The notes under the pieces: generated by a model | What the model saw: only the letters and a program-made list of their open reading frames with translations | The model's database searches: none | Told to the model about the DNA's origin: nothing | Shown: positions 1 through 64,000 of the stretch, in pieces | How the letters are laid out: each line of letters opens with the position of its first letter | Position numbering within the stretch: position 1 is the first letter of the stretch | Made by a program: the position numbers and the translations under genes | Virus record (IMG/VR): IMGVR_UViG_3300045988_179760 | DNA: 64,000 bases | Origin: a virus | Direction: 5' to 3' (one strand)

Positions 1-422
1 AGAATGATACTGATTTCCCCGACGGAAGTCCGTTGGATGAACTGCACAACGCCACGAACGGTCATGGAACGCCGACTCAATGTTACCTTGTCGCCAAGAT
101 GCAATCGTTCTCCGACGAGATAATCATCCAATTTGGTCACTAGTTCAGCGCCGGTTTCGATGAACGGGTGGAAACTGTTCATCGGGTTCCGCAGGAAGCT
201 TCCTACCTTGTATTGCCAGTCGCGTTCTGCCTCGTGCAGTGTTGCGAATCCGTTTCCTCCAGTCGTTTGCAATCCGTGTTCATCCAGACATAGGTGGGAG
301 TATTCCCAGCCTTTAGGTCGGTAGAGTAGGTACCCGTCCCACATTCCGCACATTTCGTTTTTGGCCTGATATCTGAATTTCGGGGTTCCACTGCAACATG
401 GGCAGGTGAGCAGATTCTTCAC
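1..422 (-). CDS. Zn-ribbon protein (CxxC...C, possibly Lar-like restriction alleviation), partial; its 3' end lies beyond the window start
   Basis: Open minus-strand frame with no stop from GTG at 422 to position 1. The GTG overlaps the upstream stop as GTGA. Translation VKNLLTCPCCSGTPKF...CGMWDGYLLYRPKGWEY. Not in the ORF track because it has no in-window stop. Confidence 0.4.
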   Translation of the reverse strand, partial: MKNLLTCPCCSGTPKFRYQAKNEMCGMWDGYLLYRPKGWEYSHLCLDEHGLQTTGGNGFATLHEAERDWQYKVGSFLRNPMNSFHPFIETGAELVTKLDDYLVGERLHLGDKVTLSRRSMTVRGVVQFIQRTSVGEISII

Positions 423-673
423 GACTGTTCCTCTCTGGTTTCCAGCAGTTTGTCCAGTTTTTCTTCGATGCTTTCCAACCGCAGTCGCAACGCTTGCTGA
501 TTTTCGTAGATAGCCGCAACCTCGCCAGAAACCGCATAGCTTTTGTCGCCATACATGTCGTGCTTGTTGTCGGCTTGTTTCTCAAGCTTCGCTATCTCCC
601 GCTCCCGTTGCGACGGCTTGCGTGATTTCAGATAGTCCCTGCATTCGGGATTGAACATGTCCTCATACCCCAT
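419..673 (-). CDS. hypothetical coiled-coil protein (84 aa)
   Basis: ORF track. Charged heptad-like sequence, co-directional and translationally coupled with neighbours. Confidence 0.5.
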   Translation of the reverse strand: MGYEDMFNPECRDYLKSRKPSQREREIAKLEKQADNKHDMYGDKSYAVSGEVAAIYENQQALRLRLESIEEKLDKLLETREEQS

Positions 674-1258
674 TCAGCGTCCAAACTCCTCTCTACGCAT
701 AGCCTCATACAGCATGTTCTCCTGAGTCGCGTCAGACAAGGCACGATGCTCCTCCACGTCACCGATACCATAGTCGCGGATAAGCACGGCAACCTTATGG
801 CTCGGCTTTTCGGGATGGATTTTCCGACTCATTTCCAACGTGTCCACGAACCGGTGCGGGAAGAAGAACATTCCACCGTTCACGGTTTTCATGGCCGCGT
901 CCAAGAAACTCAAATCGAATGACGCGTTATGCGCCATGATGATGGTTCGCGGGCCAATCCACTTGTCGAATCGGATGATGGCTTGGCTTACGTCGGGTTG
1001 TCCGACGACCATACTGTCGTTGATTCCGGTGAGCGAGGTGATGTATTCGGGGATTGGCTGGTGTGGGTCAATCAGTTGCTCGTATCGGTCTACGAGTTTT
1101 CCGTCATGGATTTTCACGGCTCCGATTTCAATGAGTTTAGCCCCGTTTTCAGGTTTGAAACCGGTGGTTTCGGTATCCAAGACCACGTAATCGTAGAGTG
1201 GTGTTTTCATTGGGTCGATTCTTCTGGGGTCTCGACTTTGGTATTTGTCCCAGCTCAT
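674..1258 (-). CDS. DnaQ-like 3'-5' exonuclease (DEDD family)
   Basis: Exo I motif VVLDTETTGF, plus the ...HNASFDLSFL and ...HRALSDA motifs typical of the DNA Pol III epsilon/DEDDh exonuclease fold. Confidence 0.75.
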   Translation of the reverse strand: MSWDKYQSRDPRRIDPMKTPLYDYVVLDTETTGFKPENGAKLIEIGAVKIHDGKLVDRYEQLIDPHQPIPEYITSLTGINDSMVVGQPDVSQAIIRFDKWIGPRTIIMAHNASFDLSFLDAAMKTVNGGMFFFPHRFVDTLEMSRKIHPEKPSHKVAVLIRDYGIGDVEEHRALSDATQENMLYEAMRREEFGR

Positions 1259-1285
1259 GGTGTGGTCTCCTCGGGTAATTGAATG

Positions 1286-1304
1286 TGTGGACGTTTCTAG
1301 TATA
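1286..1304 (-). promoter_or_regulatory. degenerate copy of the conserved promoter-like motif (tgtggacgtttctagtata)
   Basis: Matches the TATACTnGAAnnGTCCACA variant consensus, upstream of the exonuclease gene start. Confidence 0.4.
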
Positions 1305-1308
1305 ACGC

Positions 1309-1579
1309 CTATTTGGTGATGGCCTTGACACGCCCGTCCAGAACCGTTCTCACGACATCCTCGAAGTCCGTGCCGTCAGGCAATAGGTGGGAGTCTTGGA
1401 GGGTTCCGATAATCTTCAACAGTTCCGTATGCCCGTGCGGAGTGCGCTTATAGTCGCGGGTCGCACCCGCCTTGTATGCGCGACGCAACTGCAACGCCAA
1501 CTGCTCCCGTGTGAGCGTGATGAAGTCTCCTTCCTCGATGGGATACCGTTCTTCCAGTTCTTCGTTGAGAATGCTCATT
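1309..1579 (-). CDS. hypothetical protein (start probably MSILNEELEE)
   Basis: ORF 1309..1623. An internal Met with an AAAGGAAAAA RBS avoids overlap with the upstream gene. Confidence 0.5.
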
Positions 1580-1603
1580 TTTTTGTTTTTCCTTTCTGTT
1601 TTT

Positions 1604-1999
1604 TCAGACGTACATTCCCTCATGCCAGCCGTGTAGCAAACCCCATTCGGATAGTTTCCGGAACCATTTCTCGCATTCGTCAGCCACCTTGTTGGGATAA
1701 TCCAACGTCGGGTTCACGTTGAGTAAATACTGGTAGTCGTAGGGTTGGCAGAAGTTCTCGTCCAACACGTCAATCTGCCAGTCGCTACCGTCCTTGGCAA
1801 TCTCGACATTCAATGTCATGTCATGGTCGGGGGAGACTGAACGGCAGAGGTACCAATACCCCTCACGGTGGTCGGTGAACCCCAGTCGGCGCATGGTCGA
1901 ATCTTCGGCGGAACTCATGCTAAGCGCCGCATTGTTCTGATGCTTCGTGTAGGTGACGCCTATGGTCGAGAATCGAGGCGTGTTCTGATTGTCGGACAT
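1604..1999 (-). CDS. hypothetical protein (131 aa)
   Basis: ORF track. RBS AGGAGAGAAC precedes the ATG. Confidence 0.55.
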   Translation of the reverse strand: MSDNQNTPRFSTIGVTYTKHQNNAALSMSSAEDSTMRRLGFTDHREGYWYLCRSVSPDHDMTLNVEIAKDGSDWQIDVLDENFCQPYDYQYLLNVNPTLDYPNKVADECEKWFRKLSEWGLLHGWHEGMYV

Positions 2000-2007
2000 G
2001 TTCTCTC

Positions 2008-2366
2008 CTATTCTTCGCTTTCGCGCAAGTCGATTACCGGAATATGGGTATCGGCGGAATAGTGGACGGAATAAGGGTCGATTGTCCTATGCCGCCAACT
2101 GACACCACCTTCCACCGGCCAAGCCAACCAGCTTATGCCGTCCAAATAGTTCAGAATGCTGACGTGAGCAATCCAACGGCACCATCTTGCCGGGCATATC
2201 ACGTCGAACATGGGAGTATCCTCGGTTCCCGGTCGGCAGGAATGCCGTTGCCAAGAACGAAGGCATACGCGGTAGAGCGCATAGGAGTCATATGTTGGCA
2301 GTTCCTTGGTGTCGAATACCGCGCGAGTTGGGTGGTCATCGAAGAGGATTCGTTTGCCGAATTTAG
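2008..2366 (-). CDS. hypothetical Cys/Trp-rich protein, probable TTG start
   Basis: The 2008..2571 ORF reads through the promoter motif at 2416-2434. A TTG lies 6 nt after an AAAGGAGGA RBS at 2366. Confidence 0.4.
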
Positions 2367-2415
2367 TTGCTTGATTCAATGCGTCCTCCTTTTTGGGTTT
2401 TGTCTTTGTTTTTGT

Positions 2416-2434
2416 TGTGAACAATCCCACTATA
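2416..2434 (-). promoter_or_regulatory. conserved promoter-like motif copy (tgtgaacaatcccactata)
   Basis: Direct sequence match to the repeated motif, positioned between the GNAT stop and the next gene start. Confidence 0.6.
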
Positions 2435-2467
2435 ACACAAGGGGGTAGAAAAACGCAACACGCAAAC

Positions 2468-2923
2468 CTAAGCCAGCGTCCCGTTAAAAAAGAACTCCCT
2501 CTTCCCAACCCGATACAAACCCACACGAGAGACGGACAGACGAAAATCAAAACGACGGAAGAAACCCTCATACATCGGCAACAACTCTTCCGGCACTGTC
2601 ACCAGAGGGAACCGTTCATCCAGCGATTTCAATGCATATTCGACCAGCGTGGAACCAACCCCTCGACTCCGAAAACCCTCGTAGACATACAAAGTGCAAA
2701 TCTTCCGTTCAGACGGATTTCTCTTGAGAACGCAAAACCCCGCCAACTCACCGTCTATATAGGCTAAAAGAATCACACGGTCTTCCCCCAATGAGGGGAG
2801 AACCGTGCGGTCGAACCAAATATCGAAGCCGGGATAATACGTTCGGATTGTCCCCGGAATGGGAATAGAAGCCGCAGTGCCAGCGTCCCGAACTACACTA
2901 ATCCTCAACGAACTCGAACACAT
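2468..2923 (-). CDS. GNAT family N-acetyltransferase
   Basis: Acetyl-CoA binding-like motif ...LYVYEGFRSRGVGSTLVEYAL..., 151 aa. Confidence 0.7.
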   Translation of the reverse strand: MCSSSLRISVVRDAGTAASIPIPGTIRTYYPGFDIWFDRTVLPSLGEDRVILLAYIDGELAGFCVLKRNPSERKICTLYVYEGFRSRGVGSTLVEYALKSLDERFPLVTVPEELLPMYEGFFRRFDFRLSVSRVGLYRVGKREFFFNGTLA

Positions 2924-3143
2924 GAAAATCCGTCACACGCTCGACGTTGACATGACTCGTATCATCCGGCCAAATATATAAGACCGGCATGTAACCGGAC
3001 AGTTCACGAACTGCGAGATTGCTGAAACCGTCCAAGTAGAGGGTTCCGGCCATGGGTTTGCCGTTCCATTTGAATATCGCGGACTTGCCTTCGAATTCTT
3101 TCCAGTTGATTCCGTCTTGATAGGGAAGTTCTTTTAAGGCCAT
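2898..3143 (-). CDS. hypothetical protein (81 aa)
   Basis: ORF with an AAGGAAAA RBS. A degenerate motif copy lies upstream. Confidence 0.5.
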   Translation of the reverse strand: MALKELPYQDGINWKEFEGKSAIFKWNGKPMAGTLYLDGFSNLAVRELSGYMPVLYIWPDDTSHVNVERVTDFHVFEFVED

Positions 3144-3160
3144 TGGTTTTCCTTTTTTGG

Positions 3161-3179
3161 TGTGGGCTATCTCACTCTA
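3161..3179 (-). promoter_or_regulatory. degenerate copy of the conserved motif (tgtgggctatctcactcta)
   Basis: Partial match to the CACTATAACACA subfamily of the motif. Confidence 0.3.
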
Positions 3180-3224
3180 ACACAACAGGGGTAATGCAAA
3201 GAACGAAAAACCACCTTCCCACAC

Positions 3225-3440
3225 TTAGAATTCCGGCTCCTCAACATTCAACAACACCAGTTTCGGACGGCGGCGCAGAATCCTGCAATCCTCTGCCCAC
3301 GCGTCCAAAATTTCGCAAGCCAATACGGGTGCTTCCGGAGCCAGAGTAGGCATGGTGTTCAGAATCGACTGGACGGAGTCTAAGTCTGCGAAGGGAAGTT
3401 CCGTCGCATTATTGGCTGCATCCAAAAGATAGTGGGGCAT
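3225..3440 (-). CDS. hypothetical protein (start at MPHYLLD with GGAAGGAG RBS)
   Basis: ORF 3225..3500. The internal Met at 3440 has a strong RBS, whereas the upstream Met has none. Confidence 0.5.
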   Translation of the reverse strand: MPHYLLDAANNATELPFADLDSVQSILNTMPTLAPEAPVLACEILDAWAEDCRILRRRPKLVLLNVEEPEF

Positions 3441-3593
3441 TCGTGCTCCTTCCAAAAATTGAAAAGAAAAAGCCTGTGGGCAACGATTTTCCACAGGCAT
3501 TCTTAGCTTATTATTCGATTTCGCGAGGCTTCAGAACTTTGTCTGAAACACCAGCGCAATCGCGCTCAATAATAGACTTTTTTTACCGACTTT

Positions 3594-3756
3594 TATTCGT
3601 CGCACAAGTCGGTGTTGCGTCTGCCATATTCGTTTCGTTTCTTGGCTTGCGGATTCCAAGCGCTACCTGCATCCCATTCGATGTGAGTGGAACGGTTTTC
3701 CCTGTGAGTGTTGTTCTTGTTGGCATTGCCGGTGTTAATCCAGTCGTGGTTGCTCA
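3594..3756 (-). CDS. small hypothetical protein (54 aa, MSNHDWINTGNANKNN...)
   Basis: Hand-translated minus-strand ORF filling the 3.5-3.77 kb gap. Below the track size cut-off. Confidence 0.3.
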
Positions 3757-3769
3757 TTTTTTTCTACTT

Positions 3770-4144
3770 TCAGTAGCAGTCATCGCACCAACCGGTGTCC
3801 CCGCACGGATTCTCGTTTTCGTCGGTTAGCAGACAACCGCAACCGCTGCAATACATGTTGTCCGGATTGTCGGACGAAGCGAAAGAACCTTCCCTGACAA
3901 TGTTACCAGCCAAGTCGGTGATGGTGTAGATTGCCCGAGTGTCGGCTTCCGGTGCGGGATAGCCGGACATGCCTAGAATCCTGTTGTACACGTTCGTCAG
4001 TAGAGTGCGAACGTTTCCCACCTGACGAGTCCCATTCAGAATGGGAGCCGTCAAATGGTCGAAGAATCCTACCGTCGTATCCCAAGAATGCTGACCTTCG
4101 TGGATTTCAATTTCCAGCTTTTCCTTGCCGTCCGTGAATCGCAT
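3770..4144 (-). CDS. hypothetical Cys-rich protein (C-terminal CSGCGC...CGDTGWCDDCY)
   Basis: ORF track. Cys cluster suggests metal binding. Confidence 0.5.
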   Translation of the reverse strand: MRFTDGKEKLEIEIHEGQHSWDTTVGFFDHLTAPILNGTRQVGNVRTLLTNVYNRILGMSGYPAPEADTRAIYTITDLAGNIVREGSFASSDNPDNMYCSGCGCLLTDENENPCGDTGWCDDCY

Positions 4145-4154
4145 TTTCGTTTTT

Positions 4155-4517
4155 CTACAATTCCCTCATGGCCTTGTCTAAATCGGACACAATCGCGTCA
4201 TACAGTCCGTCAACATCCAACGATTCCAGCTTGTGCGACGGCAAATCCACGGGAGTGTATTCCCCGTCGTCGAAAGTCCAATGCTCGACCGAAACCGTGT
4301 ATACTCCTCCACTCCAACGGTAGGAACGTCTGCCGTTATGTTGCGAGTCTGCCACAAGATAGTATTCGAACATCTTGCCCATGTATGGGCATTGGAATGC
4401 GACTTCGATTCCGTCTCCGAAGATGGCGTGGGTGGCGTGTGCGCCGGTCACGTATGGGATTTTGACAAGCTTGTCAATGAGTTTCCGATAGGTGTCTTCG
4501 CTGATTTTCGAGTACAT
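4155..4517 (-). CDS. hypothetical protein (120 aa)
   Basis: ORF track. Lies 10 nt upstream of the next gene (coupled). Confidence 0.5.
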   Translation of the reverse strand: MYSKISEDTYRKLIDKLVKIPYVTGAHATHAIFGDGIEVAFQCPYMGKMFEYYLVADSQHNGRRSYRWSGGVYTVSVEHWTFDDGEYTPVDLPSHKLESLDVDGLYDAIVSDLDKAMREL

Positions 4518-4580
4518 TCTGATTGTCCTTTTTTCGTGTGGTCGGTTTTGTGTGGTTGGGGTTTTTGTGGCGATTGTTTT

Positions 4581-4838
4581 TCAGCAACAGTATTCGTTGA
4601 CTGCGTTGACGAGTTCAGCCATGCTCATGCCGTACACGTCGCTGTGGTGGGCGTAGATGTCTTTTGCGAAGAGTCTGTTTTGCATGACGTCGCGGGCTTC
4701 GGCGCTTTGTGCGAGTTTTACGCTTTCGGGGAATGTGCCTGTGGGGTTGTCATTGATTTGTTTGGCGTATTCGATGGCTTGGGCTTTGGGCATTTTCCTT
4801 ACGTTCATTGCGCCGCCGATGTAGTGGATTGCGTACAT
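4581..4838 (-). CDS. hypothetical protein (start MYAIHYIGG)
   Basis: The ORF 4581..4967 N-terminus is the translated promoter motif. The internal Met lies downstream of the motif. Confidence 0.5.
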   Translation of the reverse strand: MYAIHYIGGAMNVRKMPKAQAIEYAKQINDNPTGTFPESVKLAQSAEARDVMQNRLFAKDIYAHHSDVYGMSMAELVNAVNEYCC

Positions 4839-4871
4839 GTTATGTGCTCCTTTTTGCCTATCGCTCTTTGT

Positions 4872-4890
4872 GTGAACAATTCCACTATAG
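4872..4890 (-). promoter_or_regulatory. conserved promoter-like motif copy (tgtgaacaattccactata)
   Basis: Direct match. Confidence 0.6.
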
Positions 4891-4970
4891 CACACTTGAG
4901 AGAAACCGCAAAACCCCAAAAAACAAAAGCAGGACACCAAAACAGCATCCCGCCTCCCCTCCATCAAACC

Positions 4971-5936
4971 TCAATCGGACAAACCGGCACGGGCACGCAT
5001 CTTGCGTTTAATCTCGCTACCCTTGGCAAACAAGCGCTCCATACGGGCCACGGTCTGCAACGCCTTCTTATACTCCTCCAATCGAGAAGAGATTTGCCAA
5101 TTACGAGGTTCCGCCAACGACTCCTCAATCAGAGAATCGGGAACATCCCACATAAAGGACATAATCCAACGGCGGTTTTCCCCGCCCATGCGACGCCACA
5201 AGCGCACGGCACGCTTACCTTTGACCCATTCCGGATTATTAAACAAGACTTGGATGGCGGATTCGTCGGAGAGGGAGTCCAGCAATGGGTCTATGTCCGT
5301 TTCTTCCGCCAATGGTGCCGATAGGGCGCGAATGGTTTCGTCTTCGCTTTTTACCCAATGCTCGAAGCAGAGCCTATCGGCCAGCTTGTTTTCCACCATG
5401 TAGCGGATAACGTCGTAATCCGTCTCCTCCCAGTACATGCTTGCAACGGTATGCTTTGCGGCGAGCTTGCGTAGTTCGGGGTCTTTGTCCTTGGCGAGAC
5501 CAATCGCGGTCTTATAGTTAAGCTTTCCCTTGTATTCCAAATAGTCGGCCACTTTGCGGCGAACGTCACGACTCCGGTCTTTCAACACGGTTTCACGCAG
5601 TCCGTCGTATATTTTTCCGTCCTCGATTTTCATGTTGTACTTCAACTTGCAGTTGATGTAGTAGTGACGGAATGGTAGGGGGAGCAGAAATATTCTTCCA
5701 CTCCGGTAGATGTTCTTGATGCTTTCCAGCAGGTCGATTCCCTTGTTGGTAAGCTTCCAACGGTCGTGTTCCTTGGTCAGTTCGATTAGGTTGGCTTCCT
5801 TGATTTTGTCTAAGGGCTTCTGGTCGATGTATGCGCTCAGTCGTTGCGAGTGGGTTTCGTTGTCGAAGTCCTCGAAGTAGTAGACGAGGTTGGCGTTCCA
5901 CTTTTTGGTGAGAGTTTTGATTTCGTTGTTGTCCAT
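4971..5936 (-). CDS. HEAT/ARM-like repeat protein (paralog A)
   Basis: 321 aa. Alignable along its length with the 6385..7326 protein (NYYF, ...IRLxAAKN..., ...EYxxAxxxVxxxxxxF...). Confidence 0.6.
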   Translation of the reverse strand: MDNNEIKTLTKKWNANLVYYFEDFDNETHSQRLSAYIDQKPLDKIKEANLIELTKEHDRWKLTNKGIDLLESIKNIYRSGRIFLLPLPFRHYYINCKLKYNMKIEDGKIYDGLRETVLKDRSRDVRRKVADYLEYKGKLNYKTAIGLAKDKDPELRKLAAKHTVASMYWEETDYDVIRYMVENKLADRLCFEHWVKSEDETIRALSAPLAEETDIDPLLDSLSDESAIQVLFNNPEWVKGKRAVRLWRRMGGENRRWIMSFMWDVPDSLIEESLAEPRNWQISSRLEEYKKALQTVARMERLFAKGSEIKRKMRARAGLSD

Positions 5937-5962
5937 GGTTTCTCCTTTTCTGGTATATCTTG

Positions 5963-5981
5963 TGTGAACAATTCCAGTATA
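5963..5981 (-). promoter_or_regulatory. conserved promoter-like motif copy (tgtgaacaattccagtata)
   Basis: Direct match 20 nt upstream of the 5936 start region. Confidence 0.65.
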
Positions 5982-6145
5982 TCATATTTAAGAGAAAGCG
6001 CAAAAGCGCAAAAAACAAAAAGCCGTGCAAATACAAAAAGCATTCACATGACTCGGAAATTTTTCCCACTATTAGTTAGTCAAAGTCCGACGGTTCACCA
6101 TTGACGTAGTTTAAAAACTGGTCGAAGGCATATTGCGCGGTATCT

Positions 6146-6373
6146 TCATAACGGCATGGCTTCGGCTGTGCGTTCTTTTTCCTGCTCTTTCTGCTCTATC
6201 AACTGGTCTATTTGGCTTTGCTCATTGCGGTGCTGCCATGAAAGTGGTTCGTTGCCTTGGGCTAGGTTCTCATACACCGTGTATTCGTGCCCGCGATAGC
6301 TGTAGACAAGATAGACCATATGTGCGTCGTATCCGTGCCCGTAGTATTTTCTGATAAATGTCGCTTTTCGCAT
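6146..6373 (-). CDS. hypothetical protein (start MRKATFIRKYYGHGYD)
   Basis: ORF 6146..6415. The internal Met avoids overlap with the upstream gene. Confidence 0.4.
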   Translation of the reverse strand: MRKATFIRKYYGHGYDAHMVYLVYSYRGHEYTVYENLAQGNEPLSWQHRNEQSQIDQLIEQKEQEKERTAEAMPL

Positions 6374-6384
6374 TGCTATCCCTT

Positions 6385-7326
6385 TCAACCAATCTCGCGC
6401 TCGGCACGCTCCCAAATCTTCCGGCGAATCTCACTGTCCTCGGAGAACATCGTACCCAACTCCAACACTTGACGGACAGCTTCTCGGTATTCCTCCAAAC
6501 GGTCATGCAAGGCCATGTACGCGTCGCTTTTGAACGCCTGATTGATGAATGAGTCCGGCATGTCGCGCATGACCTTGACCAGCCTGTAACGTCCCGCCTC
6601 GTCCGCGTTCTCCCAAGCGTTCATGACTCGTTCACGCGTGGCCCACTGCGGCTTGCAGGCCAGTACATGCGCCACATCCTGTGAGTCGAGGCGGGCCAAC
6701 ACTTCATCCACCTTGCCGTCTTCGGTCAGAAGAGCCGCCTGAACGCGAATCTGACTGTTGGGATTGTCCAGCCAATGTTCGACGCATTCCTCATCGAAAT
6801 TATGGTTATAGATAAGAGTCTTGACCACGCGCTCGTCCGACTCCTCGAAGAAGAGGTGAGGGTCTGCGTTCTTTGCCGCCATGAGTCGAATCTGATAATC
6901 CTCGTCGTGGGCCAAACCGTTCGACGTTTCCTTGTCGAGCTTGCTGAACTTGTTGAGCATTGTGGCCGCTTTCTTGCGAATCTCGGCGCTCCTGTCATGT
7001 AGGGCAACTTTGGATAGTTCCTTGACGGGTAGTTTCTTTTCGTCGTATACGCGCCAGTCGAAGTAGTAGTTACGGACTTTCAGGGGTAGTTCGGAGAGTT
7101 TGCCGGAGTTGAAATGCTGTCTGATGTTGGCGAGTTCGTCTTCGCCTGTTTGGGTGAGAGTCCAGTCGCCCGTCTCGTTTTCCTGAATGAGTCCGGCTTT
7201 GGCGAGTTTGGTGATGTCGCGGTCGGGGAATACTCGGCGTTCGGGTTCACGCTCGAATCGCATGAATTCGTAGACTGCGGTTTCGTTCCAGTTGATGTCG
7301 CTCATTTTTTGCTCCTTGGCTTCCAT
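6385..7326 (-). CDS. HEAT/ARM-like repeat protein (paralog B)
   Basis: The first 14 residues of ORF 6385..7368 are the translated motif. True start is MEAKEQKMSD. Paralog of the 4971..5936 protein. Confidence 0.6.
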   Translation of the reverse strand: MEAKEQKMSDINWNETAVYEFMRFEREPERRVFPDRDITKLAKAGLIQENETGDWTLTQTGEDELANIRQHFNSGKLSELPLKVRNYYFDWRVYDEKKLPVKELSKVALHDRSAEIRKKAATMLNKFSKLDKETSNGLAHDEDYQIRLMAAKNADPHLFFEESDERVVKTLIYNHNFDEECVEHWLDNPNSQIRVQAALLTEDGKVDEVLARLDSQDVAHVLACKPQWATRERVMNAWENADEAGRYRLVKVMRDMPDSFINQAFKSDAYMALHDRLEEYREAVRQVLELGTMFSEDSEIRRKIWERAEREIG

Positions 7327-7333
7327 ATTTTTG

Positions 7334-7352
7334 TGTGAACAATTCCAGTATA
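7334..7352 (-). promoter_or_regulatory. conserved promoter-like motif copy (tgtgaacaattccagtata)
   Basis: Direct match. Confidence 0.65.
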
Positions 7353-7431
7353 CAATTTGCTTGGACAAAACACGCTAAAAAACAAAAAAGCGGGAACTAC
7401 AGCAACAAGCCAATAATCCCCGCAAACCCAA

Positions 7432-7650
7432 TCAGCAGACGCTCGCGGAACCATCATCGCAAAGAGAGCATAACAGGCAACCGATGCCGTTAATATCCCT
7501 TGTCAGATGCACGCCCTTGGTGGAGCCGCACTCCTCACAACGAATGCCACTGCGCTTACGAGCGGTATTGGGAGTGCGGGAGAGGGCAGACCCACGACGG
7601 TAGGTTTCCTTCCTTGGCGTGCCTATGACGTATTCCACACCGTCCAACAC
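7432..7650 (-). CDS. small Cys-rich (Zn-ribbon-like) protein
   Basis: CEECGS...CLLCSLC motif, 72 aa. Confidence 0.4.
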   Translation of the reverse strand: MLDGVEYVIGTPRKETYRRGSALSRTPNTARKRSGIRCEECGSTKGVHLTRDINGIGCLLCSLCDDGSASVC

Positions 7651-7659
7651 GAACGGCTT

Positions 7660-7766
7660 GCTGACCTTGACGGTTTTGTTGCGTGTAAGCCCGGTATTTT
7701 AATGCCGGGTTTGCACGCTATGCGTGTTTTTTGTTGATTACTCAAGGTATATGGTATCATATTGGT
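7660..7766 (+). mobile_element. putative left end of the TnpB-only IS (IS1341-like) with subterminal hairpin CCCGGtattttaatGCCGGG
   Basis: Hairpin immediately upstream of the tnpB start, as in IS200/IS605 left ends. Confidence 0.4.
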
Positions 7767-9185
7767 ATGAGCCAAAAAGTACGAATCCTGAAAGTCCGGC
7801 ATGCGGGGTGCAGTGTGTTCCTCGGCTTGGACTCTTACGGGAATCGTATGTGGACTCGTAGTCCGGAACGTATCATGGACTGGTTGTGCGACGGGTGGAG
7901 AAGCCGGTACAACCAGCATAGGGCGCATCGTCCCCAGCGTAGGCTCGTGGAGGATGTCGAAACCCGTGAGCGTATTTGGGTGGACGTGCCTTTGGGCGGC
8001 GCGGATGTGAAGCCCGCAGTCAAGGACAGTCAGGCACGATTGGATTGTCTTTGGCTGGCGTGCATCCCCTCGCCTATCCTCTCCTCGTGCGAACGTGTCG
8101 AGAATACGGGATGGTTCGCCGGATTGAAACGAAAGAAGACCAGTGGTGGCCGGGTTCCGGGTTTCCGTTCCCGTCATAAGGCTCCTCAGTATTTCGTGTG
8201 CTGGCGTAACCAGTCGAAGACCGGTAACGCCTTGTATTATCGGACGGGCAAGCGTGCCGGTGTGGTCGTCATCACGGGCAGTGTGCCGAGACAGTATCGT
8301 CGTGAGGGTGAGAACGAGGCTCGTTGGCGTATCGCCATTCACGTGCGGGTGAGCCAACCCATTCGTGAATATACAAGTGTGGCGGTGAACTGGACGAACA
8401 GGACACTCGTGTTTACCAATAGTCCACTCCCTATCATCCGAACCGATACCGGTATGATGGTCGGTTTGGATAGGGGTTGCGTGCATACCCTCGCCACGTC
8501 GGATGGACTGTTCCTCGACATGCTGCAACCGTCGGCGAAGGAAGTGGACGAGTATAAGCGTCTGCAACGCAAGCTCGCCCGACAGGACAGGACGAACGAG
8601 AAACGTGGCGGCAGGAACGCCAAATTCGCGTCCAAAAGCCGCAAGCGTACTCTCCAAGCCATGCGGAGCATCCAACGTCGGATAGACAATCGCAAGGACG
8701 ATTGGATAGCCAAAACGACCACCATGCTCGTCCGGGAATACGATTTCATCGCCATGGAACGGTTGAACGTGAAAGCCATGAGCCGAAGCGTCCGACCGAA
8801 ACCAGACCCCGACAATCCGGGACATTATCTCCCCAATGGGCGGAAGAGGAAAAGCGGTTTGAACCGTAGCATCCTCGCCAACCGTTGGACTGACCTCCTG
8901 CATTGTCTCGAATACAAAGCCAAGCTTGCGGGAACCCGACTCGTTCAGGTACCCGCCTATGACACGTCACGCATTTGCAACGTCTGCGGATACTGCGACA
9001 AGAACAACCGTGAAAGCCAAGCGGAGTTCCACTGCCACAATTGCGGACATGAGGCGAACGCCGACGTGAACGCGGCCAAGAACATTCTCAACCGCGCTTT
9101 AGAACCGGAAGGCACGGACGATGCCTACGAGTGGAGACAACAAGCTTCCACACTGGTGAAAACCGATGGGAAGCAACGTCGATGA
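7731..9185 (+). CDS. tnpB: IS605/IS1341-family TnpB (OrfB) RNA-guided nuclease-like transposase accessory protein
   Basis: RuvC-I motif GLDRGCVHTLATSDG, a RuvC-II/III region, and a C-terminal zinc finger CNVCGYC...HCHNCGHEANADVNAAKNI. The start may be MSQKVRIL at 7767. Confidence 0.85.
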   Translation: MLITQGIWYHIGMSQKVRILKVRHAGCSVFLGLDSYGNRMWTRSPERIMDWLCDGWRSRYNQHRAHRPQRRLVEDVETRERIWVDVPLGGADVKPAVKDSQARLDCLWLACIPSPILSSCERVENTGWFAGLKRKKTSGGRVPGFRSRHKAPQYFVCWRNQSKTGNALYYRTGKRAGVVVITGSVPRQYRREGENEARWRIAIHVRVSQPIREYTSVAVNWTNRTLVFTNSPLPIIRTDTGMMVGLDRGCVHTLATSDGLFLDMLQPSAKEVDEYKRLQRKLARQDRTNEKRGGRNAKFASKSRKRTLQAMRSIQRRIDNRKDDWIAKTTTMLVREYDFIAMERLNVKAMSRSVRPKPDPDNPGHYLPNGRKRKSGLNRSILANRWTDLLHCLEYKAKLAGTRLVQVPAYDTSRICNVCGYCDKNNRESQAEFHCHNCGHEANADVNAAKNILNRALEPEGTDDAYEWRQQASTLVKTDGKQRR

Positions 9186-9300
9186 AACTCAAACCCCTGC
9201 AATACCGGTCGGAATCTCTTCCATTAAAAAACATTAAGAAAGACACGTCCGACCGGCAACAGGAATCACGGGATTTCAATCCCGTGAGGAAGTCAAGATG
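9186..9300 (+). ncRNA. candidate TnpB right-end / omega-RNA scaffold region
   Basis: Hairpin CACGGGAtttcaaTCCCGTG lies just 3' of the tnpB stop. IS605-family omegaRNAs derive from this position. Confidence 0.3.
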
Positions 9301-9469
9301 TTCACGTGAGACACCTCGCCGTTGGCTTTGAATACCGGGAACTCGTCGGTTTCACCAGCCTCGCTCCAATTGTCCCACCACTCTTTCGGGATTCGGACTT
9401 TCCAACCGTCCTTTAGCTTCGTCCAAATCGGACGGGGTTCGGTCTTGGCGTCTTCGATAGTTTCACTCA
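9276..9469 (-). CDS. small hypothetical protein (MSETIEDAKTEPRPIW...)
   Basis: Internal Met of ORF 9276..9689 with an AAAGGACAAAAA RBS. Confidence 0.4.
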
Positions 9470-9481
9470 TTTTTTGTCCTT

Positions 9482-9859
9482 TCAGCGAGTGTATCCGATT
9501 TTCCTCAGCACATGGTCTTCGGGGTCGGAGAGATGCTTGATGACCTCTTCCGGCGTAAGGCTGATTCTCTTCGTGTGGAGCAGGGGTTGGAACGAGCAAG
9601 TGCGGAGGAACTTCGTGACCACGCCGTCTCTGCTCATGCGGGAGGGAATCTTCTGGTTTCGATACTGGCGGTAGGTGAAGCGGAGCCAACGAATCGCCTG
9701 TTTCGAATCGATGGTCTTCACATGGGGATTATCAGCGTAGGCTTTCACCCAGTTATTGCGTTCGGTGGCGCTGTGGAAAATCTGGATTAGTGGAATGTTG
9801 TTGTCAGGGTCGAGCTTCTGGTTGGGATGGTTGACTATGGCGGCGTAGTAGGTGTTCAT
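9482..9859 (-). CDS. hypothetical protein (start MNTYYAAIVNHPNQ)
   Basis: ORF 9482..9967 trimmed to the first Met downstream of the motif at 9889-9907. Confidence 0.5.
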   Translation of the reverse strand: MNTYYAAIVNHPNQKLDPDNNIPLIQIFHSATERNNWVKAYADNPHVKTIDSKQAIRWLRFTYRQYRNQKIPSRMSRDGVVTKFLRTCSFQPLLHTKRISLTPEEVIKHLSDPEDHVLRKIGYTR

Positions 9860-9888
9860 GGGTTGCTCCTTTTGTAGACCAAGTTTTT

Positions 9889-9907
9889 GTGTGAACAATC
9901 CCAGTAT
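9889..9907 (-). promoter_or_regulatory. conserved promoter-like motif copy (tgtgaacaatcccagtata)
   Basis: Direct match. Confidence 0.65.
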
Positions 9908-10320
9908 ATATTCAAGAATAGCAATCACGCAAGTCGGCACGTCAAAACAAACTACCCAATCACACAAAAACCAGCAAGCCTATCAATGCAATAATCGACA
10001 GATAGGCCAGAACCATAAGAGACAATCCAACCCGCAGACCCCATCCCCAAGCCAATACGCGAGAATCGTTCTCCCTACCGACCTCTTCCATTTTGCGGCT
10101 CCAAGCCTGAACCTTATCGGTCAACTCGTTCTGCGTGAGCCAATTGCCGTCACGGTCGAACGGGCTAGGCTGATACGGCAGGTAGAAGAATCCCCTCCAT
10201 ATCCAATGGTGGCAATGCCGGATACGGTGGAATATTATGCCGCCAGATTTGCGCGGAACGGCGCAACCCCATACGGAACGCCGGATTACGCACCGTGTCC
10301 AATAAACCCATTTTCTACTC

Positions 10321-10731
10321 CTATCGAAAAGTTAACGGCTCTTCGCCTATCCTCACAAGCAACTCGTTCAGTTCAGGTATGAGAATATCCGTTCCAAGCG
10401 CTTCAACATCATGTTTGGTGAGGTAGAACACTTGCCCGTCCTTGTAACGCAACATGCCGTCAGTGTCGAACGATAGGCTTTCGAACATGGTTTCGACCAT
10501 ATCCCAGAACAGGCTTCCGAACTGCTCTTTAGTCCGTTCGTCATGCAGAACCGTGTACACCGCGCGGGAATACTGTTCACCGCGTTTCAAATCCTTGTTC
10601 AGGCAACGTTCGCAACGATGGCATCCGTCCAAGTCTTTCATGCAGTCGGAGCATAACGGTCGGGAGCATTCGGGGCAGAGGATAGTCCACTTGTTTGTTT
10701 TGCAGATTGCGCAGATTCCGTTGTTCAGCAC
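10321..10731 (-). CDS. Zn-finger protein (CAICKTNKWTILCPECSRPLCSDCMKDLDGCHRCERC)
   Basis: Eight-Cys treble-clef/RING-like N-terminus, 136 aa. Confidence 0.5.
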   Translation of the reverse strand: MLNNGICAICKTNKWTILCPECSRPLCSDCMKDLDGCHRCERCLNKDLKRGEQYSRAVYTVLHDERTKEQFGSLFWDMVETMFESLSFDTDGMLRYKDGQVFYLTKHDVEALGTDILIPELNELLVRIGEEPLTFR

Positions 10732-10781
10732 GTCGAATGCTCCTTACCGTAGTGGGTGTGATTGCTTCCAGATTAACTCAA

Positions 10782-11504
10782 TCAGTCCAACGGTTTGCCG
10801 CGTCCGACAATCTTCTTACCGTCCGCGTTCCGCAACCATGCCAAGCCGTGACCATAGGAAACAACACCAGCTTTGACGGTCGGATTCTGCTGGAACGTGT
10901 AATAAACTTCCACCAGTCCGCCGCCACCGTTCGCTTGCAGAATACGAATCCTGTAATCCTTTTCCACGGCTTTGACGGCCATATCCCGTTCGAGTTCATC
11001 AAACCAACCGTAAAGTGGGAGCATGGCGAAAGCGGCTAATACTCCTACGGTGATGAACCGCCAATATGTTTTGGCCCCTACCAGTAGGGCGATTACCGCC
11101 ACGAGAACGCCGATGATGGCGATTCCGGCCACGAGCTGGCGCCAATTGCCGTTGCAATCGTATTCGACGGGAGCATAGGGATTGGTGAGGGTCGGCGCGG
11201 ATTTGACGGGTTTTGACTGTTTGTGTGGGATGGTCGGCCTGTAGGTCTTCGGCTCTTTCGTGGACACGGTTTCGGTCTTTGCTTTAGGTTCCGTCTTGAC
11301 TGTAGGGTCGTTCTTCGGTTCGACGGGCTTAGGAACGTTCTTCTTTTCAGCTTCCACGGGCGGTGCCGGTGGTTTCAACATTTTCCGTTCCGTCTCTTTG
11401 ACCACTCTTTGAAGTTCGATGGTGGTGGACGAGTCGGGTTCGTCCATCGGTTCCTGACCTAACATCATGAGGTCGTTTTCCAGCGAGACATCCCGTTCTT
11501 TCAT
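10782..11504 (-). CDS. membrane protein with Pro/Lys-rich linker and one TM segment
   Basis: Hydrophobic stretch AGIAIIGVLVAVIALLVGA. Low-complexity PAPPVEAEKK region. Confidence 0.5.
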   Translation of the reverse strand: MKERDVSLENDLMMLGQEPMDEPDSSTTIELQRVVKETERKMLKPPAPPVEAEKKNVPKPVEPKNDPTVKTEPKAKTETVSTKEPKTYRPTIPHKQSKPVKSAPTLTNPYAPVEYDCNGNWRQLVAGIAIIGVLVAVIALLVGAKTYWRFITVGVLAAFAMLPLYGWFDELERDMAVKAVEKDYRIRILQANGGGGLVEVYYTFQQNPTVKAGVVSYGHGLAWLRNADGKKIVGRGKPLD

Positions 11505-11589
11505 ACAAGGCTTCCTTTCTTTTTTGTCGGATATGAGAGAGGGGAGAAGCGGTCTGGATGACGCTTCTCCCCGAGGCTTTTAGCATAGG

Positions 11590-11886
11590 TCAGAGGATTC
11601 GGGTTCCCTTGCGGGTGACGAGCATGATTCTGTTTTCGTAGCGGTTCTCGAAAACGTCCCAGTTGCCGCTCAGGACAGCCAAGCACACATTGCCTTTGAT
11701 GAGGTTCCAACGTTCGTCGCAGTTGGATACGACGTGCTTCCAGTTGATTGGATTGGGCTTGTGGTGGGAGGTTTCCACGATGGCTTCGGTCATAGGCCTG
11801 TCTGCGTAGGCGTGGTCGTAGGTGTTGTCACTCGCGACGATGCTGATGGTGCCGTTGTCGAATGCGATTGGCTGGATGGTGTTCAT
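11590..11886 (-). CDS. hypothetical protein (start MNTIQPIAFDNG)
   Basis: ORF 11590..11940 trimmed so the start lies downstream of the motif at 11926-11944. Confidence 0.5.
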   Translation of the reverse strand: MNTIQPIAFDNGTISIVASDNTYDHAYADRPMTEAIVETSHHKPNPINWKHVVSNCDERWNLIKGNVCLAVLSGNWDVFENRYENRIMLVTRKGTRIL

Positions 11887-11925
11887 GTTTTCTCCTTTTG
11901 TTGTTGTGAGGCCGAACCCTTTTTG

Positions 11926-11944
11926 TGTGGACATGACCACTATA
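11926..11944 (-). promoter_or_regulatory. conserved promoter-like motif copy, variant (tgtggacatgaccactata)
   Basis: Match to the CACTATAACACA subfamily. Confidence 0.5.
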
Positions 11945-11996
11945 ACACATGGTCTGAAATATCACAATACGAAAAACAAAAAATGCCGACCAGCGC

Positions 11997-12188
11997 CTAG
12001 AAGCGGAAGACCAAGCCCTGCGCCCTGACGAAAGACCTCAGAGCCTTCGGGGGGGGGTCGAGGATGGTTCCCCCGTGTTCGTGGGTATACTGTTCGGCGC
12101 TCTCAAGCGAAGTTAAGAGTGTGAGCTGGTCTTCGTATTCGACTGGCCACACCTGCTGTGTCTGCTGGTAGGCGTGTTCTATATACAT
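11997..12188 (-). CDS. small hypothetical protein (63 aa)
   Basis: ORF track. Motif 12216-12234 lies immediately upstream. Confidence 0.45.
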   Translation of the reverse strand: MYIEHAYQQTQQVWPVEYEDQLTLLTSLESAEQYTHEHGGTILDPPPKALRSFVRAQGLVFRF

Positions 12189-12215
12189 GTTGTTCTCCTT
12201 TTTAAATGGTTTTTG

Positions 12216-12234
12216 TGTGGACGATTCCAGTATA
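12216..12234 (-). promoter_or_regulatory. conserved promoter-like motif copy (tgtggacgattccagtata)
   Basis: Direct match. Confidence 0.6.
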
Positions 12235-12313
12235 CCACAGAGGGATAATGCAAAAATCCCTCACTGCACAGCCGCAAAAAGCTAAACCCGTCGAATCCAA
12301 CGGGTTTAGAATC

Positions 12314-12709
12314 TCAGGGAATCAGCTGCCAAATCCGCCAGCCGACCAACCCCAACAGTACGAGCACCCCAATCGCATACATCCACGTGCCCGCGTATCC
12401 GCCCGCGAGGAACGCGCTCATCCGACGTTTCCGTTGCTCCAGCAGTGCGTACCATTCGCTCTCGCAACGGTCGAACATGTCCGCGTCCATGCGGGTGCCT
12501 CCGTACATGTCGAGCCAATCGCGCACGGTCGGCATGGGACCCAACGGGTCACGCAGACGGGCGTGCGGTATGAGGGCTATTTTCAACCCCTGCCACACGC
12601 CCTTGAGAAAGAACGCGGGTAGCCTGTCCCCGGTCATGACAGCTCCCCACATGGTTCGACGGTTTGCCTCAGCCCCCGTTCGACCAGTGCTCTCACCGCC
12701 GCGTTCCAC
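12314..12709 (-). CDS. membrane protein (C-terminal TM segments)
   Basis: YAGTWMYAIGVLVLLGLVGWRIWQLIP hydrophobic C-terminus. Confidence 0.45.
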   Translation of the reverse strand: MERGGESTGRTGAEANRRTMWGAVMTGDRLPAFFLKGVWQGLKIALIPHARLRDPLGPMPTVRDWLDMYGGTRMDADMFDRCESEWYALLEQRKRRMSAFLAGGYAGTWMYAIGVLVLLGLVGWRIWQLIP

Positions 12710-12718
12710 GTGAGTTCG

Positions 12719-12976
12719 TTATCGTCGGCGTACTGCATGGTCAGCCGGTACAGGTCGGCGGGCAACATGACCACACGGTTCACGTTCGGCATCGCGTTGC
12801 CTCCAGAACAGGTGGGCGAGCGAATCGGCGTCGATGTACCGGCGTCGTCCGATTTTGTAGGTGCGTATGCGACCGGCCTTCAGCAGGTCGTACACGTGCT
12901 GGCGTGAGCAGGAGAGGTAGGCCATCGTGTCAGCTATAGTGAGGATGGCTGGCAGTTCCTTGGCTTTGGTTCTCAT
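12719..12976 (-). CDS. Xis/AlpA (MerR-superfamily excisionase-type) HTH DNA-binding protein
   Basis: LTIADTMAYLSCSRQHVYDLLKAGRIRTYKIGRRRYIDADSL matches the excisionase-family HTH pattern (..S..T.Y.L...G.......IGRR....). Start trimmed to MRTKAKELP. Confidence 0.6.
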   Translation of the reverse strand: MRTKAKELPAILTIADTMAYLSCSRQHVYDLLKAGRIRTYKIGRRRYIDADSLAHLFWRQRDAEREPCGHVARRPVPADHAVRRR

Positions 12977-12993
12977 TGTCAAGTCCTCTTTCG

Positions 12994-13383
12994 TTAATAC
13001 CGGCATTCGCAACCGGAATCCAAAAACTCGTGTTCGCCGTCGCTCCACAGCACGGCCTCTATGGTCGAAGGGTCGTTCAGGTCGATGAAAAACGCGGCAA
13101 GCTCGTCCGCCGACAAGCGGGAGAACTCCTCGCCCACGGCTTTATAGAATTCGTCCCAAGCGGCTTGGTCGGCGTCCGATTCCATGAGCGTGGAGAACCG
13201 TTCCGCCAGTTGCGTGGATGGGAGTATGGCATGGGAGAAGCCTTCATCCGTGATATCGAGCCATGCATTCAAGCACCTGTCGGCCAGTTCTCCGACCGGG
13301 AAGGTCAGCATTCTCGTGGCGGTGCCCGTCCACTTGGTTTTTTTTAGAAAACTGACTTCTACGGCCTTGGTCTTGTGTTCCAT
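12994..13383 (-). CDS. acidic hypothetical protein (paralog of 14219..14596)
   Basis: Shared blocks with the 14219..14596 protein: FxKKxxWxGT, ADxCxxAWLDIxD, DSDAxQAxWDEFY, ELAxxFxxLNDPxTI, DSxCE. Confidence 0.55.
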   Translation of the reverse strand: MEHKTKAVEVSFLKKTKWTGTATRMLTFPVGELADRCLNAWLDITDEGFSHAILPSTQLAERFSTLMESDADQAAWDEFYKAVGEEFSRLSADELAAFFIDLNDPSTIEAVLWSDGEHEFLDSGCECRY

Positions 13384-13416
13384 GGTCTAACTCCTATTCA
13401 ATGGCTTTCTGTTTTT

Positions 13417-13435
13417 GTGTGAACGATTCCAGTAT
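13417..13435 (-). promoter_or_regulatory. conserved promoter-like motif copy (tgtgaacgattccagtata)
   Basis: Direct match. Confidence 0.65.
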
Positions 13436-13498
13436 ACATGAATGCACAAGAACGTCAAACCAGCTTCCAGCCAAGCGCGTTTTCAATGCATTAAGGCG

Positions 13499-13714
13499 TC
13501 AAAGCGAACCATGTCCGCGTGTCCTCTCCAAGGCGAACTGATAGGCGACTTCATCCAGTTCCTTGGGTTCCAACCCGTCCAGCACGGCGAGTGCGAACCT
13601 CACACGCTCACGGTCATCGACCGGCAACCAGATGTCGTCGGCTCCCGCGACGACGTGAATGCCCATGCCGTCGTTGTCGCTGATGTAGTCGAATCCGGTG
13701 AACTTGACATTCAT
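13499..13714 (-). CDS. small hypothetical protein (start MNVKFTGFDY)
   Basis: ORF 13499..13792 trimmed downstream of the motif at 13784-13802. RBS GGAGGAAG present. Confidence 0.5.
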   Translation of the reverse strand: MNVKFTGFDYISDNDGMGIHVVAGADDIWLPVDDRERVRFALAVLDGLEPKELDEVAYQFALERTRGHGSL

Positions 13715-13783
13715 GCTTCCTCCTTTTTTCTCAGTCTTCCCCGTTGTCTGAACGATGCGACGTAATACGGTTCCAATGTTTTG

Positions 13784-13802
13784 TGTGAACAATTCCAGTA
13801 TA
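13784..13802 (-). promoter_or_regulatory. conserved promoter-like motif copy (tgtgaacaattccagtata)
   Basis: Direct match. Confidence 0.65.
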
Positions 13803-13884
13803 GCGCACTTTGTAAAACAGGCAACACGGACACGTCAAAAAAACAAAAAGCCCCGCCAAAACGACGAGGCCACAATCCTGAAAA

Positions 13885-14085
13885 CTAACGATTCATGCTC
13901 AAACGAACCTCAACCGCGACGGTCAGCAACACCACCGTAATGGCGCACACGGATACGATACCGAACGTGCGGCCAAACGTGAACAGCCAAGTGCCGAACG
14001 AGTAGATGCCGAACGCGACTGCGGTTGCCACCCCACCGAAAGCGATGGTGACAAGCGTCATAAGCAGAACATCCTTGATATACAT
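13885..14085 (-). CDS. small membrane protein (2 TM)
   Basis: 66 aa, hydrophobic throughout. Motif at 14127-14145 upstream. Confidence 0.45.
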   Translation of the reverse strand: MYIKDVLLMTLVTIAFGGVATAVAFGIYSFGTWLFTFGRTFGIVSVCAITVVLLTVAVEVRLSMNR

Positions 14086-14126
14086 TTTTTCTCCTTTTGG
14101 TGATGGGTTTTACGAACCCTTGTTTG

Positions 14127-14145
14127 TGTGAACAATTCCAGTATA
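14127..14145 (-). promoter_or_regulatory. conserved promoter-like motif copy (tgtgaacaattccagtata)
   Basis: Direct match. Confidence 0.65.
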
Positions 14146-14218
14146 CATCATGTTGGGTACGACACGCCAAACAAAAAGCGCCCCACCCATCCAAGGGAGA
14201 GGCGCTAAAACCCGACGG

Positions 14219-14596
14219 TCAGAACTCATACTCGCAATCGGAATCGAGATACCATTTGTCGCCGTAACCCCAAAGAACACGACGGATGGTCGCAGGGTCG
14301 TTTAGCTCAACGAACTTGGACGCCAGTTCATCCACCGACTTGGCGGAAAAAGCCTTGCCGACGGAAGCGTAGAATTCATCCCATTCCGCCTGTTCGGCGT
14401 CGGAATCGACCAGCTCACGGAACCGTCCGGCAAGCTTCTCGTCCGGCAGTGTCGCTTCCGCAGAATTCGTGTCCTCTATATCCAACCAAGCGCCGAAACA
14501 CTTGTCGGCCAACGATTTAACCGGAATGGTGAGGATGCTGGAATACGTGCCCTTCCAAGCGTTCTTCTTGAAGAAGCTAACGTCTCGTGCCTTCAT
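14219..14596 (-). CDS. acidic hypothetical protein (paralog of 12994..13383)
   Basis: Start MKARDVSFF. Conserved blocks with the 12994..13383 protein. Confidence 0.55.
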   Translation of the reverse strand: MKARDVSFFKKNAWKGTYSSILTIPVKSLADKCFGAWLDIEDTNSAEATLPDEKLAGRFRELVDSDAEQAEWDEFYASVGKAFSAKSVDELASKFVELNDPATIRRVLWGYGDKWYLDSDCEYEF

Positions 14597-14610
14597 TTTC
14601 CCCGTTCCTC

Positions 14611-15105
14611 CTATTCTTCCTCGCCGTCCGCCTGACGGAGCGGAACGATACGGTTCCACTGTTCCTCATACTCGTCCTCCGCGTCCTTGGAACCATTGTC
14701 CAGCAGTTTGTTCAACGTGGCTCGTCCTACGTCGCTGAGACGACTGATGCTGCGGAGAATGCTCGCCACGTCGTCGGCTTCGTATAGTTTATTGCGATTG
14801 TCCGACAGTTCTTGATACTTCGAGTCGGTGAGGTTCCAAACATAGTCTTCCAGCAGTTTCCAGTCTTCTTTTTCGGCAGAGGGTACTGGAATCGGCTTGG
14901 TGAGCCGCCAATCTTCGAGAATGTCCACCCAAAGGTCGGTCTTGACGTTGTATTCGCCAAGGTCTTCCTCGTGGGTGAGTTTTTCGATTCGTTGTTCTTC
15001 GCCGTTCTCGTCCAAGTAGTCTATTGTGAGATATTCACTATCCACTGACAAGGTGGAGAGTTCGCGTAGCTTGGTGATTTTGAGGTTGGTGATTGTGTTA
15101 ATCAT
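14611..15105 (-). CDS. highly acidic hypothetical protein (DNA-mimic-like composition)
   Basis: Start MINTITNLK downstream of the motif. Very D/E-rich, ending ...ADGEEE. Confidence 0.5.
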   Translation of the reverse strand: MINTITNLKITKLRELSTLSVDSEYLTIDYLDENGEEQRIEKLTHEEDLGEYNVKTDLWVDILEDWRLTKPIPVPSAEKEDWKLLEDYVWNLTDSKYQELSDNRNKLYEADDVASILRSISRLSDVGRATLNKLLDNGSKDAEDEYEEQWNRIVPLRQADGEEE

Positions 15106-15136
15106 TTTTGTTCCTCCTTGTTGGAATCTATCTTTT

Positions 15137-15155
15137 GTGTGAACAATCCCAGTAT
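15137..15155 (-). promoter_or_regulatory. conserved promoter-like motif copy (tgtgaacaatcccagtata)
   Basis: Direct match. Confidence 0.65.
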
Positions 15156-15217
15156 ACCATGTTTGTTGGGAAAACAAAAACAGCCCACTCCCCAAAACAA
15201 GGAAGCGGGCTGAAAAG

Positions 15218-16041
15218 TCAGGCATTCAGCAAAGCATGGGACGAAACACCCATTTCAGACAAACCCAAACCCACATTGTTCGCGTCACTCACACCACGAG
15301 CAAAACCATCCTTGCTACCACGAGCAGTGGCCGCACGACCCGGCACCAGCTCAAGCTTGTCAAAATACTCGTTCAGACGCTGACTCTTGCATGACACCAG
15401 CTCACGACCGGAAGGAATGGCGAGACTCTGCTTGCGAAGCTCCTCGAAACGTTCGCTCAAACGTTCGTTGAATCCACCGCGATAACCATAATAGAACTTG
15501 GCGCGTGGATAATCACGACGCATGTACTGTTTGCATTCCGTCAGCGTCGGATAGGATTCACGTCCGTAATGCGTTTCGACGTATTCCTTGTTGTCCTCAT
15601 AGTACGCTTTGGCGTGCTGGTCAATCATGTCCGCGTAGCTAGTGCGGGCGTGGACTGAGCAGTACAGGTCGATGCTTTGGAAGAGAAGGACTGCGGCGTT
15701 CACATCGTCCTCCTCGCCTACGAACATGACGGCACGTTCCTTAATCCTTCCGCCACACCGGCTTTCGTGAATGTAGGCGCGGCATTCGTTAGCTTGGGCG
15801 ATGATGGTCGCAAGGTAGCCTTGCTGATGGTAGATGGTGGTTTTGCTTACGTTCACGCCACGTTCGATGATTGGCTTGTTCGTGCGGGTGCGGTCGCGTT
15901 TCCAGTCTTCGATACGATATTCGTTGATGAGTTTCTGTGCCCGCTCGAACGCCATTTGCGCCTCATTGTCGCTGGAAGCTTCGTTTTCGGCTATTGCCAT
16001 GAGGTTGTTGATGCGTTCGATGATGCTGTCGATGTTGCTCA
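15218..16041 (-). CDS. hypothetical protein (274 aa)
   Basis: ORF 15218..16159 trimmed to MSNIDSIIERINNLM downstream of the motif. Confidence 0.5.
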
Positions 16042-16073
16042 TTTCTTGCTCCTTGGTTTTTCTTTTATCTTTT

Positions 16074-16092
16074 GTGTGAACAATCCCAGTAT
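16074..16092 (-). promoter_or_regulatory. conserved promoter-like motif copy (tgtgaacaatcccagtata)
   Basis: Direct match. Confidence 0.65.
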
Positions 16093-16195
16093 ACAGCGTG
16101 CGAAAAAACGACACACCCAAAAAACTATAAACAACCTCCGAAAAAACAAACCCCTCCAACCTATAAGGGAAGGAAGAGTACTGTTACAGAATCGC

Positions 16196-16510
16196 TCAGG
16201 CGTCCAAGTGGGAATGATGCAGAAGCCTACGAACATTGATATTGTGGACAAACCTATCCTGACCGACAATCCTCGAAGCAAACTCCCTATCGGTATATCC
16301 ACCGTCGGAAACACCGTCCAAAACAGTCTCGGGAATATTGTCCAACATGTAATAGCTGACGCCGGTCTGACTCTCGACATGCTCGAAAAGCATGTAGTAG
16401 ACGCCCTCGGGGTCGTCTGTGAAACGACTCATGACATACGACTTGTCCTTGACTACGAAGATGTTGTAGTCCTCTGCGCCGAACTGCTTGAAGTATGCAG
16501 GCTTATTCAT
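16196..16510 (-). CDS. hypothetical protein (104 aa)
   Basis: ORF track. RBS AAGGAGAAAAA precedes the ATG. Confidence 0.5.
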   Translation of the reverse strand: MNKPAYFKQFGAEDYNIFVVKDKSYVMSRFTDDPEGVYYMLFEHVESQTGVSYYMLDNIPETVLDGVSDGGYTDREFASRIVGQDRFVHNINVRRLLHHSHLDA

Positions 16511-16541
16511 TTTTTTCTCCTTGGTTTTTCAACTTTTTTTA

Positions 16542-16560
16542 TGTGAACGATTCCAGTATA
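16542..16560 (-). promoter_or_regulatory. conserved promoter-like motif copy (tgtgaacgattccagtata)
   Basis: Direct match. Outermost copy of the 2.4-16.6 kb series. Confidence 0.65.
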
Positions 16561-16740
16561 CTCCAAGCGTGGAAACAATACAAAAAAAGAGGGACGGAGA
16601 CCAAAACGGAAACCGTCCCTCAATGCCTTTTAGAAAAGTGACCTTATCTCAAACAAGAATCTATTTTAAACCACTTCCGTTTAGGCCGTCAACCTCTACT
16701 CTCGACAAAGCTGCCCATTATCGAACTTAACCCCTTGGTA

Positions 16741-16795
16741 CATGCTTTTTTAAAGTATTATACTTATTATAATTATTATAAAATCAAGGAAACAG
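16741..16795 (+). promoter_or_regulatory. AT-rich promoter-like island (ttttttaaagtattatacttattataattattataaaatc)
   Basis: About 55 bp of >85% AT in a roughly 58% GC context, directly upstream of the ATPase gene. Confidence 0.35.
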
Positions 16796-16798
16796 ACA

Positions 16799-17955
16799 TG
16801 ACCAACCCATTCAAACCAACCGCCGGACGTATCCCACCGATACTCGTCGGACGAGAAGAAATCATCGAAGACTTCGACTATGCGCTGAAAGACGGTGTAG
16901 GAAGCCCCGGACGGCTGATGTTCCTCACCGGAGCCAGAGGCGTAGGAAAAACAGTCATGCTGGACACGTTAGGAACACACGCGCAAAAGCAAGGCTGGAA
17001 AGTCTATAACGAAAGCGCCGATAGAGGTTTCACCCAAAGACTGGTGGACGCACTTACCGGCAAGGACACGACTCGCATATCCGCCTACGACATGCCTAGC
17101 GTCGGATTGAAAGGTGATGTAGGGAATCTGGAACTGAGTTTGGGGAGAATCGAACTCGAACACAATGAGGAACGTTCCTTGACGCTACGTCAAGCGGTCG
17201 GCAAACGTTTGGACAAGATAAATGAAAGCAAGCAGGGCATTCTCATCACATTGGACGAAGTGCAATCCGGTTCCATGGACGAAATCAGGGCTTTGTCCAC
17301 TGCCGTGCAACATCTTATCCGCGAAGGACGGAACATCGCGTTCATTTTCGCTGGGCTACCGTCCGCCGTGAACGACGTGCTGTCGGATAATGCCATCACC
17401 TTCCTTCAACGGGCAGAACGGTATCATTTGGGTTCCGTGCCAACGGAGAAGGTTCTGAAAGCATTCGAGGAGTCTTTCAGCGGGGAGAAGAAAGCCGGGA
17501 TGGAAACGTTGATACGGTTGACCAATGCCACTCATGGTTATCCGTTCATGATTCAGCTGGTGGGTTATTGGGCTTGGAGGGTTTCCGAAACCAACGGTCA
17601 TGTGAATCAAGTGACCGAGGAGGACGCGGTCAAGGGTATCGAAAAAGCCCAAGCCAAACTAGGGGATATGGTTCACGCCCCAGCATTGCATGGCTTGCCT
17701 TCTCATGCGGTGAACTATCTGCTTGCCATGTCGGTGGATGATACGGTGTCGAATACAGGTGAAATCGCCCGTCGGTTGAACCGTTCGCCGCAGTTCGCCA
17801 ACGTGTATAGAACCAAGCTGATTGAGAACGATTTGATTGAGCCTGTCGGTTACGGTGAAGTCGCTTTCAAAATGCCGTATTTGCGGGATTACTTGCGTGA
17901 GCATGGGGCTTATTTGCAGATGCGGGAGAATATCAGCGAACGCTCGGAGAACTAG
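16799..17955 (+). CDS. AAA-superfamily ATPase (archaeal-ATPase/DUF4143-type) with C-terminal wHTH
   Basis: Walker A LMFLTGARGVGKTVML, Walker B-like ILITLDEV. Likely start MTNPFKPT at 16799. Confidence 0.65.
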
Positions 17956-18028
17956 GTTTTGTTGTTCTGGGCGGTTTAGCATGGACAAGCTGGAAGAATT
18001 CAAGCTTGCCACCATTTGACATTTACCA

Positions 18029-18058
18029 GAAAGCCCCTCAACTAAGGGGCTTTCCTCT
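18029..18058. terminator. hairpin AAAGCCCCTcaactaAGGGGCTTT + T-tract between convergent genes
   Basis: Perfect 9-bp stem followed by cctctttt. Confidence 0.6.
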
Positions 18059-18062
18059 TTTG

Positions 18063-19070
18063 CTATCCCTTGTGCGTTTTCTCATACCATTCCACGAATC
18101 CCAGCATGGCTTGCTGGAATGATGGTTTGAATTCGCCGTTTACGGGAATGTTTCTGTTGAGTGGCGTGGTCTTATAGTTTTCCGGTAAGGGTGTGGCGCA
18201 CCATTCGGGTGGTATCCGGTCGGTGAATGGTTCCTCGCAATCGTCGCTGAACATGAGTCCTACGGGCTTGCCGTTGAGGAGGATTGTTGCGTGGGGGCTG
18301 ATTTGTCCTTTCGCCAACCGGTATTCTCCTCTTGTCGTGTGTATTGGATAGTGGAAGGTTTCAGGCAGTCCTCCCCGCCGGTATTCGTCGCGTAATAGTC
18401 GAATCGGATTATAGTAGCGTTCCAATGCGGGGTATGCCCATTCGCATCCGCTCCAACAGTCGCGTACCCTGTCCATTCCGTCCCAGTTTTCTTTCGGATT
18501 GGGTTGGATGCTGAGTTTGCGGTATCGGTCGGTTTGGCACCAATGGGTGGGATTGTTCAGGGCATAGTTTGGCGTGGTTTGTTCGGCTAACCGTATGAGA
18601 GTGCTGAGGGTGCATGAAGCATAATGTTGCTTGTCGTATCGTGCGACAAGCCGATACGGGTCGGCATCATCCTTGTTGAATACGGGTTTCAACATGCGTA
18701 AATGTTCCTCCGTTACGGGAATATCAAGGTCGGCGGGTAAGCCCAACACTTCCATCCAACCTCCAAGCCTGTTCGTATCCCACTTGTAATCCTTGCAGTA
18801 TTGCGCTTGCAACAGCCAAACCATCCAACGGCGCACATTCCGCATCAGTACGGGATGGGATGCGAATTCGAGAGGACGCCCCAGCATGTCATGATTCACA
18901 TTATCCGGCGTGGTAATACTGGTTCGATTACCGTACTCGTCCACTGCCGTCACGACGATATTGTGTCCGGCGTCCACAGCCTTGAACATGTCGCTGATGT
19001 TGTCTTCCACGAACGTGGGCGGAATGAGACGCGGCTGGACTTGACCATTAATCGGCACGGAGAGCATCAT
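18063..19070 (-). CDS. hypothetical protein (335 aa), co-directional downstream of the DGR RT
   Basis: ORF track. No recognisable motifs. Confidence 0.55.
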   Translation of the reverse strand: MMLSVPINGQVQPRLIPPTFVEDNISDMFKAVDAGHNIVVTAVDEYGNRTSITTPDNVNHDMLGRPLEFASHPVLMRNVRRWMVWLLQAQYCKDYKWDTNRLGGWMEVLGLPADLDIPVTEEHLRMLKPVFNKDDADPYRLVARYDKQHYASCTLSTLIRLAEQTTPNYALNNPTHWCQTDRYRKLSIQPNPKENWDGMDRVRDCWSGCEWAYPALERYYNPIRLLRDEYRRGGLPETFHYPIHTTRGEYRLAKGQISPHATILLNGKPVGLMFSDDCEEPFTDRIPPEWCATPLPENYKTTPLNRNIPVNGEFKPSFQQAMLGFVEWYEKTHKG

Positions 19071-19678
19071 TCACCATCCTCACTATTAGAGGCGAGTCGG
19101 GTTCGGAGTTCCCTCAACCGGCCTAACCGTTCCTCCACAGCCTGAATACGAACGTCAACCGCAGTCAACGTATCACCATCCGGCTCAGACAACTCATACT
19201 TGCCGGACGACAATCGTTCCAGAAAACTGGTGGGAACATCCCATACCAATAATCGGAGTTTGTCGGGACTGAGATTCAACCCCGTATACAAGCCGGTTTT
19301 AGGCCACATGCCATCCACGAGAGCCACATTCGGCATCATGCGCGGTGGACGGTCGGGCTGATATTTTTCGACTAGGATTCGACCAGCGAACCAGATAATG
19401 TCGCTATCCTGCTTGGAGTACGCGTACAAGTAGTCGTAGGGGTCGATGGTGACTGTGACACGCTTTTCAGCGTCCACGCCCTTATGCCACCAGAAGTATT
19501 TGTCTAAAGCTTCGAACACCAGCCTTTCCACACGAACATTGAACGTCCAAGTCTTCAACTTGTCATCAAACGTTCCACCCAACGCGCGGGAGCGACGGGC
19601 GAACAACGGATTATACGGAGCCTTAACCTTCAAACGGCCATCACTGCGAGTGACCGTAATATCATCAAAACCTGCCAT
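19067..19678 (-). CDS. hypothetical protein (203 aa), co-directional downstream of the DGR RT
   Basis: ORF track. 4-nt overlap with the next gene. Confidence 0.55.
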   Translation of the reverse strand: MAGFDDITVTRSDGRLKVKAPYNPLFARRSRALGGTFDDKLKTWTFNVRVERLVFEALDKYFWWHKGVDAEKRVTVTIDPYDYLYAYSKQDSDIIWFAGRILVEKYQPDRPPRMMPNVALVDGMWPKTGLYTGLNLSPDKLRLLVWDVPTSFLERLSSGKYELSEPDGDTLTAVDVRIQAVEERLGRLRELRTRLASNSEDGE

Positions 19679-19948
19679 GACAGTTTCCTTTCACTCAAAC
19701 GGCATACTCTGACCAATGCGCTGATAACCTCTAAAGCCCCACATGGGCGAAGTCCCGAGGAAGGAAATGCAAGTAAACCCAGTGTAACACCAAGCTGGGA
19801 AGAAAAACTAGCCGACAAGCATGCCGATGTGGAATACGATACAATCCAAGCCTCACGAAATCTCATCCAAACGATTGAGGAAGCGGAAGATTCTGCGCCA
19901 CCGCTTCCAGCAGATTACACCCCTCCACCAATCTGGAAAGTCCGGAAA

Positions 19949-21178
19949 TCACGGGTGAAAAGCCAGCTTCCGCATTTCACAATGCCTCCGATACCACGCT
20001 TTCTCCCGAGCGCACAGTCCACGACGGTGAGTTAGACCCGACAGTGTGCTCTCATGGCTCGTCCAAGAATCCTGAACTGTCCGCAATCCCACATGCACGC
20101 CATCATATGAGCGGATAAGGTTACGCGCATGCCGTCGGCTTGCACGCAACGCCTTATGGTGCATGCAGATAAGAATACTGCCGTCATCCTGTACGCTGTA
20201 TACGCGTTTCAGGAATGTGAGTTGACTGGTACGACAGTCCACTATGCGGGTCTTGCGCTTGTTTAACCGCAATCCCAATTGATTGACACGCCGCTCATAA
20301 CCGGCCAGCACACGTTCGGCCTGTTCACGATTCTTGCAGAAACAGTAGGCATCATCCATATACCGTCCGTAGAATCCTTGCGACATGCACCAGTGGTCAA
20401 CCTTGTTCAAATACCAGATAGCCATGGTTTGGCTTGTCTGATTACCTAAACCCAAGTGAGGTTCGTCCAATACGAAGATTCTCAATACGGTTAGAATCCG
20501 TTCCACATCCTGCTTCTCCCGTCCGGTGCGGGCGATGCTCCGGTACAGGGTGGAAATCATATCGAACGCTCGTTGGGAGCTGATACTTCCGAAATAGTTG
20601 GAACAGTCGAAGATGACAGCATACGGATGCTCCCATTTGCCCAAAGCCCGCTTATAGTGTAGTTCGAACCGTTTTCGGGCGAACGATGTTCCACGTTTCG
20701 GTAGGCTTGCCGCATTATCGTATATCAGTTGGCTTTCCACGATGGGGACGAGACTGTTGTCGCATAAGGCGCGTTGCACCACCCGGTCTCGGAAGGATAC
20801 CGCGCTGATGTGGCGGAGTTTGCCTCGTTCGGAAATGTCGAATCGGATTGGCGCTCTCTTCTTGTATGTGCCGTCCTCTAATTCTTGGGCGAGTTTCCAA
20901 CAGTTGACGGCACGCCTATTGTCGAAGTTCAACACTGTGTTTTTCCACGTGACGCCGCGTTTGCATTTTCTTGCGGCTTGGTAGAGCGCGTCGAATCCGA
21001 ATGTTTGTTGGAAGTCGATGTAACGGTGGAGCTTCCTGTACTTATCATCCGAGCGTTGTTGCAGTCTGCGTTGGCGTCTTCTACGTCTTTGACTCGCATT
21101 CACGATTTTAATGCTTCCTTCACTAGGGAAAGAGAAAAGAATGGTTGAGGGCAGGTCGTCGGCAACAACCCAAGACAT
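19949..21178 (-). CDS. diversity-generating retroelement (DGR) reverse transcriptase
   Basis: RT motifs in order: FRDRVVQRAL, NAASLPKRGTSFA, VIFDCSNYFGSIS, GLGNQTSQTMAIWYL (the DGR-specific GNxTSQ block), YGRYMDDAYCFC (YxDD), RLNKRKTRIV. Lies immediately 3' of the TR. Confidence 0.9.
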   Translation of the reverse strand: MSWVVADDLPSTILFSFPSEGSIKIVNASQRRRRRQRRLQQRSDDKYRKLHRYIDFQQTFGFDALYQAARKCKRGVTWKNTVLNFDNRRAVNCWKLAQELEDGTYKKRAPIRFDISERGKLRHISAVSFRDRVVQRALCDNSLVPIVESQLIYDNAASLPKRGTSFARKRFELHYKRALGKWEHPYAVIFDCSNYFGSISSQRAFDMISTLYRSIARTGREKQDVERILTVLRIFVLDEPHLGLGNQTSQTMAIWYLNKVDHWCMSQGFYGRYMDDAYCFCKNREQAERVLAGYERRVNQLGLRLNKRKTRIVDCRTSQLTFLKRVYSVQDDGSILICMHHKALRASRRHARNLIRSYDGVHVGLRTVQDSWTSHESTLSGLTHRRGLCAREKAWYRRHCEMRKLAFHP

Positions 21179-21373
21179 GCAATGATGTTGGACGCCCAGC
21201 TTAAGGGGCGAGTATCCGTCGTTTCCGACAGTCTTAATATCTCCCTCAACCTATTTCACACGCAACCCATTTTTCGAGGGGCCGCGCATTCGACCATATC
21301 CCCTTCCCCTTCGGGAGGCTTTCACCCATTGGGCTACTGGCCTATCTGATGTTAGTTTTTTGGTAAGAGGAAT

Positions 21374-21526
21374 CGGGGACAACGGAGTAGCGATAATTCG
21401 CATTGTTGTTGTTGCTGGGGTCACCGTTCGAGTTGACTTGGAGGAAATTGTTGCTGTTGTTCGGGTTGGGCGAACGCTCCCACCAATTGTTGTTGTTGGC
21501 ACCGGAGGGTGCTGAACCGGAAACGG
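21374..21526 (-). repeat. DGR template repeat (TR), 153 bp
   Basis: Aligns base-for-base with 22163-22315. All 22 mismatches are at TR T on the + strand, which is A on the coding strand. Contains AAC AAC AAC runs. Confidence 0.9.
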
Positions 21527-21560
21527 AAACACCATTTTGGATATGGCCGGTTTTGTTTAG

Positions 21561-22082
21561 TTATATTTGGGGTTGAACCCAAGTATCCATTCTAGTGGTG
21601 GTCTTTGACTCGACGGTTTTGGCTTTCTTCAACTGGTCTCGCTCGTATCGGACTGCCCCCGTGAACACTCCCATGGCTTTGTAGAGTGTGCCCGCATAGT
21701 TGACAAATTTCTTCTCCTTGATTACGGGATTGTAGGTGGGGTCGCCTTCCTGACTGTTCTGGTAGGCTTTCATGTCGCGTTCTCGTGGTGGATAGTCTAT
21801 CCAGTCGTCTACGAGGCCGGAGAGTGCGTTCAGCATTCCTTGGGCCTTGCATAAGAGTTGCAGTTTCATCTTATGCTCTTCGAGGGTGCTCGCGTAGATG
21901 GTGTCGGCGCTGTAGGCGGCTGTGTACATGTCGTAGGCGATGTGCATGACGTGTATGGTTTCGATGTTGTCTCGGCTTTTGGGCCATTTCCGGAAGAGGT
22001 TTCTGGTGGCGTAGAGTACGATTCTCGCTTGGTTCGCATATTCGCTTTTTGCTTTTGTCCGCTTGCTGGCGGGTACTGTCAT
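21561..22082 (-). CDS. Avd-like accessory variability determinant (helix-bundle protein)
   Basis: Position between target gene and TR, and basic/aromatic helical composition. Size (173 aa) is larger than canonical Avd, so the start may be internal. Confidence 0.5.
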   Translation of the reverse strand: MTVPASKRTKAKSEYANQARIVLYATRNLFRKWPKSRDNIETIHVMHIAYDMYTAAYSADTIYASTLEEHKMKLQLLCKAQGMLNALSGLVDDWIDYPPRERDMKAYQNSQEGDPTYNPVIKEKKFVNYAGTLYKAMGVFTGAVRYERDQLKKAKTVESKTTTRMDTWVQPQI

Positions 22083-22110
22083 AGGGGCTTCTTTCGTGTG
22101 ATGTTTTAGC

Positions 22111-22135
22111 GGGGGTGGGGATGAACCCCACCCCC
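22111..22135 (-). other. GC-rich hairpin GGGGGTGGGGatgaaCCCCACCCCC immediately 3' of VR (DGR homing hairpin/cruciform)
   Basis: Perfect 10-bp G/C stem with a 5-nt loop, 28 nt downstream of the VR end on the coding strand. Confidence 0.7.
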
Positions 22136-22148
22136 TAAAGATGGGGGA

Positions 22149-23132
22149 TTAGAAGGAGAAAGCGGGGACAACGGAGAAGCGATAATACGCAGTGCCGCCG
22201 TCGCTGGGGTCACCGCTCGAGCCGACTAGGAGGAAACGGTTGCTGTAGTGCGGGTCGGGCGAACGCTCCCACCAATAGTCGTAGCTGGCACCGGAGGGTG
22301 CTGAACCGGAAACGGTTTCGTAGATTCCAGACAGAATATTATTGTTTGAATAGTTGTGCATCACCTTGCCTTGGAAATACTCGTATTGACTTCCCTCCTG
22401 ACTTAACGCTGGGAAACCGTTATAGCTTTTCCACCCGTCGTATATGGTTGGTACGAGTTCCCTGTAGGAGACGAGCCACACCTTGTCTGCTGTGGCGGAT
22501 GCGGCGGAGCCGGAAGTGTTTCCGTAGTACATGTTGTTGGTTTGCTTCAATACGGTGGTCACGTTGTTTTGGAAGTCGGTGGGGAATTGGTTCCAGATTT
22601 CCCCAGTGTTCATCCATTGGCGGAGGTTGCTGTCGCGCCATCCGCCTTTGTTGGTGTAGCCGTCAGAAGCACACGTAGTGGTGTTGTCATTGGGCATAGT
22701 TCCGTTCATGCAGTACGCTTTCGGCAACGAGTTCCACGCCATGAACGTCAAACCAGCCTTTTTACCGCTACCGTCGGCCTTGTCGTCGTGGAGGATGCCG
22801 ATGAGTTTGAACGGGAGGTTAGACCCGTCCGATAGGGTGAGCGAACCTTGCGTGCCTTTATTAAGGTTGTCTTCCATTTCCGCATAGTAGGAGCTTCCCT
22901 TGCCTTTGTCGCTCAAATCGTCGGCAATCTGCTTCAATCCTGCGGCGTTGTAGCCCGCATAGCAGACCTTGTCCACGCCGGTCGAACATTTGGCCGGTTC
23001 CGAAGCGATGGCGCTACCGGTGATGAGTCCGCCGCAGACCGCCGCCACGATGGCGAGGGTGGCGAGGATTCGTTGTCCCAAGTGGCGGTTCACACGGTTA
23101 CTGGCGTGCATGCCCATTTTTGTTCCTTTCAC
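22149..23132 (-). CDS. DGR target: signal-anchored surface protein with lectin-like domain and C-terminal variable region
   Basis: N-terminal hydrophobic anchor ILATLAIVAAVCGGLITG. VR (22163-22315) encodes the last ~50 aa, just before the stop. Confidence 0.85.
   Translation of the reverse strand: MKGTKMGMHASNRVNRHLGQRILATLAIVAAVCGGLITGSAIASEPAKCSTGVDKVCYAGYNAAGLKQIADDLSDKGKGSSYYAEMEDNLNKGTQGSLTLSDGSNLPFKLIGILHDDKADGSGKKAGLTFMAWNSLPKAYCMNGTMPNDNTTTCASDGYTNKGGWRDSNLRQWMNTGEIWNQFPTDFQNNVTTVLKQTNNMYYGNTSGSAASATADKVWLVSYRELVPTIYDGWKSYNGFPALSQEGSQYEYFQGKVMHNYSNNNILSGIYETVSGSAPSGASYDYWWERSPDPHYSNRFLLVGSSGDPSDGGTAYYRFSVVPAFSF
22163..22315 (-). repeat. DGR variable repeat (VR) at the 3' end of the target gene
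   Basis: See TR. Differences are confined to template-adenine positions. Confidence 0.9.
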
Positions 23133-26100
23133 TTACGGTCTTCCTTTCTCAACAGGATGATTGCGGTGACGAGTCCCAGAATGCTGACGAGTATGAGGAT
23201 TGGCAACAGTAAGCCCATGCCGGTGTGGGGCATGCTCATCATCCATGTTTCTGGTAGGACGCCCGCGTCCACATTCTCCTTGTCCGGCTTATCCTGTGTG
23301 AGGATGATGGTGAACGTGGATTCACCGTACTTGTCGTCGCTCGTGTTCGCGTCGGAGTCGGTGGAACTCGCGTCATTCGGAATGTCCATGTCGTTCGCAT
23401 CCGGCTTGGTGAACTCTTGGTGGGTGACGCGGCTGAATTGGATGGTGTACTGGTCGCCGTCCGCGTCCAAGTGTTCGAACTTGTACTTGCCGTCCTTGTC
23501 GGTCTTGGTGGATGCCACCTGCTTGCCGTCCTTGTCATAGAGAATTACGGTCTGGTTGGCGAACCGTTTCGATTCGCTGTCGCTTCTGACTCCGTCCTTG
23601 TCAGTATCCTCCCAGTAGAGTCCGCTGATGGTGCCGAGCTTCTTCGCGCTGGCGGTCGGGGTGATAGTGGTGCCGACTTGGTCGCAGGAGTCCTCATCAC
23701 CGGTGCTGAACCAGTGTTGGCGTCCATCCTCCGCATAGTCCGAGTCGGTGCGGCATGTCATGTTGCCGGTCACGTCGCTGGTGTTCGAATCCAGTTTGGA
23801 CGCGTCCGGATTGTCCGGCGTGGTTTTACCGTTCGCGTGCGGCGTGCCCGAATATGGCGTGTGTTCGGAGTCGAACCATGCCTGATTGAGGATGGTCTTC
23901 GTATGCTCCTTGACCCATGTGCTGATTTGTTCGTCCGTCCACTTGGTCGTGTCCGTCGTGTCACGGTCAACGGTGCCGGTGAAATGGTAGATGACGTAGC
24001 CTCCCGGTTCAATACCGTATGGCAGATTGTACGTGCGTGTCGTCAACCCCTTCTCCGTGGACTCGCTCAACGGTTCGACCGGTACGGCGGTCGGGTCGGA
24101 CGATACGACCATTCCCTTCAAACCGGTGGAACGTGCGCCACCCGTCTTGCCGTCACCATACGGGTCGAAGCCCGCAATCATGACCTGCTTGCCGACAATG
24201 AGCACGTCACGGTCGCCGCCCGCAACGTCGGATGCGGTAATGCCCGTATCGATTGGCGTGGAAACAATATCCGCGTTGCCGCTCGTACTGCCGTTGGTCC
24301 AATACCTGCCTGTACCGGTCTTACCGTTCGCTAATTGGCCGTCACCATTCCAGCCAGCCGCCCACAAGTGTTGGTTCTTGTCGATGGCGTAGAAAGTGTT
24401 GTATCCGCCACCGATACGGGTGATGTACCTCAGATTAGACACATTGGACTGGTCGATACCGCTATCACCTCCGCCGACGAGCACTATCACTGTACCCGCG
24501 TCAGTCAACCCGTAGGCGTTGCCGAATGAGGCGACAACTTGCGTGAAACCAATAGAGAAAAACTCGTCGCCGTCCACCACACAACCGCCGTAGGACGTCA
24601 ACGCGACCCACCTGTACGTGCTGGCGCTGACCTGCGTGAACGTCTTACCCGACTGGATTTGCGTCCACGTTGAATACGAGGTGGAACTGACTTTTCCGAC
24701 CACCCACAAGGTGCCGTCACTTGCTATCGCCACAGTGAACTGGTTGCCGCACGCCACGTCAACAAACGTCTTATCTTCTGCGACTAGAGTCCACTGGTCA
24801 CGATTATCCGTATCACCCGTACCCAATTGGCCTTTACCGTTCCAACCAGTCGTGTACAAGTGGCCGTCCGTGCTGATGGCGGCGGAGTGTTTGCCACCGG
24901 CGGCGACTTTCAGCCAACTACCGTTCACGATGGTCGGCTTGTTCACGTTCGTTGGGGTAGCGGTATTCGTCGTGTCAGGCTTGAAACCTAATTGACCATA
25001 CTGGTTGTTACCCCACGCATACAACAAGCCCTCGTTCGTCAACACAAACTTATGGTCGCCACTCGTCGCAACCTGCTTCGCGCCACCAGATTCGATGGAA
25101 ACCGTACCGGCGGTAGCGGAAACATCATGCACATCAGCGCTCATACGGTCAGAAACGACACTGGACGTGTCAAAACGGCTAGTGCCAGAATTCTGTACTT
25201 TGACATCCCAGTTGATGACGCATTTCGTGTCGGTGCAGCTGGTGCCGGTGACGGTTTTGTCCACGGTGGCTTTCGGGTCTGGTTTCGCATACCCGTAGTC
25301 CACGTTTTTCTGGTCTGCGCCGATGCCTAGGTGGATGTCGTCGGACGTGTCTTTCGCGTTGGACTTGATTTTGTTCGACCAGCTGCGCGTGTTCGTCACG
25401 TTTTCGAGCTTGTTGTAGTAGGTTTTGACTTGCGTCTGTACGCCATCACCCGTACTGGTGCCAGTGTTGCGTTTCACCGAAGTACGGTAGGTGCCGGAGT
25501 GGAGCAGGTTGAACTCGTAGTAGCCGTCCTTGTCGGTCTTCACCGTTTTGACGGTCTGCCAGCCGCCGCTTGAATCCTGCTTGCCGAGGGTGACTTCCAC
25601 TCCTTCGATGTGCTCCTCATTGTCACCGATGAGCGTGTTCTCATCCTTATCCCACCAGACGGCGCCGCTGATGCTACCGGCCACTACCTTCGCCACGTCA
25701 GGCCACGGCTGGTTGCCCGCCGGTTTGTCGGAAGCGTCGGAATAATAGTTGCGGCCAAGCCACAGCGTGTACTTGTCGTCTTTCACATTGTCGGATGGGG
25801 TGAGCGTGATGGTGCCGTTCACCGCCGAATAGGACAGTTTATCGTCGGACGCGACGACAGTGCTGGTCAGTCGGATGGCGGTGATGTTCTTCTTCTCGGT
25901 GGCGGACAATTCATCCCATGTCTTCCACTCGTAGTCAGCCGGGTTATCCGACTTCTTTCCGGTGGTGGTTGAATAGTAGACGGTCGTACTGGTCGAATTG
26001 TCCATATTGACCGTGACGGGCTGGGTCAGTTCGTAGGAGCCATGATAGTTGCTGTATCCACGCTCATATTCGACCAGCTTGTCCTGCACGTACTTCTCAT

Positions 26101-28519
26101 CACCATTCGCAGGAAGCAGTAGCATGCTATCCATGGTGCCGGTATGGCCGTCGCCCTTGCCGTACACGTTGAACTCCCAAGTAAGCGGGTCGCCGATTTC
26201 AGCCTTTGTGGTCTTCACACGCATGATGCCACTGTTGGTTTCCGCATTGGAGACAGGGAATGGGACGCTGGGCGTATTGCTTTTGATGGTTTGGGCTTGC
26301 AATGCGCCGTTCTCGTCAACGTCCACGCTCATATTCGCACTGGCGGTGACAGTCCCGGTGGCGAGATTGGATACGATGCCACTGAAATGCAGGTCAGGCA
26401 AAGTGGCCGACCCCATACGGTCTACTTCAGGCGTGACTTTGCCGGAACGTGGCGTGAACACGAGATTATTCCCGTCCACTTTCATCTGCCAGAACGAATC
26501 ATCACAGGTCGGATTGTACAAGCCTTTCGGTTTCGGCACCGTGATGGTCGGCGTCATGCTCGTATTGGACAGGAGAATGGTGCGCAACTGTTCCGTGACC
26601 GTATAATCCACTCGCATGCCGGGAGTCAAATCGACTGCGCTTCCGGACGGGTGATTGGAACTGTTGTTCGCATACACTTGATTGCCTTCACCATCGTAGG
26701 CTTTCAGACTGATGTCGATACTGGTGGTCGGGTCTACCGGCTTGGCAATCCACACCCAATTGGTGACGCTCGCCTTATCGTCTTCGGTAAGCCATGCGGT
26801 CAGCGTATCCAAAGCTTCCACATTGCCTTTGGACACGTCGGCTATGGCGAGCGTGTTGAACGTGACCTGAACGTTCGGCGCACCCTTTCCCAAAGTCAAA
26901 GTGTCGGGGTTGAACGTCACCCGAATCTTCTTGACGTTCGGAGCGTCCGTGTCGGATGGTTCCCCGTCATGCCAATTGTCTCTGCTATCAGCCCATTGAA
27001 CTTTGTAGTCGGAAACCGGAGCGCCGTTCTGGGTGACTTCCAAGCTTCCATCCCACCGCATGCGCGTATTATCCCACTCGTCCTGCATGGTCGGCGTAGT
27101 GTTTTTAAGCTTGTCCGCCGTAACGTTCGCCGCATACATTTCCAAAATGGTTTTGACTTGCGTTCTACGGGACACGGTGTCGCCGGAACCGTCGGAATAG
27201 TAATGGTAGATGTCAGCTTTGCCTTCGGCGGCGTCGAACGTCAGATTCTCCTTGTCGAACATGGTCTTGGACGCAGTGTTAGGACGTTGCAGTCCTTTGC
27301 CGAACAGTGGAATCTTGCCAGCTGGAGTCGGCTTGAGCCGTTGGATGATGGCTCGTGACCAGTCATTGTTCGCATACGGGTAGCCTACGCGGGCACCCGT
27401 ATCCTTGTCGTAGGTGCTCTTGTCCCGTCCAATGTTCCAGCCGGGTTCGCCGCCCTTGCCCATGTTCAACAGTGCGTCGCCGTTATCGTCTTTGACACTG
27501 AACACGGTTTCGTCGGGAACAAGGTGGACATCGTAATATTTGACGTCTCCTTCTTTCATGTTTTTGAGCGCGTCGGTTCCGGCGGGAATCCTGTAGCTGA
27601 TTGTCGCCGCCGCACCGTTCTTGCCACTGGATACGGTCAAATACTGTTCTTTATCACTGTTACGGGTAATCCGCTGACCGCCTACAGTCCACACGGTGCC
27701 CTGCGGGAAGTCGGAAATATCCACTTTGGTTGTCCAATCGATGCTGGTGGACGCGCCCTTCGTGGACGAATAACCCGGATAGGTCAACGCGTCGGCACGA
27801 ATAGTGAAATCGCCGGTCGCGTCGGTGTTCTGACTCCAATAAGTACGATGCTCATACGAGTATTGGCCTTTCACCGGATTGCCGCCATTGTCAATGACCA
27901 AGTCAGCCGCCGGAGCGGATACTACAGTCAACTCATCCGTACGATACGTGGTTGACGTTCCACCTTCGCGGGCGACGACGATTTTCGGAATCTGACCCGG
28001 CTTGACCAAGCCTCCCGTGTCTTTTGCTTTCAGATAGAAGGTTTGGGTCATGGTTTCCACGCCACCGGCTGGAACCGTGTAGGAGCAGGAGCCGTCACTG
28101 TTTTTCTTCGCGGTGACGAGTTGTCCCGGCTGGCAGAAGCCACCACCATCAACAGTCTGCAAATACGGCGCGTCGTCCAAGTCGAACTTCACGTTGATGG
28201 TACGCTTGCCCGCCGCGTTGAAGTTCAACGTCAATGAATATTCGACCGTATCACCGGATGCGACCACGCCATCGGTAGGGGAATCATCGCCCGTGGCGAA
28301 CCCGTTCTTCGAATTCACGAACGTTTGCGAACTCGTGCCATGCCCCGTACCGTCGGCTTTCTTAACGATTTTCGCAGTAGCATACGCAGGTTTCAACTCG
28401 TCCGCATGCGCTTTTGGAGAGGCTACCGGATTGGTCATGCATGTCAGGCCGGATGCCAGTGTGGCGATTGCGGCCAATAATGCTACCGGATGTGCCACAT
28501 GCTTTTTGAGAATACTCAT
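23129..28519 (-). CDS. giant (1796 aa) sortase-anchored adhesin / putative pilus tip protein with RCC1-like beta-propeller repeats and Cna-B/SdrD-type domains
   Basis: Signal peptide. RCC1 repeats (GNNQYGQLGF..., GWNGKGQLGTGDTD..., GWNGDGQLANG). Cna-B-like domain (DKDGYYEFNLLHSGTYR, DKDGKYKFEHL). C-terminal sorting signal MPHTG followed by a TM segment and RKEDRK. Confidence 0.85.
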   Translation of the reverse strand: MSILKKHVAHPVALLAAIATLASGLTCMTNPVASPKAHADELKPAYATAKIVKKADGTGHGTSSQTFVNSKNGFATGDDSPTDGVVASGDTVEYSLTLNFNAAGKRTINVKFDLDDAPYLQTVDGGGFCQPGQLVTAKKNSDGSCSYTVPAGGVETMTQTFYLKAKDTGGLVKPGQIPKIVVAREGGTSTTYRTDELTVVSAPAADLVIDNGGNPVKGQYSYEHRTYWSQNTDATGDFTIRADALTYPGYSSTKGASTSIDWTTKVDISDFPQGTVWTVGGQRITRNSDKEQYLTVSSGKNGAAATISYRIPAGTDALKNMKEGDVKYYDVHLVPDETVFSVKDDNGDALLNMGKGGEPGWNIGRDKSTYDKDTGARVGYPYANNDWSRAIIQRLKPTPAGKIPLFGKGLQRPNTASKTMFDKENLTFDAAEGKADIYHYYSDGSGDTVSRRTQVKTILEMYAANVTADKLKNTTPTMQDEWDNTRMRWDGSLEVTQNGAPVSDYKVQWADSRDNWHDGEPSDTDAPNVKKIRVTFNPDTLTLGKGAPNVQVTFNTLAIADVSKGNVEALDTLTAWLTEDDKASVTNWVWIAKPVDPTTSIDISLKAYDGEGNQVYANNSSNHPSGSAVDLTPGMRVDYTVTEQLRTILLSNTSMTPTITVPKPKGLYNPTCDDSFWQMKVDGNNLVFTPRSGKVTPEVDRMGSATLPDLHFSGIVSNLATGTVTASANMSVDVDENGALQAQTIKSNTPSVPFPVSNAETNSGIMRVKTTKAEIGDPLTWEFNVYGKGDGHTGTMDSMLLLPANGDEKYVQDKLVEYERGYSNYHGSYELTQPVTVNMDNSTSTTVYYSTTTGKKSDNPADYEWKTWDELSATEKKNITAIRLTSTVVASDDKLSYSAVNGTITLTPSDNVKDDKYTLWLGRNYYSDASDKPAGNQPWPDVAKVVAGSISGAVWWDKDENTLIGDNEEHIEGVEVTLGKQDSSGGWQTVKTVKTDKDGYYEFNLLHSGTYRTSVKRNTGTSTGDGVQTQVKTYYNKLENVTNTRSWSNKIKSNAKDTSDDIHLGIGADQKNVDYGYAKPDPKATVDKTVTGTSCTDTKCVINWDVKVQNSGTSRFDTSSVVSDRMSADVHDVSATAGTVSIESGGAKQVATSGDHKFVLTNEGLLYAWGNNQYGQLGFKPDTTNTATPTNVNKPTIVNGSWLKVAAGGKHSAAISTDGHLYTTGWNGKGQLGTGDTDNRDQWTLVAEDKTFVDVACGNQFTVAIASDGTLWVVGKVSSTSYSTWTQIQSGKTFTQVSASTYRWVALTSYGGCVVDGDEFFSIGFTQVVASFGNAYGLTDAGTVIVLVGGGDSGIDQSNVSNLRYITRIGGGYNTFYAIDKNQHLWAAGWNGDGQLANGKTGTGRYWTNGSTSGNADIVSTPIDTGITASDVAGGDRDVLIVGKQVMIAGFDPYGDGKTGGARSTGLKGMVVSSDPTAVPVEPLSESTEKGLTTRTYNLPYGIEPGGYVIYHFTGTVDRDTTDTTKWTDEQISTWVKEHTKTILNQAWFDSEHTPYSGTPHANGKTTPDNPDASKLDSNTSDVTGNMTCRTDSDYAEDGRQHWFSTGDEDSCDQVGTTITPTASAKKLGTISGLYWEDTDKDGVRSDSESKRFANQTVILYDKDGKQVASTKTDKDGKYKFEHLDADGDQYTIQFSRVTHQEFTKPDANDMDIPNDASSTDSDANTSDDKYGESTFTIILTQDKPDKENVDAGVLPETWMMSMPHTGMGLLLPILILVSILGLVTAIILLRKEDRK

Positions 28520-29424
28520 TAGTGTTCCTTCTTTGCGTGGTTTTTTCTACGGATGATGAGAATGGTGATGATGATTACCGCAAGCCAGAAGCCGCCGACG
28601 TACAGCATGAGCCATTGGTTCGTGTGGTCTTTCGGCGCGTTTTCGGGTTTGGGTGCGGGGTGCGGCATGCTGGCGCGCGTGCCGGTCACCAAGAGTCGCT
28701 TGTTGTTGATGCCGTATGGCGTGCAGGTCAATAGTGTGGAGAGGTCTTTTCCGGTGACGATTTTCAGTTTAGAAAAGTCGGATGGGTCTACCACGCTAAT
28801 ATCCGTGACCTTGTAGGCGAGCGTATGTCCGGCGGTTATCAGATAGAAGACGTCTCCCTTTTTGGCTTCACTGCCGAAGCCTCGCAGCTTGTCGAACATG
28901 AGCTGGTCGGCCAAACCCGTGTGCGCGGATATGACAGTATGCGTGTTCTTGCCGCCGACGGGGAGACTGGAACCGTATAAGTGTCCGGCTCCAGCGGCCA
29001 ACACGTTTTGCGACGTGCCATGCCGGATGGGCAGGTTGATGCCCAAGCGTGGATATTTGACGGTAGCCATGACCCCATCCTTGGGGGTGGATAGTTGCTT
29101 CCGATACGTGTTGTCCGTTTCGGACTTGTTGACGCCCGTCCAAGGGTCTTCCGCCTCACCAAGAATGGGTTGGCCTTCCTCGTATAGGCGTTGATTGTAG
29201 GCTTGCGCGTCCGCATACTCTTGGGCGATTCGTTTCACGTCGGTGTTTTCCACGGCTTGCGTGTGGGAGTCGGTCAACCGGTTGGATTGGCTGCTGTTCG
29301 AAATCATGAGAATGAATGGGATGGTTCCGGACAGGGCGGATAGGATTAGGCAGAGAAGTCCCGCTATGGCTCGATTTCCCAAGCCTTTCGGTTTCGCCGT
29401 ATGTTTTCCCAAAACCCCTCCCAT
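28519..29424 (-). CDS. srtC: class C (pilus-polymerising) sortase
   Basis: Catalytic region ...HTGLAD... and TLLTCTPYG. N- and C-terminal TM anchors. Confidence 0.85.
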   Translation of the reverse strand: MGGVLGKHTAKPKGLGNRAIAGLLCLILSALSGTIPFILMISNSSQSNRLTDSHTQAVENTDVKRIAQEYADAQAYNQRLYEEGQPILGEAEDPWTGVNKSETDNTYRKQLSTPKDGVMATVKYPRLGINLPIRHGTSQNVLAAGAGHLYGSSLPVGGKNTHTVISAHTGLADQLMFDKLRGFGSEAKKGDVFYLITAGHTLAYKVTDISVVDPSDFSKLKIVTGKDLSTLLTCTPYGINNKRLLVTGTRASMPHPAPKPENAPKDHTNQWLMLYVGGFWLAVIIITILIIRRKNHAKKEH

Positions 29425-29559
29425 GCGGTTATAAAGAATCTAAAAGGTGGCGTGTCGATATTTGGGTTCCCGACACGCCAAGCGGAACATTTCATGCTTT
29501 TCCAACCGTCAAACGGTCAGAAAAGTTTTCTCATACGGCAGTATTCCAATCTTCCAATC

Positions 29560-31278
29560 TCACGCTTTGCGACGAAGCAGCAGGGCGGAAGCGCCAGCCA
29601 ACAGGACGGTCATCACGCCGAAGATGGACAGCCAGACCGCACCGGTCTTCGGCATGTCAGCGATGTTGCGGGCGTTGATGACGGTCACTCCATCGTCACT
29701 GCTCTTGGAGGCCAGCTTGTTCGAATCTTGTCCGAATGCGGTGAGGGACGAAGTGCTGGTGTTATGGTCTGTGGACTGGGCCACGCCAACGGTCAGAGTG
29801 AACTCCGGCAGAATGCTGCCGCCGAACGGACTCTTGGTTTCAGTCACCGTGTAGGCACCGTACATGCCCTTCAAGGTGATGACGCCATTTTTCTCATCGG
29901 TGGTGGTGATGTCGGCGCTTGCGGTAGCGGCCTCAGTCGAGTCGGCAACACGATACTCGTTATTGCCCACCTTGACGAACTTGACGGGAGTGTTCTTGGC
30001 ATCCTTGATGTTGAACACGGCACCCGCGAGAGGAACGTTGTTCGTATCGGTCTTGGTCAGAGTGAACTTGCCGACGTACACGTAAGTGGTGTCGCCCGGA
30101 GTCTTCTGATGGTCGGTGACGGTGTTCGGATTGTGGGAGTATTCGACCTCGCTCGTGTTGGTGTCAACACCGTCCACGTGGGCGTTCTTGTTCACGGTCA
30201 TGTCATAAGTGACAAGCACTTTCGCACCGACCGGGAACGTGGTCTTGGCGGCGATGATGTCGGAAGAATTGTCAGCGGTCGGGGCGAACAGGATATGGAA
30301 CTTGCCTGTCTCGTTCGTCACCTTGTAATCCTTGCCAGCAGTCAAAGCCTTACCACCGACAGTGACTTTCACACTATCCGCGTTGAACGTCAGACCATCC
30401 GAATACGTATCGTTGAGCGCATAATAGTAGTGGTCGTAGCCAGTCCAAACAGGCACCCAGCTGGTCATCTTGAAAGAGACCTTCTTGCCGATGGAGGTCT
30501 TGGCTACCGCATATTCGCCACTAGACTCTTCCCTCTCAAGTTTGATTTCCTCTTCCTTGACACCATCCTCAACACCGGTGATAGCCTTCCTGACTGCGGT
30601 GTCACTCACCTTATAGTCCACGGTGCCCAGCGTGTAGGTCTTGGCGCCGTTCTTCAACGCCAACGTGGTCTTGCCGTCGATGCCGGTGCCGTTGAACATG
30701 ACGATGGACGCCTGACCGGTCTTGGTGGTGTCCACGACCGCGTACACGCCCGGACGGACGGATGCGGTCATATGCTTGACGTCGGCGCCCTTGGCGAACG
30801 CGGTGCCCTTGTCGCCGGTGACGGCGGCCTCGTTCTTCAACTGGTCGATGAAGTCACGAAGCTTGCCAGCCCACGGACTGTACTCGGAATCAAGGAGATT
30901 CTGCACGACCCACACCATCGGATTGGACGCATTATAGTCGTATCCGGCAGTCTGGTCTTTCTTGGACTTAGTGTCAATATTGGCTTTAGTCAATGCGTCA
31001 GCAATAGCAGAAGCCTTACCGGCGTCAATCAGGTCAAAGCCGGTAATATTAGTGCCATCAGTCTGCGCATACGAATAGTAGGCGAGCGGCACAGCCTTCA
31101 ACGTGCGATTGCTAATATCACCATTAGCAGCGACGGTCAACGTCTGACGAGCAGCCGCACCAAGCTTGGATGCGTCAACACGAGTATCAGCCGCCATGGC
31201 GGAGCCGACTCCAGCCAAACCCATGGCACCGGCCACAAGCGTGGCGACCGTTGCCTTCAACAGGTTTTGGTTTTTCAC
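29560..31278 (-). CDS. major pilin subunit (SpaA/FimA-like) with sorting signal
   Basis: Signal peptide. Isopeptide-domain-like YTLGTVDYKV and KFVKVGNNEYRV motifs. C-terminal MPKTG followed by a TM segment and RRKA. Confidence 0.75.
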   Translation of the reverse strand: MKNQNLLKATVATLVAGAMGLAGVGSAMAADTRVDASKLGAAARQTLTVAANGDISNRTLKAVPLAYYSYAQTDGTNITGFDLIDAGKASAIADALTKANIDTKSKKDQTAGYDYNASNPMVWVVQNLLDSEYSPWAGKLRDFIDQLKNEAAVTGDKGTAFAKGADVKHMTASVRPGVYAVVDTTKTGQASIVMFNGTGIDGKTTLALKNGAKTYTLGTVDYKVSDTAVRKAITGVEDGVKEEEIKLEREESSGEYAVAKTSIGKKVSFKMTSWVPVWTGYDHYYYALNDTYSDGLTFNADSVKVTVGGKALTAGKDYKVTNETGKFHILFAPTADNSSDIIAAKTTFPVGAKVLVTYDMTVNKNAHVDGVDTNTSEVEYSHNPNTVTDHQKTPGDTTYVYVGKFTLTKTDTNNVPLAGAVFNIKDAKNTPVKFVKVGNNEYRVADSTEAATASADITTTDEKNGVITLKGMYGAYTVTETKSPFGGSILPEFTLTVGVAQSTDHNTSTSSLTAFGQDSNKLASKSSDDGVTVINARNIADMPKTGAVWLSIFGVMTVLLAGASALLLRRKA

Positions 31279-31457
31279 CTTTGTTTTCCTTTCCTTACTA
31301 GACCCGGCGCGCGTTCATTCATCGAACGGGGTCAATATCGGATTACATTCCTAATATACCGCACGCACCCTCATTAAAAACCTTGAAAGAACGCTTTCAG
31401 CCCTTAAAAATAAGGAGGGCATGGCTTCCCATACCCTCCAACATGCCCCTGAACAGG

Positions 31458-32854
31458 TTAGTTTCCGGACTGTTCGGAAACTTTCCCACCTAGTGCGGAA
31501 CCGGCGGCATGACCGGCCACCATACTGTTCAGCAAAGCTTTCAAATCGATGCCCAAGGATTGCGACAAGCCTTCGCTCAACTGGCTCACACTGTTCACCG
31601 TGTCGCCCACGAGCTTCGTGCTGTTTCCGTCGCCGTACATGGTGATGTGGTCAACCTTGGTGAGCGGTTCGGCGGCGGCTCGAACCATGTCGGGGAGAAT
31701 CTGAATATACTGTTGGGCGAGGATGTACGTGTTGTTCATCGCATTGTAGGCTCGGCCTTGGGCGCGGATTGCCTCGGCTTCGCCCACACCCTTCGCCTGT
31801 GCGGCGGAACCCTCGGCCTTGCCTTTGACTTCGGTCGCGTGTGCGTCCGCGTCGGCGGTGGATTGGGTGGCCTGAGCCTCCTGCTGGCGTAGATACAGTT
31901 CCGCATCCGCATGCTTGCGGGTCGTGTACATCTGCGCGTCGGCCTGCTGTTCGGCGGCGTATCTGTCGGCGTCGGCCTTCTTGCGGATGGTCGCGTTCAG
32001 TTTCTGCTCTTCGATTTCGGCGTTCTTCTGTTCGAGGACTGCCTTCTTTTCGGCGGCGGCGATTTCCGCCTCCTGCTCCTTGACCTTGAGAGTCTTGGAC
32101 TGTTCGGCGGCGGTGATGCCCTTCACCGCGTCGGCCTCGGCCTGCGCCTTGTCGGAGATGGATTGGAGTTCGGCTCGTTTCAGGTCGAGCTGGTTCTGAC
32201 GGACGGCCACGTCCTGTTCCGCGTTGATGGACGCGAGCTTCGCATTCCGGCTGATTTCGGCGGCCATTTCAGTGCCCATGTTGGCGATGACGTTCTGACG
32301 GTCGGTGAAGTCTTGAATGTTGAACGTGGTCAATTGAAGGCCAAGCCGTTCCATGTCCACACGGGCGGATTCGGCCACGGTCGCGGCGAACGTGTCCCTG
32401 TTCTCCATGAGCTCCTTCAACTCGGTCTTGCCGATGACCTCGCGCAGCTTGCCCAAGAGCACCTGCGTCACGTCCTTCTCCATTCGCTCCTTGGACTGGT
32501 CAGATAGTTCTTGGCGGCGTTCTCCAACGCCTTCACCTGTTTACCGTTCTCGTCCACGGTCATGGTCTCGGACGCTATCTGGAAGTTCGCGACGGCGTTC
32601 ACGTCGATGAGGATTGCGTCCTTCGTCGGAATCGGCGTGTCGGTTCTCAGGAGCGACTGCACCGCTCCGAGGGAGAGCCAGTCCACGCGCATGATGAACG
32701 GTATGATGAACGCGCTTCCGCCGGAAACGAAGCGTCGTCCACCCGGCCCGGTGATGACCATTACCCGGTCGGCGGGGCAGACCTTGTAGCTTGCGGTCGC
32801 GAGCAGGATGATGAGTATCGCCACTGCCGCGACGATTATCAATGTTGTTGGCAT
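31458..32854 (-). pseudogene. flotillin (SPFH/band-7, FloT-like) gene interrupted by a single-base frameshift near 32468-32483
   Basis: ORFs 32468..32854 (N-terminal SPFH half, ending ...AKNYL) and 31458..32483 (continuation SKERMEKDVTQVLLGKLREV...) are consecutive parts of one flotillin. The 16-nt overlap around ccagtcc indicates a +/-1 indel. Confidence 0.6.
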
Positions 32855-32904
32855 TGACTTTTCCTTTCTTTTTTGTGGGCGTACCCACTATGACAGAACT
32901 TGTT

Positions 32905-34245
32905 TCAGAACTCGTTTTCGAAGTCTGCGGCCATGTCCGCGAATTTGGAGCATTCGCCCATGAACGCGAGATTGAACGTTTCGGTAGGCCCGTTGCGATG
33001 TTTGGCGAGAATCACGTCGGCTTCGCCCGGACGTTCCTCACGGTCGTAGTATTCGGGACGATGCACAAGAAACACCATGTCGGCGTCCTGTTCGATGGAA
33101 CCGGACTCTCGCAGGTCGGACAGTTCCGGTCTTTTGTCGGCGCGTTGTTCCGCATTACGGTTCAACTGGGAGAGCACGACCACGGGGCATTGCAGTTCCT
33201 TGGCGAGCATTTTGCATTGGCGGGAGAAGTTCGATACTTCCTGCTGACGGTTCTCGACGGTTTTACCGGAGGACATGAGTTGCAGATAATCGATGACGAT
33301 AAGCTTCAACCCGTTGACCTTGCGGCTGAGAGCACGGCATTTCGCACGGATGGTGCTCATGTTGATGATGGCGGAATCATCAACCCACAATGGTGCCTTC
33401 TCGACCTGATGGCAAAGCGCGTTGAGTTTGTTCCAATCATTCGAGTTCAGATTCTCGGGATGTTGGAACGATGCGAGACGGATGCCTGTTTCGGCTGCGA
33501 ACATGCGTTGCATGAGTTCGTGACCGCCCATTTCCAGACTGAAAATCACAGTCGGCAGACCCTTGTGCAGTGCGGCGTTACGCGCGAAATCCATGCCGAG
33601 AGTACTCTTGCCCATGCCCGGACGGCCCGCGACTATGACCATTTGTCCGGCTTGCAATCCGTGCGTCAACGCGTCGATGTCACGGAAGCCGGTGGGTGTT
33701 CCGAACTCGTTCGGATTCTGTGACATTTCATCCAACTGTTGGAGCATTTCGTCGGACAGGCGGTATGCGGTCTTCAACTCGTCGTCTTCGGAACGGCTTG
33801 AATCCTCCAACGAGAACGCGGCCTCCAACGATTTGCTGAGCACGTCTTCGGCTGACGCGTCGGATACGTTGCTCATCTGTTGCAACTGCTGTCCGACCAC
33901 GTTGATGTGGCGGAGGATGGCCGCGTCACGAATCTGCTTGATGAAATAGTCACTGTTGTTCGACGTGGGCGCGGAGCCGACAAGCTGGGCGATGTAGTCG
34001 ATGCCGCCAACCTGTTCCAACTGTCCGTTGTCCATCATGTGCGAGGACAGCATTTGCGCGTCCACACGGTTATTGTCTGCGGCCAGTTCCTTTATATTAT
34101 GGAAGATGGTCTGGTTGGTCGGCTGGTAGAAGTCCTCTTCGGAAAGTTGGCTGATGACCTTGTCCAACGTTTCCGCGTCTTGAAGCATGGCCCCCAACAA
34201 CACTTGTTCGGCCATGTCCTTGTGGATTGGTGTGGGGACGCTCAC
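32905..34245 (-). CDS. dnaB: DnaB-family replicative DNA helicase
   Basis: Walker A VIVAGRPGMGKSTLGMD, Walker B LIVIDYLQLM, 446 aa. Confidence 0.85.
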   Translation of the reverse strand: MSVPTPIHKDMAEQVLLGAMLQDAETLDKVISQLSEEDFYQPTNQTIFHNIKELAADNNRVDAQMLSSHMMDNGQLEQVGGIDYIAQLVGSAPTSNNSDYFIKQIRDAAILRHINVVGQQLQQMSNVSDASAEDVLSKSLEAAFSLEDSSRSEDDELKTAYRLSDEMLQQLDEMSQNPNEFGTPTGFRDIDALTHGLQAGQMVIVAGRPGMGKSTLGMDFARNAALHKGLPTVIFSLEMGGHELMQRMFAAETGIRLASFQHPENLNSNDWNKLNALCHQVEKAPLWVDDSAIINMSTIRAKCRALSRKVNGLKLIVIDYLQLMSSGKTVENRQQEVSNFSRQCKMLAKELQCPVVVLSQLNRNAEQRADKRPELSDLRESGSIEQDADMVFLVHRPEYYDREERPGEADVILAKHRNGPTETFNLAFMGECSKFADMAADFENEF

Positions 34246-34607
34246 TTGTCGCCGTTCTCCTTCTTGTCAGGATTGGTTTGCTTGTTGTTCAACGTCTCAT
34301 ATAGGCGGTGTTCCGCTTGCCAACGTCTGATACGGGTTTTGCTGGGATGGTTGACCCACCGGTATATGCAACGTTCTATGCGCTTGTATCCGAGGACTTC
34401 CGGTCCGAGATTGTGACTGCGGAATATCTCCGAGGGACGTTCCCCTTGCAGATATCGGAGGGTCACTTCGTCTTGGAATTGGGTGGTGAAGATTACCCAC
34501 CATCCGTGCTTGTTTTTCAAGACGTTGACGACTTCCGGTCGTCTTCCCAAGGCCAAAGCCTCGTCTGCGGTCAGAAGCTTCGCCGGGGATGTGTTCGGTT
34601 TTTCGAC
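34242..34607 (-). CDS. hypothetical protein (start uncertain)
   Basis: ORF 34242..34712 overlaps the upstream gene by 79 nt. The internal Met MVEKPNTSP is the probable start. Confidence 0.4.
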   Translation of the reverse strand, partial: VEKPNTSPAKLLTADEALALGRRPEVVNVLKNKHGWWVIFTTQFQDEVTLRYLQGERPSEIFRSHNLGPEVLGYKRIERCIYRWVNHPSKTRIRRWQAEHRLYETLNNKQTNPDKKENGDK

Positions 34608-34633
34608 CATGCTTTTGTTCGTCCTTTCCAAGG

Positions 34634-36397
34634 TCAGATTGCGTCCGGGAACTGTTCGTTCGGAGAGAATTTGAGGAGTTTCACAGTCGCTCCCCCACGC
34701 CATTTGTTCCACGCTTTGATGGTGATTCCGACGATGCGTCGGCGGGTTGGACGGTCGCTGTGCGCTCCACGCTTATTGATATCGAACAGCGTGTTGCGGA
34801 GTACGAGAATGGGGCTTCCCTCGTCAAGGTTAGCGCCGGAGGCGAGCATGTCGAAGAACCGTTCGCACGCCTCACCGTCGATTTCGTTGAACGTCCAGTA
34901 GAGGAGCGCGGCCATGCTGGTGGACATGAGATGATTGCTTTTCGTGTAGAACGTGCTGGCCTGTCGTAGCGTATCCTCCAATTGCGGAGTGCTTTCGATG
35001 AACGTCAGCAGTTCATTTCGGGTCGGTGACATGTTGTTGACGCATGCGGCTTCCACACCCAACTGTTCGCTCAGATAGATGGAACGGGCCACGGTGGAAA
35101 GCTGTTTGGCGTTGTTACGGCCTTTCAGTTCGAGCACGTTAGCCATGGTGCGGCTCTTGCCTGCATCCATGGTCTCCTGCGTGTCTTCGGGCAGTCCGCG
35201 AATGACCAGAGTGCGGAACGGAACACCGGATTCGACGCATGCGAGGAGCCTGTGCTGGCCGTCCAACAAGCGTCCCGTGTTGCTGAATTTGATGGCTTCG
35301 CCGTTCATTTTCCAAGCCTTCTGCGCCATGGTTCGGGCGAACAGTTCGACCTGTGTGCGGCTCACGTTGCGGTTGTTGGTGTTCACGCCGAGCATTTCCT
35401 TGGCAACGTCCGGGGTGATGGTTTCAACCCGTCCGGTGATGCTGTCCCAATCGTATTCGTCGGTTTCACCGGCGTAGGATGGCGTGGCCTTGGGTGCTGG
35501 CTCTTCCGGTTTCAAATGGATAAGCAACGTGGTTTTCGGAGCGCCGGAATGCCGTCTGATTTCGGTTTTCGGTGGTTTCACTTCGACCGTCTCGTACTGT
35601 TCGGATTCCTCGACCTGATTCATGGCGAACGCGAACGCGGTCATGGTGAACGCGAGCATGAACCTGTCCACGCTTCGTTTCGGAGGGAACTGTCTCATCC
35701 CGTCGATGATGCGGGTGGCGTCCGAATGGGTGATGTATGGGCAGTGGTTCACAACCGTGTCCAGTCCGCCCTCGTATTCCTTATGGGTGAGGAAGACGAA
35801 TGGTGCGAGGGGAGTACTCGCCTGTGCCATTCCCTTGAAGCATTGTCCGACCTCATTGTAGATTTCACCAACCTGACGGTAACGTGAAACAGTGTCGATG
35901 CCATACTCGTCCACGGGATTCGTGTACTCGTATTCGTTGCTTTTGAAGATGCGTTCGTTGTATCGGCTGGCTTCGCGTAGTCCGGGGCAACGTCCGAAAC
36001 CGAGCGTGGTTCCGTTGCCTTTCGTACCGTCAGTCCGTTTCAGATTGTCCTTGCTCAGCCAGTAGGCTTCCATGTCCGCGATGAATGTTTTCGCCGCGAC
36101 TTTCTTGGTGAGGTTCCGTCCGGTCATACGGGCGAAGTATTCTCCTTCGACGCCGGTGAGTACCGGCAGTCCGGTTCCGACGAACAGATTATCAGGCAGG
36201 AGGCCGTACCATTCGGGGTTGATTTCATGGTCGCTCATGTAGGAGAGAATCCGTCCCACGCTGTCACGGTCGATGAACACGGTTCGCGCGTTGGCGAACG
36301 GGTCAACGTCGAGATTCAACGCCTTGCATGTCGGGAGGAGGTCTTTCTGAATCATGGTCATGAACCGTGGTTCGGTTTTGATGTCTTTGTTAGGCAT
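34634..36397 (-). CDS. ParB/Srx nuclease-domain protein (587 aa)
   Basis: ParB-N motif FSNTGRLLDGQHRLLACV...LVIRGL in the middle third. Confidence 0.65.
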   Translation of the reverse strand: MPNKDIKTEPRFMTMIQKDLLPTCKALNLDVDPFANARTVFIDRDSVGRILSYMSDHEINPEWYGLLPDNLFVGTGLPVLTGVEGEYFARMTGRNLTKKVAAKTFIADMEAYWLSKDNLKRTDGTKGNGTTLGFGRCPGLREASRYNERIFKSNEYEYTNPVDEYGIDTVSRYRQVGEIYNEVGQCFKGMAQASTPLAPFVFLTHKEYEGGLDTVVNHCPYITHSDATRIIDGMRQFPPKRSVDRFMLAFTMTAFAFAMNQVEESEQYETVEVKPPKTEIRRHSGAPKTTLLIHLKPEEPAPKATPSYAGETDEYDWDSITGRVETITPDVAKEMLGVNTNNRNVSRTQVELFARTMAQKAWKMNGEAIKFSNTGRLLDGQHRLLACVESGVPFRTLVIRGLPEDTQETMDAGKSRTMANVLELKGRNNAKQLSTVARSIYLSEQLGVEAACVNNMSPTRNELLTFIESTPQLEDTLRQASTFYTKSNHLMSTSMAALLYWTFNEIDGEACERFFDMLASGANLDEGSPILVLRNTLFDINKRGAHSDRPTRRRIVGITIKAWNKWRGGATVKLLKFSPNEQFPDAI

Positions 36398-36941
36398 GGT
36401 TTCCTTCCTTCAATCGTTTCAGTATCCGGTAGGTTTTGGGGGCGCAACCGGATGGATTGTGTTCCTCTTTCCGATACTGTTTTTCGAGTTCGTCCCAATG
36501 GTCGATGATGGTTTTCCAATCGTCCGACACATCGCGCATGAGACTCAGATAGGCACGTGCGACTGGCACCATGTCGAACATTCCGAGTATCCGACGTAGG
36601 TCTCCGGGGTCTTTCGGAGTGTCCTCGCAACCATGTTTGCGCGTGCCGTTCACGGTCATTGTGATTCCGGTGAGCCGTTGGACGATGGCGAGCGAGCTGA
36701 TGCCCACGTCACCGTTGGCGAGCCATGCGGCGAACAGTTCCAACGGAAGTCTGGGACTGTCCGTCATGCCGTCGGAGGCTGGGTTGAGGTTGGCAACGAG
36801 CCTGTTCTTCGGAACGTCCGCGATGATGTCCGGCTGGGTTTCGGAGTCGGGCATCCGACCGTAGACGAGATGGTTGTTGACGAGTATGGACGGTTGTCGG
36901 CCACCATATACGCCGATGGTGCAGACGGTGTCTTCGACCAT
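36390..36941 (-). CDS. hypothetical protein (183 aa)
   Basis: ORF track. Overlap coupling with the ParB-like gene. Confidence 0.5.
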   Translation of the reverse strand: MVEDTVCTIGVYGGRQPSILVNNHLVYGRMPDSETQPDIIADVPKNRLVANLNPASDGMTDSPRLPLELFAAWLANGDVGISSLAIVQRLTGITMTVNGTRKHGCEDTPKDPGDLRRILGMFDMVPVARAYLSLMRDVSDDWKTIIDHWDELEKQYRKEEHNPSGCAPKTYRILKRLKEGNHA

Positions 36942-36944
36942 GGT

Positions 36945-37169
36945 TCACGCTTCCATCCAGCGGATGCTTTCGTTGAGGAAGTCTCTGATTTTGCGGAGGG
37001 TTTCTATATCGTTGACGACGACGCTGGTCGCGGTGTCGCTGTCGGTGATGGTGAACATGAGTTCCTTGCCGAAGCTGGGGGATTGGAGGATGGTGAGCTT
37101 GTTTGTTCCCTCGTTGTCGATGACTTGGAGTGCGGATGTGTTGCCGTTGTCGTATTCGGTTGCGCTCAT
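36945..37169 (-). CDS. small hypothetical protein (74 aa)
   Basis: ORF track. First gene of the minus operon reading away from the divergent promoter region at 37.2 kb. Confidence 0.45.
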   Translation of the reverse strand: MSATEYDNGNTSALQVIDNEGTNKLTILQSPSFGKELMFTITDSDTATSVVVNDIETLRKIRDFLNESIRWMEA

Positions 37170-37206
37170 TGTTTTTGTGGTCTTTTCCGTTCCTGTGGAA
37201 TGTTTT

Positions 37207-37225
37207 GTGTGGGCGAGGTCAGCTT
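37207..37225 (-). promoter_or_regulatory. degenerate minus-strand copy of the conserved motif (tgtgggcgaggtcagctta...acacac)
   Basis: Partial match. Divergent partner of the plus-strand copy at 37299. Confidence 0.35.
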
Positions 37226-37298
37226 AACACACTAGGTGGGGGTATGCAAGCGTTCGGAGATTCGCAGTCGGATGATTTGCGTTCGACCACACCCTTTG

Positions 37299-37317
37299 TT
37301 ATACTGGAAACGTCCAC
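37299..37317 (+). promoter_or_regulatory. plus-strand copy of the conserved promoter-like motif (TATACTGGAAACGTCCACA)
   Basis: Direct match in the + orientation, 50 nt upstream of the first plus-strand gene. Confidence 0.6.
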
Positions 37318-37368
37318 AAAAAAGGGAGCCACACACTCCCCAACACGCCAGAACAAAAAGAAGAAACC

Positions 37369-37548
37369 ATGAGCAAACAGACGGAAAACAACATCAACCT
37401 GACACTGACACTCATCACAATCGTCAGCGCACTCCTCATGTGGAGACAGGATTACGGACACGTGGTAATGGCAATCACCAGCATCACATTCCTACTCAGC
37501 TCCACCGCACTGTTCGCTCACTTCATCAAGAAACTCGACGCCTAAAAC
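37369..37548 (+). CDS. small membrane protein (59 aa, 2 TM)
   Basis: Hand-translated MSKQTENNINLTLTLITIVSALLMW...ITSITFLLSSTALFAHFIKKLDA. Below the track cut-off. Confidence 0.35.
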
Positions 37549-37613
37549 AAACAGGAATGCCCCAGCCCGAACGGACTGGGGCATAGGCATGTTCGCAGGA
37601 ATGAAGGAAACCA

Positions 37614-37994
37614 ATGGACGATAAAAACAACACCGAACGAGAGCCGAGAACCGAAGTGGAACGACTCCTGTTCAAGAACGAACGCATGCAGGACGCGCTG
37701 CTCGACCTCAAGGACACCATGAGCAGAATGATTGGCGAAGGCCGACTGCCAAACGACGACGAGGTACACCAATGGTTTGAGGGAATCGACCGCAAACTCG
37801 AACACGAAGCCGCCGACCGTGAGGTGTTGCTGTTCAACCATGGGGCCATGACCACAGTGCTCCCGAAGTCCACTGAACGATACCAACCCGACCTTCAAGT
37901 CCGATATCAGGAAATCCTCACCACATGCAACAAAGCGTATGCGGACGCCGACTACAAATATTGGATTGGCCGTTTCCAACAGGCCGGACTCTGA
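37614..37994 (+). CDS. hypothetical protein (126 aa)
   Basis: ORF track. Confidence 0.5.
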   Translation: MDDKNNTEREPRTEVERLLFKNERMQDALLDLKDTMSRMIGEGRLPNDDEVHQWFEGIDRKLEHEAADREVLLFNHGAMTTVLPKSTERYQPDLQVRYQEILTTCNKAYADADYKYWIGRFQQAGL

Positions 37995-38394
37995 CCTGAA
38001 AAACGCAATCCGAGCACAGTGGACAACACGAAAGGAGTATTCGGACAGGACAATGCCGGAAACCATACAGACATACCATCCAACGTTCGAGAAGGCCAAG
38101 AAGCTCTTCAACCTGCGTAAAAGATTGTGGGAGATAGCCGACGGTAAAAGCGACGGAACAATCTCATATGAGGAGGCGAACCATCTCGCCGTGGACGCGG
38201 TGGCGACCACCAACGGAGGAATGCCACGAGCCACGAGCGGCCCCATGGTACGACTCTGCAAGCTTTGCACCAACGGTTGGATTCGTGAAGCGGCAAATGA
38301 GATGGGCTTGGTTTACCCGGACTTGGACTATCCGGAACGGTGGGGCAAACATCGAGACCATAGCCGTAAAAAGGAAAGGAAGGCAACGATTTGA
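37939..38394 (+). CDS. hypothetical protein with ENGWIREA C-terminal motif (paralog 1; start possibly MPETIQTY at 38053)
   Basis: Shares KxFNLRxRL...GKISxxxANxxAV...CxNGWIREAxxxxxxxYPxLDxP with the next gene. Confidence 0.5.
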   Translation: MRTPTTNIGLAVSNRPDSDLKNAIRAQWTTRKEYSDRTMPETIQTYHPTFEKAKKLFNLRKRLWEIADGKSDGTISYEEANHLAVDAVATTNGGMPRATSGPMVRLCKLCTNGWIREAANEMGLVYPDLDYPERWGKHRDHSRKKERKATI

Positions 38395-38732
38395 GCGGCA
38401 ACGGATTCGGCAAGGAAGACATAAGCAGAACAGCCATTCCGGCACGCCCATACGCCAAGGATATGGCTACCATCAACCGTCTGATAGCAAGGTTGCAAAC
38501 CATTTCGGACGATAAGGCCAAAGGGAAAATCACATTCCAACAGGCGAACAAGAAGGCTGTGGAAGCAATCCACAAGGCACGGAACACCAAGTCGAAGTCC
38601 CTGCAACGCAAGCCATTAGATTATTTAGAACGTATCTGCGAGAACGGTTGGATTCGGGAAGCTGTGCGAAAGATTCCCGAACTGTACCCGTATCTCGACC
38701 ATCCAGATTTGTGGCTTCGTAAAGGCGTCTGA
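38391..38732 (+). CDS. hypothetical protein with ENGWIREA motif (paralog 2)
   Basis: Tandem paralog of the preceding gene. Confidence 0.5.
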   Translation: MSGNGFGKEDISRTAIPARPYAKDMATINRLIARLQTISDDKAKGKITFQQANKKAVEAIHKARNTKSKSLQRKPLDYLERICENGWIREAVRKIPELYPYLDHPDLWLRKGV

Positions 38733-38962
38733 TGTATTCCAAAGAGCAGATATGTTGCATGGTTTCTCTCATAATATTGTCGGCGTTGAGCTTGACCGCG
38801 CTGGTGCATTACGCTCGACTGTCGATAGGAAGAATGAGTCGGATGCCTGACGAGAAATCCCGTTCAGACCTGTTCAACTATCGGCTGATGACCGTCGTGT
38901 CACTGCTGGTGTTGTCGGTTTCGGTGGGTTCCATCATCGTCTATGGTTCCTCTCTCAAATAA
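38732..38962 (+). CDS. small membrane protein (2 TM)
   Basis: Hydrophobic 76-aa ORF, start overlapping the previous stop. Confidence 0.45.
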   Translation: MYSKEQICCMVSLIILSALSLTALVHYARLSIGRMSRMPDEKSRSDLFNYRLMTVVSLLVLSVSVGSIIVYGSSLK

Positions 38963-39058
38963 TTGGAAGACTGCCGTATTTATATTTCCTTCTACTTCCC
39001 AAACATTGACCATAACGTTTATTGACAAGAATCATTTTCAGAAAGCAGGAAGGTCAGT

Positions 39059-40015
39059 ATGTTAAACAGCACGGAAATGCTTCGACTGGTCAGAGCTGCA
39101 TGCAACGGAGACCATTTGAAATTTGCACAGCAAATCGAACTGCTTGCGGATTCTGCGGAGAAAGCCAAGCCGACCGCTTACACCACGAATCTACGTCGGC
39201 TGGCGGAGTCGGAACGCGAGAAGGGACTGGCTGTCAATGCGAGTCTGGTACCGGTTGACGGGTTGACCGAACCGTTGCTCCCACCGGACGGTACTCATAA
39301 GCCTGTGTGGGATAAGACCGTGCGGGAACTATTGGACGGACTGGTTGCCGAGTATAAGAAACTGGATGTTCTGACAGCGCATAATCTCGCTCCCCGTAAT
39401 CGAATCATACTCACTGGAGCGCCCGGTACGGGCAAGACCACCTTTGCTTCCATCCTGTCGGAGAGGCTTGGACTGGACGGTGTTATTCTTCGTGCAGACC
39501 GTGTTATCAGCAGTCAGCTCGGTAAGACGTTAACCAATATCGCCTTGGTGTTCGACCGGCTACACGTGGAACGAAAGCTCCTGTTCATAGACGAATGCGA
39601 CATGCTTCTTGCCCGACGCGACAACTCCCATGACGTTGCCGAAATGCGTCGAGCCACCAATCTCGTACTCCAGAAAATCGACACGCTACCAGATGATTGC
39701 ATTCTCGTCTGCGCCACCAACATGAGCAGTCTTATAGACCGTGCCGCATGGCGTAGGTTCGACGTCCGGGTTCATATGACACTACCGGACAAGGCGACTT
39801 CAAGACTCATCATCATGCGCCGACTCAAGGAGTTGAACATCCAAGCCGACGTTCAACCGCTCGACATCGACATAGAAGACGTTAGTCCGGCCCTGCTTGT
39901 CCAAACCGTGGACAATCTGTCCCGTAAGACTTTGATTTCCGGTTCGGAAACCATTCCGACCGACCTGTTCGTCAATGCTTTCAACTCTCTGAAGATGGAG
40001 GTTTCCAACCAGTGA
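39059..40015 (+). CDS. AAA+ ATPase (classic AAA, CbbX/FtsH-like module)
   Basis: Walker A ILTGAPGTGKTT, Walker B LLFIDECDML, sensor-1 ILVCATN. Confidence 0.75.
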   Translation: MLNSTEMLRLVRAACNGDHLKFAQQIELLADSAEKAKPTAYTTNLRRLAESEREKGLAVNASLVPVDGLTEPLLPPDGTHKPVWDKTVRELLDGLVAEYKKLDVLTAHNLAPRNRIILTGAPGTGKTTFASILSERLGLDGVILRADRVISSQLGKTLTNIALVFDRLHVERKLLFIDECDMLLARRDNSHDVAEMRRATNLVLQKIDTLPDDCILVCATNMSSLIDRAAWRRFDVRVHMTLPDKATSRLIIMRRLKELNIQADVQPLDIDIEDVSPALLVQTVDNLSRKTLISGSETIPTDLFVNAFNSLKMEVSNQ

Positions 40016-40278
40016 ACCGTGACGGATACAAGTTCGATATCAATGTCCGCAGAAACGGTTTCATGTCATATCTGTGGAGCGCCGAAGTGGAAGATGAAGG
40101 ATTCTTCACTCCCATTGCGAACGGTACTGCCCACACTCTCAACGGCGGCAAGAAAGCCGCTATGAAACAAGCGAGAAAGTGGGCGCAACACCAGCTCGCC
40201 CACCCCAGTGAAAAGGAAAGGTGGGCGGAATGTGCGACGATGAGCAACACCAAAACCAGACACCGGCGAAGTCACTGA
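40012..40278 (+). CDS. small hypothetical protein coupled to the AAA ATPase
   Basis: ORF track. 4-nt start/stop overlap. Confidence 0.45.
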   Translation: MNRDGYKFDINVRRNGFMSYLWSAEVEDEGFFTPIANGTAHTLNGGKKAAMKQARKWAQHQLAHPSEKERWAECATMSNTKTRHRRSH

Positions 40279-40529
40279 AACGTTCCGGAAGGCAACCGAA
40301 ACTATCCGATGTCGTCATGCTCGACCGGGGTTGTCAACTGTGGATTCGTGAAGCCCGTAAAGGGAACATCACGGACACGTCGAAGACCTTGGAGAAGATT
40401 CGGTATCAGCTTCGATTGGAACGTCGTGTGGCCGGACAATCCGGTTCTGGACTTCGTAGACCTGTGGGTAGGGATAAAAAACCCGATACGGATGGGAACG
40501 GTTTAAAGCCGGATAGGAAAGACTTATAA
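40221..40529 (+). CDS. hypothetical basic protein
   Basis: ORF track. Followed by the terminator at 40538. Confidence 0.35.
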   Translation: MGGMCDDEQHQNQTPAKSLKRSGRQPKLSDVVMLDRGCQLWIREARKGNITDTSKTLEKIRYQLRLERRVAGQSGSGLRRPVGRDKKPDTDGNGLKPDRKDL

Positions 40530-40537
40530 CCTATAAG

Positions 40538-40575
40538 GGTGCCGGTGGACGATGCTGTCAACCGGCACCTTTTGG
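40538..40575 (+). terminator. rho-independent terminator GGTGCCGGT...ACCGGCACC + TTTT
   Basis: 9-bp perfect stem, 14-nt loop, T-run. Confidence 0.6.
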
Positions 40576-40653
40576 TATCCGACCTCACAATACTGGGGGT
40601 ATCATTGTGTTATCGACGGAACCACACGCCCGTCATTTTTATAAGGAGACACA

Positions 40654-41418
40654 ATGAACGAAGGAACCTATGGGCTGGAGACCCTGAAAGCCGACTATCA
40701 TACGATACTCGGCTACGATATCGGCTATCTCACCGCGGAATCCTATCCACTGTTCGCACCCTATCGTGCGAAAACCAAGAACAGTTTCTCCGGTAGAGTA
40801 CCGAGACTGTTAAGCATAATCATCACCACTCTCATCAACACGCCAAGCCGCGAATGGGATGCGGAAACCCGCACGCTCACCATCGGTGACGACTTCTTCT
40901 TCCTCGCCAACAAATGCGGGTTGAACAGTGGAGGAGACGGACGCACTACCGTCCGGAACCAGCTTCTCATGCTCTCGTCAATCCAGTTCACCGGAGCGGA
41001 CGGAGTCAAAGTCACGCCGGTCGAACACACCGAAATCACCGCCGACAGTCTCACTATCGAGCATCGGAAAATCACGTTCACGGAACCGTTCGTAAAAATG
41101 ATGACAAGGAACGTCCGGCAGATGCCGTTGAAGTGTCTGTACCCCAACGCGGGTAGCGCCATAGCGATAGACCTGCTCGTATTGGCGGCATTGTATTGTC
41201 CGAACGACCATAGGCTCATCATCGAACGGGCAGACCTTCCATCACTGCTTCCAGCAAGCAGGCAAAGCCTCTCCAAGCAGAATCTTCTAAATAGATTCAA
41301 GGAGTTGAACGACAGTCAGAACGAGTGGACGTATCGTATAACGAAATACAGCGTGACCATCAGCCCGTTCGGAGTGTACTCGTCCGAAGACGCTTTGAGA
41401 TTACGTCGCAGACAATAG
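40654..41418 (+). CDS. hypothetical protein, possibly replication-initiator-like
   Basis: ORF with a good RBS (AAGGAGACACA). The functional call is a weak inference from context only. Confidence 0.3.
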   Translation: MNEGTYGLETLKADYHTILGYDIGYLTAESYPLFAPYRAKTKNSFSGRVPRLLSIIITTLINTPSREWDAETRTLTIGDDFFFLANKCGLNSGGDGRTTVRNQLLMLSSIQFTGADGVKVTPVEHTEITADSLTIEHRKITFTEPFVKMMTRNVRQMPLKCLYPNAGSAIAIDLLVLAALYCPNDHRLIIERADLPSLLPASRQSLSKQNLLNRFKELNDSQNEWTYRITKYSVTISPFGVYSSEDALRLRRRQ

Positions 41419-41484
41419 TCCAAGCTTGAAAAGAGGGGAGCCGACCGTAAGGCCGACTCCCCTCAATGATGTCGGAATGGGAAC

Positions 41485-42207
41485 TCAGATTTTCAGCTCA
41501 TCGATAACGGAAAGGTCAACACCGTCACCCCAATTATCGACAATCTTGCTCAGGTTCTTACGCATTCCGGCAGGAGACTGGTCGTCAACTGGACGGCCGA
41601 AATTCTTCTCCGGCGCGACCGCGTTCAGCACGGAGAACAGCAGGTTGGTCATATCCTTGCCCTGCGCGAACACCAACGTCACCTCTGCGGCAATCATGCC
41701 CGGCTCGGCTGTAGCCAACCCTTCCAACGCGGACGCGAACTCGGAGATTCGACGTTGGTTCTTCGGCTCGGTCAATGCGTCCAGCACTGCTTCCGGAGTG
41801 CTCTTCTTCGTATCGGTCAACGCCTTGGCAAGAGAAACCACACGCTCGTCATCCAACGATTTGACAAGAGGAATCAGCTTCTTGCCGAACTGTTCCTCGA
41901 TGTGCGGCATGGTCTTTTCACGCGGTTTGCGATTGGAACGGCCCTTACCTTTCCCCTTCGGCTTGTCTTCGGTTTCAGTGGACTCAGCGTCCACGTTCAT
42001 GTCCTCACCATCAGCCGGTGCGGACACGTCAGCGACAGGTTCCGAACTCTCCTGATTAAGAGAATCGGATTCCGTCTGCGACTCCTCGACAGAAGACTGC
42101 TCCGGTTCAGCATAATTGTCGGAACCGTAACCATTGTCCTGCTCCGACTGCTGGTTGTTGTTGAATCCCCAATTGGTGAAGTCTGGCATCATACCTTCTT
42201 TCGTCAT
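41485..42207 (-). CDS. hypothetical protein with acidic N-terminal low-complexity region
   Basis: ORF track. The plus-strand alternative (41426..42055) is Ser-rich and looks spurious. Confidence 0.5.
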   Translation of the reverse strand: MTKEGMMPDFTNWGFNNNQQSEQDNGYGSDNYAEPEQSSVEESQTESDSLNQESSEPVADVSAPADGEDMNVDAESTETEDKPKGKGKGRSNRKPREKTMPHIEEQFGKKLIPLVKSLDDERVVSLAKALTDTKKSTPEAVLDALTEPKNQRRISEFASALEGLATAEPGMIAAEVTLVFAQGKDMTNLLFSVLNAVAPEKNFGRPVDDQSPAGMRKNLSKIVDNWGDGVDLSVIDELKI

Positions 42208-42439
42208 ATCCAGCGAACACTCCGGTCGTACAGGCTGTTAACAGTCGGAACGAGGTGTTCTGTATTTTCAATTTACGAGTGTAACGCCCGACGGCATCCC
42301 TAAACGGGGAAAACGGGAAAAACAATTCCCCGCGCCGCCCGCGCCGGTAGTTCCAACAGAAAAGCGGAACCAAAAAGAGTCCCCAACAAATATGAAAAAA
42401 GGAACAGCACCTGACCATTATCAGAAAAACCATGAAAAC

Positions 42440-43110
42440 CATCCAGTCCACGCCGGTAGGTCAACATGAATAGCAGACTCAAAAAAGAAAAGAGAAAAAC
42501 CAAAAAACAAAAAGACAAAAAGATAGAAAACACTCCCCACCAAAAATCAGAAAACAAACACCATCACATCAAAAAGAAGAACCAAGAAAACCAGAAAGAA
42601 AAGAAAAAAAAAGAAAAAGAAGAACATAAGAGAAATAAGAGAAGACATCCTAAGCAAATAGAAGCAACAGAAGAACAGGACAATACTCAGCAACATAATC
42701 AGGAAAGGAACAACAGAGAAAAGGACAATAGAAGAAGAAACGTCTACCCCTAAATCGGGAATACAACGTATGAAAACAACAGAGGCAACGCAACCATCCA
42801 CCAAAAGAACAACATATCAACCCATATGACATACAGGACAGAAGAACAACAGTACCCAAACGCCCCAAGAAACAAGAAAAGCAACAAGCCACACCATCAC
42901 AAGACAAACCGAACACCAGTATCAACACGACGGCACACAACAACCACAGCACAAAACGACAACAGCGAAAAGGTCAATAGTCTCACTAACAAGGTCAACG
43001 ACAATCAGAACAAGGTAACATCAATACAGGAACAGCCAATGCAATGAAAAAAGCAACAGCAAAACCAACAAAAAACTAAATATCAAAAACTATAAATGCC
43101 AGAACTCGGA
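42440..43110 (+). repeat. ~650-bp A+C-rich low-complexity tract with extreme strand asymmetry
   Basis: Top strand is almost entirely A and C with few T. Runs such as aaaagaaaagagaaaaaccaaaaaacaaaaagacaaaaag. Sits in an otherwise roughly 58% GC element. Confidence 0.8.
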
Positions 43111-43145
43111 CAAAACCGTAAACGTTCCGATGAAAACAACGGAAC

Positions 43146-44360
43146 ATGACCCATCAGGAGGCGGTCTTATTGGAAAAACGAACGATTTCCCTGATAATCG
43201 GCTCCGGAGGGCTACTCACAACCATCAAAAAGGCCCTTACGAGAGCCGGAAACATGCGTTGGCAGGTGCCCGCCGCAGACAATATTCAAGCACAGGCCGA
43301 CTATCTGATAAGACATCCGGTGCCCTCCGGGTTCAAAGGAATCATCTTCACCGACAGGGCTGGAAACTGGCTTCCGATAGCCAACGCCGGATACATGGTC
43401 TACTGGTGCAACACCGGTCAGATACCGGTCGGAGCCATGGGCATGAGCGAACAGATGTTACGCATGAGCGTGGCTGATTTCGCACGGACTTATTGGGGAA
43501 TCCAGCTTGCGGACAAGCGTCTCGTAGTCGATATCCTCCAAAACAAAGTGAAGGAGACTGCGGTTCTCCTACCCATCACATCCAACACCGGAGGAGTGGG
43601 GAAGACCACGTCCAGCCGACAGTTGGCAGACCGTGCGTCGCAAGCCGGATTGCGTGTTCTACTCATCGACGGGAACATCCGGCAGTCCAGCCAACGTAGT
43701 TTTTTTGACCCGAGACAGGACAAGCCATTGCATACGATAGCCGACTGGCGACCGGGCATGCAGGTGCAGGTTGGAGCCAATCGAGGACGTGACCTTGGGG
43801 TTCCATACGATATCTGTTTCGCACCTCCAGCGGGCGTCGGAGTGGACTGGCAGATATACCGTCAGTACATCCAAGCGGCACGCCGACTGTGGGATTTCGT
43901 CGTGCTCGACCTTGACCGAATCAGCGCGGACGATTTGGATGATAGGGAGAATATCGCCAACGGTTTACTGCTTCCATACATTCAATCGGGAGACCCTTGT
44001 CTGGTTATCGTCAAGGCTGGAAGGCAGACGCAGATAGACGCGTTGAATCTGCTGACGGCCTTGGCTGAGCATCATCTTCCGAAGGAACTCATCGGCATCA
44101 AGGACACTGTTCCGGTCGGATTGCAAGGTTACAGGCGACTCGACTATACGAGATACGGAACGTTTCTCGGAACCGAATATCAGACGGTCGAGGCAAGCAA
44201 CCATATCGCCAACGGTGATGTCAGATGGGATGACCCCGGTCTTGCTTTTGCTAGGGAGAACATTCTTAACTGGGCTTTGCCCGACCGTGGTTTTAATCCG
44301 GAAAGATTCAATCCGAACGCTAAGAACAGTGAAGGAAAGAAAGGTCGTGGGCGTAAGTGA
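43146..44360 (+). CDS. ParA/MinD-family ATPase with N-terminal extension (CpaE/TadZ-like architecture)
   Basis: Deviant Walker A ITSNTGGVGKTTSS about 150 aa from the N-terminus. LLIDGN follows the P-loop. Confidence 0.65.
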   Translation: MTHQEAVLLEKRTISLIIGSGGLLTTIKKALTRAGNMRWQVPAADNIQAQADYLIRHPVPSGFKGIIFTDRAGNWLPIANAGYMVYWCNTGQIPVGAMGMSEQMLRMSVADFARTYWGIQLADKRLVVDILQNKVKETAVLLPITSNTGGVGKTTSSRQLADRASQAGLRVLLIDGNIRQSSQRSFFDPRQDKPLHTIADWRPGMQVQVGANRGRDLGVPYDICFAPPAGVGVDWQIYRQYIQAARRLWDFVVLDLDRISADDLDDRENIANGLLLPYIQSGDPCLVIVKAGRQTQIDALNLLTALAEHHLPKELIGIKDTVPVGLQGYRRLDYTRYGTFLGTEYQTVEASNHIANGDVRWDDPGLAFARENILNWALPDRGFNPERFNPNAKNSEGKKGRGRK

Positions 44361-45553
44361 CATTCGATGACCGTTTTCTTTTCGACCCGAACGACGAGAA
44401 TCTTTGGAAGACCGGAAGCATTGCCGACTGGTATAAAGGCAACGACATGTTCGAGATGGAGCATCCCGGATTGTTCGCGCAGACCCACCCGTGGTTCGTT
44501 GCGAACAAACTGTTCGCGGAGACAATGGTGAAAGCGAACAGCGAACTCGTTTCGAGTATCCTCGGAGCATTGTTCACGTGGAAGACATGCACGGTTGACC
44601 AACTACGTGCGGGACTTTCCATCAAAGGCGCTCCCGCTTTCGAACGTGACGAACCGAACCTGTATGGTGCGATGAACCGTTTGGGAATCATCAACGTCGG
44701 TTTCAGTCAGGCGGAACGATTGTACGGTCAGACCGTGAATCATGTTTGGCTTTCACCGTCGAACAGTCCACGTCTTATCAACCGTGCGATGAAATTGTAC
44801 GGGATGGAAAAGTGGATGCGTGAGACGATGGCGGTTTCCTATTACGCGGGGAATCGTTTCCATGTTCGGCATAACACTTATGCGGCGCACGCGGGATTGA
44901 TGTTGGCACGCGATTCACGTGTGAAATTTTCATCCGGTGATGGTTGGGGGAAATTCCGTAGCGTTGACCCACAGGCTGTTGCCGAGTCGAAGGTTGGCAA
45001 GGCTTGCGCTACCGATGTGGTGACGTTGTGCCGGAACAATGTGTTGGCGGGTATCGAAATCCAAACGTCCAACAGCGAATTGGATAAGAAGATGCAGAAC
45101 TGGGCGAAGATGCTCGCCTACTCTCCGATGAAACGTCGCGGACTCATCTGCGTATGGTTGCAGATACCGAAGGCGAACGAAGGTTACGAATCGTTCAATG
45201 CGGTGATACAACGCACGCAAGGCATGACGGAAATGGTCGTGGGCAATCCGACCGTGTCGCAACGAATGGGAGTCGCGGTTTGGGATGAATGGTTCGAGCA
45301 TGGGATGCCGACCGACAGGTTCGGTGAATATACGGACATGAGTGGAACACGGCGCAACATTTTCTCCGACGAGTGGGTGCAATACACTCCGCAGGTTCGT
45401 GACGTTCGCAAAGTCAGCGAATGGGGTTGGGACGTGACGCGGGACATCATCAAAAAGGATTGGGGTTGGGACGTTTCCGGTTGGACGATGCCGGAAGCGT
45501 ACCGTGGCGGTTTCTACGGTTTCATTGGAAAGGATTGCGATGGTCTCCACTGA
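44357..45553 (+). CDS. hypothetical protein (398 aa) in the transfer-like operon
   Basis: ORF track. Coupled to flanking genes. Confidence 0.55.
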   Translation: MTFDDRFLFDPNDENLWKTGSIADWYKGNDMFEMEHPGLFAQTHPWFVANKLFAETMVKANSELVSSILGALFTWKTCTVDQLRAGLSIKGAPAFERDEPNLYGAMNRLGIINVGFSQAERLYGQTVNHVWLSPSNSPRLINRAMKLYGMEKWMRETMAVSYYAGNRFHVRHNTYAAHAGLMLARDSRVKFSSGDGWGKFRSVDPQAVAESKVGKACATDVVTLCRNNVLAGIEIQTSNSELDKKMQNWAKMLAYSPMKRRGLICVWLQIPKANEGYESFNAVIQRTQGMTEMVVGNPTVSQRMGVAVWDEWFEHGMPTDRFGEYTDMSGTRRNIFSDEWVQYTPQVRDVRKVSEWGWDVTRDIIKKDWGWDVSGWTMPEAYRGGFYGFIGKDCDGLH

Positions 45554-45980
45554 GGAATCATTCCAACAGACGCAGGACGCGTTGGATGTAGCAAGATTGG
45601 AACGTGCGCGGGCTTTGCAACAGGTTCAGACATTATGTGAGACGGGACGTAGACATTTGGTCATTCCGTTTCTGATGGCGAACATGCAACGTGTTCCCGC
45701 ATTACGGAAGATACGACTCTGGCAGTTGGATTCGATAATGTTCAACACTTCCCGGCGGATTGCGAACAAAACAATCCGCGTCATGCGTGAAACCATCAAC
45801 GATGATTCGAGTGTGAACGATGGTTACGTGACATTGGGTTGGGCTTTGGAGTCGAAGGAGAAAACCGTCCGGATGACTACATGGCTTCTCCAATTGTCGT
45901 TACGTGAGAAGCTTTCCACTTTCCAGAAGCCGGAAGGTTTTCCATACGCGCAGTTGTATCAGCAGAGCACGAATGATTAA
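45540..45980 (+). CDS. hypothetical protein
   Basis: ORF 45504..45980. Start probably MVSTEESFQQ. Confidence 0.45.
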   Translation: MVSTEESFQQTQDALDVARLERARALQQVQTLCETGRRHLVIPFLMANMQRVPALRKIRLWQLDSIMFNTSRRIANKTIRVMRETINDDSSVNDGYVTLGWALESKEKTVRMTTWLLQLSLREKLSTFQKPEGFPYAQLYQQSTND

Positions 45981-46006
45981 ACAAAAAAAGGAAAGGAAGG
46001 TAAAAC

Positions 46007-48667
46007 ATGGGTAATCCGAACTGGTATCAGATAACCAGAACATTGCAACAGCTTGACGCGGACGAGCAACGTTCGAAAATGGAAAGCATTCCAGCCGAAC
46101 TGGATGGTTGCACCCTTCTCCTCATCAAGAAGGGCGAGGAGCCGGTCAAGGAATACATTTACGGCGACGGCGAGGGAATCATCAACGCCGGACAGTTGGC
46201 TGGATTCGATGCGAAATTGGTCGAAGACGACGACGGGCCGGTGTTGCCGGATGGCGTGAACAGTGCGGCACATCCTCTTGTACCATTCCGCGCCCGGTTG
46301 AACTCGAAAAGCAACATGGAGAAAATGCGGACGAACTATTCCGGTGTTCGTACAAGTATCGAGAAGGTCATGCCGCCGGACAGTTACGTGAGCATCACCC
46401 TTCGCAATCAGGGATACTTCGAGCAGATTCGTATTCGCAATTGGATTAGCGACGAATACAATGCGGTGGAGGATTCAAGCGAACTCGCTTCGACCAACAC
46501 GATGTGCGCCCGTGTGAGTTTCGGTTGCCGTCAGGCTTCGCGTAACCGACAGCTTGCGCAGAAGATTGGTCAAATCATCTGCCCGCTCATATCCAACATG
46601 TCCAGTCATGCGAGCCGTCCGAAATTCGGGTTGCTGTTCGTCACCATGCTGTTGGAAGTGTTGTCCGTGATTTGGAGTGTGTGCGGTCTTGCAAGAGGAT
46701 ACGTGATGGATGGGATTTTCCCATTGTTCCATTCCGCTTGGGGTTTCGGAATCGCGCTTCCGTTGCTTGCTGTGACGTTGGTCGTGTTCCTGTTCCTCAT
46801 GCTGTTGTCGTGCATTCCGTTCGTTTACATTCCAAGACCTCAGATTGCCGGTGGCGCGGTGGCGCTCATGCTTTACCTGCTGTTGGGGTTGCTTCCGCTC
46901 CCGACATTCATTCCGATTCTTTTCGTTCCTCTTCTTGTATTCGCGTTCATCCGTTGGAAGAACTGGACGTTGTGGGATGACATTTTCCAAACGCCACGAA
47001 GATATTATGCGATTGCGAACGACCGTGGCGCGAACGAGTCCGATAATCAGACCCGTCTTGGCGTGCGCACGCATAAGGAGCGCGTGTCGGCTTATGGTGC
47101 GCAACGTACCACGTTGATTCTTCCTCCGATTATCGTAAGCTCCGTGTTCACTCCGGTCACTCAGGGAGTGGCGATGAAACAGGAATTGCATCCCGTTCCG
47201 GAAGTATTGTCGCATGATGGCATCTTCCTTGGGAAGGATGATACGGGACGTAACTGTTATCTTGACCCGTCGCAATTGTTCGGCGGTATCGCCATCAACG
47301 GCGAGGCCGGTTCCGGTAAGACCGTGCTCACCCATGGCATCAGCCAGTGGGCCATCAGCGCACGCGAGACCACCAGTCCGAAAATCTGGGGGCGCGACTC
47401 CCGTATCATCCATTTTTGGATGAAGGATGATACCGGTGTTAACGTGTTGGAACGTTATCGCAAACGTCACGTTTTCACCAGTCCGCAACGCGTCGTCTAT
47501 TTGGCCGACCCGAACAGTGTGTGCTTGGACATGCTCGGCATGAAGGACGGGAATAATGCGATGGAGACTGCGGCGAGCGTGGCGAAGACCATGCGTTACT
47601 CGTTCGATGACGGTGATATTCTGAACGACTCGCAGAACATCATCACCCAAGCGTTGACCATCGGCGTGGCGGTTGACCGTTACGTGCAGGAGGAACGCAA
47701 GCATAATCCCGAATCCGCGAACAAGGATTGGGAAAGCGAGATTGTGAAACGTTGCCATCAGCTCGAACAATCGTATCCGGGTGCGGAACAGTTGCGAATG
47801 CAGTTGAGTCCAATCGGATGGGCCGTCGTCGCATTATGCGGTTCCGACGGTCAGGCCGGTTCCGCGAAAGCGTTGGGTCATGTGTGCCGCGCGTTGAGTA
47901 TGGAATTGAAGAGTGGCTACATGTTCGAGGAGATGACGTATGCCGCCCGTGCCGCCGAGCAATTGTATGGCCGTCCGGACGCGGCTGGTCATACGGTTCG
48001 TTCCGACCGTGACATTCTCGCCAAGACGAACGCCTCGTTGAACAAGGTGAATCAGTTCCTTCCCATCGAACACATGTTCACGGCACGTCGTGGCAGAGTG
48101 ACTTGGACGAACATTCTCGACCATGCTGGCGATTATCACATTGTGCTCGCACCTCATAATGGTTATTCGTTGCCGGAACGTATGGATAAGATTCTCGGCG
48201 GCTGGCTCATGTACCGTTTCTGGAATACGGTGTTCGCGCATTGCAAGGATTGGGATAAGGCTGGCAAGTGGACGATGCTCGTGTGTGACGAGTTGAGCTT
48301 GTTGGCTAACGGCAATGACGGTATCATGCCCGCGTTGCGTGAGCAGGGTCGTTCGTTCGGTCTTCTTCTCGTGTTCGCCACCCAGTATCCGACCCAGTTG
48401 TCCGACGCGATGTTGGATTCGTTCATCGGCTATTCGACGTTCATCACATACAATACGACGATTCCGCGTATTGCCGATATGACGGCGAAACGTTTGACAA
48501 ACAATGACGGTGAGGATGGTTGGCGTTCGGGCGCGGTCATGAATCTTCCACGTTATGCGGCGGCTGTTCGCACTCGAACCCAAGAACAGTTGCAACCGAC
48601 ATTCCTTGTTCATGTGAACGATTTCGATAACGGTTATCGCAATGGTGACATGGACGATGATGACTAG
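46007..48667 (+). CDS. FtsK/SpoIIIE/VirD4-like P-loop ATPase with internal TM segments (putative conjugative DNA translocase/coupling protein)
   Basis: Walker A GIAINGEAGSGKTVLT, Walker B WTMLVCDELS, LVFATQYPTQL. Four predicted TM helices at aa ~205-320. Confidence 0.7.
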   Translation: MGNPNWYQITRTLQQLDADEQRSKMESIPAELDGCTLLLIKKGEEPVKEYIYGDGEGIINAGQLAGFDAKLVEDDDGPVLPDGVNSAAHPLVPFRARLNSKSNMEKMRTNYSGVRTSIEKVMPPDSYVSITLRNQGYFEQIRIRNWISDEYNAVEDSSELASTNTMCARVSFGCRQASRNRQLAQKIGQIICPLISNMSSHASRPKFGLLFVTMLLEVLSVIWSVCGLARGYVMDGIFPLFHSAWGFGIALPLLAVTLVVFLFLMLLSCIPFVYIPRPQIAGGAVALMLYLLLGLLPLPTFIPILFVPLLVFAFIRWKNWTLWDDIFQTPRRYYAIANDRGANESDNQTRLGVRTHKERVSAYGAQRTTLILPPIIVSSVFTPVTQGVAMKQELHPVPEVLSHDGIFLGKDDTGRNCYLDPSQLFGGIAINGEAGSGKTVLTHGISQWAISARETTSPKIWGRDSRIIHFWMKDDTGVNVLERYRKRHVFTSPQRVVYLADPNSVCLDMLGMKDGNNAMETAASVAKTMRYSFDDGDILNDSQNIITQALTIGVAVDRYVQEERKHNPESANKDWESEIVKRCHQLEQSYPGAEQLRMQLSPIGWAVVALCGSDGQAGSAKALGHVCRALSMELKSGYMFEEMTYAARAAEQLYGRPDAAGHTVRSDRDILAKTNASLNKVNQFLPIEHMFTARRGRVTWTNILDHAGDYHIVLAPHNGYSLPERMDKILGGWLMYRFWNTVFAHCKDWDKAGKWTMLVCDELSLLANGNDGIMPALREQGRSFGLLLVFATQYPTQLSDAMLDSFIGYSTFITYNTTIPRIADMTAKRLTNNDGEDGWRSGAVMNLPRYAAAVRTRTQEQLQPTFLVHVNDFDNGYRNGDMDDDD

Positions 48668-48697
48668 CTTTTAGCGTTCATCATATCGCTTTTCAAA

Positions 48698-48735
48698 ATC
48701 CGTTCGGAACTTTCAACTTCCGGACGGATTTTTTA
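48698..48735 (+). terminator. rho-independent terminator (ATCCGTTCGG...CCGGACGGAT + TTTTTT)
   Basis: 10-bp stem with one G-U pair, then a T-run. Confidence 0.6.
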
Positions 48736-48833
48736 TACCTAAAAACCTCGCTATGGCTGGAAACAACCGCGTAGGTTGATAGGATGAAAAATGCAGGAGA
48801 GTTCCGTTTGGAAAACGAAAGGGAACTCAAAAA

Positions 48834-49178
48834 ATGGGTGGAACCATTACCTTGGCTGGAAGCAGCCTTGAGAGCACCTATCATAAGATGTTCGACACCA
48901 TTTTGAGCAGTAGCGCGGGAACCGTGTTGACCAACATCGGTCTTGCCGCAGCAGTGCTTCTCGCACTCGGCCTTATCGCCGGTGGCATTTGCAAGGCGTT
49001 GGGACGCCAAAACAAGCTCGTGCAGATGTTCTGCCCGAACATCGGACGTATTCTCGTCGTCCTCGCAGTCGGATTCATTCTCGCTGGCCCGACCATCACC
49101 ATTCCGGCAATTCTTAAGTTGATTGACTGGTTCGTTGACGCGGTTGGCGGCAGTGGAAAGACCTATCTGGGAATCTGA
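48834..49178 (+). CDS. small membrane protein (candidate VirB2/pilin-like or T4SS small subunit)
   Basis: 114 aa with two long hydrophobic helices. Confidence 0.4.
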   Translation: MGGTITLAGSSLESTYHKMFDTILSSSAGTVLTNIGLAAAVLLALGLIAGGICKALGRQNKLVQMFCPNIGRILVVLAVGFILAGPTITIPAILKLIDWFVDAVGGSGKTYLGI

Positions 49179-49190
49179 CATCCGCAGAGG

Positions 49191-49255
49191 GAAAACCGGA
49201 GTGGATATGCGAAGAGGACCTTTCCGGTTCTGTTCCCACTCCGGTTTTCTTTTAA
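49191..49255 (+). terminator. long hairpin GAAAACCGGAGTGG...CCACTCCGGTTTTC + TTTT
   Basis: 14-bp perfect arms with a 31-nt loop. Confidence 0.5.
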
Positions 49256-49283
49256 GAACCTTACGTACGAAAAGAGTTGAATC

Positions 49284-49706
49284 ATGAGCGATGAGGAAGA
49301 CGAAGGATACAAAGGTCCCTTGCATCCGAGGTTGACGATGGACGACATCACGGAAGTGTCCGGCCCGGAGGAAATCGAACGGAAGAACACGTTCCAGATA
49401 ACCAAGAACACTGAGGCCCGTTCCAAAACCGTGTTCTCCGTTATCGTCGGCGCATTGGCGGGCTTGGCTCTTTGCCTCATATTCGCCCCGTTGCTCGGAT
49501 ACATGTTCAGCTCGTTCTTCGTACTGTTGGGCGGAATACTGGCTCCGTTCTTCGCAGTCGGCACCATTAGAGACCGCACCCAACAGACACGGTGGAAGAG
49601 AACCTTGCAGGATATGAAGAGCCGCAAGATTGAAGGGCAGGTCTTCTACCCGAATTCCACTCAGCCGGAAAACATTATCGACCTTCAAGAAATGGAAATC
49701 CGTTGA
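49284..49706 (+). CDS. membrane protein (2-3 TM)
   Basis: ORF track. Hydrophobic core VFSVIVGALAGLALCLIFAPLLGYMFSSFFVLLGGILAPFFAV. Confidence 0.5.
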   Translation: MSDEEDEGYKGPLHPRLTMDDITEVSGPEEIERKNTFQITKNTEARSKTVFSVIVGALAGLALCLIFAPLLGYMFSSFFVLLGGILAPFFAVGTIRDRTQQTRWKRTLQDMKSRKIEGQVFYPNSTQPENIIDLQEMEIR

Positions 49707-52700
49707 ATACAAAATATCGAGACCCAGTGAAACGGGCGGGTAGAAGGAACCTGCTCGTCATTCTGATGTTGTGCGTGGTCATGACATTGTTCGTCTTGCC
49801 GTCCAGCGTGTTCGCCGCACAGGTCAACGATTCGACCACGACGATAACATGCGCCAACGGCGGGACTGACAGTGCTACATCAGACATCTCTAGTTGTCTT
49901 CCTTCCGGACGTTGGGGAAACTACGTTGGGGAAATCACTTCGCGTACGGAACCGTACAGTGGCAGCGATGTCGCCGGTTGGTTCTCGAACGTCAAGCAGA
50001 CCATCAGCTCGCAGACCCATATCGTCCTTCCCAACATTCTGATGCAGTTGACTCAGGTCTGCTGGTCTTCCGCATTGTCCATCAGCCAGTTCGCCGCTTC
50101 GTTCGAACCGATGAAACAGGCTGGTGCGAACATCGACTCCGCAGTGTCCACCATGGTGACGAGTCTGATGGACGGCGGTATCCCCGCCACCATCGCAGTG
50201 CTCGGCATCGTGGCTTGGGTTGGCGCGGCTGGATTCCAAATAGGCACCGTCAAAGAGGCGAGCAAACGAATCGTCATCATGGTTCTCTGCTTCGCTTCAA
50301 TCACGATGCTTGGAGCTGGAGCGGCCAAGACCGGGAAGAACGCCACAGAACCGGCGACCGGAAGCCCATGGTGGGTCGTGCAGACAATCAACAACACCAT
50401 CAACAAGCTTTCGGTCAACCTCGACCTTGACGGTATGGCCGACAGTGATAAAAACATGATGTCCTACCATCATGCGGCGAACGGTGCGAAAACCAATTGT
50501 CAGGATTACCTGTACTTCATGCATCAGGCGTATGACGAACAGGCGAAGTCCAACGGCAATCAGGATACAAGCAACGTCACCAAGGCCATCAACCGTATTT
50601 GGGAGGAGACCTCTCTTCGCTCGTTCGTGACCATGCAGTACGGAAACCCGCAGACCACCGGAACATCCTCGTTCCGTATCGCGGAAAACGCCCGGCAAGG
50701 TTACTGCCACGTGTTGGAGATGAAAGCCAACACGAACACGACCATCCAGAAGGATTTGACCAACAAGGCCATGGCGTTGCATATCAGCGACCAGCGAGCC
50801 AAATGGTTGTTCTCCGTGGACGGTTGGGTAGACCCGCGTAATCCTTACTTCACCGACAAGCCGTTGGAAAGGGAGAACGCGACATATCTCAGCCGTGCGG
50901 GCGTGTTCTGGGAAACCTGTGGCACGAAACGCAATCAGGAAATCTACGCGCGAGCCGGATGGGCGACACTCATCAACAATCTCGGTGACACGGGAACCAA
51001 GAACATCAAGAACGGCAGTACGAAAGTACGTGTCAAAATTGACGACTTGGACAATGTGAAACCGACCAACGGTGGCAAAGGCGTGATGGACGCGAAACAG
51101 AACGGCAGTGAAGACGAAACCATCCAACAGACCACTTCGGTCTGCCAGACGATTCTCAAACAGGGTTCCGTAATCTTCTCCCGTTCCACCGATATCAACA
51201 AGGAGGACGACGGAACCTATAAAGACCAGCAGAACGACACAAACTGGGGTGACTCCGCCACGGTCGGATGGCGTTTCGACGTGCCGAACGTTTCCGGAAC
51301 TTGGAGTGAGGCGAATCTTCGTGACGCTCAGGATGATTCCACTGTCACGGGCGGTGCGAAGAAAACCATCGACTACATGTATGGCAACAACAACGTCGAT
51401 ACGTTGGGTGCTTGCGGAACACTTATCGGAGGCATCGTCAATCTTGTGGTCTGGGGATTGTTGAGCCTTGTTCTAATACTGACGAAGCTCATGATGATAA
51501 TGATGGCGTTGTTCCTCGTGGTCACGTTCCTTGTCCAAGCGTTCCCGATTGGCGAGAAGCCGAAGAAGGCGTTGAAGAACTGGGCGACGTACACCTGCCA
51601 GTTGAGTATGGTAGGAGCGTTGTACGGTGCGCTCGGCGCTCTCGCAACATTCATTTGTGGCCTGACGTTGAAGTTCACCTCTGCCAGCAGTGGTTCGTTC
51701 ACCTACCAGTTGATTGCGGGATTGAGTCCGCTGTTGGCTCTCGCCGCAATCGGCATGTTCTGTTCGAAAGTGTTGAAGTGTGGTAATCCGTTCAGCGTCA
51801 ACGCTCTCATGGGCATGGCGGGTGGAACCGCAATGGCGTCCGGTCTTCGCAAGGGAATGCACATGATTGGACAGTACCGTATGATGCAAGCCATGCGTGG
51901 CGGATTCCGTCGTGGCGGCAATGGTGTCGGACGTTTGTCCACGAACGGTACCGGCGCTGGCATGGCCCATAACGGAGCACGTCAAAGCGAGACCGTCCTA
52001 AGCAAGATGAGCCGCGCGCAACAGGATTCGTTGAGTCAGGGCGATAGGAATCTGATGAATCGTAACGCCAAGGAGTTCGAGGCGATTCAGACGCGCGGAC
52101 GCGGAAGCAAGAACTGGGCACGAATGGACAAGAACACGGTGAGAGGAAGTCTTGCCGGTGCGAAACTCCATTTTGAGGATTCCACGGGCAAGTTCAAGGG
52201 ACGGTTGAACAAAGCCGTTTCCAAGTTCCATGGCGAGGACAATACGGAGGCGTTCGCCCATAGTATCGCCCAACGTCACCCGGGCATGTCCCTCAACGAT
52301 GTGCAACGCAAAGCGCAAAGGATGAACCATCTGAACAATGCCGGACGCAAACTCCAAGGTGCGGCAAGAGTCGCCGGAGCCGGAGCCGCAATGGCCGGTG
52401 CTGGTCTCGCTTTCGCCGCACGAGCCGCGAAGAGCGCGCCTTTGCGTAACGTAGCCGCACGCGGGGCGAAGGTCGCCGCGAAAGCCGCTGTCACCGGAGC
52501 TTTGTTCTCCAATCCGATTACCGCACCGTTGGGATTGATTGCCGCTGGAAAGCTGGCTACCGACCGTGACGCGTGGCATGGTGCCGCACAAGTAGGTAAA
52601 GGCATCGCGCACGCTGGTGGGAAGGGATTGCAGTTAGGCCATGACGCTTTGCAGAAGCGACTCGACCGCACTCAGAGAATCATCGACATGGCTAACGGTG

Positions 52701-53659
52701 ACGCTCCGTTGCCGTCGCCGTTCACTGGAACTGGTGATGGCAATGGGGGAGCCGGTGGTCCGGTTCCCACACCGTCCGGTTCGGATAATGGAGCCGGTAG
52801 TGCGATGCCGACTTCGGATGGGGCGCCGACCGAAACGATTCCAACTTCCGATGGAGCGCAACAGGCTCCCCGAATGGGAGAGAACGAAGCGTTCAATCAG
52901 GTACGTGCGGGAATGATGGCCGACTTCGTGGATAACCAGCACATGTCTCAAGAGGATGCGGAACAGGCTTTCCAAGAAGCCGTGGCCTCCGGTGAAGTCG
53001 ATAATTCTGTCCAAGCGTATATAAGCCAAAACAATCAATCTCCTATCGAGAATGCGACGGCTCAACCTGAGATGAATGCCAATCAGCCGGTGTACAACAC
53101 TGAGACAGGTGAGATTGTCGGTGAGACCCTACCCTCCGGAACGATGGACGCCGCCGTGTCCGCCGCCTCCACTTGGCAGAACGCGACCGGAAACACGACT
53201 CCGATGCCTGAATCGGTGAACAATGCACTGCAACAGGCATACATGCGCGAGAATCCGGTACAGCAGTCTCCGGAAGAGCATTTGCGGATGGCGCAGGAGG
53301 AGTGGACTAGGACGACTGGTCTTCCGAGCGATATGATGCCTGCGAGTGCGGAACGTGCCATGAATCCGAATGGAATTCAGCCGAGTAGAGAATTCACGGT
53401 TGATTCCGGTCGGACGCAACAGCAGGGTTCGGTACAGGCGCAAGCTCCGCGACAGCAGTCTCAACCGCAGCCACAAGCTCAGGTGAGGCAGCAGCCGTCG
53501 GTTCGAATGCAACCGCCAACCACACCGTCACCGACCGTCAAACAGCCAGTGGACGCCAACCCGTCAAACCTGACAGGTTTCCCCTCCGTAGGCAATCTTC
53601 ACATGAAGAAACCGCCGACCGGAGGACAGCCGACACCCAAACCGCCGTTCATGAAGTGA
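49703..53659 (+). CDS. 1318-aa polytopic membrane protein with long Ala/Gly/Gln/Pro-rich C-terminal low-complexity tail (candidate VirB6/TrbL-like channel component)
   Basis: Signal peptide. TM clusters at aa ~140-200 and ~570-690. C-terminal 500 aa low complexity (AARVAGAGAAMAGAGLAFAARAA..., QQSQPQPQAQVRQQ). The functional call is an inference. Confidence 0.55.
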   Translation: MNTKYRDPVKRAGRRNLLVILMLCVVMTLFVLPSSVFAAQVNDSTTTITCANGGTDSATSDISSCLPSGRWGNYVGEITSRTEPYSGSDVAGWFSNVKQTISSQTHIVLPNILMQLTQVCWSSALSISQFAASFEPMKQAGANIDSAVSTMVTSLMDGGIPATIAVLGIVAWVGAAGFQIGTVKEASKRIVIMVLCFASITMLGAGAAKTGKNATEPATGSPWWVVQTINNTINKLSVNLDLDGMADSDKNMMSYHHAANGAKTNCQDYLYFMHQAYDEQAKSNGNQDTSNVTKAINRIWEETSLRSFVTMQYGNPQTTGTSSFRIAENARQGYCHVLEMKANTNTTIQKDLTNKAMALHISDQRAKWLFSVDGWVDPRNPYFTDKPLERENATYLSRAGVFWETCGTKRNQEIYARAGWATLINNLGDTGTKNIKNGSTKVRVKIDDLDNVKPTNGGKGVMDAKQNGSEDETIQQTTSVCQTILKQGSVIFSRSTDINKEDDGTYKDQQNDTNWGDSATVGWRFDVPNVSGTWSEANLRDAQDDSTVTGGAKKTIDYMYGNNNVDTLGACGTLIGGIVNLVVWGLLSLVLILTKLMMIMMALFLVVTFLVQAFPIGEKPKKALKNWATYTCQLSMVGALYGALGALATFICGLTLKFTSASSGSFTYQLIAGLSPLLALAAIGMFCSKVLKCGNPFSVNALMGMAGGTAMASGLRKGMHMIGQYRMMQAMRGGFRRGGNGVGRLSTNGTGAGMAHNGARQSETVLSKMSRAQQDSLSQGDRNLMNRNAKEFEAIQTRGRGSKNWARMDKNTVRGSLAGAKLHFEDSTGKFKGRLNKAVSKFHGEDNTEAFAHSIAQRHPGMSLNDVQRKAQRMNHLNNAGRKLQGAARVAGAGAAMAGAGLAFAARAAKSAPLRNVAARGAKVAAKAAVTGALFSNPITAPLGLIAAGKLATDRDAWHGAAQVGKGIAHAGGKGLQLGHDALQKRLDRTQRIIDMANGDAPLPSPFTGTGDGNGGAGGPVPTPSGSDNGAGSAMPTSDGAPTETIPTSDGAQQAPRMGENEAFNQVRAGMMADFVDNQHMSQEDAEQAFQEAVASGEVDNSVQAYISQNNQSPIENATAQPEMNANQPVYNTETGEIVGETLPSGTMDAAVSAASTWQNATGNTTPMPESVNNALQQAYMRENPVQQSPEEHLRMAQEEWTRTTGLPSDMMPASAERAMNPNGIQPSREFTVDSGRTQQQGSVQAQAPRQQSQPQPQAQVRQQPSVRMQPPTTPSPTVKQPVDANPSNLTGFPSVGNLHMKKPPTGGQPTPKPPFMK

Positions 53660-53674
53660 CGTCGGTTTGACCAT

Positions 53675-53728
53675 CCGGCGTCGAATGTTTTGAGCATCTT
53701 CCACAGCATTCGACGCCGGTTTCCCTTT
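53675..53728 (+). terminator. rho-independent terminator (CCGGCGTCGAATG...CATTCGACGCCGG + TTTCCCTTT)
   Basis: 13-bp perfect stem. Confidence 0.6.
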
Positions 53729-53760
53729 CGTAAACCTTCCAACGTCAAGGAGATTAGAAA

Positions 53761-54114
53761 ATGGAAGAGGTAGGAAACCAAGCCGCTGACACTGCGGGAC
53801 GAACGTTGGGTGACGTGCTCACTGTGTTCTTCTCTTGGGTGTTCACACCGACGGGCGCAATCCTCACTTTGTTGATGATTATTATTTGCGCCGGTAGTGT
53901 CGTGTTCGCAATCTTGCAGAAAAGCACCCGCGCGTTGATGACCGCGTTGACCATCTGCGCGTTCCTGTTGTTCGTGTGGATTATCACCGGTGTCTTGGAG
54001 GTCATGGGTTTGCCCGTGCGTGAATGGATGAAGGATATCGCGGCCCAGATGCCTGATATCGGTTCACTGTTCATGGAGTTCCTTCGCAAACTGGTGTTCA
54101 CCGCTACCGAATGA
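53761..54114 (+). CDS. membrane protein (3 TM)
   Basis: ORF track, hydrophobic. Confidence 0.5.
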   Translation: MEEVGNQAADTAGRTLGDVLTVFFSWVFTPTGAILTLLMIIICAGSVVFAILQKSTRALMTALTICAFLLFVWIITGVLEVMGLPVREWMKDIAAQMPDIGSLFMEFLRKLVFTATE

Positions 54115-54351
54115 TTTTTGTTCGGCGGTAAAAACGAAAGAAGGCCGTATCCGTTTCATCGCGGACGCGGCTTTCTGTTTTTCTGTTCCGCCTGTAAACT
54201 TGTACGCCGTTCAACTGTTTTACTGGAATGTTTCTCCGAACGGTTTTCTGGTTCGGCGTGCCGACTTTTCGCCGTTGTTATCATCGAAACAAAAAGACAT
54301 ACCCCCACCATGATTCCGTCCACACCGGAAGCAGAAAAAGGAAACCAGAAC

Positions 54352-55014
54352 ATGAGAGTCAAAAACCATACGGTCATCATCACCGTCGCAATCATCAAAG
54401 GCGGTTCAGGAAAAACAACCACATCAATGGCATTGGCCGAACTATTGCACAAACGCGGGGAACAAGTCACAGTCTTGGACTCCGACAACACGGGCGGCGC
54501 GACCATGTGGGAAATGTACGTCGAACAGGAAAACCGCAGACGCAGACAGGACAATCCGGACGCGGAACCATACACGCTCGGCTTCCCCGTCGTGCAAACC
54601 AACGAAGCCGTATTGAACAATCCGGAACTCATCCGCGAAAAATATTCAGGCTGGGTCATCATCGACACCCCACCGTCCGACGCGGGAGTGGTGCAGGCGG
54701 CGATAAACGCGGGCGACGTGGTGATAATCCCATGCCAGCCATCCGTATCCGATTTGACCCACGCGGGACGCACATACGCGGCGGCACGCAACGGCATCGT
54801 CCTGTTGACACGCGTGAAGCCGAGAACGAAACTCGCCCGGAACAGCATCAGCGAACTGGATGAGGAAGGCATCGCACGGTTCGAAACCGTCATCACGGAA
54901 CGTGAAGCCGTCAAGAACATGTACGGCACAACCGAAATCGACAACAAGGAATATTCCAGCGTCGTGCAGGAACTCATCGACTATCTGTCTGAAATCAATC
55001 TGGTGGAAGAATAA
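54352..55014 (+). CDS. parA: ParA/Soj-family plasmid partition ATPase
   Basis: Start MRVKNHTVIITVAIIKGGSGKTTTSMALA (deviant Walker A KGGSGKTT). DSDNTGG. ORF 54118..55014 trimmed to this Met. Confidence 0.8.
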   Translation: MRVKNHTVIITVAIIKGGSGKTTTSMALAELLHKRGEQVTVLDSDNTGGATMWEMYVEQENRRRRQDNPDAEPYTLGFPVVQTNEAVLNNPELIREKYSGWVIIDTPPSDAGVVQAAINAGDVVIIPCQPSVSDLTHAGRTYAAARNGIVLLTRVKPRTKLARNSISELDEEGIARFETVITEREAVKNMYGTTEIDNKEYSSVVQELIDYLSEINLVEE

Positions 55015-55044
55015 AAACAGGAGCAGGGGAGTAAGTAGGCAATC

Positions 55045-55500
55045 ATGGTCAAGAACATCAAACGCAACGCTTTCGCAACAGGAATGCAGGACAAGCGTGA
55101 CATGCGCCCATTGGAATCACCGGAAAACATTAGCGAACCGAACACGGAGCAGGAACCGACACAGGCCGTTCCTGAAACGCGGGAACCGTCAGACCAGTCA
55201 GTCCAAACGTCCGCCGACATGCATGCCCAAACGCTCACGGAGGAAGAAGCCGACCGTCGGGCACGGCTCATCACCGACATAACCCATCCTGAAACACCGG
55301 CACCATCCGAAACGCATCAGCCGCCGAAAGAGAAAAGAATCGGAAGCAACGTCACCGTCGAGAACTGGCGGGCATGGAAATTGAAAAGCATCGAATACGG
55401 GACGAAACAGGCTGTATTGTTGAATGCCGCGATGGACTACTGCTTCCAGCAGGGGCACTTCGACCAGACGCTCATCGACAAATATGAGCAGAAGGATTAG
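55045..55500 (+). CDS. ParG-like ribbon-helix-helix partition/centromere-binding protein
   Basis: Follows parA. C-terminal RHH-like KRIGSNVTVENWRAWKLKSIEYGTKQAVLLNAAMDYCF. Confidence 0.5.
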   Translation: MVKNIKRNAFATGMQDKRDMRPLESPENISEPNTEQEPTQAVPETREPSDQSVQTSADMHAQTLTEEEADRRARLITDITHPETPAPSETHQPPKEKRIGSNVTVENWRAWKLKSIEYGTKQAVLLNAAMDYCFQQGHFDQTLIDKYEQKD

Positions 55501-55608
55501 GCTCCGGTATATTAATATTCGGATGAACAAAAAGACTTCACCGGAGTTTTCCAGATGGGGCGACACTCACAACAGAGCGGACGCCCCATTGGTTTCTCTA
55601 AAACACAG

Positions 55609-56478
55609 TCAGGATACGAACGGGTTCATCGGCTCTTCATCATCCGCCACGCCCGCGTCCGTGTCGGCATCATCGTTAGCCGACTGGATGGAAGGAAGAC
55701 TGGGACGGACTATGACACCGGTTTCCGTGATTTCGGCTTTCAATTCCGGCCATGCGAGCTGAATCTTCTCCAACGCTCTTCTGAACTTGCGTCTGAATTC
55801 ACGCATCGGATACCCGTCGTACTTGAACTGCATCAACAAGGCTTCCCATGTCACGCGCGTCTCATGGCGCATGGCATGGGCACGGAACGCGAGCCACTGG
55901 TATACGTCCAACGCGAGGGCATCGTTGCGAAGCTGGCGAACGATGGATGGGTTGAGAGGAACGCAGTTCTCGGTCAGCAGTGCCCACATCTCGGGGGAGA
56001 ACTTTATGTAAGACTTCTTCGCCCCGTCATCGTCGTAGTTGAGTGACACTATGTTGGCAACGAAGAAAGAGTGGGCTGTGAATCCGCCAGTGGACCAGTT
56101 TTCAAGGACGATGGAGGTTGTCGCTAGATTCCTGACCATGTTCATCACCGTCTCCTTGCTGGACCCTGAATAGTGGATTCCAGTGCTCTTGCAGAATGAA
56201 CGATAGGTGTCGTCCAAGTAGACGGTATGATTCTCTGCGTCCACACAGTCGCTACTGTTCTTGATGAGAGAACGGATGTGGATGAGGAACATTCTGGGGG
56301 CTGCTCCGTATGCCCATTCTCCGGTGGAGGCCGAGACTGTGATTGACGAGTTTCCGTTAATTTTTCTCATGGACTGAGATTCCGGTTTCGACTGCGGCAG
56401 GAAACTCAGCTTAGACATAACCGACGGCGTGTAGTTGTATGTATTCGACTTGTAGAGGTCTTTGCTATGATTGGTCAT
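55609..56478 (-). CDS. repA: plasmid replication initiator RepA (iteron-type theta replicon)
   Basis: Block ALDVYQWLAFRAH typical of RepA_C initiators. Adjacent iterons and AT-rich region. Confidence 0.7.
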   Translation of the reverse strand: MTNHSKDLYKSNTYNYTPSVMSKLSFLPQSKPESQSMRKINGNSSITVSASTGEWAYGAAPRMFLIHIRSLIKNSSDCVDAENHTVYLDDTYRSFCKSTGIHYSGSSKETVMNMVRNLATTSIVLENWSTGGFTAHSFFVANIVSLNYDDDGAKKSYIKFSPEMWALLTENCVPLNPSIVRQLRNDALALDVYQWLAFRAHAMRHETRVTWEALLMQFKYDGYPMREFRRKFRRALEKIQLAWPELKAEITETGVIVRPSLPSIQSANDDADTDAGVADDEEPMNPFVS

Positions 56479-56718
56479 GTGACCACGACTCCTTCAGTGT
56501 TAGGTGGTTGCCATTCCCCGGCTGGTTCCAACAGTGCGGGGATTTTCTTTTCTCAGAACAGTATACGTCACTACCTACCCCTTATAGATTCTTTTCTACC
56601 CTCCGTCTTTTTGTAGCTTCGAACTGCTTACGAAAAAGGTCGAACGGGGCATGAGGAAGTGCCACAGAACGTGAGAAAGCGGAACCAAAAGTTGGAACTT
56701 CTGACACACATAGACAAA

Positions 56719-56784
56719 AAAGTGGGCACTTTCGACACGGAAAGTGGGCACTTTCGACACGGAAAGTGGGCACTTTCGACACGC
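56719..56784. repeat. three tandem 22-bp iterons (AAAGTGGGCACTTTCGACACGG)
   Basis: Perfect copies at 56719, 56741 and 56763 (the last ends ACGC), plus a partial fourth copy. Confidence 0.85.
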
Positions 56785-56799
56785 TTTCGACCCGAAACG

Positions 56800-57115
56800 C
56801 CTACTCCCATAAGGGATTTCGACACCTGCAAAAGATATACAAAAGATTACAAAAGATATTAATATCCCTTGTATTCCCTTCTTTTTCAAAAAACAAGTTT
56901 TTCAAAAAGAAGCAAAAAATCAAAAAATTAGAATAAAACCATTTTTTTGATTCTACGTTCAGACAGGTCTAAACCTGCTTAAGGGTATCTTCAAAGCTTT
57001 TAAGAAAAAAAGTCATGTCAATATGACCGTTCAGACAGGGTGAACCCTGAGCGACGATTATCCTCAATGCTGTTTTTCGTTTCAACAACGTTGGCGTTTA
57101 GACAGGTCTGAATGT
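56800..57115. promoter_or_regulatory. AT-rich putative origin of replication with three CGTT(C/T)AGACAGG boxes
   Basis: Roughly 70% AT stretch. Boxes at 56956, 57027 and 57095, each followed by a short inverted repeat (cagg..cctg). Confidence 0.5.
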
Positions 57116-57282
57116 TTTCGAGGGAAGAGAGAAAAAGAAAAGTTCCGGAAAAAGAAAAACAGAGAAGCCAGCACGGCCGGTGGATGCATGTCGAAAACCC
57201 CGAAGCCGATATAGGAAACCTCGGACGGAAGGTAGACTTGAAGACAGTGCATGACAAACGGAAATGAATTCGGAGCGGAACT

Positions 57283-58563
57283 GTGTTCGGAAGCAAGAAA
57301 GACAAGAACGGCAAACAGCCGATGGGCCAGCAAAAGGCGAAGCAGAACCCGAACAATGAGACCGACCTGTTCGCTGACGAAAAAGAACGCAAGGACGAGA
57401 TAGAACTCACCGCGTGGAAGAAGGCGTTGAAGAACACCCAGAAGTGGAAGGTTCTCATCATCCTGTTCATCTGCACCGGTCTGGTCGCTCCGATGATTTC
57501 CGTCCGCGCAATCAACACGTTGAACGAAATGGGTTCCTACCTGACGGAGAAGTACAAGGAAATCAGCGGCGACAAGCCCGGCAAGCAGGTCGCGTTGCAA
57601 GCCGTGTACAGTTGGCTGGATGATGACAAGGGCGCTTTCCAATACGGGTATGCGAATTTGTGGTGGAATGGTGCCACCGAGGTCAGCACATCCACTTCGG
57701 ACGATTCCAACGGTTCCACCACCCAGTATTGGAGCCATCAGATGTCCCTCACTGACAAGTCGGATGGAAGCACGAGGGATATCACCCAGCTTGTCGCCGT
57801 CACCGACGGAGTGGCTACTGCGGTGGGAACGCCGACCGTGCTTCCAAAGACCGTCACTTCGAACAGCAATACGGACACGTACCGTCCCGACGATTACATT
57901 CAGCTTGACCAGAACACGAGCCTGACAAACGTGGTCAGCGCTTGGTCTAAAGCATACATCGGCAAAGACTCCAACGCTTTGACGGTTCTTGTCGGAGACC
58001 CGAACAGCGACCACATGTACCAGCCAGCAAGCTTGGGTTCGTATCTGAACTCGTCCCTCGACTGGCTTGTGCAATGCACCAAGGACGGCAAGACCGTTGA
58101 CAAGCAGAACAAGTCCGACAATCCCGAATGGGCGGCGGCAAGCGTCAGCATCTCGTTCAAACCCTACGAGAAGAAGGTTGATGCGAGTACGGCCAACGAC
58201 CCGAACGCGGACACTGGTTCAACGAGCGACGTGGAAACGAGCGTCACCGTCCTCATCCATAATCCGACCCGTGGTAGCGCGAAAATCGTTGACTGGGGTG
58301 CCGAAGGCAGTCTGACCACGTTGAAGGCGTTCAGCAATGCCATCGACCGTTCGCTGATTGGCTCCTCCAGCAGTGATGACGATGATGATTCTTCCGATTC
58401 CAGTTCATCGGATTCCGATAGCGGTTCCGGTGATGACGGTTCCGACAATGACGATTCCGACTCCTCCGATTCGGATTCGTCCGACAACAACAGCAGTAGT
58501 TCATCCCAGAATTCCGATGACGGTTCCGTAACCGGCGACCCCAATGAGGGGCCGAACGACTAA
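57283..58563 (+). CDS. bitopic membrane/secreted protein with C-terminal poly-Asp/Ser tail
   Basis: TM WKVLIILFICTGLVAPMI. C-terminal SSSDDDDDSSDSSSSDSDSGSGDDGSDNDDSDSSDSDSSDNNSS. Confidence 0.55.
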   Translation: MFGSKKDKNGKQPMGQQKAKQNPNNETDLFADEKERKDEIELTAWKKALKNTQKWKVLIILFICTGLVAPMISVRAINTLNEMGSYLTEKYKEISGDKPGKQVALQAVYSWLDDDKGAFQYGYANLWWNGATEVSTSTSDDSNGSTTQYWSHQMSLTDKSDGSTRDITQLVAVTDGVATAVGTPTVLPKTVTSNSNTDTYRPDDYIQLDQNTSLTNVVSAWSKAYIGKDSNALTVLVGDPNSDHMYQPASLGSYLNSSLDWLVQCTKDGKTVDKQNKSDNPEWAAASVSISFKPYEKKVDASTANDPNADTGSTSDVETSVTVLIHNPTRGSAKIVDWGAEGSLTTLKAFSNAIDRSLIGSSSSDDDDDSSDSSSSDSDSGSGDDGSDNDDSDSSDSDSSDNNSSSSSQNSDDGSVTGDPNEGPND

Positions 58564-58738
58564 TCCGAAAGGAAAACTAAATTGACAGGACATAACAAGC
58601 CCAGTGAGGGTGACAAGTTCGCTGAGTTCATCAACAGCAATGGCCCGTTGACCGGTGCGATTATCGCCATCGCGTTCATCGTGTGTCTCGTCATCAGCAT
58701 CATCCTGAACCTGTGATGAGTTTTTTTGGAGGTTTCCT

Positions 58739-59764
58739 ATGGCTAAGAAGAAAGGCGGCATGTCCGCCGGTTCGTTGATTGGCAGCATTCTGGTCGTGTT
58801 GACGGCCATGGTGCTCATCGTGAATCTGGGATTGTGGACTCCCATGTCGAAGATTTTCGGATTGCCGGAAATCAACAGTCTATCCCAGTTGATGCCGGGT
58901 GAGGATTCCAAGGTAAAGCCGGATGTGAAATTGGGGTTGAAGGAGCCTTCCTTGAAGTCGTCCGGCTCCAATTCGCAAACCAATACTCCAGAAGCCACAG
59001 AAACGCCCTCAGAAACGACGCAGACACAAAACGGGGACAATTCCTCAAGTCAAACACAAAAAGCCTCTACAAGCGTTCCTGAAGGTGCTTTAAGCCCCAT
59101 CACCACGAAACAGGCGCTTGACAAACTCGCTGACATCGAAACCGCAACCCCGCACACCAAAGGATACAACCGCAAAACCGACTTCGGCACATGGCAGAAC
59201 AGCAACCAGCTCTGCGGTTACGGCACCACCCGCGACTACATCCTCAAACGCGATATGACCGACGTGACCATGGACAAGAATTGCAAGGTGCTCACCGGCA
59301 CCCTCCAAGACCCATATACAGGCAATGTCATCAAATTCCAGCGCGACACCTACGAGACCGTCAACGGCAAACAGAAGAAAACAGGCGGAGACAGTATGGC
59401 CGTCCAAATCGACCATGTGGTGGCGGTCAACGACGCTTGGGCCAGCGGACTGTGGAAGGACTCGCGCAAGGGCGACCGCATCACCTATGCGAACGACCCG
59501 GAAGTGCTCGTCGCGTCCGAAGGAGAAGCGAACAACATCAAACAGCAGGGCGTGAACCTTGTTAAGGACGAGGCGTTGAACGGTTCCTCGACCAAGTGGA
59601 AGGACGCAACGCCCAGCATTTGGCTCCCGTCCAACAAGACGTACCAATGCTCGTATATGGCTAAACGCGTGTACATCAAAGACAAGTACAAACTGTCCAT
59701 GAGCAGTTGGGAGAAGGCCGAAACGAAGTCGTTCCTCACGCAATGCGTGGCCGACGGCAACTGA
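58739..59764 (+). CDS. membrane-anchored extracellular HNH/His-Me-finger nuclease-like protein (DUF1524-type)
   Basis: N-terminal TM anchor, then ...GYNRKTDFGTWQNSNQLCGYGTTRDYILKRD... and QIDHVVAVNDAW, characteristic of the DUF1524/GmrSD-C nuclease fold. Confidence 0.5.
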   Translation: MAKKKGGMSAGSLIGSILVVLTAMVLIVNLGLWTPMSKIFGLPEINSLSQLMPGEDSKVKPDVKLGLKEPSLKSSGSNSQTNTPEATETPSETTQTQNGDNSSSQTQKASTSVPEGALSPITTKQALDKLADIETATPHTKGYNRKTDFGTWQNSNQLCGYGTTRDYILKRDMTDVTMDKNCKVLTGTLQDPYTGNVIKFQRDTYETVNGKQKKTGGDSMAVQIDHVVAVNDAWASGLWKDSRKGDRITYANDPEVLVASEGEANNIKQQGVNLVKDEALNGSSTKWKDATPSIWLPSNKTYQCSYMAKRVYIKDKYKLSMSSWEKAETKSFLTQCVADGN

Positions 59765-59925
59765 TTTTGGTTAGAAAAACTTTTCCTGTTTTTCCGGTTT
59801 TTCACCAGATGAATGTTCGAAGTCGTTTACTGTAACAGTTGAGACCGGGTTTTCGTGGTATATCTTCCACCATCTGGTTTCTTCCCCGGTCTCTGTGGAA
59901 AGCTCCTCTCGGGGAGTGTGTTTCG

Positions 59926-59970
59926 GGTTCCGCCACCCGTGTGTGGATTCTTTTTTTGGGTGGCGGAACC
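59926..59970. other. perfect 13-bp inverted repeat GGTTCCGCCACCC-N19-GGGTGGCGGAACC
   Basis: Seen directly in sequence. The loop contains T7. Confidence 0.7.
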
Positions 59971-60018
59971 ATTTCCTTTCCTAATCGGCATTGTGGCGAT
60001 TCGAGAAGAAAATGATGT

Positions 60019-60037
60019 TATACTAGAAGTGTTCACA
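60019..60037 (+). promoter_or_regulatory. plus-strand copy of the conserved promoter-like motif (TATACTAGAAGTGTTCACA)
   Basis: Match in the + orientation, 34 nt upstream of the ATG at 60071. Confidence 0.6.
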
Positions 60038-60070
60038 CAATAATAGAAAAAGCCAGCCAAGGAGAAAAAC

Positions 60071-60442
60071 ATGAGCAACTACTTCAACAGCATCGAACAC
60101 CAAATCAACCTCATGCTCGACAGGGAACAAGACCTCCAAGACGAACAGGAACAGCGTCTACGGGATATTCACGACGGCATCGGAGACTACGTGCTGTTGC
60201 CCGAAGGCGACCCGTGGAACATCGATGACTACGAGCAAGACCCACAGCCCACCAACATCAACAACACTTGCAGTCACGGACTCTATGTTGACGAAGGTGT
60301 GAAATCTGGAACCATGTATCATCTCAACCCCGACCTCGGACTGTGGGCGGCTTGCGACGACTACGAGGACATAGAAAAAATGGTCAGGGAAGGCAAGACG
60401 CTCACCCAGCCCATCGACGATTACGATTCGAAGCTCGCCTGA
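60071..60442 (+). CDS. acidic hypothetical protein (123 aa)
   Basis: ORF track. RBS AAGGAGAAAAAC. Confidence 0.5.
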   Translation: MSNYFNSIEHQINLMLDREQDLQDEQEQRLRDIHDGIGDYVLLPEGDPWNIDDYEQDPQPTNINNTCSHGLYVDEGVKSGTMYHLNPDLGLWAACDDYEDIEKMVREGKTLTQPIDDYDSKLA

Positions 60443-60487
60443 GAAAGAATTTTTCCTGCAACCTTCCTTGTTTGCGAAAAACTACGT

Positions 60488-60506
60488 TATAGTGGAACCA
60501 GTCACA
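60488..60506 (+). promoter_or_regulatory. plus-strand copy of the conserved motif (TATAGTGGAACCAGTCACA)
   Basis: Variant match, upstream of the next plus-strand gene. Confidence 0.5.
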
Positions 60507-60527
60507 AACAAGGAAGGTTCCTTTTTG

Positions 60528-60857
60528 AACACCGAAACGGACATCACGGACAGTCAAACCCAAGAACGTTCCCGTCCACGCAAAGACCTTGACACCGTAG
60601 GAGGGTTTCTTGACTCCTGCAAGGACGAGACACCAATCCTGATTTACTTCAACACAAACGACGGAATACAAAGAATCCCCCACATCCTAGGAGACCCGCC
60701 CACCGTCGGGCAACTCCGACTCAACAAATATCTGCGGCCACTGAAAATCCAACGAAGAGTCCGCTACCAGATTGCCGGAACCAGCGACACCGGCTGGGTC
60801 ATCCGGGTCGATGAACGATTCAAGAAAAAGAAATACATCAAAGCGTCGAAAGCCTGA
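60528..60857 (+). CDS. hypothetical protein (probable TTG start after AAGGAAGG RBS)
   Basis: The first Met of ORF 60468..60857 lies upstream of the promoter motif. A TTG at 60528 with a strong RBS is more plausible. Confidence 0.4.
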   Translation, partial: NTETDITDSQTQERSRPRKDLDTVGGFLDSCKDETPILIYFNTNDGIQRIPHILGDPPTVGQLRLNKYLRPLKIQRRVRYQIAGTSDTGWVIRVDERFKKKKYIKASKA

Positions 60858-61611
60858 ACTTTTGGATAATCAAGACTACACCGTGAACAAAACCCCTTTA
60901 CGTTCCAACGGAGACCGGGAAGCGGTCTTGCAGACCATCTTCCGTAGGGGAGTCCTGCCGCAAGCCGTGGTGTACGCGCTCGGACTACTGGTGGCGGTAT
61001 GTCTCCTCGCATATTCGAACTCCCTGACGGGAGGATGGAAAATCATCTTCCTGTTCCTGTCCATCCTGAATTTCGTGGCGGGAATCCGGGGACTCGTCAA
61101 GGTAAGCGCCAGCTGGACTACAGTCCGTGACTGCGCGTATCCGAACATCGACGCGAACGCGGCTGAAACATGGGATTTGGCAGTATGGCTCGCCAACAGT
61201 CCGCAATTCGGAGGAACCCCAATCCGGGATATGCGACAGCAGGAACTACGTGAGGCATTGGATGAGTACGGGACACTGTTCCAAGCGAACAATCCGGAAG
61301 ACGTGACCGTCCAACTGAACCGGTTGGAACGGCTCATGCATGACGTGGATTGGACAGGCCAATACGTTCATGCGCTCCTTCTATTCCGACAGTTGAAAGA
61401 CTCACATCTCAAATATTGGAGCCAACTGGACGGAGCCTACCGTCAAACGTTAATAAAACTGACGTCAGGCATGCGTTTGGAAAACCTACGCGAGGACGTG
61501 CAACTCTCCCCACACCGCATGGTCATCTTGGACGGATTGCAGATTAACTGCGGACTGCATGGTACCGCAGGAAAGTACACCGTCGGCTATGAGGACGGCG
61601 GTGTACTGTGA
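60772..61611 (+). CDS. membrane protein (2 TM); start uncertain (ATG 60772 overlaps the previous gene; in-frame GTG at 60883)
   Basis: Hydrophobic VVYALGLLVAVCLLAY and IIFLFLSILNFVAGI. Confidence 0.45.
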   Translation: MPEPATPAGSSGSMNDSRKRNTSKRRKPELLDNQDYTVNKTPLRSNGDREAVLQTIFRRGVLPQAVVYALGLLVAVCLLAYSNSLTGGWKIIFLFLSILNFVAGIRGLVKVSASWTTVRDCAYPNIDANAAETWDLAVWLANSPQFGGTPIRDMRQQELREALDEYGTLFQANNPEDVTVQLNRLERLMHDVDWTGQYVHALLLFRQLKDSHLKYWSQLDGAYRQTLIKLTSGMRLENLREDVQLSPHRMVILDGLQINCGLHGTAGKYTVGYEDGGVL

Positions 61612-61925
61612 ACTATCAGATGCTACGGGACGTTCGTAGTGGACGAATCCACATGTTCTCCGACAACTGCTGGATGCTCCGGGACTGGGTGGCAAAAAAC
61701 ATCGGACTGGAAGAGAACGGCGTAGCACTCATACGCAGACTCGACCTGTTGGAAATGAAAAAATACTCCACCAAAATGATGGACAATCCCGAATCGTCCA
61801 GCGAGGAATACTGGCAAGCGAAAACCATGCATGACGGCGTGGTCAGAACATTCAAAGAACTCTCGCCGGTGGCGCGACTCGAATACTGGGACTGTCTGAA
61901 CGACACTCCCGTCAACATCCTCTGA
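61608..61925 (+). CDS. hypothetical protein (105 aa)
   Basis: ORF track. 4-nt overlap coupling. Confidence 0.5.
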   Translation: MNYQMLRDVRSGRIHMFSDNCWMLRDWVAKNIGLEENGVALIRRLDLLEMKKYSTKMMDNPESSSEEYWQAKTMHDGVVRTFKELSPVARLEYWDCLNDTPVNIL

Positions 61926-61962
61926 GCTTAGAAAAAACCCAAAACCTCTGAAAGGAGCAGCA

Positions 61963-62406
61963 TTGGACGAACAATCTTCCACCCAACGTTTCCGTGTTCT
62001 CATGGCCGGTATCAGCGAAGGTGAGACCAGAATCCTCTACAACATCGAAAAAGGAAGGCTGACAGCCGACATCCTCAAAAGCAACATCGGCAGACGACTG
62101 CTGGATGCCGGACTCATCCTCTGTAACAAACAATCCAATCCGACCCTCACCAAGGATGGAACACGCCTAGTGACCCTGCTCTCCCAAGGAGAAGGAGACC
62201 GTCCAATCCACCTGTACGAGCACAATAGCGAAGACCTGCTCCGCCAAGCCGGACAAGGAACAGCCAACGCATACAAGACCGGTTTCGAAAACGCCGCCGT
62301 CGAACTGTTGACTGACCGGCTTGTCCGACTTGACATCGCCTCCGGAACCCTCACCCTGCTTCCTGCGGGAACGGAACTCCTGTCCAAGCTCGACAAGGCG
62401 GCTTGA
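61963..62406 (+). CDS. hypothetical protein (147 aa)
   Basis: ORF track. Confidence 0.5.
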   Translation: MDEQSSTQRFRVLMAGISEGETRILYNIEKGRLTADILKSNIGRRLLDAGLILCNKQSNPTLTKDGTRLVTLLSQGEGDRPIHLYEHNSEDLLRQAGQGTANAYKTGFENAAVELLTDRLVRLDIASGTLTLLPAGTELLSKLDKAA

Positions 62407-62407
62407 C

Positions 62408-62611
62408 ATGCTGGGCTGGCTGACTCAACAGAACGTGCTTGTGGCGATTGCTATTGGAGCCATCATCCTACTGCTCATGTTCCTCATCCCCGCCATCGAG
62501 GAACTGGTCGGCACGTATACTCCGTTGGGAGAATTCTGCGAAAGGCCGAACATGAGATGGGCTGTGGTCATCCTGACCATCGTAGCGGTTCTCACGGTAG
62601 TGGTCATCTGA
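62408..62611 (+). CDS. small membrane protein (2 TM)
   Basis: MLGWLTQQNVLVAIAIGAIILLLMFLIPA...WAVVILTIVAVLTVVVI. Confidence 0.45.
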   Translation: MLGWLTQQNVLVAIAIGAIILLLMFLIPAIEELVGTYTPLGEFCERPNMRWAVVILTIVAVLTVVVI

Positions 62612-62623
62612 CTTTTCCTTGAC

Positions 62624-62654
62624 GGGGACGGCTTGATGCCGTCCCCTTTTTTTT
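62624..62654 (+). terminator. rho-independent terminator GGGGACGGCttgatGCCGTCCCC + T8
   Basis: 9-bp G/C stem followed by tttttttt. Confidence 0.8.
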
Positions 62655-62699
62655 GTTTCCCGAATTGAAAACCGGTGGCAAGTTCCGACGGATATTCTG

Positions 62700-62870
62700 G
62701 AAATAAAAGTACCTAAAAAAGAAAGTTGAAGTATCGTGAAAGACTTCATGATTTTTTGGCGAGGATACCCCACCTCTTGTGGGTGGGGAGGAATCGCCTT
62801 TCTTTTTTCACTAGTATGCTATAATTATAGCAGTTATTGAAAGTATGACGGACGGCAAAGGAGGATTGGA
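62700..62870 (+). mobile_element. putative left end of the second TnpB element (hairpins CCCCACCtcttgtGGGTGGGG and palindrome GCTATAATTATAGC containing TATAAT)
   Basis: Structured region immediately upstream of tnpB. Confidence 0.35.
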
Positions 62871-63995
62871 ATGCTCAGCACGCTCACCTACGCGGTGCGG
62901 GTCAAAACTACCTCCACCCAGTCAGAAATACTCGACGCCACCTGCTCCGCCTACCTCGACTGCTGCAACATGGTCAGCAAAACAGCGTGGGAACATAAGA
63001 CGTTAAGTCAGAAAACCCTCAACCAGCTCGCCTACCACAGGCTCCGCGACGAATACCATGTCGGAGCGCAAATGGCGCAATCCTCCATCATCCGCGTCAT
63101 CGGCAACTATCGGACAATCAAAGAGACGCATGGAACCCCTTGGGCGACCAGCCAGCCGGAATACCATTCCCTTGGATACGACCTTGTATGGAACAGGGAT
63201 TACAGCATCCTAAAAGACGGACGGTTGAGTGTGAACACGCTCGAAGGGCGAATCAAATTCCCTATCGACTGGACGCACATGCCGGAAACCTATCGTCACG
63301 GAAAATTCGGCACGGCCCGACTATTGAACCGGAACGGGGAATGGCTACTGCTTATCCCCAGCACCATAGAACTTCCCCACCCATCCCAACCACAGCAGGT
63401 GGTCGGAGTGGATTTGGGCATACGTTTCCTCACCACCACCTACGACAGTGACGGCCATACCGACTTCTATGACGGGAAGGAGGTGAAGAACAAGCGCGAG
63501 CATTACAAGAGGCTTCGCATCACCCTCCAGAAGAAGGGGACGCGTAGCGCGAGACGCAGACTCAGGAACATCGGCAACAGAGAAAACCGTTGGATGCGGG
63601 ACGTGAACCATCAGGTCTCGAAGGCACTCGTCAACCGACAGTCAAAGCCTACGCTCTTCGCGTTGGAAAACCTCGAAGGCATTCGCCACGCCACGGAAAA
63701 AGTTCGCAGACAAGACCGGTATACGCAAGTCAGCTGGGCATTCCACCAGCTACGCCAGATGATTGAATACAAGGCTCTGAAAGCCGGGCATTCCACCATT
63801 GCGGTTGACCCGCATTACACGAGTCAGACCTGTCCGAAATGCGGCATGATACGCAAGGCGAACAGGAACAAACGGTTGCACGAATACCAATGCTCGAACT
63901 GCGGCTACAGGTCCAATGACGACCGTGTGGCCGCTATGAACATTCAACGGCTCGGATATCAGAGTCTAGTTGAATCCCATTCGGACAAGCTCTGA
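62871..63995 (+). CDS. tnpB: IS605-family TnpB (OrfB)
   Basis: RuvC-I GVDLGIRFLTTTYDSDG, RuvC-II ...ALENLEGI..., zinc finger CPKCGMIRKANRNKRLHEYQCSNCGYRSNDDRVAAMNI. Unrelated in sequence to the TnpB at 7731. Confidence 0.85.
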   Translation: MLSTLTYAVRVKTTSTQSEILDATCSAYLDCCNMVSKTAWEHKTLSQKTLNQLAYHRLRDEYHVGAQMAQSSIIRVIGNYRTIKETHGTPWATSQPEYHSLGYDLVWNRDYSILKDGRLSVNTLEGRIKFPIDWTHMPETYRHGKFGTARLLNRNGEWLLLIPSTIELPHPSQPQQVVGVDLGIRFLTTTYDSDGHTDFYDGKEVKNKREHYKRLRITLQKKGTRSARRRLRNIGNRENRWMRDVNHQVSKALVNRQSKPTLFALENLEGIRHATEKVRRQDRYTQVSWAFHQLRQMIEYKALKAGHSTIAVDPHYTSQTCPKCGMIRKANRNKRLHEYQCSNCGYRSNDDRVAAMNIQRLGYQSLVESHSDKL

Positions 63996-64000
63996 ATTGG

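Follow-up and report, generated by a model that had tools for sequence, protein, structure and literature searches.

The intergenic tract that precedes a transfer-type operon in the 64,000-nucleotide stretch of DNA analysed here (the window) is best read as a non-coding cis element that is set by its base composition and lies between two conserved modules of the operon's control region. Positions 42440-43110 contain 53.1% A, 23.2% C, 15.1% G and 8.6% T on the plus strand; the window overall contains 23.3% A, 23.8% T and 52.9% G+C, rather than the roughly 58% G+C first given for the replicon. When the 64 kb are scanned in windows of 300 bp, both the highest A fraction (0.59; mean 0.232, sd 0.063) and the lowest T fraction (0.073; mean 0.239, sd 0.054) fall in the tract, and no other segment of more than 300 bp combines T of at most 11% with A of at least 35%. 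The AT skew of the tract is about +0.6, compared with -0.3 to +0.3 in the other intergenic regions of the window. The scan of composition and skew bears out the original prediction of an A-rich, T-poor anomaly, which is indeed the most extreme A-high, T-low stretch of the 64 kb, and corrects its details. The phrase "almost no T" was right as to the depletion, which is 2.7-fold, and overstated as to near-absence, T being about 9%; the proposed length of about 650 bp was too short, the maximal-scoring T-poor segment being 863 bp long (Table 1). With respect to the downstream operon, the A-rich strand is the sense one, and the T-depletion continues across the conserved leader and ends at the start codon of the first operon gene.

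A second compositional oddity of the window is found at 31700-32200, where the plus strand is G+C-rich and has only 7-11% A. It is located inside a minus-strand open reading frame (31458-32483) with an SPFH/Band_7 N-terminus and seems to be the coding strand of a charged protein of low complexity, with no relation to the tract.

Table 1. Features of the T-poor zone, its flanks and the neighbouring genes (positions in the window).
Feature	Position	Strand	Description
Acidic-protein gene, divergent	41485-42189	-	adjoins the tract in every case
Left module, ordinary composition	42190-42282		palindrome 42226-42253; nearly invariant among 18 variants
Whole T-poor zone	42283-43145 (863 bp)	+	A 50.5%, C 24.4%, G 16.1%, T 8.9%
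G+C-rich 9-bp direct repeat	42329-42346	+	CCCGCGCCG twice; found by Tandem Repeats Finder; left edge of the zone
Unit of about 38 nt, two copies	42339-42376, 42448-42485	+	direct repeat, CGCCGGTAGnTC..AGCnGA..CAAAAA
Hypervariable centre	42380-42969	+	no conserved sequence; many indels; composition kept
95-aa K/E/N-rich ORF	42466-42753	+	not a gene: no periodicity, indels, chance-length frames
Start of right module	42970-43021	+	AAGGTMA three times, 21 bp apart (42970, 42991, 43012); -10-like TAACAT 43016-43021
Conserved A-rich leader	43022-43169	+	GTTCCG-N10-CGGAAC (43124-43145); Shine-Dalgarno AGGAGG (43156-43161)
First operon gene, divergent ParA/MinD/CpaE-like P-loop ATPase	43146-44360	+	Pfam CbiA/AAA_31; NCBIfam matches weak
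398-aa protein	44357-45553	+	PD-(D/E)XK restriction-endonuclease-like fold and winged helix
886-aa membrane P-loop ATPase, coupling-protein-like	46007-48667	+	Walker motifs; weak PHROG matches only

The tract occupies the position originally assigned to it, between a minus-strand gene and the gene of the ParA-like protein, and within the control region of a transfer-type operon. Since homologues of the ParA-like protein are confined to Bifidobacterium megaplasmids, including pMP7017 of B. breve (57% identity) and plasmids of B. longum, the window is a relative of the pMP7017 family. pMP7017 is a conjugative megaplasmid of 190 kb (PMC10832533, PMC8313286), and its homologues occur in about 10% of microbiome samples (PMC10832533). 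In indexed public assemblies, the exact sequence of the ParA-like protein occurs in 969 blocks, most of them on contigs of about 200-228 kb from the human gut.

The genes around the tract keep a conserved order. To the left of the intergenic region stand a 254-aa gene and the divergent gene of an acidic protein of about 200-260 aa. To its right are the genes of the ParA-like protein, of proteins of about 400 and 150 aa and of a membrane P-loop ATPase of about 880 aa, followed by two small genes and that of a membrane protein of more than 1100 aa. The acidic protein consists of a disordered N-terminal part of about 86 aa and a C-terminus forming a helical bundle, a structure that proved uninformative. 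Its gene likely starts at a conserved MPDF methionine (ATG 42189), the longest open reading frame extending to 42207, and the ParA-like gene is likelier to start at TTG 43170, 8 nt past the Shine-Dalgarno sequence, than at 43146; both start codons have probably been mis-set by the longest-ORF rule. The ParA-like protein is not the partition ParA, which is encoded by a separate gene at 54118-55014. The 398-aa protein is, to judge from its predicted fold, a candidate atypical (MOBC-like) relaxase or nickase, and may be the relaxase that is missing from pMP7017-type plasmids. It has no match to any sequence family, relaxase families included, and searches of PDB sequences with profiles of the acidic, 254-aa and 398-aa proteins returned no matches. 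The operon is recognizable as transfer-related by the coupling-protein-like ATPase of 886 aa; the pMP7017 counterpart of this ATPase bears the annotation 'AAA family ATPase'.

The window also contains a complete diversity-generating retroelement (DGR) at 19949-23132. It comprises a reverse transcriptase gene (19949-21178, minus strand), a template repeat (21360-21526) and a variable repeat (22149-22315) situated at the 3' end of the minus-strand gene 22149-23132; in 23 of the 26 mismatches between the repeats a template adenine is changed to another base. A connection of the DGR with the tract was rejected, as neither the template nor the variable repeat of the DGR, which is 20 kb away, is related to the tract. 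An intact TnpB gene is present at 62871-63995.

Comparison with related plasmids showed that composition is retained while the sequence drifts. T-depletion on the operon-sense strand is kept in 57 of 58 related loci, including those on plasmids with 60-65% GC, and a tract of 250-1025 bp is present in each of the 46 additional metagenome loci whose upstream DNA was long enough. Twelve divergent loci were compared, the ParA-like proteins of which range from identical to that of the window down to 47% identity. A T-poor core of 290-1130 bp occupies the same place with the same polarity in eleven of them, and contains 4-13% T and 31-51% A; in nearly all lineages the operon-sense strand is kept at 4-11% T, 31-52% A and about 70% purine, the purine fraction ranging from 61 to 73%. 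The exception is the lineage L022, in which only about 60 nt of the tract are left. The tract is therefore not a neutral one-off expansion, the alternative named with the original prediction, being present in all but one of the syntenic relatives. In pMP7017, the tract is the most extreme 200-bp window of the entire 190-kb plasmid. The A+T content of the tract exceeds the plasmid mean by 4-17 points in every lineage (60% compared with 47% in the window). The smallest excess, only 4 points, is that of L021, where the tract has 39% A+T in a plasmid with 35% A+T, and T is still only 7.6%. At positions 3000-3300 of L021, the tract is lengthened by the remnant of a TnpB (IS605 OrfB) gene, which was recognized by its zinc-finger motif. 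A search of a plasmid database with the DNA of the tract gave a single chance match.

The same behaviour is seen at short range, in an alignment of 18 distinct variants of the window's own lineage. About 140 bp on the left and about 190 bp on the right are nearly invariant. The centre occupies 804 alignment columns, 62% of which are gapped, and 46% of its ungapped columns are variable, compared with 12-20% in the flanks. The length of the tract varies even among near-identical plasmids. The window and the sister variant L001 differ by 3.9% in the tract and by 0.4-1.1% in the adjacent genes; all 13 differences in the ParA-like gene are synonymous, so that the tract diverges at about the synonymous rate. 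As sequence and length are free but the T-depletion is kept, selection seems to act on composition alone, and we infer that it is base composition rather than sequence that is selected.

The left module is presumably the promoter and the 5' untranslated region of the acidic-protein gene. Next to it, the direct repeat that forms the left edge of the T-poor zone is C-rich on the sense strand, and CCCGCGC is found at the same place in nine of eleven divergent lineages. The first of the two units of about 38 nt contains the inverted repeat GTTCC-N11-GGAAC (42350-42370) and the motif AAAGCGGAAC. A unit of 109 bp (42342-42450) is missing from the sister variant L001. The sequence GAAAAGCGGAACC is found also in the distant lineage L024, and the left-edge motif of the tract recurs almost unchanged as an 18-mer at 56674-56691, AGAAAGCGGAACCAAAAG. 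The intergenic region at 56479-57282, about 1.5 kb downstream of the partition ParA gene (54118-55014), is iteron- or origin-like. It contains an A+T-rich stretch, three copies of GGAAAGTGGGCACTTTCGACAC (about 56722-56790) and three inverted-repeat units resembling GTTCAGACAGGTCTAAACCTG.

The right module is nearly invariant in the window's lineage, even where the centres of the variants cannot be aligned. Its motif GGTMWH-N16-18-TAWCAT, located at 42993-43021 in the window, precedes the start codon by 135-158 nt in five lineages, and in L013 the equivalent of the TAACAT site is the only sigma-70-like match of the intergenic region. On the strength of these motifs, the start of the right module (42970-43021) is the probable promoter or operator of the operon. 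Eleven of 18 lineages have an equivalent of the leader stem, [GT]TTCCG..CGGAAC, and other stems are found at the same place in L014 and L024. A consensus RNA structure of the conserved leader was not found by RNAalifold; inspection by eye shows a leader stem of differing sequence at the same place in several lineages.

A search for inverted repeats at the edges of the tract, as proposed at the outset, found the pattern GTTCC-N9-13-GGAAC in both flanks. It occurs five times in the window (at 19216, 29466, 42350, 43124 and 55168) where 0.55 occurrences are expected, and the copies at 42350 and 43124 bracket the tract. This repeat may be the operator of a plasmid-wide regulator. The left copy is not universal and is missing in a common variant. 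An interpretation of GGAAC as an ECF-sigma element was rejected because there is no matching -10 element. A different motif, a 34-bp promoter element, has been described as that of a plasmid-specific regulon in the transcriptome paper on pMP7017. The core of this element is matched with three mismatches each at 37300-37318 (plus strand) and 11926-11944 (minus strand) of the window, and it is also found inside the homologous intergenic region of B. callitrichidarum (L015), before an extra small gene.

That the tract encodes one or more disordered low-complexity proteins rich in lysine and glutamate is scarcely credible, although open reading frames of 95 and 73 aa exist in it, some assemblies have open reading frames annotated at this place by gene callers, and the plasmid does encode charged, coiled proteins on T-poor strands. 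Three-base periodicity, as judged by chi-square and Fourier power, is at background level in all 12 tracts and strong in the adjacent gene every time. The longest stop-free frames in the tract of the window are those expected from its composition (p = 0.5), and neither the position nor the frame of the open reading frames is conserved among relatives. The sister variant L001, which has an identical ParA-like protein, differs from the window by tract indels of 109, 8, 3 and 1 bp. The 109-bp indel lies upstream of the 95-aa frame, and the 8-bp and 3-bp deletions of L001-type variants fall inside it. This frame, for which no family match was found and which is not conserved in pMP7017, was judged probably not coding in the original prediction; the lack of 3-base periodicity and the frameshifting indels of close relatives (8 bp and 1 bp) show that it is not real. 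With this, the coding interpretation has largely been refuted already, and the open reading frames annotated in the tract are artefacts of a biased alphabet. An example is provided by the RefSeq record of pMP7017, in which a 92-aa hypothetical protein (WP_172685975.1) is annotated on the A-poor minus strand at 53034-53309 (7351-7626 of L016), within that plasmid's version of the tract; the call is most likely spurious. The practical consequence is that gene callers place spurious open reading frames in the tract, including this RefSeq coding sequence.

A tract that is non-coding might still be a by-product without function, arising from a slippage-prone low-complexity region or from a local strand-asymmetric mutation bias. 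Such an origin would agree with evolution at about the synonymous rate, with the many small indels, with a microsatellite-like periodicity of 6-8 bp, and with the state of L022, which is without most of the tract. Gains and losses of T are also balanced among the polymorphisms of the window's lineage (17 and 15; 5 and 1 among singletons, numbers too small to test selection). However, despite deep divergence and the deletion bias of bacteria, 57 of 58 loci still have the tract at the same place. The repeated 8-mers of the tract amount to 0.22, compared with 0.15 in shuffles, its compressibility is within 3-6% of that of shuffles, and Tandem Repeats Finder detects in it only short, weak arrays. 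Slippage of a few motifs is thus no explanation, the repetitiveness of the tract being only a little above that of sequences shuffled at equal composition, and simple-repeat expansion was rejected because the complexity is close to that of composition-matched shuffles. Regional mutational skew was rejected too. When 11 lineages are pooled, the AT skew at third codon positions in the flanking genes is no weaker far from the tract than close to it and never comes near the tract value; such sharp borders, without a leak into synonymous sites, argue against a regional mutation bias due to single-strand exposure. Asymmetry driven by deamination would moreover not look like the observed combination of a weak GC skew with an AT skew of +0.6 to +0.85. 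We regard a functionless by-product as very unlikely.

Three further explanations assign a function to the tract as duplex or as DNA. According to the first of them, which we consider quite unlikely, the tract is a duplex spacer or insulator between two operator/promoter modules, as in a loop made by a repressor bound to the flanking inverted repeats. The conserved modules on both sides, the free length of the centre and the excess of GTTCC-N9-13-GGAAC, with two copies at the tract edges, agree with a spacer, but a duplex spacer requires neither constant polarity nor avoidance of T, the left inverted repeat is not universal, and the A-tracts are without helical phasing. The spacer could also be a one-way barrier, where antisense transcription would have to proceed on a very weak rU:dA hybrid and sense transcription would pass. 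Nearest-neighbour calculation indeed gives the antisense RNA:DNA hybrid a penalty of +0.10 to +0.26 kcal/mol per nt, 3-6 sd above the window mean; yet -10-like hexamers are not depleted on the minus strand, nor are stop codons in the tract of the window. A "signal-free spacer" was rejected on the same grounds, as the number of stop codons per kb equals the window mean and TANNNT is commoner on the minus strand. Highly improbable, in our estimate, is a role in DNA structure or silencing, in which homopurine runs would form H-DNA or a triplex, or the tract would be a landing pad for an AT-binding nucleoid protein (Lsr2-like). Both had been suggested in the original prediction and neither is borne out. 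A purine run of 32 nt is present in the tract of the window, but the longest run is just 6-10 nt in L021, L023 and L025, and the tract contains about 25% C. The elevated A+T content of the tract in every lineage would suit a silencing pad, but what is conserved is the strand asymmetry and not the AT-richness, as seen in L021, where T is low with A+T barely above background; AT-binding proteins need no asymmetry of one strand. Helically phased A-tracts or curvature were looked for in the tract and rejected, none being found.

The remaining explanation, which is unlikely but carries more weight with us than the spacer, is that the conserved flanks hold the transfer origin and the tract is an unfoldable stretch that is unwound first or last, on which a helicase, a coupling protein or SSB would be loaded; alternatively, the tract would tolerate imprecise processing of the ends. 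It is favoured by the content of the downstream operon (a ParA-like ATPase, a PD-(D/E)XK protein with a winged helix-turn-helix and a coupling-protein-like ATPase), by GTTCC-N-GGAAC at both ends together with the three direct repeats spaced by 21 bp in the right module, and by the hypervariable length among near-identical plasmids. MOBC relaxases are related to restriction endonucleases and have been reported to combine a PD-(D/E)XK fold with a winged helix-turn-helix (PMC6499999). MOB-suite found no relaxase on pMP7017, and MOB typing classes plasmids of this type as non-mobilizable, yet pMP7017 is described as conjugative (PMC10832533). On the other hand, a nic consensus could not be recognised, the sequence of the 398-aa protein does not place it in any relaxase family, and a common variant lacks the left inverted repeat. 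A constraint on single-stranded DNA also leaves the end of the T-depletion at the start codon unexplained. The core of the tract itself does not appear to be the oriT that the original prediction had envisaged for this position, palindromes being depleted in it.

We favour a function exerted on a single strand, because the polarity is constant and the sequence immaterial: a constraint that is strand-specific yet indifferent to sequence must, we infer, act on one strand. Tentatively, as a reasonable possibility, we propose that the sense strand is kept free of U/T as an unstructured leader or platform on which a factor is loaded ahead of the transfer genes. The sense strand would be selected for the absence of U/T and would hence lack secondary structure and U-tract terminators. 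Ahead of the transfer genes, the tract would act either as a long leader without structure or as an unwound platform, and a sequence-independent factor loading on it would gate expression or DNA processing. Candidates for such a factor would be Rho or another RNA-binding regulator, a helicase, a coupling protein or SSB. The version with an RNA leader is our first choice, and the one with single-stranded DNA at an oriT is a close second.

The features of the tract that agree with this single-strand proposal are its folding, its freedom from terminator-like runs and its orientation. The predicted folding energy of the sense strand is -39 kcal/mol over 621 nt, compared with -110 for the antisense strand and -223 for a coding control; runs of five T are absent and palindromes are few. 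The polarity of the tract is that of the operon in all tract-bearing loci. The main weakness of the RNA-leader version concerns the start of transcription. No promoter is predicted at the left end, and the best promoter-like element is that at the right end (42993-43021); if TAACAT belongs to the promoter, transcription starts only downstream of most of the tract. The tract region is not reported in the transcriptome paper on pMP7017 or in its supplement, the pMP7017 literature consulted makes no mention of a T-poor tract, and Rfam 15 gave no match at E <= 1 to either strand of 41800-43500.

More speculatively, and in our view rather improbably, the tract would be a new kind of cis element of conjugative plasmids, a 'T-less cassette' whose information is its strand-specific composition and which is kept unpaired. 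The hypervariable length would be accommodated by a version in which the transferred strand may be processed and rejoined there in any register. This version presupposes a plasmid with a non-covalent, nuclease-type relaxase.

Several known systems resemble the tract in part. Like rut regions and Rho-attenuated leaders, it is defined by composition and lack of structure, would be untranslated, extends over hundreds of nucleotides and stands before an operon. The sense strand, with the weak predicted folding given above, would provide an unstructured RNA stretch of at least 80 nt, as rut sites do. However, rut sites are C-rich and usually U-rich, whereas the tract avoids U and is dominated by A. 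The C/G ratio is 1.2-1.5 in six of the eleven long-tract lineages and near equal or reversed in L014, L015, L023, L024 and L025; since C exceeds G in most, but not all, lineages, the classical rut signature is not universal. The overdrive of the Ti plasmid is a conserved sequence of about 24 bp, T/G-rich on one strand, next to the origin of DNA transfer, and it works with VirC1, a ParA-type ATPase encoded nearby. By analogy, the tract may be likened to it as a strand-asymmetric cis element close to the gene of a ParA-like ATPase, but it differs from overdrive in its length of 250-1025 bp and in having no conserved sequence. The overdrive core AACAAACA was rejected as a component of the tract, with a single match at chance level.

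Poly(dA:dT) and A-tract upstream elements share with the tract the A-richness of one strand, the position upstream of a promoter-like element and a length that varies by slippage. The tract, in contrast, is without phasing and far longer than the known UP and curved-DNA elements of bacteria; in GC-rich lineages, A-runs are few (the longest of 5) and T is still low. The resemblance to MOBC-type oriTs consists in the location upstream of an operon that encodes a protein with a restriction-endonuclease fold and a coupling-protein-like ATPase, and in the repeats of the flanks; the difference is that the 398-aa protein has no sequence similarity to any described relaxase family. We know of no T-poor tract in the oriTs described. 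With R-loop-prone polypurine and poly(A) tracts, the element has in common a sense strand with 61-73% purine and a strong positive AT skew. Polyadenine and polypurine tracts are the two most enriched motifs of R-loops mapped in Drosophila (PMC9254486). The tract differs from them in its content of about 25% C and in that the advantage of the sense hybrid is modest and not extreme for the window: by nearest-neighbour calculation, the hybrid-minus-duplex energy of the sense strand is -0.05 to -0.11 kcal/mol per nt, compared with a window mean of -0.03 (sd 0.045).

Megaplasmids of the pMP7017 type are common in the human gut, and the tract provides a concrete handle on the control region of their transfer operon. 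If the interpretation given here is true, the tract would be a rare bacterial case of selection on the composition of a strand without selection on its sequence.
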